Below the pieces are notes generated by a model. It was given only the letters and a program-made list of their open reading frames with translations. It had not been told where the DNA came from and did no database searches. DNA of 64,000 bases. It comes from Fibrobacterales bacterium. Its GTDB lineage: Bacteria; Fibrobacterota; Fibrobacteria; Fibrobacterales; JAOPTW01. Positions 1-64,000 of the stretch are shown here, in pieces; position 1 is the first letter of the stretch; each line of letters begins with the position of its first letter. The stretch spans positions 149,047 through 213,046 of the forward strand of contig JAOPTX010000015.1 in the NCBI GenBank assembly GCA_051532055.1, written 5' to 3'. Both the position numbers and the translations under genes were made by a program.

Positions 1-2317
1 CCGTGACGTCAGTAACCGTAACTGTTAGAGTTGCTGTAGCAGTGTTTCCTGCCGCGTCTGTAGCAGAGTAAGTCACGAGTGTCGCTCCGACCGGGAATGT
101 TGCTGGTGCATTGTTAGTGACAACAATCGCTCCATCAACAAGGTCTGTAGCAGCTACTGGTGGAAGTACAACTGCTGTTTGAGCTGCAGATGCATTGCTG
201 GAAACATCAGATGTGCCAGTGATTGTTGGTGCAGTGTTGTCAATAATGGTTACATTTATTTCTTTTGAAGCAGTGTTTCCAGCGCCATCAGTTGCGGTGT
301 ATGTTACAGTGTGGGTACCAACAGCATAAAATGCAGATGAATTATTTGTTGTAGCTACTGTGCCATCTACAATGTCTGTTGCGTTAATTGCAAGAACAGT
401 TACAGGAGTCTGTGCACCTGTAGCTTCAAAAACAATATTTCCAATCGCAGGAATAACTGGTGCTTTTGTATCAATAACGGTAACAGAAGTCGATGCTGTT
501 TTTATGTTTCCTGATGCATCAGAAGCTCTAAATATTATTTGAGTAGTGCCTAGTGGAAATTGATTCCCTGTAGGCGTACGAGTTGCAATAATTCCTGATG
601 TACAGTTGTCAGAAACAGTTGGAGCCCCTACTGAAATTACAGCACCATTGGCTGAAGTGGCCTCCGTCTCAGCTAAAGTCGGGATTGTGATGAAAGAAGG
701 AAGAGTATTATCTAGTACATTGACAGATGCTTGCACTGTGTTACTTGTATTATAGCTATCTGTTACAGTAAGTCCAAAATTATTTAGGCCTAGTGTTCCA
801 TAGAGAGATACATAGTTTGCAGATGAATTTACAGGACTTGCCCAACGATAAGTAGTAAGTCTGTTTTCAGGGTCACTCGATGCTCTACCATCAAGGGTAA
901 TTCTTCCTCTACAGGTCGCGTCAGCATAAATGGTAGGTTGAGTTGTGATGACTGCTGTAGGGGCGTGATTAGATTGATTTAATGTTATACATCGAGCGTC
1001 ACCATAATTGTTGTTGGAGTCGACTGCTTTAACACAAATAGAATGAGCTCCAGGAGTGTATTGTTCAGATAGGCTCCAAGTATATTGTGATGTTTGACTT
1101 GCTGATGAAACACTGTGTCCTCTCCAGCTTCCGTTGTCAATGTTATATAGAAGTGATTTAATATTGGAACCACCCGTTTGTCTATCATCGCCTGTAATTG
1201 TTAGTGCTCCCATTACTGTACCATTACGTAACGATGCAAAATTGATGGCTACCTGAGGACCTTCACTATCAACGTCTTCATAGACTCTGATATATTCCCC
1301 ATTAATAAGATATAAATAACCATTTTCAAATTGAATTTCACCAAGCTGATCACTACTTCTATATATATATGATCCAAGAGAAATAGTTTGATCAGCAGTA
1401 GCAGCGACAGGGTTGCTAATATCATAAGATATTATTTTGGGGTAAATCGAGTAGGATCTATATCCGACTATATTGGTATATAGTTTATTGCTTTCGCTAT
1501 TGACTGCGATATTGCGCATATTTTGAATATTTTTAGAGTACATGCGAACAGGAGAACTAATATTTGAAATATCTACTGAAGTAAAACCTCTATAAGGTTG
1601 ATTGCCAGATGCAGAGTATATTTCCGTAAAGTATAACGTTTTATCGTCATTAGATACTACAATATCTTCAATAGTATAACTATTTGCAATAGTTGCTAGT
1701 AGTGCTGGTGTACTAGAATAAGTATCATAAATTTGTATACCTTGACCAGCTATACTTGCAAATAAATATCGACCACTGTTGCTCATTGCTAAATCATATG
1801 CAGGATAGTTAATTGCAATTGATTGTTGCTGTGTAATTCCAGCAGCAGTAATAATGTATGTTACAATTTTTTTTCCATTGTAATCTGATATATATACATT
1901 AGATCCGTTGCCTGTGATCCCTCTATGGCTATAAGAAATAGTACCATGGAGCTGCGAGCTTATCATAGTTTTTGCACTTGAAAGCTTTATTGCTGTAAAA
2001 CCACCATATCTATGGGCAATAAAAAGAGTGTTATTTTGATACCACATGTCATGAATGTCTCTCGTCGTCGGGACCGCAAATTGTGTGATTAATGTAGGGC
2101 TGGTTGGAATTGAAAGGTCGTAGATCGTTACTTTTCTTTCAAGGTAATCAGCAGTATATAAATACTGACCTTCAACATGAAGAAATTTTCGTAGACCTCC
2201 AAGACTATTTTGGGGGATGTAAGCCGAACCTTTTTGCACTAGGCTACTGAAAGATGGTAATGCTAATAGTAAAACTAACATTATAATACTAACTGAAATT
2301 TTGTTATAGTTTCTCAT
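1..2317 (-). CDS. Large secreted/surface protein: signal peptide, LVIVD-like beta-propeller, Ig/PKD-like domains and tandem HYR-type Ig repeats; runs off the window edge
   Basis: Missing from the ORF track because there is no stop in the window. ATG at 2317 with a GAGG RBS. Manual translation MRNYNKISVSIIMLVLLLALPSFS...YLYTADYLERKVTIYDLSIPTSP...NHAPTAVI..LDGRASSDPE...FPLGTTQIIFRASDASGN...VGTHTVTYTATDGAGNTA...FPVGATLVTYSATDAAGNTA is open to position 2. Confidence 0.85.
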   Translation of the reverse strand, partial: MRNYNKISVSIIMLVLLLALPSFSSLVQKGSAYIPQNSLGGLRKFLHVEGQYLYTADYLERKVTIYDLSIPTSPTLITQFAVPTTRDIHDMWYQNNTLFIAHRYGGFTAIKLSSAKTMISSQLHGTISYSHRGITGNGSNVYISDYNGKKIVTYIITAAGITQQQSIAINYPAYDLAMSNSGRYLFASIAGQGIQIYDTYSSTPALLATIANSYTIEDIVVSNDDKTLYFTEIYSASGNQPYRGFTSVDISNISSPVRMYSKNIQNMRNIAVNSESNKLYTNIVGYRSYSIYPKIISYDISNPVAATADQTISLGSYIYRSSDQLGEIQFENGYLYLINGEYIRVYEDVDSEGPQVAINFASLRNGTVMGALTITGDDRQTGGSNIKSLLYNIDNGSWRGHSVSSASQTSQYTWSLSEQYTPGAHSICVKAVDSNNNYGDARCITLNQSNHAPTAVITTQPTIYADATCRGRITLDGRASSDPENRLTTYRWASPVNSSANYVSLYGTLGLNNFGLTVTDSYNTSNTVQASVNVLDNTLPSFITIPTLAETEATSANGAVISVGAPTVSDNCTSGIIATRTPTGNQFPLGTTQIIFRASDASGNIKTASTSVTVIDTKAPVIPAIGNIVFEATGAQTPVTVLAINATDIVDGTVATTNNSSAFYAVGTHTVTYTATDGAGNTASKEINVTIIDNTAPTITGTSDVSSNASAAQTAVVLPPVAATDLVDGAIVVTNNAPATFPVGATLVTYSATDAAGNTATATLTVTVTDVT

Positions 2318-2339
2318 ATTTTTTAACCTCATGTTATAC

Positions 2340-2729
2340 CTAATCTAATGCCGATTCAGTGATAATTATTAGTTTTGAATCATCTAATGTTATACTGTAT
2401 TCGAATGAACCAATTTCGTCAGTAGTGACGATCATTGGTACTTCTTCAGTGCCTATGTATACAAAGTAGTGTGTTGATGTTTTCAAGCCAGAAATAATTA
2501 CATTGAGAGTTTGGTTGTCATAAAGAGGGTAGAGTCTTAATGATATTTGGTCTGATGTACCTTCAAGTACGACGCTTCCTTCTTCGGAAAGTTGAACAGA
2601 AACTAGACTTCCATCTAAAGATGTTTCTATGAAATTTACCGAATCGGTTATTTGTAAAGAATCTATTTCTTGTGCACTGACGAAGTTGCTAAGAATTAGG
2701 AATACATATAAGAAAATATGTTTTTTCAA
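2340..2729 (-). CDS. Small secreted hypothetical protein, probably co-transcribed with the HYR-repeat gene
   Basis: TTG start with AAGGAAGGA RBS; signal peptide MKKHIFLYVFLILSNFVSA; 22-nt gap to the next gene. Confidence 0.7.
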   Translation of the reverse strand: MKKHIFLYVFLILSNFVSAQEIDSLQITDSVNFIETSLDGSLVSVQLSEEGSVVLEGTSDQISLRLYPLYDNQTLNVIISGLKTSTHYFVYIGTEEVPMIVTTDEIGSFEYSITLDDSKLIIITESALD

Positions 2730-3350
2730 TTGTTCCTTCCTTTGTTTTTGTTGTATATAGGGTTAACAAAAACACACCACTTTCAGGAATGATGACGTTA
2801 CAAACTACCGCTATGTAATAGTGTGTTGTCCTCAGAAGAATGTGTTGTGTCTCCATTAGATTCTTTAGTGTCCGCTTGGGAATCTAATGTAATTTTCGAA
2901 TGATATAATGACTCTCTCATTCTGGAAACAAAACTAGGTTCTCTACTGTGTAAGTCAAATGGAAAGTAATCACATTAGAGTTTGTTAATGAAAATTAACA
3001 TTATTCTTTTAATTCTTTTAAATGTTTTAGGATTATTTTAGAAAGTGGTGTTATCAAGATTTTAAAAATTTGAGTGTGATAAATATTTGAATATTAAATT
3101 TGTGGGTGCTTTCCATGAGTTGAGCACTTTGAGTACGGGTTTCCTATATGATGGTTTTAAACGACTTTGCCACACTGGTTATAGCATCTACAAGAACATC
3201 AATGATTCCATCAGCAAAATGGCGACCGATATCAAAATAGAGCTGTATTCCCATTCTAATTTTTGTGTGATACGCATAATAAGCCTGAATTGTTTCAGAG
3301 CTATTAGAATGATTTTGGCAGACAAAGGCTATAGCTATACCATTGGGCAC

Positions 3351-3375
3351 AAAAAAAGCAGCCGAAAGGCTGCTT
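3351..3375 (-). terminator. Rho-independent terminator of the 3401-4111 gene
   Basis: AAGCAGCC-GAAA-GGCTGCTT hairpin with an A7 run on the left, which is a U-tract on the minus strand. Confidence 0.8.
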
Positions 3376-3400
3376 CTAATAAATAATTAATAAATATATA

Positions 3401-4111
3401 CTACCAATCGTCATCTTCTTCTGGTGATTCAACAGTAGTTTCTTCTTTTTCTTCATCATCTTCCGTATCTTCATCATCTTCAAGAGCTTCAATAAACTCT
3501 TGTGCTGTAGCAATATATTCTTCAGAAATATCTGTTTTATCGCTAAAATGGGTTATTACTCTATCAAGATTTTCATCTTCGAGAAGGAGTTTCATTTGAC
3601 GTGTAATGCGTCCTTTGTATCCCATTTCTTTTAAAAACTCTTTTGTTACTTCGAGTGAGTCTTCAAGTGAGAAAAACTTCATATCTTCTGAATAACAGGC
3701 TATTGCTCTATCAAGAGTTATGCATTCAGGTTCAACGGTTGCATCAGGGTTACGCATGTACTCATGAAGGTGACGGGCTCGAAGGTCTTTAACCTTGTCA
3801 ATTCTCATGTACCCAATGATGAGGTATTTATCTGTATACTCTTCATTAAGTCCTTGGTATTTGGTACCAAAAAGAATATAGCGGTGTTTATTTTTAACTA
3901 TAGAGTTTATAGACTTAGTATTAAAAGGCCCTTTCATTCCATAGGTTGATGTTTCATAATTGGGTTCAGTAAGGTATCCCTTTTCGTTTTCATTAAGCTG
4001 ATCTCGAACAGGAAGCACAGATTGTTTACTGGTATCGACATAAAGAAGGATTCCTGCATGATTACCACGATAATCTTGCCACCCATCCAAATTTATTTGG
4101 AGTTTTTCCAT
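3401..4111 (-). CDS. Hypothetical cytoplasmic protein with an EPNYETSTYG motif and an acidic tail ending DDDW
   Basis: ORF 3401..4138; the better start is ATG 4111 (MEKLQ) behind an AAGGAGA RBS; has its own terminator. Confidence 0.8.
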   Translation of the reverse strand: MEKLQINLDGWQDYRGNHAGILLYVDTSKQSVLPVRDQLNENEKGYLTEPNYETSTYGMKGPFNTKSINSIVKNKHRYILFGTKYQGLNEEYTDKYLIIGYMRIDKVKDLRARHLHEYMRNPDATVEPECITLDRAIACYSEDMKFFSLEDSLEVTKEFLKEMGYKGRITRQMKLLLEDENLDRVITHFSDKTDISEEYIATAQEFIEALEDDEDTEDDEEKEETTVESPEEDDDW

Positions 4112-4282
4112 TATTTTCTCCTTAAATGTTAAGGGCAAAATTCAAAAATGTTGAATTTCACCCTTTTTTACCTAAAATCATATAAATAGGGCCTCACTTC
4201 TAAAAGGAGGCCGATAGTGAAAAGCTATTAATTTTCTCTATATTTCAAAGGCTTTTGTAAACTTTTTGTAAAAATCGGTGAG

Positions 4283-5107
4283 TTATTGGTGACTGTTACT
4301 TATGATAATTTTTTGAGCTTCGAATGGAATGCCAAGAAAGTCACACCCGTGGGTTTGGAAGTTTTCAATTGAATCAGTAGTGAAAAACTGGTGTGAGCTA
4401 TTTTTTGAGCATTGTGCATCAATTTCAGGGTGTCTGACAAGATAATCTTTGAGGCTTTGCGCAACAAGGGCGTCCTGACTTACAATGGTAATATGTTTAG
4501 GGGTGTAAGATTTAATTTTCTCAAGAAGCATTGGGAAGTGTGTGCATCCTAGTACAATAGTGTCGATATTGGGGTCTTTATCGAGAAGGATGTTAATATC
4601 CTTCTCGATAAAATAGTCAGCACCTTGGCTTTTGTGTTCATTATTTTCAACAAGGGGGACCCACATTGGGCAGGCTTGCTGAGACACAACGAGCTCTTTA
4701 TGGAGCTTTTTAATTTCAAGGGGATACGATTTTGAATTAATTGTTCCAGGTGTGCCGAGAATTCCAATATGTCCAGTTTTTGTTATTTTTGGTAATTCTT
4801 CAATAGTAGGCCTTAAAACACCAAGTACTCTGTTATTGGGTGATAGTAAGGGTAAGTCGTTTTGTTGGATTGAACGAAGTGCTTTAGCAGATGCAGTATT
4901 ACATGCTACAATAACTAAGGGGCAGCCAAGTGAAAAGAGTTTTTCGACGGCTTCTAATGTATAGGAGTATATTGAATCAAATGATCGTGGCCCATAGGGA
5001 GCCCGAGCATTATCGCCAAGATAGATAAAGTCATGATCCGGGAGTTCATTAAAAAACTCTTTTAAGATAGTGAGACCACCATAACCGGAATCAAAGACTC
5101 CAATCAT
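4283..5107 (-). CDS. murI: Glutamate racemase
   Basis: IGVFDSGYGGLT, ACNTAS and LGCTHFP motifs. Confidence 0.97.
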   Translation of the reverse strand: MIGVFDSGYGGLTILKEFFNELPDHDFIYLGDNARAPYGPRSFDSIYSYTLEAVEKLFSLGCPLVIVACNTASAKALRSIQQNDLPLLSPNNRVLGVLRPTIEELPKITKTGHIGILGTPGTINSKSYPLEIKKLHKELVVSQQACPMWVPLVENNEHKSQGADYFIEKDINILLDKDPNIDTIVLGCTHFPMLLEKIKSYTPKHITIVSQDALVAQSLKDYLVRHPEIDAQCSKNSSHQFFTTDSIENFQTHGCDFLGIPFEAQKIIISNSHQ

Positions 5108-6009
5108 TATTGTGCCTTAAATATATTTATGTGATAGCCGCCCTCTTTGTCGGTCGGGTCAGCAGTCTGATGAAACACATCCATAATTACAGGAGACTCT
5201 GTATAAGAACTTTCGTCAAAACTAAAGAGTACAGTGGACTCCTCATCTTTGATAAGTCTTTCCAAAGCACATTCACTGAAGAGGCATCTCCATTGCACGA
5301 GGTCAGTTAGTTCTTCACGAGGAGCATTAGCATAATCTATTTGGACAAATACCCCTGCCTCGTTTAAGAATTTTCTGATATTGTTTGCATAGACTCGAGA
5401 AGTCATAAGATCATCAAAAATATCTTCTTTGTCGGGATTAGCATCAACTTCATCTTCAGGGTCCATCTCTCTGAATCGAGCGAGCATTCCAGCGACATCA
5501 TTGTCTTGTGCGTCTGCATATCCATTATCGTTAAATAGATCGAGGCTATCATCATCAGTAATTAAGTTGGGAAAACAGAGTATCGCGAGGTCAGCTTTTC
5601 CTTGAGGTATATCAAAATTGGGGAGTTTGGAGCAGTACAGGCGAAATTGAGATCCATCTTCTGTAAAGAGGCCTTCAGAATGTGTAATAGATGCTTTTCC
5701 ATTTGATCGTTCAACGAATGCATTGAGTAATTTATCGGAACCATCAACCCCAATAATTGTGGATTGTGGAAACACTTCATTGAGTAGTATCATTAACTCA
5801 CCAGAACCACAAGCATAGTCTACAATAAACTTTGGGTCTGACAAATTGTTTTTACGGTAGTATTGGGCACACGTTTTGACAATATTTGAATAGGCGTTGA
5901 GATGATCTTGATCAGAACACTGTGAAAGCCACCAAGTACCTATTTGTGAATCGTAGATATCGGCCTTACCAGCAGCGAGTAGGTTTTCAAAATCAACATT
6001 TGTGCTCAT
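5107..6009 (-). CDS. Class I SAM-dependent methyltransferase, substrate unknown
   Basis: Motif I VDYACGSG and motif II IIGVDGS; stop overlaps the murI start by 1 nt. Confidence 0.8.
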   Translation of the reverse strand: MSTNVDFENLLAAGKADIYDSQIGTWWLSQCSDQDHLNAYSNIVKTCAQYYRKNNLSDPKFIVDYACGSGELMILLNEVFPQSTIIGVDGSDKLLNAFVERSNGKASITHSEGLFTEDGSQFRLYCSKLPNFDIPQGKADLAILCFPNLITDDDSLDLFNDNGYADAQDNDVAGMLARFREMDPEDEVDANPDKEDIFDDLMTSRVYANNIRKFLNEAGVFVQIDYANAPREELTDLVQWRCLFSECALERLIKDEESTVLFSFDESSYTESPVIMDVFHQTADPTDKEGGYHINIFKAQ

Positions 6010-6141
6010 TACAACTCCTTACATTTTCAATAAATCTAACAACTCAGTATACCTTTGTATCAAAAGATAATGGGTTTGATCTGTTCAAGATATAATTTGA
6101 GTTGAAAATAGTCATTAAATTGTTAACTTTCGACACTAATT

Positions 6142-6214
6142 GGGGTTATAGCTCAGTTGGTAGAGCATTTCGCTGGCAGCGAAAGGGTCAGGAGTTCGAA
6201 TCTCCTTAACTCCA
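6142..6214 (+). tRNA. tRNA-Ala(GGC), CCA not encoded
   Basis: GGGGTTA/TAACTCC acceptor with G3:U70; anticodon arm TTTCG-CTGGCAG-CGAAA; GTTCGAATC T-loop. Confidence 0.97.
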
Positions 6215-6228
6215 TTTTTTCAATTGTA

Positions 6229-6339
6229 AATACGAAATTACTTCGTAATTTCAAATTAGGCGTACCGATGTACGCCTAATTTGTAAATGCCTCATACCTT
6301 GATATCTAAAATCGGAAAATTCTTTGGTGTCAGAGGCAT
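6229..6339. repeat. Cluster of inverted repeats downstream of tRNA-Ala (palindromic element and/or terminator)
   Basis: GAAATTAC-ttc-GTAATTTC; perfect 14-bp CAAATTAGGCGTAC-cgat-GTACGCCTAATTTG; ATGCCTC...GAGGCAT. Confidence 0.6.
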
Positions 6340-6599
6340 GAAATAAATTTATCTGATTTTCCTGTTCAATATTTTTCAAAGAGAAATCCTTTCCATTCTT
6401 AGTATCAAATTCTGTTACATTTTAAATCAATCGATAGTTTATTGAGTGTTGCCTCTATAGTCTTGTAAGAAATATTTCATAGTGCTAAAATAACTAACTA
6501 TTGAGAGTTGTGACTGTACTCAATGTTCACAGGATTAATGTACATTGGTTGTGATATAAAAGGTGTGTGATTAGGTTGTATCAAAGGAAGGGGAAGCTG

Positions 6600-7877
6600 A
6601 TGAATTCATCATTACAATGGTTCTATATAATTACGATGCTATTAAGTAGTCATTTAGGGGCTGCAACTCTATCAAGTATTACTGAAGAAGCATTGAGTAA
6701 GGGGACTCATGTTGAAATTGCACGGCAAAAAGTGGCAATGGCTAATGCGGATGTCTCTATTGTAGGGAGCTTACCTAATCCAGTTTTTGGATATGGGTGG
6801 TACGGTGAGTCTGTTGAAACTAAGGTCGGGCCACAAGAGCAGAAATTGAGTATTACTCAAAAAATTCCATGGATTGGCAAACTTAAGGATCGAGTCGACA
6901 TAGCTGAAGTTGAAGTTAATAAGCAAAGATTGGATCTTCAGACAATGCAGGCGAGCGTTGTATATCAAGTGAGAATGATCTGGGCTGAAATATGTTACCT
7001 ATCCAGAGCGCGAGATATAAATAAAAAGACGCTTGCTCTGTATGAAAATTGGATGGAAAAACTACGTTCCGACTATGAATCTATGCGAACGTCTTATAGT
7101 AGAGTTATAAAAATGGAGACTGAAGTGACAGTGCTCCAAGAGGATATTTTTACTATTGAACGCAAATTAGCAGATCAATATACAAGGCTTGGAGTGTTTC
7201 TCAATCGTAAGATGTTGGGAGAATTTTTTAGTGATTCATTGGCATTGTATGCGAAACGAGCGGGAGATCAAGAGATAGATACCGTCTTGAGGATGAGTCC
7301 ACAACTACAAAAGAGTCAATTACAACGCGAACTTTGGAAAGAAAAAGAGGAGCTTTCGAAGGGGGGGTATTTTCCCGATTTGGCAGTAGGGGCGACTTAT
7401 ATACAGACTGGTGATGCCGTTGGTATGAATGAAAGCGGTAAAGATCCGTGGATGCTGACAGTTGGTATAAGTCTTCCTCTCAATATTATTCAAACGAATG
7501 CACAGGTTAAAAAAGCTCAGTTAGGAACTCAGCAAGCGGCGTCTAAAGCTCAGGAGATGAAGCTTTCCCTCGATGCCCTGATACAGACTACACAAAACTT
7601 AATAGCTGAGTCTCAACGAATACAGTCATTGTATACCGATCGAGTGGTGCCGGATATTGAAAAATCAATACGGGTACAAGAAAACCAATTTACCGTTGGG
7701 AATATTGATTTTATGCAACTTCTTGATGATTATCGTATGCTACTCAGGCTTCAGCTACGGGTGCATCAAGCCCTCAAAACTGAGTTTCAATCAAAAGCAA
7801 AAATACTTTGGATTGGTGGTGATGTCACTACCACTTTTAGCTATCCCTATGTGGTAGTGAATAAGGAGATACCATGA
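6600..7877 (+). CDS. TolC/CusC-family outer-membrane efflux channel
   Basis: OEP-type helical repeats (LSITQKIPWIGK, YFPDLAVGATY, VGISLPL); first gene of the RND operon; ATG 6600 preferred to GTG 6567. Confidence 0.9.
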   Translation: MNSSLQWFYIITMLLSSHLGAATLSSITEEALSKGTHVEIARQKVAMANADVSIVGSLPNPVFGYGWYGESVETKVGPQEQKLSITQKIPWIGKLKDRVDIAEVEVNKQRLDLQTMQASVVYQVRMIWAEICYLSRARDINKKTLALYENWMEKLRSDYESMRTSYSRVIKMETEVTVLQEDIFTIERKLADQYTRLGVFLNRKMLGEFFSDSLALYAKRAGDQEIDTVLRMSPQLQKSQLQRELWKEKEELSKGGYFPDLAVGATYIQTGDAVGMNESGKDPWMLTVGISLPLNIIQTNAQVKKAQLGTQQAASKAQEMKLSLDALIQTTQNLIAESQRIQSLYTDRVVPDIEKSIRVQENQFTVGNIDFMQLLDDYRMLLRLQLRVHQALKTEFQSKAKILWIGGDVTTTFSYPYVVVNKEIP

Positions 7878-9628
7878 AAGATTCTACTAATAAGAAGTTT
7901 AAAGTAATGGGCATACTGCTATTAGTAGTGGTTGCATTTTTTATGGGTAAAACTACGACGTCCTCTAAAATTGATGTATATGAGCATACTGATACTCATA
8001 TTGAAGAAACAGTGTGGACTTGTTCAATGCATCCTCAAATTAAGTTACCCAAACCAGGGAAGTGCCCTCTCTGTGCAATGGACTTGATACCACTTGAAAA
8101 AGATGATATGGTGGGCGAAACAGGAGAACCACAGATAAGGCTATCTGAGTATTCACGTAAACTGGCGAGTGTGAGAACGGCACGGGTCCAAAAAGCTACA
8201 AAAAATTCAACTCTTGAATTGGTGGGTGAGTTAGTATGGGATGAGACAAAGCTAAAAACAGAGACCGCTTGGTTTGGTGGGAGAATTGAAAAATTAAATG
8301 TTTCATTTACTGGGCAGTATGTTAAAAAAGGGCAGGTTATCGCTGAGATTTATAGTCCAGAGTTATACGCGGCTGCTGAAGAATGGCGACAATCAAAAGG
8401 ATCTGATAATGATCGTCTCAAACAATCGGTGCATAAAAAGCTTAAGCTCTTAGGGCTTGATGATGATGATATCAAAAATTTATCAACGATTAACTCTGAG
8501 CGGGTCATTCAGCGGGCGAAATATAGTGGTGTTGTAGTACGCCGAAGCGTTGAAGAAGGTCAATATGTAAAAATAGGATCTCCTTTAGTTAAGCTGGGTT
8601 CCACTCGGTCACTTTGGGTAGAGCTCGATGTATTTGAGCAAGATCTCCCGGGAATTCGAATAGGCCAAAAAGTTATGTTGAAGACTGAGAGTTTACCTGG
8701 GGAAGAATTTAAATCTACTGTTGGATTTATTCACCCTGTGTTGGATAAAATGAATCGGGCAGTTAAGGTTCGCTTGTCAGTCGCCAATAGAAAGACTATG
8801 CTTAAGCCGGGGATGTTAGTACGGGGAAACATTTCGGTCAAAGGATTGACAGAGAAGTTATTGATACCTGAGTCAGCGCCATTGCTCACTGGTGAAAGAG
8901 CAGTGGTATATTTAGAAATTGAGCCAGGAGTTTACACGGGTAGGGTTATTGTGTTAGGCGAGCATGTTGGTGCCTATTATGAAGTGTTAAAAGGTCTACA
9001 AGAAAATGATGTCATTGTTGCACGTGGCGCCTTTAAAATAGATGCAGCAATGCAAATTCAAGCCCTTCCTTCAGTGATGTACCCTAAAGGAGGTGGTTTG
9101 GCAGATGCCCACAAACATAATGCTATTGTGAAACAACAAAGCAAAAGTGGGGATGAGAAGAATGCCTTAAATAAGGGAATACTTGATAGCAAGGGGAGTA
9201 AGTGGTTGGAAACCTATTTTTCAAGCTATATCAAACTACAGAAGGCTTTAGTCGCAGATGATGTAGAAAAAGCAAAGGCAAGCATACTTTCCCTTGCGGC
9301 ACAATTACATTCTATACCTAAAATTTTAAATGATGGACATACGAAACATAAGGCGGCGGGGTTTAAAGCTTCCGCAGAGTCGGGCGACATAAATAGTATA
9401 CGGAGTGAATTCCTGACTCTTTCTACAGCCTTGATACAGTGGCTCCGGAGTACCGAACTAAAACCAGGAAAAGGTGCAGCAATTTATTTTTGCCCTATGG
9501 CAAATAAAAATAACGGAGCAGAATGGCTTCAGCAGGGTGGAGATGTACAAAACCCTTATTATGGAAGTGCGATGCTAGAGTGTGGGGAGCAGCGTTTGGT
9601 ACTTTCCAAGCCTGAAGAGGATAAGTAA
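7874..9628 (+). CDS. cusB: CusB-type RND periplasmic adaptor with N-terminal heavy-metal-binding domain and C-terminal DUF3347-like domain
   Basis: WTCSMHPQI...GKCPLCAMDL; MFP core (GRIEKL, IYSPEL, LKPGM); C-terminal YFCPMA...WLQ...NPYYGSAMLECG. Confidence 0.88.
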   Translation: MKDSTNKKFKVMGILLLVVVAFFMGKTTTSSKIDVYEHTDTHIEETVWTCSMHPQIKLPKPGKCPLCAMDLIPLEKDDMVGETGEPQIRLSEYSRKLASVRTARVQKATKNSTLELVGELVWDETKLKTETAWFGGRIEKLNVSFTGQYVKKGQVIAEIYSPELYAAAEEWRQSKGSDNDRLKQSVHKKLKLLGLDDDDIKNLSTINSERVIQRAKYSGVVVRRSVEEGQYVKIGSPLVKLGSTRSLWVELDVFEQDLPGIRIGQKVMLKTESLPGEEFKSTVGFIHPVLDKMNRAVKVRLSVANRKTMLKPGMLVRGNISVKGLTEKLLIPESAPLLTGERAVVYLEIEPGVYTGRVIVLGEHVGAYYEVLKGLQENDVIVARGAFKIDAAMQIQALPSVMYPKGGGLADAHKHNAIVKQQSKSGDEKNALNKGILDSKGSKWLETYFSSYIKLQKALVADDVEKAKASILSLAAQLHSIPKILNDGHTKHKAAGFKASAESGDINSIRSEFLTLSTALIQWLRSTELKPGKGAAIYFCPMANKNNGAEWLQQGGDVQNPYYGSAMLECGEQRLVLSKPEEDK

Positions 9629-12600
9629 TGTCACAGAAGATCACTGATCCAAATCCAGGTCTTATTGGGAACCTTATCCGTTTTAGTTTAGAGAAAAAAC
9701 TGATAGTTTTTATTGTGTTGTTGGGTGTATTGTTTGCAGGGTTTTCGACAGCCCCTTTTGATTGGAATCTAGCGGGGCTTCCCCGCTCTCCTATCCCTGT
9801 AGATGCCATTCCTGATATCGGTGAAAACCAGCAAATTGTATTTACTAACTGGAATGGTCGATCACCGCAGGATGTTGAGGATCAAATTACCTATCCATTG
9901 ACAGTACAGTTGATGGGGGTGCCGGGCGTTAAAACAATTCGGTCGTACTCATATTTTGGGTTTTCTAGTATCTATGTGATTTTTAAAGAAGATGTTGAGT
10001 TTTATTGGTCTCGAAGTAGAATCCTTGAAAAATTGAGCAGTCTTCCCGCAGGGGTTCTCCCATCGGGAGTCCAACCGGCATTGGGGCCTGATGCGACGGC
10101 ATTAGGCCAGGTCTACTGGTATACCCTTGAGGGACTCGATTCTGAAGGAAAACCCACCGGTGGATGGGATCTCGACGAACTACGAAGTATCAATGATTTT
10201 TATGTGCGTTATGCGCTTCAGAGCGTTGAGGGAGTTGCAGAAGTGGCTGCCGCAGGTGGCATGGTTCGGGAGTATCAAATAGATATAGATCCCGATAAGT
10301 TACGTCATTATGATATTAGTATAGAGCAGGTGTATAAGGCTGTATCAGAATCTAATCAAGATGTTGGAGCTCGTACAGTTGAAATTAATCGCATGGAGTA
10401 TGTAATTCGCGGTAAGGGAAATGTACGGAATATTGATGACCTTAAGGCGACCGTTATTAAAGACCATGATAATCATCCGGTGTATCTCGAACAAGTAGCC
10501 CATGTATATCTGGGCCCCGCTCCACGGAGAGGGGCACTTGATAAAGGAGGTGCTGACGTGACGGGTGGTGTGGTCGTCGTTCGGTATGGTGACAATCCAC
10601 TCGAGGCCATAAAGGGGATTGAGGCAAAAATTGCAGAAATCGCAGCCGGGCTTCCTCAAAGAGTTCTTGATGATGGCACTATAAGTAAAGTGAGTGTCGT
10701 TCCCTTTTATAATAGGGCAGGTCTTATTTATGAGACGCTAGATACCTTAAGTAGCGCCCTCAGTGAAGAAATATTAATTACGGTGATTGTTATTTTATTT
10801 ATGCTCGGTCATCTTAGGTCAAGTATTGTGATTTCATTACTGCTCCCAGCAGCGGTGCTCGCCTGTTTTGTAGCTATGAAGCTCTTTGGGGTTGATGCGA
10901 ATGTGGTGGCCTTGTCAGGGATTGCAATTGCTATCGGCACAATGGTGGATATGGGGATTATAATATCTGAAAATATCGTTATCCATTTACAGCAGGCTTC
11001 AGAAAAAGATTCAAAAGTAATGGTTGTCTATCGGGCAACTAAAGAGGTTGCAGGAGCAGTTGTTACAGCGGTAGCCACAACAATCATCAGCTTTATACCC
11101 GTGTTTACAATGACCGCAGCTGAGGGTAAACTTTTTAAACCCCTTGCATTTACCAAAACATTCGCTCTTGGAGGGGCGCTTGCATTATCCCTATTTGTTA
11201 TCCCGCCCCTCGCAGTACTTCTGTTTAAAAAAGGCAAAGAGTTTTCAACAAAACGGCAGGAGCGTAATAATAAATGGTTTCTTCGAGGGTTATTAGTACT
11301 GGCAACAGTAGTGCTCTCTCATCATTGGTTGCCACTTGGTCCTGAATTCGGGGAATTTTTAAATCTTCTTTTTGTTTCGCTTTTACTCTTTGGAGTACTG
11401 TGGCTAATTCAGTTGTTTATAAAATATTACCCTCATATGTTGGGATGGTGCTTGGAGCATAAAGTGTTATTTTTATCGGCTCCAATTTTGATTCTAATAA
11501 TGGCAGGAAATATTTGGCGAACTACGGGAAATGAATTTATGCCTGCCCTCGATGAAGGCTCATATTTACTTATGCCTACCACTATGCCACACGCTGGGTT
11601 TGAAGAGGCTCAAGAACAACTTGCCCTTCTCGATCAGATGATAGAAACTGTTCCAGAGGTTGAAATGGCGGTGGGTAAACTAGGTCGGGCAGAGACATCT
11701 CTCGATCCGGCACCTACCTCCATGTATGAGATTGTAATTAATTATAAAAATGAGTATGGGGTTGATAGTACAGGGGGGAGGGTGCGCCAATGGCGAGATC
11801 ATATCAAGTCTCCTGATGATATCTGGAATGAAATTGTTAAAGTAACTAAGATTCCGGGGGTAACCTCTGCGCCAAAATTGATGCCTATTGCAGCGCGCAT
11901 TGTGATGCTACAAAGTGGTATGCGTGCCCCGATGGGCTTAAAAGTAAAGGGTCCAAATCTTCAATCTATTGAAGCGTTTGGGATGAAGGTTGAAAAATAT
12001 TTGAAAGATGTTGAAGGAGTTGAACCTGCCACAGTCATTGCAGATAGAATAGTAGGGAAGCCTTATTTAGAATTTGATATTGACCGCAGAAAAGCTGCGC
12101 GTTTTGGACTCTCTATAAAGCAGATTCAAATGACTTTAATGACGGCTCTTGGAGGAAGAACTGCTTCTTATACGGTAGAGGGGCGTGAGCGTTATCCCAT
12201 TCGCATCCGTTATATGAGGGAAAAAAGAGATGATTTAGATGCTATGCGTGGCCTACTTATTCGAACTTCACGGGGGGTACAAGTACCTATTTCTCAAGTT
12301 GCAACAATTAATTTTAGTAGAGGTCCCATGGTGATAAAAAGTGAAGATGGCTTTTTGGTGGGATATGTGGTCTTTGATAAAGAGTCTGGGTTGGCTGAAA
12401 CAGAGGTAGTAGAATCGGCTCAATCTCATCTGCAGCATCTTATAGACAATGGGACATTGTCAGTCCCTGATGGCGTCAGTTATGTTTTTACGGGTAATTA
12501 TGAGAATCAGCTCAGAGCTAAAAAGACTCTTTCTGTCGTCCTGCCCATTGCCCTTCTTGTTATACTGCTCATTCTCTATCTACAGTTTGGGAGTTTCTCA

Positions 12601-13092
12601 ACAACGCTAATGATTTTTAGTGGGATTTTGGTGGCTTGGGCAGGTGGTTTTTTACTGATTGGTCTGTATAACACTGAATGGTTTTTAAACTTCTCTCTTT
12701 TTGGAGTCGATTTTCGTGAACTTTTTCAGATTCGAACGGTAAATCTATCTGTTGCTGTGTGGGTTGGATTCATAGCGCTGTTTGGTGTCGCCTCTGATAA
12801 TGGGGTAGTTATCAGTGAATACCTTAAACAGAAGTTTTCAAAACAAAAAGCAAATAATAAGCAAGAGGTGCGGAAGTTAGTGATTGAGGCGGCGACGAGA
12901 CGTATCAGACCTTGTCTTATGACTACTGCCACAACGCTCCTTGCCCTCATTCCTGTCCTTACAAGTACAGGGCGAGGCTCTGATATTATGCTTCCTATGT
13001 CTATACCGTCATTTGGTGGTATGTTAGTTGTCATTATAAGTGTATTTGTGGTGCCAGTTCTCTATTCAATCAAGGAAGAGAGAAAGGTTTAA
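9628..13092 (+). CDS. cusA: CusA/CzcA-family heavy-metal RND efflux permease (probably Cu/Ag)
   Basis: DAIPDIGENQQIVFT, PQDVEDQITYPLT, GIAIAIGTMVD, EFMPALDEG, RIRPCLMT. Confidence 0.92.
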   Translation: MSQKITDPNPGLIGNLIRFSLEKKLIVFIVLLGVLFAGFSTAPFDWNLAGLPRSPIPVDAIPDIGENQQIVFTNWNGRSPQDVEDQITYPLTVQLMGVPGVKTIRSYSYFGFSSIYVIFKEDVEFYWSRSRILEKLSSLPAGVLPSGVQPALGPDATALGQVYWYTLEGLDSEGKPTGGWDLDELRSINDFYVRYALQSVEGVAEVAAAGGMVREYQIDIDPDKLRHYDISIEQVYKAVSESNQDVGARTVEINRMEYVIRGKGNVRNIDDLKATVIKDHDNHPVYLEQVAHVYLGPAPRRGALDKGGADVTGGVVVVRYGDNPLEAIKGIEAKIAEIAAGLPQRVLDDGTISKVSVVPFYNRAGLIYETLDTLSSALSEEILITVIVILFMLGHLRSSIVISLLLPAAVLACFVAMKLFGVDANVVALSGIAIAIGTMVDMGIIISENIVIHLQQASEKDSKVMVVYRATKEVAGAVVTAVATTIISFIPVFTMTAAEGKLFKPLAFTKTFALGGALALSLFVIPPLAVLLFKKGKEFSTKRQERNNKWFLRGLLVLATVVLSHHWLPLGPEFGEFLNLLFVSLLLFGVLWLIQLFIKYYPHMLGWCLEHKVLFLSAPILILIMAGNIWRTTGNEFMPALDEGSYLLMPTTMPHAGFEEAQEQLALLDQMIETVPEVEMAVGKLGRAETSLDPAPTSMYEIVINYKNEYGVDSTGGRVRQWRDHIKSPDDIWNEIVKVTKIPGVTSAPKLMPIAARIVMLQSGMRAPMGLKVKGPNLQSIEAFGMKVEKYLKDVEGVEPATVIADRIVGKPYLEFDIDRRKAARFGLSIKQIQMTLMTALGGRTASYTVEGRERYPIRIRYMREKRDDLDAMRGLLIRTSRGVQVPISQVATINFSRGPMVIKSEDGFLVGYVVFDKESGLAETEVVESAQSHLQHLIDNGTLSVPDGVSYVFTGNYENQLRAKKTLSVVLPIALLVILLILYLQFGSFSTTLMIFSGILVAWAGGFLLIGLYNTEWFLNFSLFGVDFRELFQIRTVNLSVAVWVGFIALFGVASDNGVVISEYLKQKFSKQKANNKQEVRKLVIEAATRRIRPCLMTTATTLLALIPVLTSTGRGSDIMLPMSIPSFGGMLVVIISVFVVPVLYSIKEERKV

Positions 13093-13201
13093 TTGCACAA
13101 CAGGGCTCTAGTTAAAGCGGAAGATTAAAAAGCGACCCACTTTTTTCCGTTCTGGATAGTTCCTTTTCTATATTGAAAGTGAATTATTGATTGAGGCTCA
13201 T

Positions 13202-14227
13202 ATGAAAATTGTAGCAGTTGTGTTGTTGGGTGTTATAACACTCTTTTCCGCTGAGGTTTCATTTAAAAACCCTGATATCAAAACACGTTATTCTAAAAAG
13301 CTTCAAGAACGAATCAACTCTGGTGATGAATTATTACAAGAGTTTAACGGTGACGGGGAGTTTGAGGCACTATTACAGGCACATCCTGAATTGTGGGTCA
13401 TTACTAACCTAAAAGATAGTATCGAACTTGCAACCTCTCTCAAGCTTGATTTGGTCTACATTGATGGTATTAATGAAGAGTCAATGTGTACTATACGGCG
13501 ACCTGAGTCAATTGATACTCGTATGGTATGGGATGTAGAACTGGGTGTTGACTTTATATCTGGTGGTGCTAGTATAATACCTGAACATATAAAGATCTGT
13601 TTTGAAAAGATCAAATCTGAGGTGGGGTATGCTTATTATAATGATAAAAAAGAGATTGTAAAAGTGCTTCCTGAGCAAATAGCAAATGATCTTGAAGTGT
13701 ACAGAGTGGCAGGAGATATTGCTGAAGATTTACAACTCAAGGTACTGGCTATTCAAAAAGAGTTTATTACAACCACAAAGTGCCCACAAAACATTGAGTC
13801 TTATTTGGTTCTCATGGATATTTATGAGCAAGTTGACACCTTAATACAAGATATTTTCCAAGCAGAGAACGACCTAAGTGTTGTAAAAAATGGTGGGAAA
13901 AAAGTTACTGCATGCGCTTTCAGCAAACAGTGGAATGAACAATACTCAGAAGATTTCGATGTTACTTGTAATATTACTGACAACAGCTGTATCATTACTC
14001 AAAGCGAAGATGGCAGACGTGAGTGGGTGATGAATTTTGACCAGAATACCTTTGAATTTCAAGGAGAGAGTATTCTCTTTATTCCCATAGGAGATCAGAG
14101 TATTCATGATGGAGGGCAAGTTATGGATCTTAGATTAATACCGTTATCGCAGAATCTCTATATTGAAGCGTATTTGAGTAAGGACAAAAAACCGGTTTCG
14201 CTTGGGCTTCTGACAATAGAAAAATAA
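13202..14227 (+). CDS. Secreted hypothetical protein
   Basis: ATG 13202 after GAGG; signal peptide MKIVAVVLLGVITLFSA; no recognised domain. Confidence 0.75.
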   Translation: MKIVAVVLLGVITLFSAEVSFKNPDIKTRYSKKLQERINSGDELLQEFNGDGEFEALLQAHPELWVITNLKDSIELATSLKLDLVYIDGINEESMCTIRRPESIDTRMVWDVELGVDFISGGASIIPEHIKICFEKIKSEVGYAYYNDKKEIVKVLPEQIANDLEVYRVAGDIAEDLQLKVLAIQKEFITTTKCPQNIESYLVLMDIYEQVDTLIQDIFQAENDLSVVKNGGKKVTACAFSKQWNEQYSEDFDVTCNITDNSCIITQSEDGRREWVMNFDQNTFEFQGESILFIPIGDQSIHDGGQVMDLRLIPLSQNLYIEAYLSKDKKPVSLGLLTIEK

Positions 14228-14264
14228 AAAAGTCCCAGCTCTCATTGAGAGCTGGGACTTTTTT
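14226..14264. terminator. Bidirectional Rho-independent terminator between convergent genes
   Basis: AAAAAAGTCCCAGCTCTC-att-GAGAGCTGGGACTTTTTT. Confidence 0.92.
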
Positions 14265-14279
14265 ATTAAATGTTTGATT

Positions 14280-14783
14280 TTAAGTCTCTTCACTTCCTCG
14301 AGCCATGATTACTTTACCAGTGCGAATATATTCAACGATATTGAATTTTTCACAGAGCTCTTTCATAGAATCGATTTTTTCTGAATCACCCGTTACCTGA
14401 ATAATGGCGGAATCGGGAGTCATGTCAACAGTCATCGCTTTGAAGTGTTGGATGATTTGTAAGAGTTCAGTTCTGTGTTCTGGTGGGCACTTGATTTTGA
14501 TAAGCGCAAGCTCTTTTTCAACGATATCATCACCAGTGTGGTCATTTGCATGCAACACATCAACAAGTTTTTGTAATTGCTTGATAATTTGTTCAAGAAT
14601 ATCTGGATTACCACGAGCGACGATATTCATTCGAGCAAATCGTTCCTCTTTTGAGGGGGATACGACTAGTGAGTCTATGTTATAACCGCGACGTGAAAAT
14701 ACCAATGCGATACGAACGAGAGCGCCGGGTCTGTTTTCAACCAGTAAACTAATAGAGTGAGCGGGGTGTTTGTTGTAGGGCAT
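14280..14783 (-). CDS. ilvN: Acetolactate synthase small (regulatory) subunit
   Basis: ISLLVENRPGAL..I..VFSRRGYNIDSL ACT domain; KELALIK; IRTG. Confidence 0.95.
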   Translation of the reverse strand: MPYNKHPAHSISLLVENRPGALVRIALVFSRRGYNIDSLVVSPSKEERFARMNIVARGNPDILEQIIKQLQKLVDVLHANDHTGDDIVEKELALIKIKCPPEHRTELLQIIQHFKAMTVDMTPDSAIIQVTGDSEKIDSMKELCEKFNIVEYIRTGKVIMARGSEET

Positions 14784-16498
14784 TAGGTGCTCCCAGTTGG
14801 TTTTTCAAGTTTTACTTTTGGTGCTTCTGTCATCATGCTAGAATAGGGGGCGCCAGCAGGAATCATCGGGAAGACATTTGCTTCTTTTTCTACTTCACAG
14901 TGAATAAGAACAGGACCTTCATTAAAATCGAGTGCTCGTTCAATAATTTTTTCTACGTCAGCGGCGCGTTTTAGTTTCAATGCTTTAATTCCATAGGCTT
15001 CTGCAAGTTTGCAAAAGTCAGGATTGTCAGAGAGGTCAACACCTGAATAGCGTTTGTCATAAAACATATCCTGCCACTGGCGTACCATACCGAGAAACTT
15101 ATTATCCATTACAAATACTTTAACGGGTATTTTTTCACGAGCAATGGTTGCAAGCTCCATAAGGGTCATCTGAAAGCCGCCATCACCGACAATGGCAATG
15201 GCAGTTCTGTTTGGATTGCCGACAGCCGCACCAATGAGGGCGGGAAATCCATAGCCCATTGTGCCAGCGCCGCCTGAGGTAATACAGCATCGAGGGGTGT
15301 TGTGAGTGTAAAACTGTGCAGTCCACATTTGGTGTTGACCTACATCAGTTGCAACAATGGCTTCGCCTGAAGTTTTTTGATGCAGAACATCGATAATGTG
15401 CTGCATTTTTAGTCCACCCTGTTTTTTATAGTGGAGTGGGAATTTTCTCTTCCAGCCGGTTATTTGCTTGAGCCATTTTGTTGTATCAGCCTTAACTATT
15501 AATGGTGTTAATTCTTCTAGTACTTGTTTTGCGTCTCCAATGATTGAGACATCGGGTGTGAGGATTTTGCCAATTTCAGCAGGGTCAATGTCGATATGGA
15601 TTTTAACGGCATCTTTACAGAATTCATCAAGTTTTCCAGTGATGCGATCGTCCCATCGTGAACCAATAGACATAATAAGGTCACACTCTTCAACAGCTTT
15701 GTTGGCATAAGCGGTTCCATGCATGCCGAGCATTCCAAGCGATAAGGAGTTTGAACCAGCTATAGCACCAGCTCCAAGAAGAGTGTTGGTAACAGGAGAT
15801 TGTAATTTCTCCGCAAACTCGGTTACCTGTTTCGAAGCGTCAGAAATTATACATCCTTGGCCAGCTAATATTACTGGGCGTTTTGCCTTTGAAAGGAGTT
15901 CAGCTGCTTTGCGAATTGCGCTTTCATCACCCTTTTCAGGAATAGAATAACCAGGGAGGTCAATGGTGGCATCAATAGGATTTGTGCAGAGCCCTGTCGC
16001 TACATCTTTAGGGACGTCAATTAATACAGGGCCTGGGCGGCCTGTCTTTGCAATATAGAAACTCTCTTTAACTACTTTCGCAAGCTCATTTACATTTTTA
16101 ACGAGAAAGGAATGTTTCACACAAGCAAAACTCATTCCAGAGATGTCGCTTTCTTGAAATGCATCTTTTCCAAGTTGCGAGGTTATGGTTTGGCCACTAA
16201 TTACAACTATAGGGACTGAGTCCATGTGTGCAGTGTAGATGCCAGTTAATGTATTTGTCGCTCCTGGGCCGGAGGTTACAAGAACAGCACCTGGCTTCCC
16301 TGTTGCACGCGCATACCCATCTGCCATATGCACAGCAGATTGTTCATGACGAACAAGGATAAGTTGTATTGTTGAATCGAGTAATGCGTCAAAAAGAGGT
16401 ATTGCTGCACCTCCAGGGTAGGCGAATACGCATTCAACACCCTCTTTTTTTAGAGAGTCGATAATGATTTCTGCGCCACTTAGATATTTTTTTGCCAT
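14783..16498 (-). CDS. ilvB: Acetolactate synthase large subunit
   Basis: FAYPGGA, VRHEQ, TSGPGATN, DVGQHQMW, GDGGFQM; likely start MAKKYLSGAE at 16498 (ORF extends to 16540). Confidence 0.96.
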   Translation of the reverse strand: MAKKYLSGAEIIIDSLKKEGVECVFAYPGGAAIPLFDALLDSTIQLILVRHEQSAVHMADGYARATGKPGAVLVTSGPGATNTLTGIYTAHMDSVPIVVISGQTITSQLGKDAFQESDISGMSFACVKHSFLVKNVNELAKVVKESFYIAKTGRPGPVLIDVPKDVATGLCTNPIDATIDLPGYSIPEKGDESAIRKAAELLSKAKRPVILAGQGCIISDASKQVTEFAEKLQSPVTNTLLGAGAIAGSNSLSLGMLGMHGTAYANKAVEECDLIMSIGSRWDDRITGKLDEFCKDAVKIHIDIDPAEIGKILTPDVSIIGDAKQVLEELTPLIVKADTTKWLKQITGWKRKFPLHYKKQGGLKMQHIIDVLHQKTSGEAIVATDVGQHQMWTAQFYTHNTPRCCITSGGAGTMGYGFPALIGAAVGNPNRTAIAIVGDGGFQMTLMELATIAREKIPVKVFVMDNKFLGMVRQWQDMFYDKRYSGVDLSDNPDFCKLAEAYGIKALKLKRAADVEKIIERALDFNEGPVLIHCEVEKEANVFPMIPAGAPYSSMMTEAPKVKLEKPTGST

Positions 16499-16956
16499 TT
16501 TTAAGGTCACCCATTGTTTGTGATTGGTAAAATGTACCAAATATTAGGGTAAAAGCCAAAAGATTGATTCATTTGTTTAGTTGTTTTGAGTGAAATTCCT
16601 TGTATTTTGTTTAAGTGGCGGTTTAGAGCAGCGCCCGTGTTGATAAAATGGCCATATTTTAGTTAAGTTGTTCTTTGTTGGTGTGGCTTTGTTATTTTGG
16701 TTAGTTTGGCTGTTCGCAGTTTGTTCTCGGTGTAAAAAATACGCAATGTGGGTAAAAGTGTAAAAATAGACTTGTATCCTAGCGATAAATAATGTTGTTT
16801 TGTGAAACACAATAAATAATTGCCCTGTTTCTCTAAAAAATGAGGAACAAGGGGGGATTGTTTACACATAGGAAAAGTAATTTGCGTTTTTTTATTATAT
16901 ATAATGAGAACGTTAAAACATCATACAACAACACTGATATATAACAGGAGAAATAA

Positions 16957-17580
16957 ATGGGTATTATTCTTAAAGGTTTTGGCTTGGATCAATCCGGATG
17001 GGGCTTCATGTGGGCAATTGCAATCATGGGTGGTCTTGCACTGGGTCTTACAGTAGAGAGATTTTACTACATAGTGATTAAGTCTGGCAAAGGCAGAAAA
17101 GAGTTTATGAAAAATATTGCCGGAATGCTAAAATCTGAAAAAGTATCCGAAGCTATTAACTATGCAAAAACATCAGAGCTTCCATTAGCAAAATGTATTT
17201 ATGCTGTGTTGTCTAACAAAGATCGTGGTGAGAAAGGGATGACTAAAGCACTTGATGAAGTATTCCTTACTGAAGCTCCAAGGGTTAATCGTTATTTAAG
17301 TGTTCTGATGACTCTTGCAAATGTTGCAACACTCGTGGGTCTTATTGGTACTATTTTTGGTCTAATCATGGCGTTTGATGCGGTAGCGAATTTACCTGCA
17401 GCTGAGAGACCAACCGCACTTGCAAATGGTATTGCAGTAGCGATGAATACTACCTTCTGCGGACTATTTGTGGCTATTCCACTCATGTTTGCTCAGGGAT
17501 ATTTTTCAATGGAATCTGAAAGAATAATTGAAGAAATGGAAGAAAAATCACTGAAAGTTATCAATCTGTTTGATAAATAG
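16957..17580 (+). CDS. MotA/TolQ/ExbB proton-channel subunit (AglR-like)
   Basis: ATLVGLIGTIFGLI and GIAVAMNTTFCGL TM motifs; AGGAG RBS. Confidence 0.92.
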   Translation: MGIILKGFGLDQSGWGFMWAIAIMGGLALGLTVERFYYIVIKSGKGRKEFMKNIAGMLKSEKVSEAINYAKTSELPLAKCIYAVLSNKDRGEKGMTKALDEVFLTEAPRVNRYLSVLMTLANVATLVGLIGTIFGLIMAFDAVANLPAAERPTALANGIAVAMNTTFCGLFVAIPLMFAQGYFSMESERIIEEMEEKSLKVINLFDK

Positions 17581-17620
17581 AAACTATCAAATTATTGATT
17601 AACCTTTTCAAGGATTGTCC

Positions 17621-18421
17621 ATGTCGAGAAAAAGAAAAAAGATAAAAGCAGATGATCTCGATCTGTTGCCGGTAATGAATCTCTTTTCGATTCTAATTCC
17701 GTTTTTGCTTTCAGTTGCTGTTTTTCAAAAAATGGCAATTGTTGAAGTAAATATGCCATCGAGATCTATAATGAATAATGCCCCCAATAAACCCGATGAT
17801 CAATCATTATCATTAACGGTAGCTATTACTGGAAATGGATTGGAATTGTGGGCTCGGGGTGGTTCTTTGCCGAAAATTTATACGAAGGAGATGCATACAT
17901 ACAGATGTAAGTCTGATGAAAGCTCTTTTCGTGTTGATCCGGCTAAATTTAGCGAACAAAATCCTGTGAAGTGTAAAAGTGGCGATGTTGCTTCGAAATA
18001 CGAGATAGAGACTATACATCTCTATGGTCTTGAAAAAACATCTGAAAAAGATCCAGGTAAAATAATGAAAGCAGTATACAATAGTAACGACTCTGTTATT
18101 ATTGACCAAACTGCAAATTTTATTCAACGACTTGACACTCTTAAGGTAGGAGATATTGTAGCTACCCTTGAAGAGGGATCAGGCCGAAAGGCTGACGCTG
18201 AAATAATGAGCGGTTTTCGTGAAGATTATCTCTCGGGTTATGATATGCTCGCTAAGACGTTAATTGGTATTAACAATCGATTTGGTGACCTGCCTGATGC
18301 ACAAAATATAATTGTACTTGCAGATGATAAAATCGTGTTCGATAAAGTAATCAATGTTATGGATGTTGCTCGTGAAGCTGGCTTTTTTAAGATCCAACTT
18401 GCTAAATTGGGAGGGAGCTAA
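17621..18421 (+). CDS. ExbD/TolR-family protein with large periplasmic insertion; TM Asp replaced by Asn
   Basis: LDLLPVMNLFSILIPFLL TM; C-terminal IVLADDKIVFDKVINVMDVAREAGF; ATG 17621 after AAGGA. Confidence 0.85.
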   Translation: MSRKRKKIKADDLDLLPVMNLFSILIPFLLSVAVFQKMAIVEVNMPSRSIMNNAPNKPDDQSLSLTVAITGNGLELWARGGSLPKIYTKEMHTYRCKSDESSFRVDPAKFSEQNPVKCKSGDVASKYEIETIHLYGLEKTSEKDPGKIMKAVYNSNDSVIIDQTANFIQRLDTLKVGDIVATLEEGSGRKADAEIMSGFREDYLSGYDMLAKTLIGINNRFGDLPDAQNIIVLADDKIVFDKVINVMDVAREAGFFKIQLAKLGGS

Positions 18422-18921
18422 TGGCACGTATGGGTAGAACCTATGGTGAAAAAGAGCAAAAGCTTAATATCACCTCTATGATGGACGCATTTACAATTGT
18501 ACTTGTGTTTCTTCTCAAATCATTTGCTGCAGAAGGTAACCTTCTTACTCAAGCTGACAATATGAAACTTCCCTATTCTGTTTCTCAGAAACAACCAACA
18601 GAAGTATCTCTTTTGATTGTTGTTGACTCTGATCAGGTTCTTATTGATAACGTTCCCGTTATTGAAACGAAATTAGTTCGTGCTCAAGATTCACTTCTTG
18701 TAGCTCCAATGGTCGAAGAACTGAAAAAGAAGCGCGATGCTGAAAAGAAAGCTGCGTTAATCAGGGGCGATGATGGTGATGGCGAAGAAGGTGGTAAAGT
18801 TATCGTACAGCTCGATAAAAATACAGAGTATGACATTATGTACAAAGTAATGGCGACTTGTGGATTTGCAGAATATAATAATGTGGCCTTTGCAGTAGTG
18901 CAGAGAACACCAGGAGATTAA
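18421..18921 (+). CDS. ExbD/TolR-family protein (AglS-like)
   Basis: LNITSMMDAFTIVLVFLLKSF; DKNTEYDIMYKVMATCGFAEY. Confidence 0.9.
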   Translation: MARMGRTYGEKEQKLNITSMMDAFTIVLVFLLKSFAAEGNLLTQADNMKLPYSVSQKQPTEVSLLIVVDSDQVLIDNVPVIETKLVRAQDSLLVAPMVEELKKKRDAEKKAALIRGDDGDGEEGGKVIVQLDKNTEYDIMYKVMATCGFAEYNNVAFAVVQRTPGD

Positions 18922-18932
18922 CAGGAGAACCA

Positions 18933-19880
18933 ATGACTAAAAATGATCCTAAAAATAATAAGGTAAAAGAAGTCGACAGGTTTACCGAAGCCCTGATGCC
19001 TGAGTCAGACGAAAGGGTGTATAAGTTTTCTGTTGTCTTTATAATTATTTCTTTAATCGCTTCTGCGCTATTTACAACTATTGTAATTGTTCCTGAAATT
19101 ATTCTCGCTAAGGAAACTGCCGAAATTGAAGCAGTTATGAAGATCGAGGAAAAAAAGAAGGAAGAGAAAAAAGAAGAGAAAAAGAAAAAAGCGAAGAAGA
19201 AACGCAAAAAGACCGGTGGTGGTGGTAAAAAACGCGGCAAGGGGACTCCAAATGCTCCGCAAAGTCGTGGTGTATTAAAGTTGTTAACCTCACGTACTAC
19301 AAAATCGGGCTTTAGTGCTTATTCGCTTATGAAAAACAAGAGCTTTGCTAAAGATATCAACAAGGTTCTTAAGAATGTTGCAGGTCTTCAAAAGACTGGA
19401 AAAACCAAATTGGGTGGTCGTCGAGGTAAAAAAACCTCTAAGTTTAATGACGGGTATGCGGAAGGTGGATCTGGTGGTATTGGAGATATGCTGAGTGGAC
19501 TTCTTGGTGGGGGCGGCGGTGCTGTTTCTACTGGAGCTAAAGGTAAATTCAGAGCGCCAAGTAGCTCGGATATTGATATGGGTCAAGGAGGGGGCAACCG
19601 TTCTAAGTCATCTATCATGCGAGTTGTGAGAAGTCGTTCTCCTGGTCTGCGTCATATTTATAATAAATACCTTAAAAAGCATCCTGGCTTTGCTGGTAAA
19701 GTAAATTTGAATTTCACTATTGCCCCAAGCGGCAAAATCATTAAGATTAAAATAGTGGGATCCTCTACAGGGGTTAAAGCCTTTGACAATGAGGTTAAAA
19801 ACAAAGTACGTCGTTGGAAATTCGAAAGAATTAAATCGGGTAACTGTACGATTACGCTTCCCTTTGCTTTCTCTGAATAG
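18933..19880 (+). CDS. TonB-like energy transducer with AgmX/PglI(GltG)-type C-terminal domain
   Basis: Single TM, Lys/Glu-rich and Gly-rich linker, C-terminal LRHIYNKYLKKHPGFAGKVNLNFTIAPSG...VRRWKF...TITLPFAF. Confidence 0.85.
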   Translation: MTKNDPKNNKVKEVDRFTEALMPESDERVYKFSVVFIIISLIASALFTTIVIVPEIILAKETAEIEAVMKIEEKKKEEKKEEKKKKAKKKRKKTGGGGKKRGKGTPNAPQSRGVLKLLTSRTTKSGFSAYSLMKNKSFAKDINKVLKNVAGLQKTGKTKLGGRRGKKTSKFNDGYAEGGSGGIGDMLSGLLGGGGGAVSTGAKGKFRAPSSSDIDMGQGGGNRSKSSIMRVVRSRSPGLRHIYNKYLKKHPGFAGKVNLNFTIAPSGKIIKIKIVGSSTGVKAFDNEVKNKVRRWKFERIKSGNCTITLPFAFSE

Positions 19881-19888
19881 CAAATTTT

Positions 19889-19920
19889 AGAGCCGGCTTA
19901 TTCAAGCCGGCTCTTTTTTT
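19889..19920 (+). terminator. Rho-independent terminator
   Basis: AGAGCCGGCTT-attc-AAGCCGGCTCT followed by a T-run. Confidence 0.9.
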
Positions 19921-20099
19921 ATTTACCGATGAAATGATGTGATTTTATTTTCTCAAAGCGATCTTTAAATTTCCTAAAAAAGGTTGGAAATAGATGGATT
20001 ATTTTTCTGAGTTCAACGGATGGTGTTCCTCTGTTTTTTATCCCAAAGAGACAAAAAACAGTTAGCTTTTATCTATAACGAAATTATGGAAGGTATCTC

Positions 20100-21512
20100 A
20101 TGAAAAAACTGTTGGTTGGTTCATTTATAGTGGGGCTCTGTTACTCTGCGGCTTTTGCTACATATGCTCGAATAGAGTCTATGGGTAAAAATTCAACCTA
20201 TATAATGGATGACATGAGTATTTTTGATAACCCAGCAAATATTGGAATATATCCAAATTATTTAATTGGGGAGATGGGGACTTATCTTGATGACGTAGAT
20301 CAAGGGAGTAATTTGGACCCTCAAAATCCTTGGTTTGGTGGAATATTTGCTATTGGAATAGGTCGTAATGCAAAAGCGGATCCTCGTTTTTCTATTGCGG
20401 GTGCCTTTAATCGTGTTGATCAAAAATTGTTCCGTTTCTTTCCGGATAAAATAGTAGTGAGAGACGTCTCTTCAAACGCTATAGGGATAGACCCTACTAT
20501 AGCAAGTATTGTTAAGGATACAACCCTTCCTGGTTTAAATCAAGCGCACCTTGTTGAGGTCCCCTCACCGACAACTAATTTTGATGGCTTTCTTGGGCTT
20601 TCTACTGAGTCAGGTGATCTCTATGGTCTTCATGTGTATGTTGCCTATCAAGATGGTGCCAATGAGCAGAATGGTATGTATCAGTTGAATAATGAAGCAA
20701 ATGCCTCAATTATTAAGATGGATGCAGGAACTAATTTACAAGTGAGTAGTACTATTGATGCAGAAGTAGCAATAGGTATTGCGAGTATGCAGTATGGTAA
20801 AGGGACTTTTATTGATTGGGATAATCTTTCTTATCTTGCAAATGCTCGACTCTTTTCAACGGTTGACATGATTAATGGTGAACTCGTACCGACAGTGTCT
20901 TATGGTAATTATACTCTACCAGGGCAAGAGGCTGTGGAGATTCAAGCGGGTCTAGGGATTAATGTTTCTATGGATAACATGGGTTTCTTTTGGCTTGGTT
21001 TTGACTTCATAAGTAACACCTCAAAATATGTATCTAAAAGCGTTTCACAAGGATTGGGTTCTACTATTAGTTCTTATCCAAGTTTTTATAATTATGAGGG
21101 TGAGGTGGTGTATTCAACATTTTCCACAACCAGCAACACTACGGCTGGGAAAGATGTTGTATCTGAGACTGGTGGCAAAATTAGTTTTGGTATCGAACGA
21201 TCTATCTGGTGGGACTGGTTTATTATACGCGTAGGTGGCCAGAAAGTTATTACCTATGTCGATTGTGATCTTGCTGTCGAGGAAGGGGGCTACTGTGGTG
21301 AGTTTACCAATGTAAATGGCTCTGGAAATTACATGAGAACAAATGTAGCAGGCAATGGAACCAATAGTGATCATGTAGGATTTGGTTTTGGGATTAATGT
21401 TGAAGAGAAATTAAAAATTGATGTGACTGTTGCAGAAGATCTGTTATACAGAAACCCGTTTTCAGGACAGGGTCGATTCTTTTCACGACTTTCAGCAACG
21501 TACTCTTTTTAA
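20100..21512 (+). CDS. Outer-membrane beta-barrel (porin-like) protein
   Basis: Signal peptide, amphipathic beta-strands and C-terminal beta-signal RLSATYSF. Confidence 0.75.
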   Translation: MKKLLVGSFIVGLCYSAAFATYARIESMGKNSTYIMDDMSIFDNPANIGIYPNYLIGEMGTYLDDVDQGSNLDPQNPWFGGIFAIGIGRNAKADPRFSIAGAFNRVDQKLFRFFPDKIVVRDVSSNAIGIDPTIASIVKDTTLPGLNQAHLVEVPSPTTNFDGFLGLSTESGDLYGLHVYVAYQDGANEQNGMYQLNNEANASIIKMDAGTNLQVSSTIDAEVAIGIASMQYGKGTFIDWDNLSYLANARLFSTVDMINGELVPTVSYGNYTLPGQEAVEIQAGLGINVSMDNMGFFWLGFDFISNTSKYVSKSVSQGLGSTISSYPSFYNYEGEVVYSTFSTTSNTTAGKDVVSETGGKISFGIERSIWWDWFIIRVGGQKVITYVDCDLAVEEGGYCGEFTNVNGSGNYMRTNVAGNGTNSDHVGFGFGINVEEKLKIDVTVAEDLLYRNPFSGQGRFFSRLSATYSF

Positions 21513-21527
21513 GGGATAGCTAACTAG

Positions 21528-21911
21528 GTGATTTATTTGTTATTTTTATACAGAGCCAGCATTGTCTGGTTCTTTCTTGTTTTATTGATAGGCTGTACAG
21601 ATTCTCGGTTCACTATTGAAAAAAAATTAGATAGCCTGTTGCAAAGTGACCTTAAGATGATCGTTGCTCAGCAGTTGAATGAGGTAGAAAGAAAGAATAT
21701 TCTTGATACGCCTTACTACCGTGTTGACGATTTACGCTTTTTTCAGGGCGACACTGCTAATTTGTATGCTGCTTATGCGAGGGTCTCTTTTTTCTTTTAT
21801 CAAGAGATTGCTCTTAAAGAGGTGCGCAAGTATCGTTTTAATGCCCAATATAATTATTGGGATCGTTATGAAAAAAAACTGAGACATTTTTCTGAAACTT
21901 CAAAAAAATAA
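21528..21911 (+). CDS. Putative lipoprotein
   Basis: Hydrophobic stretch plus LIGC lipobox; start uncertain. Confidence 0.6.
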   Translation: MIYLLFLYRASIVWFFLVLLIGCTDSRFTIEKKLDSLLQSDLKMIVAQQLNEVERKNILDTPYYRVDDLRFFQGDTANLYAAYARVSFFFYQEIALKEVRKYRFNAQYNYWDRYEKKLRHFSETSKK

Positions 21912-22008
21912 GCACTAGTGAGACATAACTAGTTACTTTTTACACTATAACACAAAACCAGTAGAATGCTATTGGGATATTCAGGCATTAAATAATAAGA
22001 GGTGAACA

Positions 22009-23025
22009 TTGTTTTCACGAGTATTTTCCAGTGATATTGGAATTGATCTAGGAACCGCCAATGTGCTGGTTAATGTATCTAACAAGGGAATAGTAATAAA
22101 TGAACCTTCGGTCGTTGCAGTAGATAGACGATCGGGTAAGGTGGTTCATATTGGCTCTGATGCAAAAAAAATGCTCGGAAGAACTCCTGATGAGATAATA
22201 GCATGCCGTCCTATGAAAGATGGTGTAATTGCTGACTTTAAACTCGTTGAGAGTATGCTTCAGCACTTTATTAAAGTGGTACAAAAATATCCACTCTTCT
22301 TTTTACGTCCTCGTGTTGTTATTGGAGTTCCATCTGGTATTACCGAAGTAGAAAAAAGAGCAGTGGTAGATGCAGCTCAAAGAGCTGGCGCAAAAGAAGT
22401 ACATCTTGTAGCAGAACCTATGGCAGCAGCTATTGGCATGGGAATTCCTGTTGAAGACCCGTCAGGTAATATGGTTATTGATATCGGAGGTGGTACCTCA
22501 GAAATTGCTGTAATAGCACTCTATGGAATTGTATGTGATACTTCTGTACGGGTTGGGGGTGATGAAATGGATGAAGCGATTATCGATTATCTCAAACGCA
22601 CCTATAATCTATTAGTAGGTGAAAGTACCGCAGAGCAAATTAAGCTACAAATAGGATCTGCATTTCCTCTTGAAGAGGAATTAGAGATGCAGGTGAAAGG
22701 GCGTGATCAAACTGCAGGTATACCTCGCACAATGAATATTTCTTCAGTTGAAGTGAGAGAGGCTTTAAATCAGCCAGTTACTTCTATTGTCGAAGCGGTA
22801 AAACAGGCACTTGAACGAACACCTCCTGAGCTTTCTGCTGATATCTTAGATAAAGGTATTGTTATGACTGGTGGCGGTGCTCAACTTCGTGGTCTTGATG
22901 AACGTTTGAGACAAGAGACTAATCTTCCTGTGAATGTAATTGATGATCCGTTAGTATGTGTTTGCAAAGGTACCGCACGAATACTTGAAGATATGGAGAA
23001 ATATCACAAGGTTCTCATGAGATAA
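22009..23025 (+). CDS. mreB: Rod shape-determining protein MreB
   Basis: IGIDLGTAN, EPSVVA, EPMAAAIG, DIGGGTSE, TGGGAQL. Confidence 0.98.
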   Translation: MFSRVFSSDIGIDLGTANVLVNVSNKGIVINEPSVVAVDRRSGKVVHIGSDAKKMLGRTPDEIIACRPMKDGVIADFKLVESMLQHFIKVVQKYPLFFLRPRVVIGVPSGITEVEKRAVVDAAQRAGAKEVHLVAEPMAAAIGMGIPVEDPSGNMVIDIGGGTSEIAVIALYGIVCDTSVRVGGDEMDEAIIDYLKRTYNLLVGESTAEQIKLQIGSAFPLEEELEMQVKGRDQTAGIPRTMNISSVEVREALNQPVTSIVEAVKQALERTPPELSADILDKGIVMTGGGAQLRGLDERLRQETNLPVNVIDDPLVCVCKGTARILEDMEKYHKVLMR

Positions 23026-23036
23026 GGTGGGCATAA

Positions 23037-23867
23037 GTGTCAGCTCCTGTTAAGTCGTATGATTCAATTGTTGCTTTTTTAAAGTATGGTAGGGGCATAA
23101 CCTCTTTCCTAATTTGTATTGTAATTTCGTCAAGTCTTTTTAATCTTAATCTCGTTCAGAAAAAAACAATTTTTGACATCAGTATCAGCACATTCTTAGC
23201 ACCTGCACAAAAAGTGCTCATGTGGATGGAGGGAATTAAAGATCTTCAGGCTGAAAATGTGTTGCTAAAGGAAGAGAAGGCGCGACTTCGGTTAGAAAAT
23301 GATCTCTTGATTGAAGCTAAAATAGAGAATGTACGCCTCAAAGATTTTCTGTCTTTCAAACAAACAGAAGAATACCCTCTTATTTTTGCTCAAGTTATTG
23401 CGCGAGACCCTGGACGATTGCACTCCTCGTGTGTTATTGATGTGGGATCTAAAGACTCAATAGAAGTTAATATGCCTGTTTTTACTGCAAACGGTGTGGT
23501 AGGAAAGGTTTTTAAAGTGTTTAATTCTCACTCATATGTACAATTTCTTAATGATCCAGCATCTAAAGTATCCGCTATTGAGAACAGGTCGAGGACCATA
23601 GGGGTTCTTCAAACCGTTGACTCATATACGTTAGAACTTGCAGTACCTAATTATGCTGACGTGCGAGTCGGCGATACTTTGGTTACCTCAGGGTATGGTG
23701 GTATATTTCCAAAAGGTATGCGTCTTGGTGTAATTACAGGATTTATATCGGGTGATATTGAACTTATGAAAAAAGCAGAAGTAGCGCTCTTTCAAAGTCC
23801 AGCATATGTTGAAGAGGTATTTGTTCTAAAGAAAGAATCTGATTGGGTATTTAAGGGAGGAAAGTGA
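23037..23867 (+). CDS. mreC: Rod shape-determining protein MreC
   Basis: TM plus coiled coil (ENVRLKDFL); AQVIARDP; GDTLVTSGYGGIFPKG; operon position. Confidence 0.95.
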   Translation: MSAPVKSYDSIVAFLKYGRGITSFLICIVISSSLFNLNLVQKKTIFDISISTFLAPAQKVLMWMEGIKDLQAENVLLKEEKARLRLENDLLIEAKIENVRLKDFLSFKQTEEYPLIFAQVIARDPGRLHSSCVIDVGSKDSIEVNMPVFTANGVVGKVFKVFNSHSYVQFLNDPASKVSAIENRSRTIGVLQTVDSYTLELAVPNYADVRVGDTLVTSGYGGIFPKGMRLGVITGFISGDIELMKKAEVALFQSPAYVEEVFVLKKESDWVFKGGK

Positions 23868-24343
23868 GAACGGCAATCGTAATTATATTTGCATTCGGTG
23901 TACTGATTCTTCAATCAACACTCATAGAATTATTGAGTATTAATGATGTGAAACCAGATCTCACTATTATTTTTCTTGTTTACATTAGTTTGTTATTTGG
24001 TCCTGTTGCAGGTGTATTTACAGGCTTTTTACTGGGGATTATTCAAGATATTTATAGCTATGAGTTTTTAGGTGCCCATGCTTTGATAAAATCAGCTATT
24101 GGTTATTTTGTTGGCCTTTTTGAAGAAGAGCTCATTAGCTTGGACTACATAACTAAAGTTATAATTCTCGTGTTTGTCTTTTATCTTCACGATATCAGTT
24201 ATGGATTCCTTATTGATATGAAGTTTGATGAAGTTATAGCGTTTGTAAAACACAAGTCCCTATGGGAGAGCATCTATACCATTATTTTGGGGGCGTTTAT
24301 CTTCTATTTAACGCATACCAACAAAAAAAACCATGTTCAATAA
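23864..24343 (+). CDS. mreD: Rod shape-determining protein MreD
   Basis: Polytopic membrane protein with KPDL and GFLLGIIQD, located between mreC and mrdA. Confidence 0.92.
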   Translation: MRTAIVIIFAFGVLILQSTLIELLSINDVKPDLTIIFLVYISLLFGPVAGVFTGFLLGIIQDIYSYEFLGAHALIKSAIGYFVGLFEEELISLDYITKVIILVFVFYLHDISYGFLIDMKFDEVIAFVKHKSLWESIYTIILGAFIFYLTHTNKKNHVQ

Positions 24344-26627
24344 TAGCTCACTCCAAGAAGATCAGCATAATAGAAATGTAAAAAGTTCATTTCTTGTGTT
24401 AATTGTTGGTTTTGTTTTTCTTATTCTAGTCTGCCGTCTTTTTTATCTACAAGTGATTATGTATGATGAGAATGTCCGACTTTCAGAATCTAATCGAATG
24501 CGAAAGATTATTATCAAGGCTAATCGCGGGAATATATTTTCTCGCAATAAAGAGATGCTTGTACGTAATAGAGTTTCTAACAATATCATGGTAGAGCCTA
24601 ATAAAGTTAAGGGACTGAGGGGGTTGCGTTCTGTTGTATTTAACAAAGATAGCACTGAAGATGCATTTTTAAAAAGTGAAGTATATGCAGAGAGAAAGGC
24701 CAAATTTGATGGGTATCTCAGAGAGTGGATTGAAGAAGTCGGTGATTCCATCATATATAAGACAATTCCTGATGCTTATGTTATAGAAGAAAGAAGAAAA
24801 CTTACCACTGACTCCGTTTATAAAGTAGAGACTATTAGGCGACTATTTGGTGATTCCATAAAGGTATCTTTTGAAAAACTTCATTTAAAGGCCCTTCTTG
24901 ATAAACAATCAGCACCGAAAAAAGACTCCATATATAGGTTACAAAAAAAACGACCCGGTTATGAAAAACGGGTTGCTATCTATGAGCGCAAATTAAAATG
25001 GTTTGTAAAGAATAGTCTGTGGGATTTTAGAATGAAATTAGAACAAGAAAAAGTTAAGAATCTTGATCTGTTTCACAACTTGTTAGCCCTTAGAAATGTT
25101 GATAATAAACAAGTATTTGACACCCTGCAAGCAATGGAGCGCATTCATGCAGCGAGCAGAAAGAATAGATTTAAACGACATCTACTACTGGAAGATGTTG
25201 ATTATGAAGTAGTATCTCTTGTAGTAGAGCATCAGGAACATTTACAGGGAGTGGTGGTTGAATATGACCCAAGGCGTTTCTATACTAGTGGTAAAACTGC
25301 TGCCCACATATTGGGATACAACTCAGAAATTACAGAGGATGAACTCAAGGATAGTCTTTTTACTGAATATAAACAGGGTGATTACATAGGGAAGTCTGGA
25401 GTTGAAAAAATCTACGAACCAATGTTTCGCGGAGAAGATGGGATTAAATTTGTTGAAGTTGATGTGTATGGTCGAGAGCTAGGTCTTTTAGAGAGTATGC
25501 CTAATGAAAAAGCTAAGGCAGGGTATAACGTCGTAACCACAATTGATTTAGATCTTCAGAAAGTTGCTGAAGAAGCCTTTGCTGATACGTTAAAGGGGGC
25601 CCTTGTTGCTCTTAATCCTCAGAATGGAGAGATATTGGCTATTCTATCTTCTCCAGCATATGACCCGAATATTTATTCAATAGAGGCATCTCTCAGAAAT
25701 GCTGCGATTGCTGAATTAAGAAGTGCAGATAAACCATCATATAATAGAGCAGTATTGGGGACCTATCCTCCAGGGTCACTTTTTAAACTTTTTACATCTA
25801 TTGCCGGAATGGAAACAAAGAAAGTTACACCAACATTCAAGTACAGAAAGGCGTGTAATGGAGCATTTAAATTTGGCCGAAGGGTACAAAAATGTTGGAA
25901 AGCATCGGGTCACGGAAGAATGGATGTAATAGATGCGTTGAGAGAGTCATGTGATGTCTATTTTTATCAATTAGGCTTAGATATAGGAATGGACTCAATC
26001 AATAAATATGGGCGTATGTATGGCCTTGCGAGTAAAAGTGGGATTGACCTCCCTACAGAAAAATCAGGTTTATTAATGGATTCTACCACATACAATAAAC
26101 GCTTTAAACATAAAGGGTGGCGTTGGACTCGTGGCCAAATTCTAAATTTGGCCATAGGGCAGGGAGAGTTAGTAACCCCTCTCCAGATGGCAAACGCTTT
26201 TGGAGCACTTGCAGCTAATGATTCATTGTACCGGCCCCACTTACTGAAAGAAGTTGTTGATGAAAATGGCCTTGTTATAAAACGTTATGAACCAAAAGCG
26301 TTAAATGCAATTGATATATCAGATGAGACCTATAACACTATTATTACAGCAATGGAAGAAGTTATATCAGCTCCCCATGGTACTGGTGGATGGGCTCGAG
26401 TTAAAGGTGTTCGTGTAGGTGGTAAAACGGGATCTGCTGAGAATCCCCATGGTGAAAAAACCCATGCGTGGTTTGCTGCTGTTGCCCCCCTTGAGAAGCC
26501 AGAAATTGCTATAGCAGTTTTGGTCGAAAATGCAGGCCATGGTGGTTCTATTGCTGCACCAATTGCAGGCAAAGTACTGCGCCACTATTTTGGAAGAAAA
26601 AAGAAGGTGACCAATGATACACAGTAG
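24333..26627 (+). CDS. mrdA: Penicillin-binding protein 2 with a large non-catalytic insertion
   Basis: RLFYLQV, RGNIFSRN, GKSGVEK, PPGSLFK (SxxK), SCD, KTGSAE. Confidence 0.95.
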   Translation: MFNNSSLQEDQHNRNVKSSFLVLIVGFVFLILVCRLFYLQVIMYDENVRLSESNRMRKIIIKANRGNIFSRNKEMLVRNRVSNNIMVEPNKVKGLRGLRSVVFNKDSTEDAFLKSEVYAERKAKFDGYLREWIEEVGDSIIYKTIPDAYVIEERRKLTTDSVYKVETIRRLFGDSIKVSFEKLHLKALLDKQSAPKKDSIYRLQKKRPGYEKRVAIYERKLKWFVKNSLWDFRMKLEQEKVKNLDLFHNLLALRNVDNKQVFDTLQAMERIHAASRKNRFKRHLLLEDVDYEVVSLVVEHQEHLQGVVVEYDPRRFYTSGKTAAHILGYNSEITEDELKDSLFTEYKQGDYIGKSGVEKIYEPMFRGEDGIKFVEVDVYGRELGLLESMPNEKAKAGYNVVTTIDLDLQKVAEEAFADTLKGALVALNPQNGEILAILSSPAYDPNIYSIEASLRNAAIAELRSADKPSYNRAVLGTYPPGSLFKLFTSIAGMETKKVTPTFKYRKACNGAFKFGRRVQKCWKASGHGRMDVIDALRESCDVYFYQLGLDIGMDSINKYGRMYGLASKSGIDLPTEKSGLLMDSTTYNKRFKHKGWRWTRGQILNLAIGQGELVTPLQMANAFGALAANDSLYRPHLLKEVVDENGLVIKRYEPKALNAIDISDETYNTIITAMEEVISAPHGTGGWARVKGVRVGGKTGSAENPHGEKTHAWFAAVAPLEKPEIAIAVLVENAGHGGSIAAPIAGKVLRHYFGRKKKVTNDTQ

Positions 26628-27846
26628 TGATGACCAGCGTGTTGATGTAACCTTTCTTACGGTACTTTTTGCAATTATTTCTATTGGTGTATTGATGGTA
26701 TATTCGGCGACATTCAATGCTGAATCAGCATTCTATGAAACCTATTGGTTTAGACAAATAATTTATTTTGTTATTGGGGCCTTTATTGCAGGGGTTATCG
26801 TATTAGTTCCTCCCAAAGTCCTTTACTCTTCAGCCTACCCCCTTTACTTTATGTCCTTGCTCACACTAGCATATGTAGGGTTTGGTGGAGGTGAGTCAGT
26901 AAAAGGAGCAGCACGTTGGATTTCTATTGGTGGTTTTCGACTGCAACCTTCAGAGTTTGCTAAAATTGCCTATTTGCTTGCTATGTCTCGGATGCTCTCA
27001 CAGAAAACTCTTTCACTTTCAAAGTTAAAAGGGTTTATAGGTCCTGGTGTACTTTTCATTGTTCCATTTGGTTTAGTATTGGGTCAACCAGACCTAAGTA
27101 CTGCTCTTGTATTTATGGTGATGACATTAATTGGGTTTTACTGGGCTGGGCTCTCAGTATTAGAAATAATTGTGCTTATTTCACCGGCTATTAGTGTTGT
27201 GACAGCTCACAATCAATATATTTGGATGGGAGTGTATGCATTACTCTTTTTATTGGTAATTTCACAAAAACTCGACCTTAAAGTTACAATACTGATCTTG
27301 CTCATTAATCTCGCCGCTGGTTTTGGTTCATTTATGCTTTGGAATAATGGCCTCAAAGAGCATCAACGGTCTCGGATTCTTACTTTTGTCGATCCAATGA
27401 GGGACCCTAAAGGAGCGGGGTATCAGGTTATTCAGTCAAAGGTAACTATTGGATCTGGTGGGATATATGGAAAAGGCTTTGGTAAAGGTACTCAAGTTAA
27501 TAACGAATTTTTACCAGAAGAGCATACGGACTTTATATTCTGTGTGTTGAGTGAGCAATTCGGTCTAATAGGTTGTGCTGTTGTGTTACTCTTATATTTT
27601 ATGTTGATTCAGAGGATGCTCTCAATTTGTAGAATCGTACGGGATGGGTTTCTCAATTTTATGATTATAGGGATAACCGCAATTCTTTCGTTTCATATTT
27701 TCGTTAATATTGCAATGACGTTAGGTATGATGCCTGTTACGGGGCTCCCTCTACCATTCTTTTCATATGGTGGGTCATTTGTCATGACTTGTATGGTTCT
27801 TGTCGGACTAGTTATTAATATACGACTCAAGGGCGAATCAGACTAG
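26614..27846 (+). CDS. rodA: Rod shape-determining SEDS protein RodA
   Basis: GAARWI, QPSEFAK, QPDLST, GYQVIQS, LPEEHTDFIF, PFFSYGGS. Confidence 0.96.
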   Translation: MIHSSDDQRVDVTFLTVLFAIISIGVLMVYSATFNAESAFYETYWFRQIIYFVIGAFIAGVIVLVPPKVLYSSAYPLYFMSLLTLAYVGFGGGESVKGAARWISIGGFRLQPSEFAKIAYLLAMSRMLSQKTLSLSKLKGFIGPGVLFIVPFGLVLGQPDLSTALVFMVMTLIGFYWAGLSVLEIIVLISPAISVVTAHNQYIWMGVYALLFLLVISQKLDLKVTILILLINLAAGFGSFMLWNNGLKEHQRSRILTFVDPMRDPKGAGYQVIQSKVTIGSGGIYGKGFGKGTQVNNEFLPEEHTDFIFCVLSEQFGLIGCAVVLLLYFMLIQRMLSICRIVRDGFLNFMIIGITAILSFHIFVNIAMTLGMMPVTGLPLPFFSYGGSFVMTCMVLVGLVINIRLKGESD

Positions 27847-27906
27847 CTGATATAATACCCCAAAATAATAAAAGTACTAAAACAAATAATGGCAAAATAT
27901 CTAATG

Positions 27907-27928
27907 GTGTGTGATCAAGCTCTCACTT
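27907..27928 (+). promoter_or_regulatory. Candidate CRP/FNR-family operator upstream of giant protein 1
   Basis: TGTGA-tcaagc-TCTCA at 27910-27925 against the TGTGA-N6-TCACA consensus. Confidence 0.4.
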
Positions 27929-28003
27929 TAACTATTAGTGGTTGAGTTTGCTCCTGAATAGTGGTATTCTAATAGAATAGAGAGCCACGGCTAGGAGTCT
28001 ATC

Positions 28004-31000
28004 ATGAAAAGTTTGTTGTTAATTATCACCCTTCTTATAGGGTTTGAAAGTGTCCATGCACAAAATATCTCACAAGTTGGGTTCGACCCAGAGTCTAATC
28101 GACTCTACTTTAGTTTTGATCAACCGTATATCACAATTGGTTCTGGTACGATAACAATTGATGTAATAAATAATGGCCTCTGGGAAAACCCTATTGTTAT
28201 AACTAATTGGAATACATATGCCGTTGGTAATGGAGTTACTATGCATATTGACTTTGCAGCGATTAATGACAATAGAATTTTAAATATAATTGGACATGGT
28301 GTAGAGCTTCACGGAAACTTTCCATCAGGGATAGTACAATCGGCTGCAACACAAAGTGAACCTGATAATAGGAAGATATATTTGACAGATGGTGGACCAT
28401 ATGTTGAACGGGCAAGTTACTCTGAGTATAATAATGAAATACAAATATGGTTTACTCACCTTTTTGATGCCAGTACAGCTTTTAGTGGTGAGATAAGACT
28501 TTCAAATGATTCTTTTCAAAAGAGTTACCTTCTTGAAAACATAGCAGTCACCCAGAGTCCTGGACAACCAGTTCTCAATATTGTACTACCCGAAGAGCTT
28601 AATTCTGCAGGCTTGGACCCTTATAATTGGATAATAGCCCTTGACCCAAACGTTGTGTTTTTTACAGACAATGATGGAAATATAGAGGGCAACTATCAAT
28701 TATCAACAATGAGTGAATTAAGAATGGAATATTTTGATCATTCGTATCACTTCAATTCTTCTTATGTAAACGATGATATAGGTGGGGACCCTTATCTATA
28801 CGTGGAAATGTCAGAGCAGGCCATGTATAGTGGCGCAGGAGTAGTAGTAACTGCCCTAAATTCTCTTGGGGTAACAATCGAGTCTATACCATTGGATTTA
28901 TCAGAAAATAGCCCCCCTGTAAATTCTTTTGATTTTTCACCAAGTATCTTTCTTAATACAACTCAATATTCAAAAATTGAGTCTTGGTTAAATTTGGGAT
29001 ACTATATTCAAGTAAATGCAGCAGAGGGAGCGTATTATGAATATAATTCAAATAATCTACCTGCATTTTCTATTCCATTTTCAAACACCTCAGGTTGGTA
29101 TATTGAAGGATACGATACATTGTATGTACAGCAAGGGCCTACATTTTACTCTATTCTTAATAAATATGATGAATCATCACAAATGGAATACCAGGTTACA
29201 TCAAAGGATGAATCAATACTTCCTTCAAATGGAATATCTGTAAAGCCTGTTGACAATGGATTTATTATAGAAGTATTACATTATATGAAATCAGGAACTG
29301 TACTCGATATAGATATATTAGCAACTGATGTTACTACTGGCCAATTTTCTAGAAAATTAGTGACGGTTAAGAAAGAGAGTGAAGAGGTACATTTTCTGGA
29401 TATTGTCCAAAGTCGATTTGTAGAGAGTGAAGGTATTAGTCAATTAGTAGTGGACCTGACTGCACCAGTATTTGTGAGCAATGCTACACAAATTGTTATT
29501 GAAGCACTAGAAAGTCCATTTGAACATGAATCGTTAGAAGAATTCAGGCTCAATACCTCCGAAAACCCTATTGAGGGTGATGGCACTCAACATTTTAAGA
29601 TAGGGTTAAGTGATACCCATATATTGCAAATTAAACGCTGGTATAGTGAAGGACATTTTGTAAAGATCGTTTTTGAAGAGGGTGCTTTGAGTCCAAAATT
29701 TTCTGAAATAGATATAGGAGGCTACACCTTTAGAGAAATTGGCGAAGGAATGAAAAACCCAGATGCGATAGAGTTTGATTACTATCAACAATTTACAATT
29801 GGTTTAGATATAGAGGATAAAATATCTTTTTGGGTGCATAACCCAAGAGGGCCCTACGAAGATGTTGTTATTACAGAGATAGTGAGTCGTGATCCAGGAA
29901 TTGTTACTGCATATTATAGTGGACTTAATAATAATGGTGAGCAAGAAATTAACGTGACTGGAATGTCTCAGGGGAGCACTGTTTTAACCCTTACTTTTAA
30001 TAATGGTTTTGCGATTTCAGAAGAAAAGCTCTATATAAATGTAACAGAAGATGTTGTGTATAATAATGGTATTAGAACAGAAGTACCCATGAATTACTCG
30101 ATCTGGCCTAATAGTTATCATAGCGTAACTCTTTGGGCTGAAGCAACACCAAACCGTGAAAATAGTTATTTCTATATAACGGGATATTCAACAAATAGTG
30201 ATGTTGTAGAATTGATGGACTATAATACTGAAAGTTATTCTGATTTTTGGCTTAACTTTGAATCACATAATTCTGGTAATGCTCAACTGGTTTTAACTAT
30301 TACGGATGAGTTGGGTAATACCACTGAGAGAATTATCGAGGTTATTGTAGAGGATAATGGAGATCCTGGAATGGGAGGAATGGGGGATTGTTATGGGCCT
30401 TGCCTAAATGATGTAACACTTATATATGATGAGGGAGTTAATGCATTAAGCTTACGTTGGAATGATTTTGTAAATATAGCGTACGATTCAGAAATTGTAT
30501 TAATGAGTCAAAATAATAAAGAGGGAGTTTCAGAGGAACAGGAAATAAGTATTCCAATTAATATTAATAATGTAACACGAATGGGAACAGACATGGAGTT
30601 ATCTATTAGTGAAACATTGAAGAATACAATCCTTGACCAATATAGATCATCTCATAATATGAGAGCAGTAATACCAGGAGGAGTATTTTATACTAATGAT
30701 AATGTGTATTATGAGCCCGATAGCAGAGAGATATGGTTTCATCTGGAACAAGGTAATAATTTTGAAATATTCGCTTCTTGGTATCAGCCTATTGAAGGAA
30801 AAGTTACTATTGAATTTGATGGGGAAATCAAAATGGATCAACTCTATGCAATGTCTGGCACCTTAAGAGTAGGAACTTCAAATACAAATAATGTTATAAT
30901 ACCATTTGCTAATCCAAGTACCGAACATGCGCATTGGTGTGGAACTGAACCGAGTGGCTATGAGCAAGAGTGTACTACTACTATTGATATATATATCAGT

Positions 31001-33355
31001 CCTGAACAGAAAAAGTCAATAACTGAACTGGGAGACCAAAATAACCTATTAATTGCAATGAATGATGGCGCATTTTATAGTCGATATGGTAATCCATTGG
31101 TAAATGCACAGTTTGATAATAAAATACGAATTTACTTTGGGACTGACGGTGGAGAAAATTGGGTTCAATCGGCAACTCTTAGTCCTAATGATGGTCGGAT
31201 TGTACTCAATATGGATAGAGAAATTAGTTCACTCTACGATATAACTCTTGATGAATCAAATTTCAGTGGGACACAACTTTTTATGGTTATGGTAGTTGAT
31301 GTCAAGGGAGTTGATAATCAGTATAACAATGATAGTGAAGGTGGTGACCTGCCACCAGATAGTGATCCACGGGTATTGTATATTTCAAGGGCTCAAAATG
31401 GTGTCCAACTATTAGGTAATCAAATTATTATAACACTCAACCAAGAAAACAGAACTAAGGTTCAAAATTGGCGTGGTGATTATCGATACGCTCTTGATTA
31501 TGGCGATATTGGATTTATGGTTGGCCCTGAAACTATGACGAGTACAGCTGGTGAAGTGGGTGGTGGTTTTGAAAATAGTATTGAGGTACTCCCATTTGAT
31601 GATGTAGAAGGAAGTGACGTTGAGGGCTCTTCTGTACCAGCGCCTCAAGTTAAGGTAGTAACCAATGAAGGTTTGAGCTATTTTGAATGCAGTGGAGACA
31701 CCACATGGATTGTAACAGTATATCCTAACGCCATACGAAATGACTGTATTGTAGGACAAAGAGTCTATTTAGAAAAAGGGGCTACCTATCGGGTTGTTGC
31801 ACAAGATAGTGAGGGAACTCCTAGTGATGCGGTAACTCAATCAAGTTTAGGTAGGCCAGTTCCAGATATTAGAATTGATACAACAGGAACTGCCCTACTC
31901 ATTGGGTTTGTTTCCGAAAATGTTGATGATATAGAAAATGCGACATTTAGCTATAGTATTCGTGTTGGTGATAGTGTTGTTGTGGGCGATACCGCTTATA
32001 CAAGTTGGGGCCATCAATTCTTTGGAGATAACGGTCAAACCTATATCATAGAAGCTAAAATGGAAAGCTTAGAGAAGGGAGAATTAGGTTTTATAAATCA
32101 ATTTTCAATAACAGATACTATAACCCTTATTGCCCCGAGTACGTTATCAGTAAAAGCAAATGAATGGAATATGCTCTCATTTGGTGGTACGCCATTCCAA
32201 GTCTCGCAGCTTACTGATAGTGAAACTCTTTTTAAATGGGACGATAATAAAATTGAAGACCTACTTTTTAGTAAATACCTTTCGAAAGATGAACTTGATA
32301 ATATTGAGCCTGGGGAAGCGTGTTGGTATCATTCAGAAATGGATACAGAGATTGAGTTAAAATATACAACCGAGACAATTTCAACTGTGTTAAGTCATGG
32401 AGATGAAGGCTGGAATCAAGTTGCTAATCCTTATAGTTTCAATTTGAGTACCAACGCTTTTGGTGAAAATATGGAGTTTTTTAAATGGAATGGTAGTCAA
32501 TATTACAAAGTTAATTATCTCAAGCCAGGTGAAGGATATTTGACCTATGTTACTTCTGATGAGAGAATTACAATAGGTAAAGTAGTTGCATGGAAAACAG
32601 ATGAGCTCTATTCTCTACAGACCTATAAAAAAGCGATGACAAATGAACAAGACTGGGAAATTACCGTTACACTTACCAGTGATGATGGAACTTTGCAGGA
32701 TCAATATAATGTTATAGGTGTGAAGCCTATGGCGAGTAATGGTTTTGATGAATTGGATAAATATGAACTACCGGGAACAATGGATGATGCGGTGATATTT
32801 TCAGTTCTTGAGGGGGATAAGATTCTCAGAACTAATTTTAAAGAACCGATAGAAGACATTGGGCTATGGAAAGTATCTGTAGGGACAACGAGTGAAAACA
32901 CATCGAATGGTACCCTCTCTTTTGAAGGAGTTGATGCAATACGGAGCCTCGGTTACTCTCTATTCCTTACAGACGGAGCCGTACAAACTGAAATTGTTGG
33001 AACTTCTATACCGGTATCATTAACTGAAAATAAAGAATATGGTATTGTTGTCGCCAGAAGCGGTGTATCACTATCGTCTCAAGCTGTTGGTGCTGGGGTA
33101 TTTAATTATCCTAATCCTGTAAGAGGTTACACACAAATTAGACTCCGTGGAGTGTACTCTATGGATGATAAAGCTACACTGAGGGTTTTTGATGTGAAGG
33201 GTTCAGTGGTTTACACTGGTGTGTATAATACAGACTCTGATATTATATGGCATGCAGAGTCTAACAGTGGAACTCCATTAGAACATGGGATGTACTATTA
33301 CGAGCTTCAAATTGGTGGAACATCATACTCAAATGTCATGATGGTTGCAGAGTAG
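28004..33355 (+). CDS. 1783-aa secreted multi-Ig/cadherin-like protein with T9SS type A-like (FlgD-Ig) C-terminal domain
   Basis: Signal peptide; acidic beta-rich repeats; WNMLSFG and GWNQVANPY; C-terminal FNYPNPV...VFDVKGSVV...GMYYYEL. Confidence 0.85.
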   Translation: MKSLLLIITLLIGFESVHAQNISQVGFDPESNRLYFSFDQPYITIGSGTITIDVINNGLWENPIVITNWNTYAVGNGVTMHIDFAAINDNRILNIIGHGVELHGNFPSGIVQSAATQSEPDNRKIYLTDGGPYVERASYSEYNNEIQIWFTHLFDASTAFSGEIRLSNDSFQKSYLLENIAVTQSPGQPVLNIVLPEELNSAGLDPYNWIIALDPNVVFFTDNDGNIEGNYQLSTMSELRMEYFDHSYHFNSSYVNDDIGGDPYLYVEMSEQAMYSGAGVVVTALNSLGVTIESIPLDLSENSPPVNSFDFSPSIFLNTTQYSKIESWLNLGYYIQVNAAEGAYYEYNSNNLPAFSIPFSNTSGWYIEGYDTLYVQQGPTFYSILNKYDESSQMEYQVTSKDESILPSNGISVKPVDNGFIIEVLHYMKSGTVLDIDILATDVTTGQFSRKLVTVKKESEEVHFLDIVQSRFVESEGISQLVVDLTAPVFVSNATQIVIEALESPFEHESLEEFRLNTSENPIEGDGTQHFKIGLSDTHILQIKRWYSEGHFVKIVFEEGALSPKFSEIDIGGYTFREIGEGMKNPDAIEFDYYQQFTIGLDIEDKISFWVHNPRGPYEDVVITEIVSRDPGIVTAYYSGLNNNGEQEINVTGMSQGSTVLTLTFNNGFAISEEKLYINVTEDVVYNNGIRTEVPMNYSIWPNSYHSVTLWAEATPNRENSYFYITGYSTNSDVVELMDYNTESYSDFWLNFESHNSGNAQLVLTITDELGNTTERIIEVIVEDNGDPGMGGMGDCYGPCLNDVTLIYDEGVNALSLRWNDFVNIAYDSEIVLMSQNNKEGVSEEQEISIPININNVTRMGTDMELSISETLKNTILDQYRSSHNMRAVIPGGVFYTNDNVYYEPDSREIWFHLEQGNNFEIFASWYQPIEGKVTIEFDGEIKMDQLYAMSGTLRVGTSNTNNVIIPFANPSTEHAHWCGTEPSGYEQECTTTIDIYISPEQKKSITELGDQNNLLIAMNDGAFYSRYGNPLVNAQFDNKIRIYFGTDGGENWVQSATLSPNDGRIVLNMDREISSLYDITLDESNFSGTQLFMVMVVDVKGVDNQYNNDSEGGDLPPDSDPRVLYISRAQNGVQLLGNQIIITLNQENRTKVQNWRGDYRYALDYGDIGFMVGPETMTSTAGEVGGGFENSIEVLPFDDVEGSDVEGSSVPAPQVKVVTNEGLSYFECSGDTTWIVTVYPNAIRNDCIVGQRVYLEKGATYRVVAQDSEGTPSDAVTQSSLGRPVPDIRIDTTGTALLIGFVSENVDDIENATFSYSIRVGDSVVVGDTAYTSWGHQFFGDNGQTYIIEAKMESLEKGELGFINQFSITDTITLIAPSTLSVKANEWNMLSFGGTPFQVSQLTDSETLFKWDDNKIEDLLFSKYLSKDELDNIEPGEACWYHSEMDTEIELKYTTETISTVLSHGDEGWNQVANPYSFNLSTNAFGENMEFFKWNGSQYYKVNYLKPGEGYLTYVTSDERITIGKVVAWKTDELYSLQTYKKAMTNEQDWEITVTLTSDDGTLQDQYNVIGVKPMASNGFDELDKYELPGTMDDAVIFSVLEGDKILRTNFKEPIEDIGLWKVSVGTTSENTSNGTLSFEGVDAIRSLGYSLFLTDGAVQTEIVGTSIPVSLTENKEYGIVVARSGVSLSSQAVGAGVFNYPNPVRGYTQIRLRGVYSMDDKATLRVFDVKGSVVYTGVYNTDSDIIWHAESNSGTPLEHGMYYYELQIGGTSYSNVMMVAE

Positions 33356-33496
33356 TTAACTACATTTGTTCCTTATAAAAGCTGATACTTAAGGGTGTTA
33401 GCCTTATTTAAGGGTCAAATAGATCAAACTTCAAATAGATGTAAAGTTATGAATAACGAGTAGAACTTTTTTTCTAAAAAAGTGATACAATCTTTA

Positions 33497-33518
33497 AAAT
33501 GTGATGGACAGTACATTT
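33497..33518 (+). promoter_or_regulatory. Candidate CRP/FNR-family operator upstream of giant protein 2
   Basis: AAATGTGATggacAgtACATTT matches 16/22 positions of AAATGTGATCTAGATCACATTT. Confidence 0.45.
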
Positions 33519-33588
33519 TAGAAATTTGAACTTGAGAGTAGTCTTGTATTAACCTATTCTAAAGAGAGACAGTAGTTGGGGGTCGTTA

Positions 33589-36500
33589 ATGAAAAAGTAT
33601 GCTATTCTATTAATTGTTATTTTAATTCAATCAGTTTATGCACAAACTATTTTAGCTCCCCGTTATGCAGATGGGGATAGTTCTGATGTGCGCACGATTT
33701 ATCGGGGCACTACTGTCACTATGTTACTTGAGACTCAAGCTTTAAACTATAAGTTTGACTGGGATAATAGCAACCCAATTCAAGCTGTACTTGAAGATTC
33801 ATCAGCTTCACATCCTGATATTCCTATAACTATTAATATCGTTGATTACTGTTTGGGAGGGTCCGATTGTATGAATATTACATTCACGGTTCCTGATAGT
33901 GTGCGTTATGGTGAGTGGCGCTTTAAAGTTATAGGAACAACTGATCCTAATATGCGATACTACCCAATAGCAGTTGTAGAAAAGCCTCTTCTTGTTTTTA
34001 ATTATCAGACTGATTCACTCTGGTTTGAATCAATAGCTACGCCTTTACAAGGTCAGATAGGGTATTTTGATCTACCGGTTAAATATATAGATAATAATGA
34101 AATAGTAACCAGTGGAATTATTGATGGCTGGACAAGTTTAGATCTTCTGTCGGGAAATATTTGGCTTGTTCCTACAGCGCAAGCTACTAATAATCCAAAA
34201 GTGGAAATTAAACATGGTAGTAAAATGTTTATAGATATACCAAGAAATAATACTATACAGATTGAGCCTGGTCCTTCTTATCAATTCCAGAAGCTATATG
34301 AAGCATTTGATATACCTGTTAATATAATTAATTCCCCTCATTTTATTACAAAGGCTGAAGTAGAGCCAGGCGATTCATTACTCACCATTTACTTTTCAGA
34401 GAAGATCGATACTACCTACTATTCAAGCGGTCCGTTGACTCTTCGTAACGGAGCACAGTCTTATTCAATTTCTAATATTCAGGATCGAATTATCTACATA
34501 GGAGATTCGACTCAGGTAGTTATTCAGATGCCTCAAATGGTGCAAGGTCTTAGTCCTTCCACATGGTACTTAGAACTTGACTCTCTTGCATTTAAAACGT
34601 ATCCAATTTCGGGAGCTCTTTCTGTATATAATGCAGAAGTAAAGTATGAAGATAACTTTTCTGTTGATACAGTATATAGTAATACAACTCAACTAACGAG
34701 CGCATACATGTCACACGACATGTATAACATAACTATGTTTTGGGATGCCCCTGTTGTATTTGATAGTTTACAAGGGGCGCGTTTGGTAGCAAGAGATTCG
34801 GTTGGTGTTGCTCAAAAGTATATTGATCTATATACAAACCTATATAATAGTACTGACCCCAACCTTCCTTATGTTGGTGATAGTGTTCAATTTTATATGT
34901 CTATTATGGAAATTGACTCTGTAATAAATTGGGAAAAAGAAGGTTATCAGGTGAGTATGAGCATTCCCTATGGGCAATATAGAGATTCCTTAACAAGTAG
35001 TTTGATACCGGCACAAGAAGTGCCGATAGTACTTCTTGATGATGGTATGTACCTATATGCTTATGATAGTGTTAATGTGATAAATAGCCAATATTCATCT
35101 TTTTTAGAATTGGATTTTACAGGTTATATAGGGGAGCCAGATAATTATATGCTGGCTGCATTGGTAGATAGTAATGGTGTCATTAATGCTTCAGATGTCT
35201 ACTTTCATTGGACAGGGGTATCTTGGATGATGCGGATTGAAAACATACCTGATTCTGGAACGGTTAATCTTGCTATTCAAATTACATCACCTTTGGATGG
35301 AACGATTAAAGAACATGGTCTCTATTTTAATATTCAAAGTAATGTGAAGCCACCACTTACCTTAATAGATTCAAGGCTTACATTTGATAGCATTCTCAAT
35401 ACCAATATAATTACATATCAATACAGTCATGTTGTTGAAAGTAAACATTTAGATGTATCTCTGAAGGCTTACGATAATGAATATCTTGGCGTTCGTTATG
35501 ATAGTTTACAATTAATGTCACTTTCAGTGTTAATCGACTCATCAAAAACTATTGCTATGGGATTAACTGCCGCTCAATTATATACAATTAATAATTGGGT
35601 CACAAATGGGTACACTGTTGTTACGGAAATAAATAGAGGGTTTGTTGCATCTCTCGAGTCAGGTGTAGAGACAAAAGAAGATATTATACAACTGCTCCCC
35701 GAAGATTCAATTTATATAGACCCTAAATTATTAGGTCCACATATTTTACAATTACCAGTAACTCAATTAACCGGTGTAATAGATTTTGAACTTTTTATTC
35801 AGTATGGAACGCAAAGTTCCTATTTGTTTAAGCCTATTTATTTTGATTCAGCGTATATTAATTTAGTCGACTCCATTACAACGTCTTTTAAAAATATTGA
35901 GATGCCATACTCTCTCATGGGTCAAACTGGTCAGACATCATTTAAAATAGTAGCTGGTGAGAATATGTACTATGTGTTTGATACTCTTGATGTAACATTA
36001 GAAATATTTGACCCTTATTTCCCTGGTGCATATTCCCTTCTGACTCCGTCAATTGGAAATTTAGAAAGTAATAAAGACACTGTTATTACGGTAAGTGTCG
36101 ATACCAAATATCCTCTTGCTGACCTTGAGCTTATAGTAGTCAGTTCCAATGGTCTTATTCCTGCTGCAAATAGAATAATTACAAAATCAGGATATCGAAC
36201 CTGGGATGTATTACTTACCCCTGTGATGAGCGGCGAGGAAGTCCTTGTTTTTGAACTCATACATCCTGTAGATGGTGTCTATACAAGCATCACACAAACA
36301 ATCACAATAGCTCCCCAACAAACGGGCTTTTCCATTGATTCGGTAGCAAGGAATATGAGCTATACTGATATTCAAGATGTGGGTATATCCCTTAGCTCAG
36401 AGTTTAGCCTTGAATTGGATCTCTCAGATGTGACTAATATGCTCACCAGTAATTCAGTGGCATTAGCCTCAAGTATCCCTAGTATGTGGGTTTTAAAAAT

Positions 36501-39500
36501 TGATCCTGAAATGGATGAGGTAGGAGAACTTGTTGCTCTTTTAAAAGTGGTCGATTCAAATGGGATTGTTGTCGAGGAGCATTTTGTCCATACCTCTGTC
36601 GCATATAATAAATCAATTGTTATAGAACCATTTGATAATTTTTTACACCCTGGACAAACTCAACTCGTAACGATACATACCCAACCTGATTTTAATTTGA
36701 CTGCGGAAACGGGTGAACCAAATGTACTGCCCAATAGTTCTATTAATATTTTTAAACAAAATGATACTCAATGGATACTCTCAATCACTCCGGAATATGG
36801 GCAGTGGGGGAATACTGATATCATAATTCGGGCATTCAATGGATCGCCATTTGAAGTCGAATTTGAAAATATTGCAATTGAAGTTGCAAATGAAGTAAAT
36901 GTCGACTTACTCTATGAACCATGTGTTGGCCTCTGCCTAGAGACTGTTCAGTTTCACTATAATGCATTCAATAGTAAATTGAGCCTCTTCTTTAACGATG
37001 TTATTTCTATTGAACAAAGTGGAACGGTACAATTTACCTCATATATCTATGATAGTAAAGATGATATGGTTCCCGATATTGGTGATCAGTATGAGTTACC
37101 TATTACTACTACTGCAATCATTGCAGGTACAAGTATTGAGTATACACTGTCTGAAGAACAAAAGAGAGTCATACAGAATCTAGACCTTAATAGTGATGAC
37201 CTAAGGGTGTCGGTGGCATCTGGAACCGTACAAGGGACCTCTAATGGAATATTGAATAGTGGACGATTGGTTCCTGTTCATATTGATAAAGGACCAAAAT
37301 TTCAAGTATATGGTGCACAATATGATCCATTTGATAAAGAGATACGGCTTAAATTTGATGAATCCATAGATGACAATCTTTCAATAACCGGTTCAGTCAT
37401 TAAAATTGGTTTGGGTTCCCCACCTTCATCTACTATAGATATTGTAATTAATGATTATAGTATTGGAAGAAATGACTGTGTTGACGATTGTAATACATCA
37501 TCTGAATTGTCAATTCAGTTAAGTGACTCTGATTGGAATGCGTTGGAAGAACTAGCAGAAACTTCTATAAATAATCTCTTTATCAATATTCCAAATGGAA
37601 CATTTACGGATATTTCAAATCAAGCTCTTGAGGAATCCGCTTTCAATGATAATATTCCTCTCAGTTTTGGGGTTGGCTATGGAGAGAATTGGATTGAAAA
37701 TGCTATTGTAGATCTCGTAAATGGAAGAGTAGAAATCACGTTTAACAAAAGTCTTGAGAGTTATCAAGATAGAGTTCTTGATATTGAAAATGGCTCCCAA
37801 TCAACCCTCATGGTTATTGGAGTATTAGATCAGCAATACGATGTTTCAGATAGACATCCATTAGTGAGCCAACCTAATATGGTTTATGTAGGTAGCGCTT
37901 CTGATCAAGTAACGTATGATGCACCGCTCGGAAAGCTTTTTGTAGAACTCAATGATCAAAATAAAGCAAAGATCATGTCATGGATTAGCACTTATGGTAC
38001 AACTCTTGAAGGTAAAGCGGTAGTCTATTTCCCTCATAATACCTTAGGCGCACCATCTGGTGTTAAAAACCCTGAGCTTACTGCCCTTGCTTCAACAGGA
38101 ACAATAACGATTCCTGTTGAAGGGAGTGTCATTGCGGCCCCTGATGTAAAAGTAGAGACGGGAGAAGGTATTGATTACTTTGTCATGGAGGATCAGTGGA
38201 AGATGTTTGTGACAGAGACAGCTATAGCTATTAATCCAACCTCTTCTGTTGAAGAAAATGTTGAGATAGGAAGTCGCATCTATTTACAGGCAAATAAATT
38301 TTATCATGTTGTTGCGTATGAAGATGCACAGTATTCAGAGGCTGTTGTTGTTGATGCTTCAAAATATGCGGCACTAGATTTATCAGTAAAACAATCTGGC
38401 ACAGCATATAGGGTCTCGTTTGTGACACGCGATAATATTACTATGAGAAATGCTACATTCGGAATGGTTTTACATCGTCCCGGTACTCTGCAAGAAGATA
38501 CCCTTCAAGGTATTAAAGATGCTCACATAACGTCTTTTGGCTTTGATGGCGATACCATTGTAGTAAATGCCTATCTTGAGTCTCTCGAGGAAGGGGACTC
38601 GACATTTATTGCATCCTTTAATAAAAGTAAAACTTTTGTATTAAAGCTTCCACAAATTAAGAAGAGTGTACCGGCATCAGAATGGAATATGATTTCATTC
38701 GGTTCAACAGAAAAAATTGTTGCTGATCTTGGTGCCTACACAACAGTATTTTGGTGGGATGATTCTAAATTACTCGACCTACTCTATGGACGATATCGAT
38801 CAGCGGAAGAATTGTCAAGTATTAAACCAGGTCAATCGGTGTGGATATATTCTGATGTTTCGCAAGATATACATCAATATTTTGATACTACTGAAGTAAG
38901 TATTGAACTAATTGCTGGTGATGATGGGTGGAATCAACTTGCAAATCCTTATGGGTTTAATCTTGCGGTCGAAGGTTTTGGAAATCGAGAGTTCTTTAAG
39001 TGGAATGGAGTGAGTTATAGTAAAGTAAATTACTTAAAGCCGGGTGAAGGGTATTGGTCAACGGTAAGTGAAAATGAAGTACTCACCATAGAACGTCTTC
39101 CAGTGTGGGATACAGCTCTTTCAGAGCGTAATAGTGAAATTACCTTTAAAAAGGGTGCCGCATCACGTCAGTTGTGGGATCTTGGAATTGCCCTCTCACT
39201 TAATAATCGTGGAGTTGTTGATCAATATAATACTATTGGTGTTAATCCGTTAGCTGATAATAAGGTTGACTTTCTAGACAAAAGAGAGCTTCCCCAAAAT
39301 ATGAGTGATGTTCCGTCACTATCTATGGTAATTGATGGGAAACGATACCGCAATGACCTTAAGAAACCTATAGACGGTGCCGCTGAATGGGTGCTTGCTG
39401 TTGATGTTCCGGAGGGTAAAGGAGGAGTGGCGCATCTTCAGCTTGATGGGTACTCGTCATTAAAGAATTTGGGATATTCGCTGTATCTTGTAGATGGAAG

Positions 39501-39876
39501 TAATGCAAAAAAACTTGAATCAAGTAAAACCGAACTGTTGTTAAAAGGTTCGACCCAATATCGACTTATAGTAAGTGAAAACGCTTTAAATACAAATCAT
39601 CTAACGCGAGTGCCCACGCTCTTTAACTATCCTAATCCCGTGCGAGGAGATACGAGAATAATGGTTCAAAATCTTACTATGCCCGGTAAGACCATGGTTT
39701 TTAAAGTGATGGCTGTTGATGGAAGTGTTGTATATGAAAGAGTATATTCATATCAAACATCTTTTACTTGGAATCCGGTCACTATGAGTGGGGCACCTCT
39801 TAAAAGCGGGCTCTACTTCTATAGCGTATCAACAGGGGCTCATTTTATCCAGAGCACCCTACTTATAATGGAATAG
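33589..39876 (+). CDS. 2095-aa secreted multi-Ig-like protein, paralog of 28004..33355, with T9SS type A-like C-terminal domain
   Basis: Signal peptide; shared blocks GENWI/V, WNMISFG, GWNQLANPY, FFKWNG..Y.KVNYLKPGEGY, DQYN.IGV.P.A, FNYPNPVRG, GLYFYSV. Confidence 0.85.
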   Translation: MKKYAILLIVILIQSVYAQTILAPRYADGDSSDVRTIYRGTTVTMLLETQALNYKFDWDNSNPIQAVLEDSSASHPDIPITINIVDYCLGGSDCMNITFTVPDSVRYGEWRFKVIGTTDPNMRYYPIAVVEKPLLVFNYQTDSLWFESIATPLQGQIGYFDLPVKYIDNNEIVTSGIIDGWTSLDLLSGNIWLVPTAQATNNPKVEIKHGSKMFIDIPRNNTIQIEPGPSYQFQKLYEAFDIPVNIINSPHFITKAEVEPGDSLLTIYFSEKIDTTYYSSGPLTLRNGAQSYSISNIQDRIIYIGDSTQVVIQMPQMVQGLSPSTWYLELDSLAFKTYPISGALSVYNAEVKYEDNFSVDTVYSNTTQLTSAYMSHDMYNITMFWDAPVVFDSLQGARLVARDSVGVAQKYIDLYTNLYNSTDPNLPYVGDSVQFYMSIMEIDSVINWEKEGYQVSMSIPYGQYRDSLTSSLIPAQEVPIVLLDDGMYLYAYDSVNVINSQYSSFLELDFTGYIGEPDNYMLAALVDSNGVINASDVYFHWTGVSWMMRIENIPDSGTVNLAIQITSPLDGTIKEHGLYFNIQSNVKPPLTLIDSRLTFDSILNTNIITYQYSHVVESKHLDVSLKAYDNEYLGVRYDSLQLMSLSVLIDSSKTIAMGLTAAQLYTINNWVTNGYTVVTEINRGFVASLESGVETKEDIIQLLPEDSIYIDPKLLGPHILQLPVTQLTGVIDFELFIQYGTQSSYLFKPIYFDSAYINLVDSITTSFKNIEMPYSLMGQTGQTSFKIVAGENMYYVFDTLDVTLEIFDPYFPGAYSLLTPSIGNLESNKDTVITVSVDTKYPLADLELIVVSSNGLIPAANRIITKSGYRTWDVLLTPVMSGEEVLVFELIHPVDGVYTSITQTITIAPQQTGFSIDSVARNMSYTDIQDVGISLSSEFSLELDLSDVTNMLTSNSVALASSIPSMWVLKIDPEMDEVGELVALLKVVDSNGIVVEEHFVHTSVAYNKSIVIEPFDNFLHPGQTQLVTIHTQPDFNLTAETGEPNVLPNSSINIFKQNDTQWILSITPEYGQWGNTDIIIRAFNGSPFEVEFENIAIEVANEVNVDLLYEPCVGLCLETVQFHYNAFNSKLSLFFNDVISIEQSGTVQFTSYIYDSKDDMVPDIGDQYELPITTTAIIAGTSIEYTLSEEQKRVIQNLDLNSDDLRVSVASGTVQGTSNGILNSGRLVPVHIDKGPKFQVYGAQYDPFDKEIRLKFDESIDDNLSITGSVIKIGLGSPPSSTIDIVINDYSIGRNDCVDDCNTSSELSIQLSDSDWNALEELAETSINNLFINIPNGTFTDISNQALEESAFNDNIPLSFGVGYGENWIENAIVDLVNGRVEITFNKSLESYQDRVLDIENGSQSTLMVIGVLDQQYDVSDRHPLVSQPNMVYVGSASDQVTYDAPLGKLFVELNDQNKAKIMSWISTYGTTLEGKAVVYFPHNTLGAPSGVKNPELTALASTGTITIPVEGSVIAAPDVKVETGEGIDYFVMEDQWKMFVTETAIAINPTSSVEENVEIGSRIYLQANKFYHVVAYEDAQYSEAVVVDASKYAALDLSVKQSGTAYRVSFVTRDNITMRNATFGMVLHRPGTLQEDTLQGIKDAHITSFGFDGDTIVVNAYLESLEEGDSTFIASFNKSKTFVLKLPQIKKSVPASEWNMISFGSTEKIVADLGAYTTVFWWDDSKLLDLLYGRYRSAEELSSIKPGQSVWIYSDVSQDIHQYFDTTEVSIELIAGDDGWNQLANPYGFNLAVEGFGNREFFKWNGVSYSKVNYLKPGEGYWSTVSENEVLTIERLPVWDTALSERNSEITFKKGAASRQLWDLGIALSLNNRGVVDQYNTIGVNPLADNKVDFLDKRELPQNMSDVPSLSMVIDGKRYRNDLKKPIDGAAEWVLAVDVPEGKGGVAHLQLDGYSSLKNLGYSLYLVDGSNAKKLESSKTELLLKGSTQYRLIVSENALNTNHLTRVPTLFNYPNPVRGDTRIMVQNLTMPGKTMVFKVMAVDGSVVYERVYSYQTSFTWNPVTMSGAPLKSGLYFYSVSTGAHFIQSTLLIME

Positions 39877-39877
39877 A

Positions 39878-40609
39878 ATGAAAAAGAGGTTGAGTAACAT
39901 TGTACATCAGAAATTTGCTCTACTAGATGCTCTGCTTTTTGGTGATCAATGCAGCTACTGCCATGAGAAAAAGCGTAAAAATTATCTTATGTGTGATACA
40001 TGTACCCAAAAGCTATCACTGTTTTCAGAGTCTGATGCGCAAGTACAGCTGCCAAATAGTGATAATAGATTGTTATCACTTTTTCCTATGACAGAATTAA
40101 CTAAAAAGATTATCCATGATATTAAGTATAACCAACTACCGTCTCTCGCGACCCAATTATTAAAAGATACTCCCGTCAATTACTTTCATGATATTGATTC
40201 ACAGACACTATTAGTTCCTGTTCCATTACATAGTAAAAGAATGAGAGAGCGAGGGTATAATCAAGCTAAAGTAATTGCTCAAGGTGTTGCAGAGAGGACG
40301 GGGGCTACTGTCGTATCTCACCTATTAAAAAAGAATCATCATACAGGAAGTCAAACAAAATTGGGTAAAGAAGAGCGTCATCAAAATATGCAGAACGTTT
40401 TTAGTCTTATAAGAGGAACATCAATATCGGGAAAAAATGTAGTTGTTATTGATGACGTGTTTACAACAGGAGCAACAACTCAATCATGTATAAATGCTTT
40501 GGAAAAAGGGAATCCTCAAAGCTTACATGTATTTACTCTCGTTCGGGCTGATATACAAGAAAAAAGTGATTTTGCAAAAGAGTTACAATTGCACAATAAT
40601 AATTTATGA
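39878..40609 (+). CDS. comF: ComF-family phosphoribosyltransferase-like protein
   Basis: N-terminal CxxC..CxxC, VPVPLH...RGYNQA, VVIDDVFTTGAT. Confidence 0.9.
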   Translation: MKKRLSNIVHQKFALLDALLFGDQCSYCHEKKRKNYLMCDTCTQKLSLFSESDAQVQLPNSDNRLLSLFPMTELTKKIIHDIKYNQLPSLATQLLKDTPVNYFHDIDSQTLLVPVPLHSKRMRERGYNQAKVIAQGVAERTGATVVSHLLKKNHHTGSQTKLGKEERHQNMQNVFSLIRGTSISGKNVVVIDDVFTTGATTQSCINALEKGNPQSLHVFTLVRADIQEKSDFAKELQLHNNNL

Positions 40610-41500
40610 AACGATTGAGTTTCCACCCTTGTGGGTGGCGATTTCAAGGCGTTGATAGGCAATAGTTAATGTATCTGGAAGTATTGACTCAGGGTTTTCT
40701 GAAGAGAGTTCTAAAATTTCTGCAACTCCTGAACTACAGGTTGTTTTTACTTCGTCACTATTACATAAAAATACTTTCGCAGCTACCTCATCACTAATTC
40801 TTCGAATAACTTGGAGCGCTTGTTCTTTTGCGCAATCATAAAAACTGGCAACTAATCGGTGCTCTTGATACCGTGCAAGAAGATCATACGGACGTAAATG
40901 TTTTTTACAAATGTCGGCAAACTCTTTAAGAATTTGATCGCTATAGACTTTAGAATACTTTTGGCAGATTGCGCTGTAATCATCAAGAGCAAGCATTGCA
41001 AATGATATCTTCTTTGCTTTTTCTTTAACAATATCAATCTGCTTTTCTGCTGCAATGGTAAAATGATCTCTTTTAAGGAGCTCAGTTAATGGATCAACAG
41101 TTGTATATTCTTTGAGCTCTGTTTCAGCCTGGTTCTTCATTACTTGTCTTTGGATTTCTTGTAAGACAGATGTTAAGTTAAGTGGGCGATAGAGTCGAGG
41201 GAACTTTCTGTTGTCGTAGGGAACAGTTTTTTGCTCTGGTTTAGGGTCATTGCAGACGAAGAGAATTGGTGTATCTTGATATCTAATATCATTTTTAATC
41301 TCTTGAGCAAAACTGTAATTATCTCTTGATTGGAGAGGAGTATCGATGAGCACAGCTGCTGGGGTATTATTTGTATCGAGTGTATGCCAAGTGTGTTCTT
41401 CTGATTCCGTAAAGAGCACTACATATTGAGAATCGAGTACTGCCTGAAATGCATCTCTATCTTCACTCTTACAAAATACAACTATACTCTCTTTAAGCAT
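40604..41500 (-). CDS. Receiver domain plus degenerate GGDEF domain
   Basis: REC-like N-terminus (AVLIDTPL, TPILFV); DPLTELL; RPYDLLARYQEHRL where RxxD..RYGGEEF is expected; TTCSSGV. Confidence 0.8.
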   Translation of the reverse strand: MLKESIVVFCKSEDRDAFQAVLDSQYVVLFTESEEHTWHTLDTNNTPAAVLIDTPLQSRDNYSFAQEIKNDIRYQDTPILFVCNDPKPEQKTVPYDNRKFPRLYRPLNLTSVLQEIQRQVMKNQAETELKEYTTVDPLTELLKRDHFTIAAEKQIDIVKEKAKKISFAMLALDDYSAICQKYSKVYSDQILKEFADICKKHLRPYDLLARYQEHRLVASFYDCAKEQALQVIRRISDEVAAKVFLCNSDEVKTTCSSGVAEILELSSENPESILPDTLTIAYQRLEIATHKGGNSIVS

Positions 41501-41615
41501 ATTCCTTCCCAGTTTTTAAGTATTGAAAAGATACAATTTCTTGAGTGATTATCCGATGAGTTTATTGTAAACAATACAAAATGGAAAAGTACGGAGCCGT
41601 TGAAACGGGGAATAC

Positions 41616-41649
41616 AAAAAACGCCCTCTTACAATGTAAGAGGGCGTTT
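41616..41649 (-). terminator. Terminator of tRNA-Ser
   Basis: AAACGCCCTCTTAC-aat-GTAAGAGGGCGTTT with an A6 run, a U-tract on the minus strand. Confidence 0.88.
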
Positions 41650-41652
41650 AAG

Positions 41653-41733
41653 CGGAGAATGAGGGACTCGAACCCCCAAGCCTTGCGGCGGCGGTTTTCA
41701 AGACCGCTGACTTACCAATTAGCCTAATTCTCC
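41653..41733 (-). tRNA. tRNA-Ser(TGA), 81 nt, CCA not encoded
   Basis: Minus strand GGAGAAT...GCGGT-CTTGAAA-ACCGC...GGGGG-TTCGAGT-CCCTC-ATTCTCC-G; G73 discriminator. Confidence 0.93.
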
Positions 41734-41908
41734 ATTGGTGAAGACAAAGGTACTATTTCGTTTTTTAACTGTCAATAATTTTAAAGGGCATAACTGTGAA
41801 ATAGTTAAAAGAGATTACAATTTCGTATTCAAAGATCAGGAATAGCTGATATAGGTATATCAATTACTATATTTCGTCCCAAATTGAACAATTGTAAGCG
41901 AGAATATA

Positions 41909-43138
41909 ATGACAAAAGTAAACTCTAATTACGGAAAACTACAAGCTGGGTATCTCTTTCCAGAAATTGGCCGACGTGTTTCTAACTATGTTTCAGAAAA
42001 CCCTGATAAAAAAGTATTAAAACTTGGTATTGGCGATGTAGTACTACCTCTTCCAGAAGCTGTTCGTAAAGCGATGCATAGTGCGGTCGATGAAATGGGC
42101 ACAATAGAAGGTTTTAGAGGATATGGTCCTGAACAAGGATATGACTTTTTAAGAGAAGCCATAGCAGGTGATTATGCTGAGAAGGGATGTGATGTTGCCG
42201 CTGATGAAATTTTTGTCTCTGATGGCTCAAAATGTGATTCTGGTAATATTCAAGAGATCTTTGATGCAAATAGTAAAATTGCTCTTACAGATCCAGTTTA
42301 TCCTGTGTATCTTGATACCAACGTTATGGCAGGAAGAACAGGTGATGTAAACGAAAAGGGCCAGTTCGCCGGTATGACGTACCTGCCTACAACTGCTGAA
42401 AATAACTTCTTTCCAGCACTTCCAGATGTTGATGTTGATCTGATTTACCTTTGTTCACCTAATAACCCAACGGGTACGGTGATGAGTAAAGAACAGTTAA
42501 CTGAGTGGGTTAATTATGCCAAAGAGAAAGGCTCAATAATTTTATATGATGGAGCTTATGAAGCATTCATCGGTGATGCTTCATTACCCCGGTCCATTTT
42601 TGAAATTCCTGGAGCAAAAGATGTTGCTATTGAGTTCAGAAGTTTTTCTAAAAATGCAGGGTTCACTGGCGTACGCTGTGGCTATACTGTGGTACCAAAA
42701 GGGCTTATGGGTAAAAATAGCGCCGGCGAAGATGTGTCGATTCATGCTCTTTGGAATAGACGCCATTGCACAAAATTTAACGGTGTTTCGTATCCGGTAC
42801 AACGTGGTGCTGAAGCAGTATATTCACCTGAGGGTAAGGCTCAAATTGCAGAGCTTATTGAGTATTACATGAACAACGCTAAAATTATTGGTGAGGGTCT
42901 TAAGAAAATTGGTATCGAAATTTATGGTGGTACTAATGCTCCATATATTTGGCTCAAGACTCCTGAGGGAATGAGTTCATGGGATTTCTTTGATAAACTT
43001 CTTAATGAGTGTCAAATTGTTGGAACACCTGGTGCAGGTTTTGGTGCTGCAGGTGAAGGATACTTTCGCCTCTCTTCATTTTGCATCAAAGAGAATGTTG
43101 AAGAAGCTGTTGCCCGTATCACAGCATTTTTAAAGTAG
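41909..43138 (+). CDS. dapL: LL-diaminopimelate aminotransferase
   Basis: [50 protein letters not shown]. Confidence 0.96.
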
Positions 43139-43183
43139 ATCTAAAAAGTATATTTTCTCAATAACATAAAATATTGAGTTCTC

Positions 43184-43206
43184 AAGGGCCCCTATGGGGC
43201 CCTTTT
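43184..43206 (+). terminator. Rho-independent terminator after dapL
   Basis: AAGGGCCCC-tat-GGGGCCCTTTT. Confidence 0.8.
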
Positions 43207-43264
43207 CTATTGATATTATGGGTAATACATTGGCCTTGATATCTGTCTCTATGGTATAATTTAA

Positions 43265-44434
43265 ATGATTGTTTTTTGGCGCGAGATGACCGTGTCCCAG
43301 TTTAAAAAAGATTTGACGAGTAGTGAACTGGTGGATCTTCTTTTTAAATATACTGCAAAGATTGCTGAGGAGCGTAGCCTTGACAATCTTTTAATCTTAA
43401 TGAATGACCTCGGTAAAAAACTGGTTGTGTGTGATCGCTGTACCCTGTGGCTTATTGATAAAAACAAACAAGAGGTATGGACTAAAGTTGCTCATGGGGT
43501 GGATGAAATTAGGATGCCCATCGGTAAGGGTGTTGTTGGAGAATGCATCATGACAGGTCAATCAATAATAATTGATAACGCCTACAATCACCCTACTTTT
43601 AATAAAACAATTGATAAAGAGACGGGTTATCAAACGCGTTCAATTATTGCGGAACCTATTTATGATGGAGGTGGTTCTATCATGGGGGTGTATCAAGCAA
43701 TTAATAAACTTACTGAAGAAGGGCGATTTACACAATCTGATCTAGAACACATGAATCTCAGTGCAACCTATCACGGCAAAGCTCTTGAGTCTGCAATGCT
43801 CCTTAAGGAGATTGAGAGCACCCAGAGCGACCTTGTTTTTATTTTGGGTGAAGCGGGGGAGAGTCGATCAAAAGAAACGGGTAATCATGTGAAGCGGGTG
43901 GCGGGGTACTGTGAGATTCTATCGCGTGCTTATGGATTGCCTGACGAAGAAGTTGAGTTGATAAAAATAGCTTCACCACTTCATGACTTAGGTAAAATTG
44001 CTATTCCGGATTCGATATTGAAAAAACCTGGTAAATTGACATTCGAAGAGTTTGAGATTATGAAAACCCATGCGCAAATTGGTGAGGATATTTTAATGGG
44101 CTCAGACCGACCACTCATAAATGCCGCTCGAATTATTGCTGGTGAACATCATGAAAAATGGAATGGAAAAGGGTACCCACGTGGGACTTCAGGAGAAGCA
44201 ATTCATCTCTATGGAAGAATTGCCGCAATTGCTGATGTATTTGATGCATTAGTGAGTGATCGGTGCTATAAAAAAGCTTGGCCTATCGAGAAAGTCTTGA
44301 TTCTTTTTCGAGAAGAACGAGGAGAGCACTTTGATCCATCTTTGGTAGATCTCTTTTTTGAAAACCTCCAGGAATTTATCCGTATAAAAGAGGCCTATGT
44401 TGATGAATTTGATGCGTCTCAAGCAGTGTATTAA
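43265..44434 (+). CDS. GAF plus HD-GYP cyclic-dinucleotide phosphodiesterase
   Basis: GAF (DRCTLWL, DKETGYQTRS, QAINK); ETGNHVKRV, LHDLGK, HHEKWNGKGYP, ADVFDAL. Confidence 0.93.
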   Translation: MIVFWREMTVSQFKKDLTSSELVDLLFKYTAKIAEERSLDNLLILMNDLGKKLVVCDRCTLWLIDKNKQEVWTKVAHGVDEIRMPIGKGVVGECIMTGQSIIIDNAYNHPTFNKTIDKETGYQTRSIIAEPIYDGGGSIMGVYQAINKLTEEGRFTQSDLEHMNLSATYHGKALESAMLLKEIESTQSDLVFILGEAGESRSKETGNHVKRVAGYCEILSRAYGLPDEEVELIKIASPLHDLGKIAIPDSILKKPGKLTFEEFEIMKTHAQIGEDILMGSDRPLINAARIIAGEHHEKWNGKGYPRGTSGEAIHLYGRIAAIADVFDALVSDRCYKKAWPIEKVLILFREERGEHFDPSLVDLFFENLQEFIRIKEAYVDEFDASQAVY

Positions 44435-44541
44435 TTGAGATTACATCACATTGTTATGAGTTATTAATAATGATGTGATGTGTTCAATGACAAATACGCA
44501 TACGATTAATTATTAGTAAATAATCGTATGCTAAAAAAAGA

Positions 44542-44586
44542 AATTAAAAAAGGCTTATCTCTAAATGAGAAAAGCCTTTTTTAATT
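44542..44586. terminator. Bidirectional terminator between the HD-GYP gene and yqeY
   Basis: AATTAAAAAAGGCTT-a-TCTC-taaat-GAGA-a-AAGCCTTTTTTAATT. Confidence 0.8.
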
Positions 44587-44599
44587 AAACTTGAGGTAA

Positions 44600-45046
44600 T
44601 TAATTTAAAATAGATTGGATGATGCTGCTCACTGCTTTGTTGTCTGCACGACCTTTTATCTTAGGCTGTACAGCTTTCATTACTTTTCCAAAATCTTTTT
44701 TATCTTCAGCACCAACTTCTTCAATGGTCTCACCAACAATGGCCATAAGCTCTGCTTGAGAGAGTGCATCAGGGAGATATGTTTTTAAAATGATTACAGA
44801 AGCTTCTTCTTTTTCAACAAGATCTGCGCGTTCACCTTTCTTAAACATTTCTATACCATCATTTTTTTGTTTGATGGTTTTTTGAATGGCATCAATAACT
44901 ACATCGTCACATATGTCGATATTATTATTGATGCTAATATTTTTAATGTCGGAGTGCAACGTTCTGAGAAGAGCGAGTTTATCCTTATTGCGATCTTTCA
45001 TAGATTGCTTGACATCAGCTAAAACTCGATTTAACAAAGCAGACAT
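44600..45046 (-). CDS. yqeY: GatB/YqeY domain protein
   Basis: VKQSMK.RNK, GERADLVEKE, YLP..LS, DFGKVM, KGRAD; lies downstream of rpsU. Confidence 0.9.
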   Translation of the reverse strand: MSALLNRVLADVKQSMKDRNKDKLALLRTLHSDIKNISINNNIDICDDVVIDAIQKTIKQKNDGIEMFKKGERADLVEKEEASVIILKTYLPDALSQAELMAIVGETIEEVGAEDKKDFGKVMKAVQPKIKGRADNKAVSSIIQSILN

Positions 45047-45075
45047 TACAGTTCCTTCAATGAGAGTGATTGGTC

Positions 45076-45285
45076 TTAGTAGAGACGTGTTTTTTGTGCG
45101 TCTGCACGTTCTTTCAATCTTTTTCTTTTAAGAGCGGTTTTAAGCTTCTTTCTAGTCTCTGTTGGTTTCTCGTATCTTTTACGGTTCTTCACATCAGAAA
45201 TAACGCCATTCTTTTCACAGGTTTTTGTGAAGCGTTTAAGAGCTTTCTCAAATGGCTCACTACTTTTTACGGTTACGCCTATCAA
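45076..45285 (-). CDS. rpsU: 30S ribosomal protein S21
   Basis: EPFEKALKRF...YEKPT; TTG start with GAGGT RBS. Confidence 0.96.
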   Translation of the reverse strand: MIGVTVKSSEPFEKALKRFTKTCEKNGVISDVKNRKRYEKPTETRKKLKTALKRKRLKERADAQKTRLY

Positions 45286-45457
45286 TTAAATTACCTCATT
45301 TGGGTTGTTTTTATAAAATTCTTGACGAATATAGGTTAATAGAGAAGGATTGTCATTTAATTACTCACGCATGTAAAATTTAATTATCTTTAAAAATTAT
45401 GGGTTTTATTGGAAAAAAAGCGTAAAATATACCAATTGAGCGCTATCAGGAGATATA

Positions 45458-46246
45458 ATGAAATATACAGGCATAATTTTAGCTTCTATTCTTGTCGCAC
45501 TTTGCTTTTTAGCTTGTGGTGACAAAGAAGAGAAAAAAGTTGATATTATTACTGAAACCCTTGGACAGCCTGTGAATGACTCAGAGAATGGCCCAGCAAC
45601 TGATATCCCTGAAGAAGAATTTGAGGATATCGAAGAAGCGGTTATTCCAGAAGAGCCTACAGCCCTAGCGGATGATGAATATATACCAAAGCTGTATGAA
45701 TCAGGGCCATATGTATTACAAGTTGGCGTGAGTCCTTCCGAGGTGATTGCAAGGAAATTATCAGCAAAAATCGAATCTAAGGGATACACACCTTATATAT
45801 CTATGGTAGAGAACCCTGGTGATCTCGTTGGTACTTTTTATCGTGTTCGGATTGGGTATTTTAAGTCTTTAACTCAGGCGCGACTTTTTGGACATAATGT
45901 ACTTATGCCTATGAATATCGCTTTTTGGATTGATAACCGAAAAAATGATGAGGTGGGTAACCCAACAAAAACCGAAGAAGATGTTGGCGATGAAGAGATG
46001 GAGGATGAGTTAGTTGAAGAGGTGACAGACGTTACTGTTGAATCAGATGACACCGAACAACCTGTTAAGAACGAAGAAATGTCGCCAGCTGCTGATAATG
46101 AAGTAACTTCAGAAGAAGTACCAGCGGCATTTACTGCTCCCAAAAAAGAAAAGATTCAAGGGTCAAAGACTAAAAAAACACCAGGGAAAGGTGATGATTG
46201 GGCAAGTGACTCGGATGATTGGGCAAATGATGATTGGGGCAAGTAG
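45458..46246 (+). CDS. SPOR-domain lipoprotein with acidic tail
   Basis: FLAC lipobox; YVLQVG...FYRVRIGYF SPOR motifs; ends DDWASDSDDWANDDWGK. Confidence 0.82.
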   Translation: MKYTGIILASILVALCFLACGDKEEKKVDIITETLGQPVNDSENGPATDIPEEEFEDIEEAVIPEEPTALADDEYIPKLYESGPYVLQVGVSPSEVIARKLSAKIESKGYTPYISMVENPGDLVGTFYRVRIGYFKSLTQARLFGHNVLMPMNIAFWIDNRKNDEVGNPTKTEEDVGDEEMEDELVEEVTDVTVESDDTEQPVKNEEMSPAADNEVTSEEVPAAFTAPKKEKIQGSKTKKTPGKGDDWASDSDDWANDDWGK

Positions 46247-46331
46247 AAAATAAGCGGTAATTTACTATCTTTTATACGTAAGTATGGTCAGGCATAATGT
46301 CTGGCCATTTTTTTGTAATATGCGAGGAATA

Positions 46332-47648
46332 ATGTCTGATCAAGTTGGGAAGAAAGTTGGTATTATAAATTTAGGCTGTTCAAAAAATCTTGTTGATGGT
46401 GAGTCCATTGTATCAGAGTTTAGTGAACAGGGCTATGAGCTTTCGGAGTCTATTGAAGAATGTGAAGTTATCCTTGTAAATACGTGTGGTTTTATTGAAA
46501 GCGCCAAAGAAGAGTCAATCAATGAGATTCTTGGAGTGTGTAAGCAAAAACAAGATGGACAAAAAGTTGTAGTAACTGGATGCTTATCTGAGCGGTATAA
46601 AGAAGAGCTTAAGAAAGAAATCCCTGAAGTTGATCTCTTTGTTGGTAATTATGTACCAGGTGAATTGATACAAAAACTTGACATCTCTCAAGAGGAGCTC
46701 TGTTCAACGGGAAGTTTTGCTAAAAGAATTCTTCTGGGGGCAGAACACCACCACGCTTATCTTAAAATTAGCCGCGGGTGTAACCGCACGTGTGGTTTTT
46801 GTGCTATACCACTTTTTAAGGGAAAACAAGATTCTCGAACTATCGATAGTGTGGTGCGTGAAGCACAGTGGCTTCAAGAGCAAGGGATACAAGAGATCTC
46901 TTTAGTTGCTCAAGACCTCACTTATTTTGGTAGAGAAAAGCGTAAGGGTGAGACACTTGAGAAACTTCTTAAGACACTCATGAAAGAGACAGATATTCCT
47001 TGGTTTAGATTAATGTATATGTATCCTGGCTTTGTAGATGATGGGCTTCTTGAAACGATTGCAGTACAGGATCGAATTTGTAATTATATCGATATGCCAC
47101 TGCAACATGGCTCAGATAGAATGCTGAAAAATATGAGAAGAGGACACACTAAAGAGCAGCTTCTTACTATTCTCAGGAAATTTAGAAATGCAATTCCTGA
47201 CCTGGCCATCAGAACAACTTTTTTACTTGGGTATCCAGGTGAAACTGAGGAAGATTTTCAACAACTTATGGAAATGGTTGATGAGTTTAAATTTGACCGC
47301 CTTGGATGTTTTACCTTCTCAACAGAGGAAGGTACACCTGTAATGGATATGGGTCTTCCTTCTGTGCCTCTAGACGTTGCAGAAGAACGGGTTGAAGAGC
47401 TTATGACCATGCAGCAGAATATCTCGTTAGAGCGTAATCAAAGTCTCATAGGCTCTATTCAAAATGTTATTATTGATAGCGTTCCTGAGGGAAGTGATTA
47501 TCATTTTGTTGGCCGTACCCAATGGGATGCTCCTGAAGTTGATAATTTTGTTAATATCGTTGAAGGCTCTGCCGATTTGGGGAGCTTTAGAAAAGTTCAA
47601 ATAATTGATGGGTCGGAATATGATCTAGAAGCTCGATTTGTAGATTAG
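46332..47648 (+). CDS. rimO: Ribosomal protein S12 methylthiotransferase RimO
   Basis: LGCSKNLVD, NTCGFIESAKEESI, CNRTCGFC radical-SAM motif, DAPEVD; ATG 46332 after GAGG. Confidence 0.96.
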   Translation: MSDQVGKKVGIINLGCSKNLVDGESIVSEFSEQGYELSESIEECEVILVNTCGFIESAKEESINEILGVCKQKQDGQKVVVTGCLSERYKEELKKEIPEVDLFVGNYVPGELIQKLDISQEELCSTGSFAKRILLGAEHHHAYLKISRGCNRTCGFCAIPLFKGKQDSRTIDSVVREAQWLQEQGIQEISLVAQDLTYFGREKRKGETLEKLLKTLMKETDIPWFRLMYMYPGFVDDGLLETIAVQDRICNYIDMPLQHGSDRMLKNMRRGHTKEQLLTILRKFRNAIPDLAIRTTFLLGYPGETEEDFQQLMEMVDEFKFDRLGCFTFSTEEGTPVMDMGLPSVPLDVAEERVEELMTMQQNISLERNQSLIGSIQNVIIDSVPEGSDYHFVGRTQWDAPEVDNFVNIVEGSADLGSFRKVQIIDGSEYDLEARFVD

Positions 47649-47746
47649 ATTTTAGCATGAATATACGGCGTTATTTGAGTTTCGACGTACTCAAATACGC
47701 TTTCAATCAAAATGCCTTGTATCTCCATACTTAAAGTCTAATCTAC
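47640..47746. repeat. About 107-bp palindromic (MITE/REP-like) element overlapping the rimO stop
   Basis: Perfect terminal inverted repeat GTAGATTAGA/TCTAATCTAC extending imperfectly inward (ATACGGC..GCCTTGTAT); internal TATTTGAGT/ACTCAAATA stem. Confidence 0.6.
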
Positions 47747-47781
47747 GTTCAGTTTGAAGCTATTGGGTTATTAGAATTCGG

Positions 47782-48438
47782 TTACTTGCGTTTACCTGTG
47801 ATTTTGTCTTCGAGTTTAAAAAGGCTGCCGTATAGCTGAATCAGGTCGTCAATCCAGATAGCGTCACGCTCTGAAATTAGTTTACAGACTTCAGAAACGT
47901 TGTTTGCATTGTTGTAAGGGCCCACTTGATTGTCAATTTTAGCAAAAGGTCTCATGAAGACTGAAGCTGAAAATTGAGCCCTCAAAGAGCGGTGAAGGCG
48001 GTCAAAGAGGCGTTTTTTAACTGTTTGAATGTCTTGCTGAATTGTATTGGGAGGTACTTTTTCACTCAGCTTTTTCTGAATATCGGCAAGTTCGGAAGCA
48101 ATTGATTCTTTGTCTGGCTTTGGTATATAGAGTTGCTTATTGATAAAGAAGCGCTTAAGGTTTTTAAATTCTCGTTCTAAGAGTTCAGGACCAAAGGTGT
48201 TTGCAAAAGGTGTAAAGTCTTTGGTTATTTCTTTTATTTTTAAGTGTTTACCTTGGCGTTCTGCCCATGTATCAAGTCGCTCTATCAATCGTAGTGCTAT
48301 AGGTTCATTTCCTACTAAAAGGAATGACTCAGCTTGAATTATTATGGTGTCAGCATAGGCGTATTTATGTGTTCCACTTACTGTGTCACTTTTCAGTTGG
48401 GCTATTCTTTTTTTCCACTCATTAATACGCGTTTGCAT
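47782..48438 (-). CDS. ZorG-like (DUF2894-like) protein of a putative Zorya type III system
   Basis: C-terminal QVGPYNNANNV...LISERDAIWIDDLIQLYGSLFKLE resembles the DUF2894 AGPLN...L..M....P.YL..F..Y...L..L motif as I recall it; last gene of the operon. Confidence 0.65.
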   Translation of the reverse strand: MQTRINEWKKRIAQLKSDTVSGTHKYAYADTIIIQAESFLLVGNEPIALRLIERLDTWAERQGKHLKIKEITKDFTPFANTFGPELLEREFKNLKRFFINKQLYIPKPDKESIASELADIQKKLSEKVPPNTIQQDIQTVKKRLFDRLHRSLRAQFSASVFMRPFAKIDNQVGPYNNANNVSEVCKLISERDAIWIDDLIQLYGSLFKLEDKITGKRK

Positions 48439-48443
48439 TTTAA

Positions 48444-49115
48444 TTATCCGTCTATTTTTGAATCGATTGTAGGGACTCGGATGATCTCTACTCGTCTATT
48501 TTTCATACGATTGGATTCGTGACTGTTTTCAACCTTGGGGCGGAACTCACCAAAACCTGCAGCAAAAATTCTTGATGGTACTAATGTATTACTTTTCTTC
48601 ATAAGTATGTTTACCACATTAGTCGCTCTCTTTGTAGAGAGTTCCCAGTTTGATTTAAAGAATTTAGAATTAATAGGTATATCGTCTGTATGCCCTGCCA
48701 CCATGAGCATTTCATTCTTTCCAAGACTACTTCCTAAGACGTCACTTATTTTTCGAAGGACATCTTTACCTTTCTTTTTAACTATTGAACTACCGGTCGA
48801 GAAAAGAAACTCTGCTTGTATTTCAATTTTACCATCAGTTAAAGTGACAGACCCATCTCTGAGAGAGTTTCCGAGGGCTTGTGCAAGAAGAGCGTCACGC
48901 TCGCGCTCTGCTTTCTCCTTTGCGGCTTTCTCTTTTTGAAACTCCTCTTCTTTACGAGTGAATGCATCGATTTGTTTTGTTAGCTCTGCTTCTTTATCAG
49001 ATTTCAGTGAAGACATAAATATAAATGCGATAAGAAAGAGTACGAAGAGAGCCATGGTCAAGTCGGTAAACATAATCCATGGAGTTTCATCGTGTTTATC
49101 TAGGTGAATAGCCAT
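48444..49115 (-). CDS. ZorB-like MotB/OmpA-domain stator subunit
   Basis: PWIMFTDLTMAL TM with conserved Asp; coiled coil; VAGHTDD, NWELSTKRA, GFGEFRP, KNRRVEI. Confidence 0.85.
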   Translation of the reverse strand: MAIHLDKHDETPWIMFTDLTMALFVLFLIAFIFMSSLKSDKEAELTKQIDAFTRKEEEFQKEKAAKEKAERERDALLAQALGNSLRDGSVTLTDGKIEIQAEFLFSTGSSIVKKKGKDVLRKISDVLGSSLGKNEMLMVAGHTDDIPINSKFFKSNWELSTKRATNVVNILMKKSNTLVPSRIFAAGFGEFRPKVENSHESNRMKNRRVEIIRVPTIDSKIDG

Positions 49116-50909
49116 CTAAACCTCTGGCTCCTGGTCATACTCTTCAAGTGATTCACCTTGTAATTTCACTTGCTCTAAAACTTCAATAAGAATTTCTTGA
49201 GTCTTGAGTGCATTTTCAACCAACACTTCTGAGGCTTTCTCATGGAAGGCCTCGAGGGTGGATTCAAGCTTCTCATAAAAACTATTTTGGTCATCTGTTT
49301 CAGATTCAGAAGAAGAGATGTGTTCAATTAAAGATTCAACTCCTATAGTAAACATCTCGAGAGATGCTTGGAACTCAACTTGGTTGATTTTCATGAGGTT
49401 ACCGCCCTCAGAAATATTTTCAGTAAAGTTCATGAGTGAACTCATTTGCTCTGAGTATTGGGTTTCAAGTTCTTTACCTAATTTTTCTTGTATCTCAAAA
49501 TTGACTTTTGCCGCTTGGGCGAGGGTTTCGAACTCGTCTTGTAGCTTGCTAAACCCATCTCGACTTATCATACTGATAGACTCTTTGAGGCTTTCTGTAA
49601 ACTCGGTTGTTTTTTGGAATACGGTATCCATCTGACCTTGATTATGGCTCATGTATTCAGTTTGAAGCCCCCTGGATTGCTCTTGGTGGGTATTGAGTAG
49701 TTCCATCTGTTTTTCAATTTGCTGCCCTTGAGCTTCTGGTATGGACTGTATTACAGTGTGGAGATTGTCGAGTTGAGTTGAAACACCTTGTGTACTCAGC
49801 TCAGCAATTTCTTTTTGCATATCAGGAATGGTTTTAATAAAACTGTTCAGCTCTGAAAGGCGCTCAGCAATTTCATTTGATGTGTTACTGCTAATTTCTT
49901 TTTGGGATTCAAGAATTGAGTGGGCGCTATTCTCAACTTGAGAACTAAATGATGCGAGAAGTTCTCTTTGAGTTTCAATGGCCTCTGAGGCACTTTGGGA
50001 ATGTTTGCTAATGATGTCATCAAGAACGGATTTATGAGAGCCAGAGAGTTGTTCAATTACTAGAGAGTTTGCATCTGTGATTGATTGTTGCAATGTGGTA
50101 AACGTAGACTCTAGTTTGTCACTAATTTGGTTACTCAGTGATGCAGAGTTATTGGTTAGCTGTGTACTCATATCGTTTGAGTGTTCAGTAAGTTTACTGC
50201 CAAGGGAATCTACAAATTGTGAGAGGTTACTGCTGAGCTCTGTAATGAGTTGTTCATTACGATTCTCCTGTTCAGGAGCGAGCTGGGGAATGAGATAAAA
50301 GTGAGTGTACTCTTCTACTTCGGACATCATCTCAATATAAGCATTTTTAACCACAGAGTTTGCGACGCTTAAAAGCATGAATGCAATGAGACCTGTTAAA
50401 CTGGTGCCAAAAATACCATTCATGTCAGAGAAAATTGTAGTTATAAGTGTTTGAATTTCAAAACTTTCACTCATTGAACTTCCGGCTGTGGAAATTGCAC
50501 CCATCAAGCCAAAAAAGGTGCCAAGAAGACCGAGAGTCATAGTAAGATTGGCTGCTGAAGAGCCTAGTTTACTCGAAGCGCGAGCAGAGAGTATTTCAGA
50601 AAATGCAGAGAGGTCGACATGTTGATCGCGAGATTGTAGATCTTTGAGGATTTCATAGCGCTGATAGATAATTCTATCAGAAGGTTCAATAGTCGAATTT
50701 CCCGTACTCTTTTGTTCATGGATAGCATCTATTTCTGCTTGGGCAAAGGCGAGATTCTTAAGGTTCTTTAATTGGGTATATGCAAAGATAGCAAGGAGCA
50801 CTCCCCATATTACATAGCCATAAAGGGGGAACTGAAAATAGAGACACCCAATAAGACCTGCAAGTCCGAGGATGCTGAGAAAGATTATTTTCCGTACAGC
50901 TGCTTTCAT
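49116..50909 (-). CDS. ZorA-like MotA/ExbB-fold subunit with long helical cytoplasmic tail
   Basis: LGLLGTFFGL and IFGTSLTGL TM motifs, followed by roughly 400 aa of S/Q/E/L-rich heptad tail. Confidence 0.82.
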   Translation of the reverse strand: MKAAVRKIIFLSILGLAGLIGCLYFQFPLYGYVIWGVLLAIFAYTQLKNLKNLAFAQAEIDAIHEQKSTGNSTIEPSDRIIYQRYEILKDLQSRDQHVDLSAFSEILSARASSKLGSSAANLTMTLGLLGTFFGLMGAISTAGSSMSESFEIQTLITTIFSDMNGIFGTSLTGLIAFMLLSVANSVVKNAYIEMMSEVEEYTHFYLIPQLAPEQENRNEQLITELSSNLSQFVDSLGSKLTEHSNDMSTQLTNNSASLSNQISDKLESTFTTLQQSITDANSLVIEQLSGSHKSVLDDIISKHSQSASEAIETQRELLASFSSQVENSAHSILESQKEISSNTSNEIAERLSELNSFIKTIPDMQKEIAELSTQGVSTQLDNLHTVIQSIPEAQGQQIEKQMELLNTHQEQSRGLQTEYMSHNQGQMDTVFQKTTEFTESLKESISMISRDGFSKLQDEFETLAQAAKVNFEIQEKLGKELETQYSEQMSSLMNFTENISEGGNLMKINQVEFQASLEMFTIGVESLIEHISSSESETDDQNSFYEKLESTLEAFHEKASEVLVENALKTQEILIEVLEQVKLQGESLEEYDQEPEV

Positions 50910-50927
50910 TAAGAGAATCCTTTTAAT

Positions 50928-51869
50928 TTACTTTTTATTTTTAAAGAGGTCGAGTTGTCCTTGTGAAAATCCGCGCGAAAATATTTCCCACTTAGTTTTG
51001 TACCAGTGTGATAATTCGAGAGAGATTCCCAGGCAAAAGTCGATATAATCTTCTGTAAATGCTCTGAAACCATTGTCCCATAAACCTAGTGGGTTCCACA
51101 CTCTATTACCAATAGCGTTAAAAAGTGCAGCTTCAGTAGCGTAATAGCGTTTAGGTTGTTTTTGAATACCTGTGATAAACTTCTTTTGTGCAAGTGTGTA
51201 GAGGGAGCTTCGTATGTTTGTAATTACATTTTGATCTATGTTACGAAGACCGGCTTCAAGGGTAGGGAGTATCTTGGTTACAGGGGTCGAAATAGAATTT
51301 TGATGCCAAAGATTCGATCCATTTTTTTGAATATGGGTTGCTCGTGAATAAGTTGTAACAAGATTTTTTTCTGAATCGCCTACCATCAGATGGAGTGTTT
51401 GTAAAAAGAAATCTTTTATCTCTTTGGTGCGATGGCCAACTTTAAGTCGGTACCCCTCATCACTTTTTTCAATCCAGCCACCTTCTCTAAGGACGGGAAG
51501 CATGACATCAGCGGTGAGTCTCTGAGCCCATTTAGATCTGAAGTCTGCAAATTTATCTTCTATTTCTTTATTCAGGGCGTTAAACTCTCGTTGGCAAAAT
51601 TTGAGACACTCTTCTGATTCAGAAATATATTCACTCTCTAGGGTGAAGTTTTTCTGAGATTGTTCAATATGTTCCCTTAATATAATGGAGTATGAGTTGT
51701 TCATTGAATGACTCAATTGTTGAACTACCTCTTGTTGAGGCAAAAAGCTTTTAAGGTCAACAATTGACTGACCGGTAAACTGTTTGAAAGCTTTCCTGAA
51801 GTTACTATCCAAAGGGTATATTTTCGGTTGAATTTCGAAGTAGAAATATAGAAATTCTAGGGGGATCAA
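50928..51869 (-). CDS. ZorF-like (DUF3348-like) helical protein with C-terminal QLDLF motif
   Basis: Lies immediately upstream of the zorA-like gene; helical segments loosely match DUF3348 as recalled; start may be TTG 51869 or TTG 51812. Confidence 0.55.
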   Translation of the reverse strand: MIPLEFLYFYFEIQPKIYPLDSNFRKAFKQFTGQSIVDLKSFLPQQEVVQQLSHSMNNSYSIILREHIEQSQKNFTLESEYISESEECLKFCQREFNALNKEIEDKFADFRSKWAQRLTADVMLPVLREGGWIEKSDEGYRLKVGHRTKEIKDFFLQTLHLMVGDSEKNLVTTYSRATHIQKNGSNLWHQNSISTPVTKILPTLEAGLRNIDQNVITNIRSSLYTLAQKKFITGIQKQPKRYYATEAALFNAIGNRVWNPLGLWDNGFRAFTEDYIDFCLGISLELSHWYKTKWEIFSRGFSQGQLDLFKNKK

Positions 51870-51926
51870 CAGTGAAAATTGGGAGGCCTAACAAATTGGT
51901 TAAACCACCATTTCATTAATGAGAGC

Positions 51927-52619
51927 TTAAAAAGTAGTTTCTATTGATTTCCAGATAGATTTCGCGATTTTCTTCTCTGTTATTGGTTTTTGACTCATGT
52001 TGATAGCATTCATGATTCGATTGTTTTTGTTCACCGATTGGGTAAGCTTCAATACGCCATCCATTTCAAGATAAGTACCAAATGCATTGTTCTCAATAGT
52101 AGCACCTTTCACAGATACCTCTCCATTTGCAACAGTAATACCATAGCGGTTCTCGGTAAATGACCCACCACTAATGTGAACATCCTTAGAATTTTCGATC
52201 CATACACCATAATGGTTATTGATAAATTGACTCTCTTTTAATGTACCGTGAACATTGAGAAATGAATTTTTAAAGCCGTTCATAATCACAACATAATTCA
52301 TGACAATTGGTGATTGAGACCCATTAATATGCAGTCCAACCCAATGATTACTCGGGTTCTCGGCATGAAAAACAATGTTTTTTTGAGGGGTACCAAGAAA
52401 TCGGATATGGCCTCTCAGGAGGAGCTTTGTGTAGTTTCTAAATTTGAGTACAACACCACCTTCAATCGTAAGAGTGTCTTCAGTATTGTTAAAAAGGTTT
52501 TCGTCGATTATATAGGGGCTATCACCCTGGTGAAGATAGACAGAACCCTTAAGAGAGGTTAGTATGGTGTTGGCATTGAGAGTTGTAACGAGTAGCGCAA
52601 TTGATAAAAATTTTATCAT
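51927..52619 (-). CDS. Secreted right-handed parallel beta-helix repeat protein
   Basis: Signal peptide; SPYII..., TLTIEGGVVLKF, GTPQKNIVF, WVGLHI; repeated NNHYGV/ENRYGI/NNAFGT turns. Confidence 0.8.
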   Translation of the reverse strand: MIKFLSIALLVTTLNANTILTSLKGSVYLHQGDSPYIIDENLFNNTEDTLTIEGGVVLKFRNYTKLLLRGHIRFLGTPQKNIVFHAENPSNHWVGLHINGSQSPIVMNYVVIMNGFKNSFLNVHGTLKESQFINNHYGVWIENSKDVHISGGSFTENRYGITVANGEVSVKGATIENNAFGTYLEMDGVLKLTQSVNKNNRIMNAINMSQKPITEKKIAKSIWKSIETTF

Positions 52620-53410
52620 GGAACCCTCTGAAGTGTAACAGACTGAATAATTTGATAATTTGGGAATAGCTTGTTTGCAATTTTAAGACTGACAGTTCCG
52701 GAAATATCAAAATTGCCAAACTCCAGATCACCATCATCAATGTTAAACACAAGAGAACCTTGGCCAAGAATAAAATTATCTTCTGCTATCATTAGTGCAC
52801 TCTCTTCTATTTTGTATTTAAGAGTGGTTAAAATTTTGGCAAATGACTGATCACCATTGGAATAAATATCATTGACTTTAAACCATTTATAAAGGTAGTT
52901 GCTCCTGTTTTCTCCTGTAGGAATTTTGAGTTGCTTTTCCCAGGTGTCCCCGATGTATGTTTCATGCCTGGGGAGAGATGGCTGAATTTTAAGGAGGATG
53001 TTTGCGAGGTTAAAACCTGATACTTCCATTTCATCTGCAGCATTATTTTTTTCAAAGTCCTTGATTTCACCATAGGGATTAATTTTAAACTCAGATTTTT
53101 GAGAAAGAAGATAGTGCTCAATATGACGACACTCTTCTACGGTATATTGATTAGATCTGAAATCAATAGAGTCTATTCCGATTAAAAACCGGCTGGTTTT
53201 GTCGTCAAAAGCTGATAGCAATGATTTGGTGAAGTAGATTTGCGCTTCACTAAAGAAACTACTCTCAGAGTCACCCGAAATCAGTTGGAGCTTTGTTTGT
53301 AAGAAATAATGACGTGGGGTTTCAGAAGTAAGATTAAAAGAGAGTTGTTTTGTCTCTTTTTGACACGCTGTAAATATGAGGATTGTTAATAAAAGGAGTG
53401 TTTTACCCAT
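52616..53410 (-). CDS. Hypothetical beta-rich lipoprotein
   Basis: IFTAC lipobox; LP....IGDTWE motif; overlaps the next gene by 4 nt. Confidence 0.75.
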   Translation of the reverse strand: MGKTLLLLTILIFTACQKETKQLSFNLTSETPRHYFLQTKLQLISGDSESSFFSEAQIYFTKSLLSAFDDKTSRFLIGIDSIDFRSNQYTVEECRHIEHYLLSQKSEFKINPYGEIKDFEKNNAADEMEVSGFNLANILLKIQPSLPRHETYIGDTWEKQLKIPTGENRSNYLYKWFKVNDIYSNGDQSFAKILTTLKYKIEESALMIAEDNFILGQGSLVFNIDDGDLEFGNFDISGTVSLKIANKLFPNYQIIQSVTLQRVP

Positions 53411-53414
53411 TAAG

Positions 53415-54023
53415 TTAGTCTTCGCTAAAATCTATTGTAACATTTGTTAAATTTAAGTCTTTTAGCTGCGACTTTTGGGATAAATTTCGATACTCATCAT
53501 TATTCTGGATGATTAACCCAAGTATTTTTGCACAATCTTCAGCTGTTTCTGCTACAACGAGCTCCTCAATATCTGGTGAAAATAGATAGAATTTACCATC
53601 TTTTTGCCATTGAAGGGTTTTGATATTAGCTTCATCAAGTGCTGTTTCAACAATGGTTGGTTTCTTGATTTGTGAAGTAATAATCTCTTTGAGCTCATCA
53701 GGTGGAGTTGTTTTTAGAATACATTGATTGATTTTGTAGTTCTTAGCTTTTTTGGTAATGGTTTTATCAAATTCAGCTGAAGTAAGAAGAATAGGGGTGC
53801 GTTTGTATTGAGGAAGTTTGCGGATTTTTGTTGCGAGGTCAAATCCAGTGATACCTCCACCAAGATTATATTCTACAAGGAATGCATCAAAAGTGTGTGA
53901 TTTAATTAATTTCAAGGCATCCTGAACATTATTGGCAGGAAAAGTCTCTGCAATATCACTCAGATCTTTGGAGGTTTGCGCAGTTGCCTCTTTGCTGTCA
54001 TCTAAATGGAGTATGTTAAACAA
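53415..54023 (-). CDS. Atypical response regulator (receiver domain plus small C-terminal domain)
   Basis: ILHLDDS, FDAFLVEYNL (Glu at the phospho-Asp position), TGFDL, TPILLTS, ILK. Confidence 0.82.
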   Translation of the reverse strand: MFNILHLDDSKEATAQTSKDLSDIAETFPANNVQDALKLIKSHTFDAFLVEYNLGGGITGFDLATKIRKLPQYKRTPILLTSAEFDKTITKKAKNYKINQCILKTTPPDELKEIITSQIKKPTIVETALDEANIKTLQWQKDGKFYLFSPDIEELVVAETAEDCAKILGLIIQNNDEYRNLSQKSQLKDLNLTNVTIDFSED

Positions 54024-54111
54024 CGGTCACCTCACAGTTTATAACAAGTGGTAGTACTATTTTATTGGTTTATTGTATTATACTTTCGGCTATTATGCAC
54101 TGAAAAATGAT

Positions 54112-54143
54112 AAAAAAAGGGGAGTTTCTAAAAAAACTCCCCT
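54112..54143 (-). terminator. Terminator after trxB
   Basis: AGGGGAGTTT-ctaaa-AAACTCCCCT preceded by an A-run. Confidence 0.8.
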
Positions 54144-54200
54144 AGATTCAAATGGTGGCCTTCAAAAAGCAGTCAACATTAAGTTTTGCTTAAAGGTCGT

Positions 54201-55145
54201 TTATGTTTGGTCGAGTAAAAAGTGCTCTGCTTCTAGAGCAGCCATACAGCCAGTACCTGCGGATGTGATCGCCTGACGGTATTTACTGTCTTGCACATCA
54301 CCAGCGGCAAATACACCGGGTACAGTAGTTTTAGTAGTGCCTGCTTCAGTTACAATGTAGCCTGTTGAGTCTGTCTCAACTTGTCCATTCAAGAAACCAG
54401 TATTCGGAGTATGCCCAATTGCATAAAAGAGGCCCTTGGCTTCGATTTTTGTTTGCTCTCCCGTTTGTGTATCTTCACACACAACATGTGATAATGTAGT
54501 CTCTCCAAGTGTCTCTTTGGGGACGGTATTCCAAAGAATTTCTATTTTATCATTATCAAAGGCCCGTTTTTGCATAGCTTTTGAGGCCCGGAGTTCGTCA
54601 CGACGGTGAACGAGATAAACTTTTGAGCCAAATTTAGTAAGATGTACTGCTTCTTCTACTGCAGAATCACCACCACCAATAACCATGAGTGGAACATTTT
54701 TAAAAATGGGAAGTGCACCATCACACACAGCACAAGCCGATATCCCTTTCTGCCAATAGAGATCTTCACCAGGGAGGTTCATACGGCGGGCAGTTGCACC
54801 CGTTGCAATAATGACCGTTTCTGCTTCTAATGTCTCTCCACCTTCAACGGTTAACAGAAAGGGGCGCTTTGATAGGTCGGCAGATTCAATAGTTTCTGTC
54901 CGAATTGTGGTGCCAGAATTAACAGATTGGTCACGCATTTGGAACATAAGTTCTGGACCAGAGATACCAGTGGGGAATCCAGGGAAATTTTCAATTTCTG
55001 TAGTGGTTGTAAGCTGTCCACCTGCTGCAATACCACCAGCCATAAACCCTTCAAACATTATAGGGTTGAGATTTGCTCTACCTGCATAAATTGCGGCAGT
55101 ATGCCCTGCTGGGCCAGATCCGATAATAACTACTTTTTCAGCCAT
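54201..55145 (-). CDS. trxB: Thioredoxin-disulfide reductase
   Basis: IIGSGPAG.TAA, GGQL, ENFPGF, CAVCDG, GGGDSA, HRRD, AAGDV; likely start MAEKVV at 55145. Confidence 0.97.
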   Translation of the reverse strand: MAEKVVIIGSGPAGHTAAIYAGRANLNPIMFEGFMAGGIAAGGQLTTTTEIENFPGFPTGISGPELMFQMRDQSVNSGTTIRTETIESADLSKRPFLLTVEGGETLEAETVIIATGATARRMNLPGEDLYWQKGISACAVCDGALPIFKNVPLMVIGGGDSAVEEAVHLTKFGSKVYLVHRRDELRASKAMQKRAFDNDKIEILWNTVPKETLGETTLSHVVCEDTQTGEQTKIEAKGLFYAIGHTPNTGFLNGQVETDSTGYIVTEAGTTKTTVPGVFAAGDVQDSKYRQAITSAGTGCMAALEAEHFLLDQT

Positions 55146-55262
55146 AATAATTCCATTCAATATTTTAATTTAAAAGTAATAATAACGAATTCTAGACAAA
55201 AGGGAAGGGTTGTAATAGTTACAGTATTGATTAAAAAAGCAAATACTACAAAGATAAATACT

Positions 55263-55289
55263 AAAAAAGGCCACCTCAATGAGGTGGCC
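55263..55289 (-). terminator. Terminator after gltD
   Basis: GGCCACCTC-aat-GAGGTGGCC preceded by A6. Confidence 0.85.
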
Positions 55290-55311
55290 CAAATAAGTAA
55301 TGAGTATTTAA

Positions 55312-56769
55312 TTATGCAAAAAGGTTTGTATTTGCTTTCTGTTCAAGTTGTGAAGGACGTTTTTGTAAGAACTCATCAACTGAAACAGCACATTCTCTCC
55401 CTTGAGAAATGGCAGTAACCACGAGAGATTGACCAATATGAGCGTCACCACAGGTAAACACATTGTCCCCTGCAGTTGTTTTATAGTTGGTAAATGTTTT
55501 CACATTACCACGTTCATCATAATCGACACCAAGAGTGTCACAGAGGCCATCGTGTTGTGGGTGTAAAAAGCCCATCGCGAGGAATGCACGTTCACACGGG
55601 ATTTCTTTTTCTGAGCCCGTTACTTCAACAGGTTTTCCATCAGTCCACTGGACATCAACAGTTTTTACCGCTTTTAGGTTTCCATCATCATCACCAATAA
55701 ATTCTTTGGTCATGATGGAATAAAGCTGTTCCACACCTTCTTGGTGTGATGTAGTAAACTTTTTGACACGTGGATAGGATGGCCAAGGATTATTTGCTGC
55801 ACGTTGGGCGGGAGGCTCAGGCATGAGTTCAAACTGTTTTACGCTTGATGCGCCATGGCGGTTAGAGGTCCCAACACAGTCCGATCCAGTATCACCACCA
55901 CCAATAACAACTACATTTTTATCAGTTGAAAGAATATCTTCGCCTTCATACTCTTTGCCTTGTACACGTTGAGAATTTTGTTTGAGGTATTCCATTGCAT
56001 AATAAACACCTTTAAGACTTCTGCCTGGAACAGGAAGGTCACGAGGGACTGTAGATCCAATAGCTAATACCATTGCATCGTAATCTGATTTAATGTCTTC
56101 AATGGCAATATCTTTGCCAACATTGGCATTGATTTTGAATTCGATACCTGCTTCGACCATTACAGCTAAACGACGATCAATTATTGATTTGTCGAGTTTG
56201 AAATCAGGGATACCATAACGAAGGAGACCTCCAATAGCATTATCGCGTTCGAAAACAGTTACTTTGTGACCAGCAGAATTTAGCTGTTCAGCAGCTGCAA
56301 GTCCGGCTGGGCCAGAACCGATAACTGCGACAGTTTTACCTGAACGAGGTACTGTACACTTTTTGTTAACCCATCCTTGTTTAAACGCTTCTTCTATGAT
56401 AAAACGCTCAATATTGTGAATGGTTACTGGAGGTTGGTTAATTCCAAGAACGCAGCTTCCTTCACAAGGTGCGGGACATATGCGCCCCGTAAACTCAGGA
56501 AAGTTATTTGTAGAGCTAAGTATATCATAGGCTTCAGCCCAGTCTTCTTTATAGACAGCATCATTGAATTCAGGAATGATGTTCCCAAGTGGGCACCCAT
56601 TGTGACAGAAAGGGGTACCACAGTCCATACAACGACCAGCTTGATCGTGGATTTTTTCTCCAAAATCTTCGTCTTTGTAGAACTCTTTGTAATGTTTTAC
56701 ACGTTCTTCAGCTGGTTGTTTACCTGGCTCTTCACGGTCAAAATTTAAGAAACCTTGTGGATTACCCAT
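55312..56769 (-). CDS. gltD: Glutamate synthase small subunit
   Basis: RCMDCGTPFC..GCP, NNFPEFTGRICPAPCE, GSGPAGL, GGGDTGSDC. Confidence 0.97.
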   Translation of the reverse strand: MGNPQGFLNFDREEPGKQPAEERVKHYKEFYKDEDFGEKIHDQAGRCMDCGTPFCHNGCPLGNIIPEFNDAVYKEDWAEAYDILSSTNNFPEFTGRICPAPCEGSCVLGINQPPVTIHNIERFIIEEAFKQGWVNKKCTVPRSGKTVAVIGSGPAGLAAAEQLNSAGHKVTVFERDNAIGGLLRYGIPDFKLDKSIIDRRLAVMVEAGIEFKINANVGKDIAIEDIKSDYDAMVLAIGSTVPRDLPVPGRSLKGVYYAMEYLKQNSQRVQGKEYEGEDILSTDKNVVVIGGGDTGSDCVGTSNRHGASSVKQFELMPEPPAQRAANNPWPSYPRVKKFTTSHQEGVEQLYSIMTKEFIGDDDGNLKAVKTVDVQWTDGKPVEVTGSEKEIPCERAFLAMGFLHPQHDGLCDTLGVDYDERGNVKTFTNYKTTAGDNVFTCGDAHIGQSLVVTAISQGRECAVSVDEFLQKRPSQLEQKANTNLFA

Positions 56770-59700
56770 TAACAGCCTCCTTTAATTCGGCTTTTTTTCT
56801 TAGTAGTACCTTTTTATAATCAGTTGGCATTACTTTTATAAATTTCTCTAGGTTGTTTTCCCAGTCTGCAAGTATTGCTTCTGCAACATCAGATCCGGTA
56901 AAACTGTGGTGATTTTCAAGCATTGTACGAAGCATAATAATATCTTCTTCGTCTTTAGTATCAAATTCAACCATACCCATATTACAGTTTTTCTCAAAAG
57001 TGCCATTAGGGTTGTAAACATATGCAACACCACCACTCATTCCGGCAGCAAAGTTACGCCCTGTGTCACCAATGATAATTGATAAACCGCCAGTCATATA
57101 TTCACAACCGTGATCACCTATCCCTTCAACAACAACCTTGGCTCCCGAGTTACGTACGCAAAAACGCTCACCTGCAATTCCACGGATATACGCTTCACCT
57201 CTAGTAGCACCAAAGAATGCAACATTACCCACGATGATCTCATTTTTAGGATCAAAAGGAGCTTTTTTATCAGGGTACACTACAAGGTTTGCTCCCGAAA
57301 GACCTTTACCAAAGTAGTCATTAGCATCACCTTCAAGCTCAAAACGAATACCCTTTGCAGAGAACGCGCCAAAACTTTGCCCCGCTGATCCTTTAAATTT
57401 AATGTGAATCGTATTGTCAGGAAGGCCTGCAGCATCATATTTTTTAGATATTTCATTTGATAAAATTGTACCAGTAGCTCGGTCTGTATTAAGTATCTCG
57501 AGCTCTGCAGTAACCTTTTCTCCGCTTTCAAGAGAAGACTTTGCAATTTTAAGAAGTTTTTGATCAAGTACTACATCGAGACCGTGATTCTGTTCAATTG
57601 AACAAAATTTAGTTTGGTTTTCATCACCTTGTTCTTTGTAGAGAATTGGGCTGAGGTCGATGTTTTTGTATTTCCAGTGATCAAATTTATTTGGCATTTC
57701 AAGACAATCAACTTGTCCAACCATTTCATTTACTGTTCTAAATCCAAGCTCTGCCATAATCTCTCTAAGGCCTTGAGCAAGCATAGTAAAGTAGTTTACA
57801 ACGTGATCAGGGTTGCCGGTAAAACGTTTTCGCAACTCTTCATTTTGGGTTGCAACACCTACAGGGCAAGTATTCTCATGACACTTACGCATCATAATAC
57901 ACCCTTCAACAATAAGCGCTGTCGTTGCAACACCCCATTCTTCGGCTCCAAGAAGAGCTGCTACAGCAATATCTTTTGGAGTTTTCATATGGCCGTCTGC
58001 TTGAACAGTAATACGATTTCTGAGTTTATTGCGTACAAGTGTTTGATGGGCTTCGGCAAGACCGAGTTCCCAAGGAAGACCTGCGTGCTTAATGGAACTG
58101 AGTGGCGATGCACCAGTACCACCATCGTGCCCAGAAATAAGAACAACGTCAGCTTTACCTTTACATACGCCTGCAGCAATCGTACCAACACCCGCCTCAG
58201 ATACGAGTTTTACATTGATTCGTGCAGCGCGGTTTGCATTTTTAAGGTCATAAATAAGTTGTGCGAGATCTTCAATAGAGTAGATGTCGTGGTGAGGTGG
58301 AGGTGATATAAGACCAACACCTGGTGTGGAGTTACGGGTAGAACCAATCCAGTCATTTACTTTGTGACCAGGTAGGTGTCCGCCTTCTCCGGGTTTTGCA
58401 CCTTGCGCCATTTTAATTTGAATTTCATCTGCATTTGTGAGGTAGTAACTATGTACGCCAAAACGTCCTGATGCAACTTGTTTAATTGCAGAACGCATTG
58501 AGTCGCCATTTTCCATCGGTTTAAAACGCCTTGGATCTTCGCCGCCCTCACCAGAGTTTGATTTACCGCCAATACGGTTCATTGCAATAGCAAGAGTAGT
58601 ATGGGCTTCCCAAGAGATCGAACCAAAAGACATGGCACCGGTTGCAAAGCGTTTGGTGATTTTTTCTACTGATTCAACTTCGTCAAGGGGGATACTTCCC
58701 TTAGATTTAAAGTCCATAAGTCCACGAAGCGTATATGCTTTTGTAGCATCTTCATCAGAGACTTTACAGAACTTTTTGAACGTGTCGTAATCGTTATTTT
58801 TAGATGCTTCTTGAACGAGTGAAATCGTTTCTGGATTAAACTGGTGATCTTCACCACGGTGTTTCCATTGGTATACTCCACCCACATCAAGACGTGGATT
58901 AGGGATATGTGCTTCAGGAAATCCAATTTTATGTTTCGCAAGAGTCTCTTTGGCAATGTCGTTAAGAGTAAGCCCTTGGATACGAGTTACCGTTCCAGTA
59001 AAATAGAGGTCAACAACTTCTTTACTTATACCAACAGCTTCAAAGATTTGTGCAGCTTGATAGGATTGTAAAGTCGAGATTCCCATTTTTGAGAAAATCT
59101 TAAGAAGGCCACTGTTGATGGACTCTGCGTAATTTTCAAAAAGTTTTTCAGCGCTATATTTCTCTTTGAGTTTATCCGTTTCATTAAGATCAACGAGAGT
59201 TTCAAGTGCGAGATATGGGTTAATAGCAGAAGCGCCATAACCAATAACCGTTGCAAAATGGTGAGTTTCAATAACATCTGCTGCTTCAACAATAATATCT
59301 GCCTTGCCACGAAGTCCTTCACGGATTAAGTGGTGATGTACAGCTGCCGTTGCAAGAAGTGATGGAATACCTGCGTGGTCACTGTCGACGCCACGATGCG
59401 AAAGACAGATAATAGAGAACCCATCCTCAACAGCATCTACTGCATAACGGCAAATTCTATCGATAGCTTTTTTGAGTGTTCCCGCTTGATCAATAGCGCG
59501 GAAGGTAATATCAATAGTTTTTGTTTGAAAGTGATCATTATCAATATATTTCAATTTTTCAAGATCAGCATTACTAAGTACTGGGTGTTCTATCTCAACT
59601 TTATGACAGTGACGTGCGGTCTCATCAAGGAGGTTTTGTGATCCGCCCACATGGGAATGCAATGCCATAACCATACGTTCACGAATTGAGTCAATTGGTG

Positions 59701-61291
59701 GGTTCGTTACTTGAGCAAAGAGCTGTTTGAAGTAGTTACCGAGATGCTGAGCTCTATGAGACAGGACTGCAAGTGGGGTATCATTACCCATTGACCCAAG
59801 AGGTTCTTTACCTTGGTTTGCCATTGGTTCTAAAATTACTGAAACATCTTCTTTTGAAAAACCAAATGCCTGCTGTCTGTGTAAAAGCACAGTATGGCTT
59901 GGCTGTTTAACCAATTCTTGTGGCTCAGGAAGGTCTCTAAGGTCAATTTTGTACTCTTTTAACCAATCTTGATATGGTTTTTGTGAACAGACCTGTTCTT
60001 TGATCTCTTCATCAGATATGATGCGCCCCTGCTCGAGGTCTGCAACAAACATTTTACCTGGCTGAAGACGACCACGTTTTACTACGATCGAAGGATCGAT
60101 ACAGACACAGCCTGATTCTGATCCCATGATAAGGGTGTCATCTTTGGTAACCATATAACGAGAAGGTCTAAGGCCGTTACGGTCAAGAGTAGCACCGACA
60201 ATTTTACCATCGGTAAAACAGAGTGACGCAGGTCCATCCCAAGGTTCCATTATACATGCGTAATATTCGTAGAATGCTTTTTTAGCTTCTGACATTTGAT
60301 CATGTTGTTGCCACGCTTCTGGAACAATCATCATCAGTACATGGGGGAGTGAACGACCACTGAGTACGAGGAGTTCGATTACCATGTCGAGGTTTGATGA
60401 GTCCGACGAATCCGGATTACAAATAGGTAGAATCATATCGAGTTCTTCTTTCGAGAACTTTGTTGATTCAAAAAGTGCTTCACGTGCTTTCATCCAATTC
60501 AGATTACCACGAACCGTATTTATCTCACCATTATGCGCAATGTAGCGAAATGGTTGAGCCAAACGCCACGAAGGAAATGTATTGGTCGAGAAGCGTGAGT
60601 GTACTAGGGCAAGAGAACTTACGACATCTTTATTTTTAAGGTCGTCAAAATAGGTTCTCACTTGTTCTGTATTAAGTTGTCCCTTATAAAGGATAGTCCT
60701 ATACGAAAGTGAGATAATGTGGAAGATATCATTGATATTAACCACTGTTTCGTGGGTGATACGATTGGTGTATTTGCGAAGAACAAAAAGTCTTCGTTCA
60801 AATGCATCTTGATCGAGCTCAATCGGTTTACGAATAAATACTTGCTCAATGTGTGGTTCAGTATCACGAGGCGCTTGGCCTAAATTACTGTTATCCACAG
60901 GGACATGACGGTAGCCAAGAATCTCTAGGCCAAGTTTATCACAGTGTTTTTTAAAAATTGCTTTACACTCATCACGGGTGTCTTCTTCTTGTGGCAAGTA
61001 ACACATGCCAACACCGTATTCACCTGCTGAAGGGAGCTTAATATTAAGTTTAAAGCACTCTTCAGTAAAAAAAGCATGAGGAATCTGGAAAAGAATTCCT
61101 GCACCATCGCCAGAATTTGCATCGTATCCGGTACCACCACGGTGTTCCATACGTGCAAGCATAGTGAGTGCATCATCGATAACGTTGTGTGACTTACGTC
61201 CCTTAAGGTTTGCTACGAAACCGATACCACAGCTATCATGTTCAAATTCGGGTCTATAAAGCCCTTGATTTGTCTGTTTATTTAAAGCCAT
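56762..61291 (-). CDS. gltB: Glutamate synthase large subunit
   Basis: EHDSCGIG, HRG, HSRFSTNT, HNGEINT, WDGPA, GAMSFGS, QGAKPGEGG; likely start MALNKQ at 61291. Confidence 0.98.
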   Translation of the reverse strand: MALNKQTNQGLYRPEFEHDSCGIGFVANLKGRKSHNVIDDALTMLARMEHRGGTGYDANSGDGAGILFQIPHAFFTEECFKLNIKLPSAGEYGVGMCYLPQEEDTRDECKAIFKKHCDKLGLEILGYRHVPVDNSNLGQAPRDTEPHIEQVFIRKPIELDQDAFERRLFVLRKYTNRITHETVVNINDIFHIISLSYRTILYKGQLNTEQVRTYFDDLKNKDVVSSLALVHSRFSTNTFPSWRLAQPFRYIAHNGEINTVRGNLNWMKAREALFESTKFSKEELDMILPICNPDSSDSSNLDMVIELLVLSGRSLPHVLMMIVPEAWQQHDQMSEAKKAFYEYYACIMEPWDGPASLCFTDGKIVGATLDRNGLRPSRYMVTKDDTLIMGSESGCVCIDPSIVVKRGRLQPGKMFVADLEQGRIISDEEIKEQVCSQKPYQDWLKEYKIDLRDLPEPQELVKQPSHTVLLHRQQAFGFSKEDVSVILEPMANQGKEPLGSMGNDTPLAVLSHRAQHLGNYFKQLFAQVTNPPIDSIRERMVMALHSHVGGSQNLLDETARHCHKVEIEHPVLSNADLEKLKYIDNDHFQTKTIDITFRAIDQAGTLKKAIDRICRYAVDAVEDGFSIICLSHRGVDSDHAGIPSLLATAAVHHHLIREGLRGKADIIVEAADVIETHHFATVIGYGASAINPYLALETLVDLNETDKLKEKYSAEKLFENYAESINSGLLKIFSKMGISTLQSYQAAQIFEAVGISKEVVDLYFTGTVTRIQGLTLNDIAKETLAKHKIGFPEAHIPNPRLDVGGVYQWKHRGEDHQFNPETISLVQEASKNNDYDTFKKFCKVSDEDATKAYTLRGLMDFKSKGSIPLDEVESVEKITKRFATGAMSFGSISWEAHTTLAIAMNRIGGKSNSGEGGEDPRRFKPMENGDSMRSAIKQVASGRFGVHSYYLTNADEIQIKMAQGAKPGEGGHLPGHKVNDWIGSTRNSTPGVGLISPPPHHDIYSIEDLAQLIYDLKNANRAARINVKLVSEAGVGTIAAGVCKGKADVVLISGHDGGTGASPLSSIKHAGLPWELGLAEAHQTLVRNKLRNRITVQADGHMKTPKDIAVAALLGAEEWGVATTALIVEGCIMMRKCHENTCPVGVATQNEELRKRFTGNPDHVVNYFTMLAQGLREIMAELGFRTVNEMVGQVDCLEMPNKFDHWKYKNIDLSPILYKEQGDENQTKFCSIEQNHGLDVVLDQKLLKIAKSSLESGEKVTAELEILNTDRATGTILSNEISKKYDAAGLPDNTIHIKFKGSAGQSFGAFSAKGIRFELEGDANDYFGKGLSGANLVVYPDKKAPFDPKNEIIVGNVAFFGATRGEAYIRGIAGERFCVRNSGAKVVVEGIGDHGCEYMTGGLSIIIGDTGRNFAAGMSGGVAYVYNPNGTFEKNCNMGMVEFDTKDEEDIIMLRTMLENHHSFTGSDVAEAILADWENNLEKFIKVMPTDYKKVLLRKKAELKEAVNG

Positions 61292-61494
61292 ATTTATCCT
61301 GTTACCTCCGTTAATACGCATTGCATTATACTCAAATGTTGCGCAAAGGAGTTATGAATATCCGTTTTTCATCTCATTTTCTAATTGCTCGGTCAAGATA
61401 GTAAAATTTAGTTATAATTTCTAGTCTAAAGTGAGCTGTCTACAGAGAGCTATTGGTCAACATGACACTATAAAGTGTCTTTTTTTATTAAAAA

Positions 61495-61917
61495 GTGGAA
61501 TATATGGTCAAAATTGAACTGTTACTTGATGAATCCGAAGCCTTAAATGCAAAAGAGCCCACAGGGACATGCTTGTTTCAAAATGAAACAGAGGAGGTGC
61601 GAGGTGAGTATACTTACTTGGACGCATGGTTTATTTGCCTCATTAAAGGGCTCGACTCAATACGGGACGAGGAGACTGCAACTATTGATGTTGAATTTGC
61701 CGACCAACCGGAAGCCATGATCATTGAAAAAATGAATGGGGCCTTGGTGCTCTCCTATTTCGGGGAGAAATGCTCTGTTGGTGCACAAATATTTTTTGAG
61801 TCAGAACTTAAAAAGGTTATAGCTCATTTTATCGATAGGTTTAAGAAGACAGAAGCGTATAGTGATAATACCTTTTTTGAGGTATTAGAAGATTACTGTG
61901 CTACAGGGGATGTATGA
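61495..61917 (+). CDS. Hypothetical acidic protein
   Basis: 140-aa ORF overlapping the next gene by 4 nt; no recognised motif. Confidence 0.65.
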   Translation: MEYMVKIELLLDESEALNAKEPTGTCLFQNETEEVRGEYTYLDAWFICLIKGLDSIRDEETATIDVEFADQPEAMIIEKMNGALVLSYFGEKCSVGAQIFFESELKKVIAHFIDRFKKTEAYSDNTFFEVLEDYCATGDV

Positions 61918-62321
61918 TAGCCCGCTTGTTGTGTACTTGGTGTTTTGTGGTGACGGCACTCTTTGCAGCCGAGTCACAGTCAATACTGGTAAATCCAGGA
62001 ATAATTGACATAGGTATGCTCGACTCAACTGTTGATTCAGTATTTGGTACTGCCTATATATATAGTAAAAACGATTTTTCTATAAAAATACAGTCTCAAG
62101 ATGATGTAACTCATACCTCCACAGAGGTTACTTTAACACTGCACAAAGACGGATCTGTTGAAGAAAGTACATTAGGGCAGTATCGTGGTTACAAAGTTTT
62201 GATGGCCGTATCGGTCAAAGATGCGGCACAAGGTAAGTCAATTAGAAAATTCATCACTTTTGATTCTTCAGAATTTCCAAATGAAAAAATTGGTTTAATG
62301 CTCGTGGGATTTAAACAATAA
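61914..62321 (+). CDS. Secreted hypothetical protein, probably a single Ig-like domain
   Basis: Signal peptide ending ALFA; beta-strand pattern. Confidence 0.65.
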   Translation: MIARLLCTWCFVVTALFAAESQSILVNPGIIDIGMLDSTVDSVFGTAYIYSKNDFSIKIQSQDDVTHTSTEVTLTLHKDGSVEESTLGQYRGYKVLMAVSVKDAAQGKSIRKFITFDSSEFPNEKIGLMLVGFKQ

Positions 62322-62365
62322 CACCTTGTTGATTAATAGCATTCTTTTTATTATTGTCTCACAAT

Positions 62366-62439
62366 CGGGATGTAGCTCAGTCTGGTAGAGTGCTACAATG
62401 GGGTTGTAGTGGTCGTTAGTTCGAATCTAATCATCCCGA
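62366..62439 (+). tRNA. tRNA-Pro(GGG), CCA not encoded
   Basis: CGGGATG/CATCCCG acceptor; CTACA-ATGGGGT-TGTAG anticodon arm; TTCGAAT T-loop. Confidence 0.96.
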
Positions 62440-62445
62440 CTCAAC

Positions 62446-62474
62446 AAAAAAAGCTCCTTTTAGGGGCTTTTTTT
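62446..62474 (+). terminator. Terminator of tRNA-Pro, core of a longer inverted repeat
   Basis: AAAAAAAGCTCCT-ttt-AGGGGCTTTTTTT. Confidence 0.8.
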
Positions 62475-62720
62475 GTTGAGTCGGGACGGTATTGTAGGGT
62501 GTGCTGTTCGATAAGCCGTGAGCAATAGTACTCATGTTCATTTCTTCCAGTGTAATAGTTTTATTGAGAATACAATTAATCTAATTCTAGAATAGGACCT
62601 TTATTATATTATATAATTGATAAGCTAAAGTTTTTTGGTTAAAAATCGATTAATATTAACAGATGAACTCCCATGGTGTGGTGATTTCTGTTTTTGTACG
62701 ATCCAGGAAGAAGGTACAGT

Positions 62721-63824
62721 TTGAAAAAGGTCGTTTTTGGAATAGTCAGTGCGCAGAGTTGTCTATTTGCCCAGGTGACTGCAGAATCAATGAGTAAATC
62801 ATTTACGGATAGTATTAATCCTACCATTATTATTGTGGTTGCGATTATTGCCGTTCTTCTGGTTGCGTTTTTCGTGTTGTGGGAAATAAAAAAGGTTGAT
62901 GCTCAAAAACAGCTGAAAGCTGAAGTGAGTTGGAATAAGTTTTTTACAATGGTGAAGGAAAAAGAACTCTCTGAAAAGAAAATTAGCCTTTTGAAAAAAA
63001 TGATCACTTTGGGTGACGTAAAAGCTGCTGATTCTATCCTTTTTTCTCCTGTTGTATTTGAGAATATCATTGAGAACTACTATACGGTCCTTGAAAAGAA
63101 AGGAACAGTTGGAGCGGCACTCTCCTATGAGTTGATCCATGAAATACGAGATGAGCTTGGATATTCACGTCTTCCCCTTGAAACACCTTACGTATCAACG
63201 CGACAGTTAAAAGTTGCGACTACCTTAATGCTTCAAGAAGAGGGAATGAAGCAGACAACAACCTCGAATATCGATGACAACAAAGAACAATTTTGGAAAA
63301 TTGGCAATAAATTTGAAAAAATTCTAAAGCCGGGGTCTGAAATGAAGGCATCTTTTACCCGAAATGGGGATGGCGAATATCATATCACGACAAAAGTTGT
63401 TAAATGCACACCCGATGAAATCACCTTAGAGCATTCCAGGCAGGTATCAAGAAAACAACAAAGAAACTGGGTGCGGGTTGATGTTAATCTTCCCATTATG
63501 GTGATTGCGACGCTCGAGTATGAAGATGGTCAGAAAGTTACTGAAAAGGTTCGCGGTAGAATTCGTAATATTTCGGGAGGTGGTGCATCGATACGACTTC
63601 CCATTAGAATCCCAGGTGACAGTTCAATATTTATGAATTTTGATCTCTCGGGAGTGAAATTTAATAGGATTGAAGGTCACATTATTCGTGTAAGTGATAA
63701 AGCTGATGGGGCAGATGAAACGTTTCAACATTCACTGAAATTTATCGACTTAGAATCTCAGCTTCAAGAAAAGATTGTACGCTATGTTTTTGAGGTCCAG
63801 AGAAAAGAATCTCAGTGGCGCTAA
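62721..63824 (+). CDS. Membrane-anchored YcgR-like PilZ-domain protein (c-di-GMP receptor)
   Basis: N-terminal TM; QRNWVR (RxxxR) and NISGGG (D/NxSxxG); start TTG 62721 preferred (ORF extends to 62694). Confidence 0.88.
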   Translation: MKKVVFGIVSAQSCLFAQVTAESMSKSFTDSINPTIIIVVAIIAVLLVAFFVLWEIKKVDAQKQLKAEVSWNKFFTMVKEKELSEKKISLLKKMITLGDVKAADSILFSPVVFENIIENYYTVLEKKGTVGAALSYELIHEIRDELGYSRLPLETPYVSTRQLKVATTLMLQEEGMKQTTTSNIDDNKEQFWKIGNKFEKILKPGSEMKASFTRNGDGEYHITTKVVKCTPDEITLEHSRQVSRKQQRNWVRVDVNLPIMVIATLEYEDGQKVTEKVRGRIRNISGGGASIRLPIRIPGDSSIFMNFDLSGVKFNRIEGHIIRVSDKADGADETFQHSLKFIDLESQLQEKIVRYVFEVQRKESQWR

Positions 63825-64000
63825 ATACCGAATTTAATTGAAAAATAAGCCAATTTGTGGTAACCTTTATAGTATATTTGCCTATAAGAGGTTGAGTCTA
63901 TTAGAGTTATCTTAGAAATTGAAGGGGTGCATCAAGAGATGAGGATGCCAATTATGATAGTGAATACTCACTATACTTCGTCCTTGAATGTGAACTTTGA

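Follow-up and report, generated by a model that had tools for sequence, protein, structure and literature searches.

The window analyzed here is a 64,000-nt stretch of the assembly of a Fibrobacterales bacterium (GCA_051532055.1, contig JAOPTX010000015.1, positions 149,047-213,046 of the forward strand). It contains four minus-strand genes, here called F, A, B, and G (Table 1), whose arrangement corresponds to the order DUF3348-ZorA-ZorB-DUF2894 reported for type III Zorya in the sections of Payne et al. 2021 (PMC8565338) drawn on here; the canonical locus L047, for example, encodes DUF3348, DUF802, OmpA, and DUF2894 proteins. This type is named zorFABG in the methods of Hu et al. 2024 (PMC11946911). 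The tight packing described in an earlier note on this DNA is reproduced in the list of open reading frames (gaps of 18, 0, and 5 nt), and every motif quoted there is present on translation: the 597-aa protein has GLLGTF and FGTSL, the 223-aa protein has FTDLT, and the 218-aa protein has GPYN; the ZorB segment ALGNSLRDGSVTLTDGKIEI is present as well. The 313-aa reading frame given for F (50928-51869) exists as described; its true start is most likely an internal TTG at 51812, where relatives begin, giving 294 aa. The four genes are real rather than chance reading frames, since all have conserved, syntenic homologs in many genomes and F and G both fold in structure models (mean pLDDT 87.3 and pTM 0.84 for F, mean pLDDT 81.0 for G).

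Three further co-directional genes lie upstream, none with a PADLOC match. The beta-helix gene is an upstream neighbor conserved within the order (syntenic in 6 of 17 loci), the lipoprotein family is present in 11 of 20 fetched loci according to a family HMM, with an N-terminal Cys in all 11, and the receiver-domain gene was seen only within the same genus (locus L040). A hairpin and a promoter-like site ahead of them may mark where a transcription unit of seven genes begins, predicted by consensus from a sequence in which promoter-like sites are not enriched over shuffles. The earlier note placed the operon among housekeeping genes, and within about 5 kb the flanks are indeed ordinary: HD/GAF, YqeY, SPOR, a radical-SAM/TRAM protein, the receiver-domain protein, and two pyridine-nucleotide oxidoreductases. 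Membership in Zorya type I or II was considered and rejected, as ZorC, ZorD, and ZorE are absent beside the operon (no neighbor has a PADLOC match to any of them) and the ZorC and ZorD of this genome are on another contig.

Table 1. Features of the operon and its upstream genes (window coordinates)
Feature	Position	Strand	Description
G	47782..48438	-	218 aa, helical, cytoplasmic; in the DUF2894 position
G C-terminal motif	47788..47928	-	residues 171-217, GPYN ... D..W
B, ZorB-like	48444..49115	-	223 aa; N-terminal TM helix and C-terminal OmpA-like peptidoglycan-binding domain
A, ZorA-like	49116..50909	-	597 aa; two N-terminal TM helices, MotA-type channel pair, helical tail of ~400 aa
A tail tip	49140..49397	-	residues 505-590; best-conserved region of A in the class (alignment)
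A channel core	50313..50561	-	residues 117-199, with GLLGTF and FGTSL
F	50928..51812	-	294 aa, all-helical, cytoplasmic; ORF open to 51869 (313 aa); in the DUF3348 position
F N-terminal motif	51654..51743	-	residues 43-72 (313-aa numbering); sole part of F aligning with DUF3348
Beta-helix protein	51927..52619	-	230 aa, signal peptide; Pfam Beta_helix 1.2e-08, NosD 1e-05
Putative lipoprotein	52616..53410	-	264 aa; family directly upstream of the cluster, including some motor-less lineages
Receiver-domain protein	53415..54023	-	202 aa; first gene of the co-directional run; Pfam Response_reg 1e-11
Promoter-like site	54106-54077	-	follows the hairpin; consensus match only
Terminator-like hairpin	54143-54118	-	consensus match only

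A and B as a ZorAB-like stator

The A/B pair had been assigned to the Zorya III type, and ZorA3 and ZorB3 are indeed its best PADLOC models. For A the best match is PDLC00647 (E 2.9e-13), followed by PDLC00648 (E 1.9e-10), with scores far under those of a canonical ZorA3 (E 0). The channel core aligns with 44 canonical ZorA3 proteins over 83 columns (hhalign probability 97.9, E 4.6e-13), and both channel motifs occur in all eight A proteins of ZorB-bearing loci and in none of the 11 from loci where ZorB was not found. The tail is another matter: DUF802 is absent from its Pfam matches at E <= 1, and the type III-like pattern that the earlier note saw in the C-terminus is not supported, the tail tip aligning with the canonical tip at E 0.057 (hhalign) against 0.032 for a reversed control. 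In distant families the tip is the only part of A recovered by tblastn, at 35-41% identity.

The best PADLOC match of B, ZorB3 PDLC00651 (E 6.6e-39), covers residues 10-217, and end to end B shares 34% identity with one canonical ZorB3. The TM Asp (Asp18, codon 49062-49064) is invariant in the alignment with canonical ZorB3 and in eight of eight orthologs. Against NCBIfam NF006547 B scores 125.6 bits, under the equivalog cut-off of 194, whereas canonical ZorB3 proteins score 386-388 bits.

It is very improbable that the pair is instead a flagellar, gliding, or Ton/Tol-type stator (MotAB, ExbBD, TolQR) with accessory genes, although orthologs are publicly annotated as "putative chemotaxis MotB" and "biopolymer transport protein ExbB/TolQ", and B has an OmpA domain (Pfam, E 1.2e-16) and matches the solved C-terminal domains of MotB and PomB (E 1e-21 to 1e-14). 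The ZorB3 model spans B end to end and outscores the MotB and MotD models, which cover its C-terminal part only. A, with its long tail of about 400 aa, falls under the Pfam MotA_ExbB cut-off (14.1 vs 22.9 bits), which eight separate places in the genome pass, none of them the A gene. On these grounds a flagellar MotAB stator was rejected. Fibrobacter is not known to be flagellated.

F and G and their canonical counterparts

The earlier note predicted that F and G would escape standard profiles, and every DUF3348 and DUF2894 profile missed them. Neither protein has a Pfam, PADLOC, or NCBIfam match, with Pfam and PADLOC searched at lenient E-values of up to 1-10, and DUF3348 (PF11828) and DUF2894 (PF11445) were detected neither in the window proteins nor in any of the 33 family members. 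Comparison of profiles with real proteins points to a weak relationship that appears specific to the cognate family. The F HMM reaches at least 10 bits on 7 of 44 real DUF3348 proteins and on none of 4400 shuffles; its highest score is 15.2 bits, compared with 6.7 for the shuffles and 3.7 on DUF2894. For the G HMM the corresponding counts are 12 of 58 real DUF2894 proteins and 2 of 5800 shuffles, and its maximum of 16.2 bits exceeds those of the shuffles (11.6) and the cross control (6.6). Shuffled, reversed, and cross controls all score under the cognate matches. Among 6004 stop-to-stop reading frames from 80 canonical type III loci, the top 8 matches of the F HMM all fall in the DUF3348 position (best E 0.0033) and the top 12 of the G HMM all fall in the DUF2894 position (best E 0.0023); in these loci F and G each show a weak likeness only to their own positional counterpart.

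In profile-profile alignment, G aligns with canonical DUF2894 over 48 C-terminal columns (hhalign E 9.2e-4, probability 22.7), its C-terminal motif matching without gaps the GPLN-containing C-terminus of that family. For F and DUF3348 hhalign falls short of significance (E 0.034, or 0.057 with a larger alignment; controls 0.07-0.65), and the stretch aligned is the N-terminal motif of F, as it is in the hmmsearch domain alignments. Reverse searches of canonical HMMs against Fibrobacteria reading frames gave no significant match, and a complete HMMER search using the F profile recovered only 69 representatives among 1.84 billion, DUF3348 being absent from all 13 of the weaker ones that were scanned.

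These results leave room for a reading in which kinship with ZorAB3 is confined to the A/B stator, while F and G are unrelated proteins recruited independently and the likeness in gene order is convergent. The lack of a curated profile, the nonsignificant alignment of F, and the want of bridging sequences or an informative fold match are all in keeping with it. Convergence would, however, have to account for F and G occupying the very positions of DUF3348 and DUF2894, and for similarity that is cognate-specific in both proteins and located at the same end as in the counterpart (the N-terminus of F, the C-terminus of G), as measured by the HMM maxima and the G alignment given above; we regard it as improbable. 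The description of the operon as a distant Zorya III branch is supported by its gene order, the affinity of A and B, and the weak similarity of F and G.

Inheritance, motor loss, and possible roles

F is single-copy in the source genome and was found in 202 of 296 genomes of the phylum: within the class it occurs in 201 of the 207 further genomes, and in the rest of the phylum in none of 88. Synteny of the F loci is conserved across the class, identity falls to about 22%, and splits in the F tree follow taxonomy. The suggestion that the operon is long-resident is strongly supported by this class-wide conservation. The distribution of the motor is patchier. Counted at E <= 1e-30, a ZorB ortholog is present in 135 of 157 genomes of five families (f1-f4 and f6) and in none of 50 genomes of three others (f5, f7, and f8) or of 15 genomes of two genera (g5 and g7). 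In 11 fetched loci without ZorB, F, a shortened A lacking both channel motifs, and G are intact and adjacent, and F, the A tip, and G keep their invariant residues in at least 11 examined motor-less loci. On the F tree, the starred branches require two or more changes of motor state. Lineages have shed the gene for B and the A channel helices on at least two occasions, retaining F, the A tail tip, and G.

The orthologous cluster of Fibrobacter succinogenes S85 is expressed: five of its six products (FSU_0284, FSU_0285, FSU_0286, FSU_0288, and FSU_0289) were detected in a published envelope proteome obtained without phage. The source genome also bears a true type I Zorya on another contig, in a defence island amid restriction and PDC genes, and its ZorC occurs in 1 of the 296 phylum genomes, that is, it is strain-specific. 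The class-wide distribution of F, the repeated loss of the motor, the expression in S85, and this separate type I system are the new observations of the present analysis.

Our preferred reading, to which we give slightly less than even odds (about 0.45), is that the operon encodes a vertically inherited, extremely diverged machine of the type III Zorya kind (zorFABG), for which a standing cell function coupled to the envelope is a likelier role in this class than that of a classical mobile anti-phage island. ZorB, which bears the conserved TM Asp, would be anchored to peptidoglycan through its OmpA-like domain, and ion flow across the ZorA/ZorB stator would drive ZorA, presumably by rotation, with a ZorA:ZorB stoichiometry that could be 5:2 by analogy with the solved type I and type II complexes. 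The ZorA tail of about 400 aa would extend into the cytoplasm, its conserved tip coupling to F and G as an output module; binding of F and G to the tip is predicted purely from their co-conservation. In several lineages the motor has disappeared, leaving A as a membrane anchor plus tip. Because motor-less lineages retain F, the A tip, and G, we infer that selection acts on a membrane-tethered assembly of these three, which the motor may modulate where present. Given class-wide inheritance and helper proteins that outlast the motor, the operon may be a standing cell machine rather than a mobile island.

A plausible, somewhat less probable explanation is that the class has simply fixed a functional anti-phage Zorya of type III. 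As in the model put forward for canonical Zorya, its motor would sense phage-induced envelope damage and relay a signal by way of the tail to F and G; motor-less loci would be a derived, different system or decaying. The operon is homologous to canonical type III and identical to it in gene order, and for that system phage protection has been demonstrated (in the sections of Payne et al. 2021, PMC8565338, drawn on here), and every Zorya type has a long tail (likewise for Hu et al. 2024, PMC11946911). Residency is also compatible with defence: of 201 genomes sampled from one proteobacterial family, the Burkholderiaceae, 119 have canonical DUF3348 (only 24 of 201 in another order; among 20 listed Burkholderiaceae genomes without a match, 16 are smaller than 3 Mb), so wide conservation alone does not exclude it. 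Nor is the expression of the S85 orthologs without phage at odds with defence, constitutive expression being usual among defence systems. On the other hand, it is unusual for defence genes to occur in 201 of 207 genomes of a class, in conserved synteny and at identities down to about 22%, and the real defence island of this genome lies elsewhere and is strain-specific. Moreover, F, the A tip, and G persist with their invariant residues in at least 11 loci without the motor, and hence those loci are not decaying.

A broader proposal extends the standing-machine reading to the root of the family: type III Zorya as a whole may be an old, vertically inherited cell machine in which the membrane-tethered F/ZorA-tip/G complex is essential and the ion-driven ZorAB motor optional and losable, with a housekeeping, envelope-coupled role in Fibrobacteria and perhaps in Burkholderiaceae, and with phage protection in heterologous hosts as a side effect. 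We consider this extension less likely than not.

The Fibrobacteria thus offer a natural experiment on ZorF and ZorG, in which a four-gene unit has diverged past profile recognition and is found in nearly every genome. Deletion of the motor with retention of F, the tail tip, and G in at least two lineages hints at which parts interact and which are dispensable. The unit is expressed in the culturable model F. succinogenes S85, and the natural experiment makes the question of defence or housekeeping directly testable. As PADLOC-type models miss the Fibrobacteria branch, Zorya-like machines are under-counted outside the Proteobacteria.

Comparison with known systems

The closest known system is Zorya type III, with which the operon shares the one-strand four-gene order and tight packing, the best matches of A and B, a ZorB aligned end to end with conserved TM Asp and linker segment, and flanking helical proteins of similar size that each have one short motif in common with their counterpart. 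It differs in that DUF3348 and DUF2894 profiles do not recognize F and G, A is 597 aa long without DUF802 (canonical ZorA3, about 700-1000 aa), ZorB is under the NCBI equivalog cut-off, lipoprotein and beta-helix genes are attached upstream, and the Fibrobacteria operon occurs in nearly a whole class, with motor-less derivatives.

Flagellar MotAB and PomAB are similar in the OmpA-like C-terminal domain, the TM Asp of the B subunit, and the channel helix pair of the A subunit; unlike them, A has a long tail and is under the MotA_ExbB cut-off. In Zorya type I (EcZorI ZorABCD), too, a MotAB-like stator carries a long ZorA tail in the cytoplasm, which, according to the part of Hu et al. 2024 (PMC11946911) drawn on here, has to communicate with soluble partners. 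Models of ZorA1 and ZorB1 score 19.3 and 88.7 bits here, compared with 47.2 and 131.6 bits for ZorA3 and ZorB3, and the operon sits amid housekeeping genes, whereas the type I system of the same genome sits in a defence island.

Operon layout and the candidate motor proteins

The earlier note had described four tightly packed minus-strand genes; the ORF listing of the window confirms them, with gaps of 18, 0 and 5 nt, and every motif that had been quoted is found in the translations. The genes encode a helical protein (F), a ZorA-like protein (A), a ZorB-like protein (B) and a second helical protein (G), and are the last four of a seven-gene, co-directional and tightly packed run. The start of F is probably an internal TTG at 51812, giving a protein of 294 rather than 313 residues; relatives of F begin there. 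The flanking genes are ordinary (HD/GAF, YqeY, SPOR, a radical-SAM/TRAM protein and two pyridine-nucleotide oxidoreductases). The receiver-domain protein encoded at the head of the run has a C-terminal part of about 80 residues beyond the receiver domain, and synteny of its gene in this position was seen only with a same-genus genome. Elsewhere in the window there is a separate gene of the MotA/TolQ/ExbB family; the genome contains eight places above the Pfam cut-off for this family, and gene A is not among them.

Features of the operon, its surroundings and compared loci (window numbering unless a locus or contig is named)
Feature	Position	Strand	Evidence
F ORF	50928-51869	-	ORF listing
A (ZorA-like), 597 aa	49116-50909	-	ORF listing
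B (ZorB-like), 223 aa	48444-49115	-	ORF listing
G	47782-48438	-	ORF listing
Signal-peptide beta-helix protein, upstream of F	51927-52619	-	ORF listing and Pfam
Putative lipoprotein, upstream of F	52616-53410	-	ORF listing and Pfam scan
Receiver-domain protein, upstream, heads run	53415-54023	-	ORF listing and Pfam
Terminator-like hairpin and promoter-like site, before seven-gene run	54143-54077		consensus matches only
Separate MotA/TolQ/ExbB-family gene	about 17182-17544 (C15:166228-166590)	+	Pfam, E 5.1e-26
Minimal A-like protein between intact F and G, no ZorB	L129:3719-4261	+	
Minimal A-like protein between intact F and G, no ZorB	L130:5183-5812	-	
Minimal A-like protein between intact F and G, no ZorB	L131:3774-4472	+	
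Type I Zorya genes, same genome (L128, C31:42000-60000)	7198-14331	-	

The best PADLOC matches of A are ZorA3 models (PDLC00647, E 2.9e-13, versus 7.9e-05 for the best ZorA1 model), and an hhalign comparison with 44 aligned canonical ZorA3 proteins gives a probability of 97.9 and E 4.6e-13, in an alignment confined to the 83 columns of the channel helix pair. The tail tip of A has no significant alignment to the canonical ZorA3 tail tip. Along its whole length, B matches PADLOC ZorB3 (E 6.6e-39, 131.6 bits; best ZorB1 model, 88.7 bits); it shares 34% identity with a canonical ZorB3, and the transmembrane aspartate is kept; the linker segment that the earlier note had taken as following the type III pattern is indeed conserved between the two. 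The top NCBIfam model for B, NF006547, has a cut-off of 194 bits; canonical ZorB3 proteins score 386-388 bits on it, whereas B reaches only 125.6. The solved relatives of B are MotB/PomB C-terminal domains. That the pair represents another type of stator is nevertheless very improbable, since A scores 14.1 bits against Pfam MotA_ExbB, under the cut-off of 22.9, and B is best matched end to end by ZorB3.

Similarity of F and G to DUF3348 and DUF2894

In canonical type III Zorya the A and B genes are flanked by genes for DUF3348 and DUF2894 proteins. The text of PMC8565338 equates DUF3348 with ZorF and DUF2894 with ZorG; in PADLOC-DB 2.0.0 (PDLC00652-00658) the DUF3348 models are called ZorG and the DUF2894 models ZorF, the reverse, and we therefore use the domain names.

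As the earlier note had predicted, F and G escape standard profiles: neither has a Pfam, PADLOC or NCBIfam match at E <= 1. Likewise, the F family (17 members) and the G family (16 members) have no profile match at E <= 10, and PF11828 (DUF3348) and PF11445 (DUF2894) find nothing at E <= 10 in the six-frame translation of the genome. As a positive control, the flanking proteins of a canonical locus match PADLOC DUF3348 at 9e-92 and DUF2894 at 2e-73. For comparison we assembled one annotated canonical locus (DUF3348, DUF802, OmpA and DUF2894, in order) and 80 canonical loci of named genomes, from which genes were taken by position (F in 55, A in 72, B in 80 and G in 70); length filtering left 44 canonical F and 58 canonical G proteins.

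With hhalign, the Fibrobacteria G family aligns to canonical G at E 9.2e-4 (probability 22.7) over 48 ungapped C-terminal columns, the invariant motif GPYN ... D..W being placed on the end of DUF2894 that contains GPLN; with other canonical alignments as controls, E was 0.32-0.65. The comparison of F with DUF3348 is not significant (E 0.034; controls 0.07-0.54) and was no better when the F alignment was enlarged to 57 rows (E 0.057), the same N-terminal helix being picked every time. HMM searches say more. When 6004 stop-to-stop ORFs from the 80 loci were searched, the eight that scored best with the F HMM all occupied the DUF3348 position (best E 0.0033), and the 12 that scored best with the G HMM all occupied the DUF2894 position (best E 0.0023). 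At 10 bits or more, the F HMM retrieves 7 of the 44 real DUF3348 proteins (maximum 15.2) versus none of 4400 shuffles (maximum 6.7), with maxima of 5.0 for reversed sequences and 3.7 for a non-cognate family; the G HMM retrieves 12 of 58 real DUF2894 proteins (maximum 16.2) versus 2 of 5800 shuffles (maximum 11.6), with maxima of 5.3 and 6.6. The best F matches all come from related Xanthomonadales-type genomes and therefore amount to about one independent observation. The reverse search, canonical HMMs against Fibrobacteria ORFs, was not significant.

Wider searches stayed close to the family. When the F profile was run in a full HMMER scan, it picked up only 69 representatives out of 1.84 billion, and the 13 weaker matches checked provided no bridge from F to DUF3348; word-index homologue searches gave only 4 and 3 relatives. 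The predicted structure of F (pLDDT 87.3, pTM 0.84) consists of long helices and two small hairpins, and that of G (pLDDT 81.0, pTM 0.48) of two helical bundles. Foldseek and VIA-align on the models gave generic helical-bundle matches only. F has nothing in the PDB at E <= 0.001 by Foldseek, the best ESM Atlas scores (0.83 and 0.79) belong to no relevant family, and no DUF3348 or DUF2894 chain was found in the PDB. A predicted complex of F (20-313), G and the A tail tip (490-597) scored 0.29, under the 0.32 mark and without controls, and counts neither way.

The lack of curated profile matches, the non-significant F alignment and the generic folds would all fit an F and G unrelated to DUF3348 and DUF2894. 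We consider this unlikely, as the top HMM matches of both proteins are all in the cognate position and exceed the shuffled, reversed and non-cognate controls. Taking the operon as a whole, we put the probability that both flanking proteins are homologs of DUF3348 and DUF2894 at roughly 0.8, on similarities that reach no curated threshold.

Distribution across the class and probable loss of the motor

Of the 296 genomes of the phylum, 202 contain F. With its own genome set aside, it occurs in 201 of 207 genomes of the same-class families (f1 1/1, f2 2/2, f3 2/2, f4 147/151, f5 5/6, f6 1/1, f7 31/32, f8 12/12) and in 0 of 88 genomes of all other families of the phylum; the F, ZorB and type I ZorC tallies include one genome flagged unpublished (G253, f7). 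Four of the six class genomes without F are 62-88% complete, and the other two (G241 and G265) 98-100%; these two, one of only 1.6 Mb, are possible true losses of the whole cluster. F is single-copy in its own genome, where a second F-like match (34 residues, E 0.00985) was rejected as a chance match. Among 20 fetched loci, hand-picked to span families rather than sampled at random, the order F-A-B-G is found in 8 (L029-L034, L039, L040); 6 have the lipoprotein and beta-helix genes upstream, and 11 have a member of the lipoprotein family there.

By the motor we mean the ZorA channel together with ZorB. A ZorB orthologue (called at E <= 1e-30) is present in f1, f2, f3, f6 and 129 of 151 f4 genomes, and absent from f5 (0/6), f7 (0/32), f8 (0/12) and, within f4, from the genera g7 (0/14) and g5 (0/1). 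Each of the 11 loci fetched from these ZorB-less lineages carries intact, neighbouring genes for F, an A-like protein and G and has no B gene; a twelfth (L036) lies on a contig that stops right after A. In motor-less loci the A-like proteins still have the conserved tail tip and, at the N-terminus, one or two hydrophobic segments, but neither channel motif occurs in any of the 11; both are present in 8 of 8 A proteins from ZorB loci. In g7 and g5, A is only 180-232 residues long, with one transmembrane segment, a proline-rich repeat linker and the tip.

On the F tree the order of our genome is split from the other families (support 100/99), full F-A-B-G systems lie on both sides of the deepest split, and the g5 and g7 proteins fall inside that order, apart from the other motor-less families; the starred branches force at least two changes of motor state. 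We infer repeated motor loss, because twofold regain of an in-frame channel and ZorB is unlikely; this is parsimony on an unrooted tree and not proof.

Possible role and comparison with other Zorya systems

The four proteins of one fetched locus (L029) are letter-identical to public proteins of Fibrobacter succinogenes S85, named FSU_0287, D9S5A5 ('fimbriae-associated domain protein'), 'putative chemotaxis MotB protein' and FSU_0284. Supplementary file 3 of Raut et al. 2019 (PMC6851124) lists FSU_0284, 0285, 0286, 0288 and 0289 among envelope-fraction proteins, so that, by this file, the cluster is expressed in laboratory culture without phage; FSU_0287 did not turn up in the file. Gene order was the basis for assigning FSU_0288 and FSU_0289 to the beta-helix and lipoprotein genes. 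Fold changes on cellulose versus glucose in the same source are small (FSU_0284 1.26; 0286 -1.16; 0288 -1.17; 0289 -1.21). Our literature search found no mention of the cluster's FSU tags outside PMC6851124; PMC8649781 was the one paper in which 'Zorya' and 'Fibrobacter' both occurred, once each, and DUF3348, DUF2894 or DUF802 came up in just four of the papers searched.

As in the solved ZorAB complexes of type I (Hu 2024) and type II, A and B would form a peptidoglycan-anchored, ion-driven stator, with the long A tail reaching cytoplasmic partners. Conservation within the system is strongest in F, in the final ~100 residues of A and at the C-terminus of G, a pattern of co-conservation suggesting that the tail tip could dock F and G. 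In the motor-less lineages, F, tip and G appear to be kept under selection as a unit without ion flow, something that a defence triggered by the motor alone would not easily explain. On this ground we tentatively favor a standing, envelope-coupled cell function in Fibrobacteria, at a little under even odds. A fixed anti-phage system is somewhat less probable: its purely motor-triggered form meets the same difficulty, and mere ubiquity in the class tells less against it, as the canonical loci indicate. New here are the class-wide distribution, the motor-less derivatives, the controls on F and G similarity and the expression data.

The same genome also carries a bona fide type I Zorya (PADLOC ZorA1 E 4.6e-46, ZorB1 1.1e-43, a weak ZorC 3.6e-07, ZorD 1.1e-179), adjoining PDC-S11 and type IV and type I restriction enzyme genes; the ZorC of this system turned up in just 1 of the 296 genomes of the phylum and is absent even from the same-genus genome. 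Canonical DUF3348 occurs in 24 of 201 genomes sampled from the order to which one canonical genome (G297) belongs, and in 119 of 201 from the family of another (G296), where 16 of the 20 non-matching genomes listed are smaller than 3 Mb. Very wide occurrence is thus possible for canonical type III as well, which counts against a simple argument from core status to a role other than defence, and in some Proteobacteria vertical descent may account for most type III Zorya.
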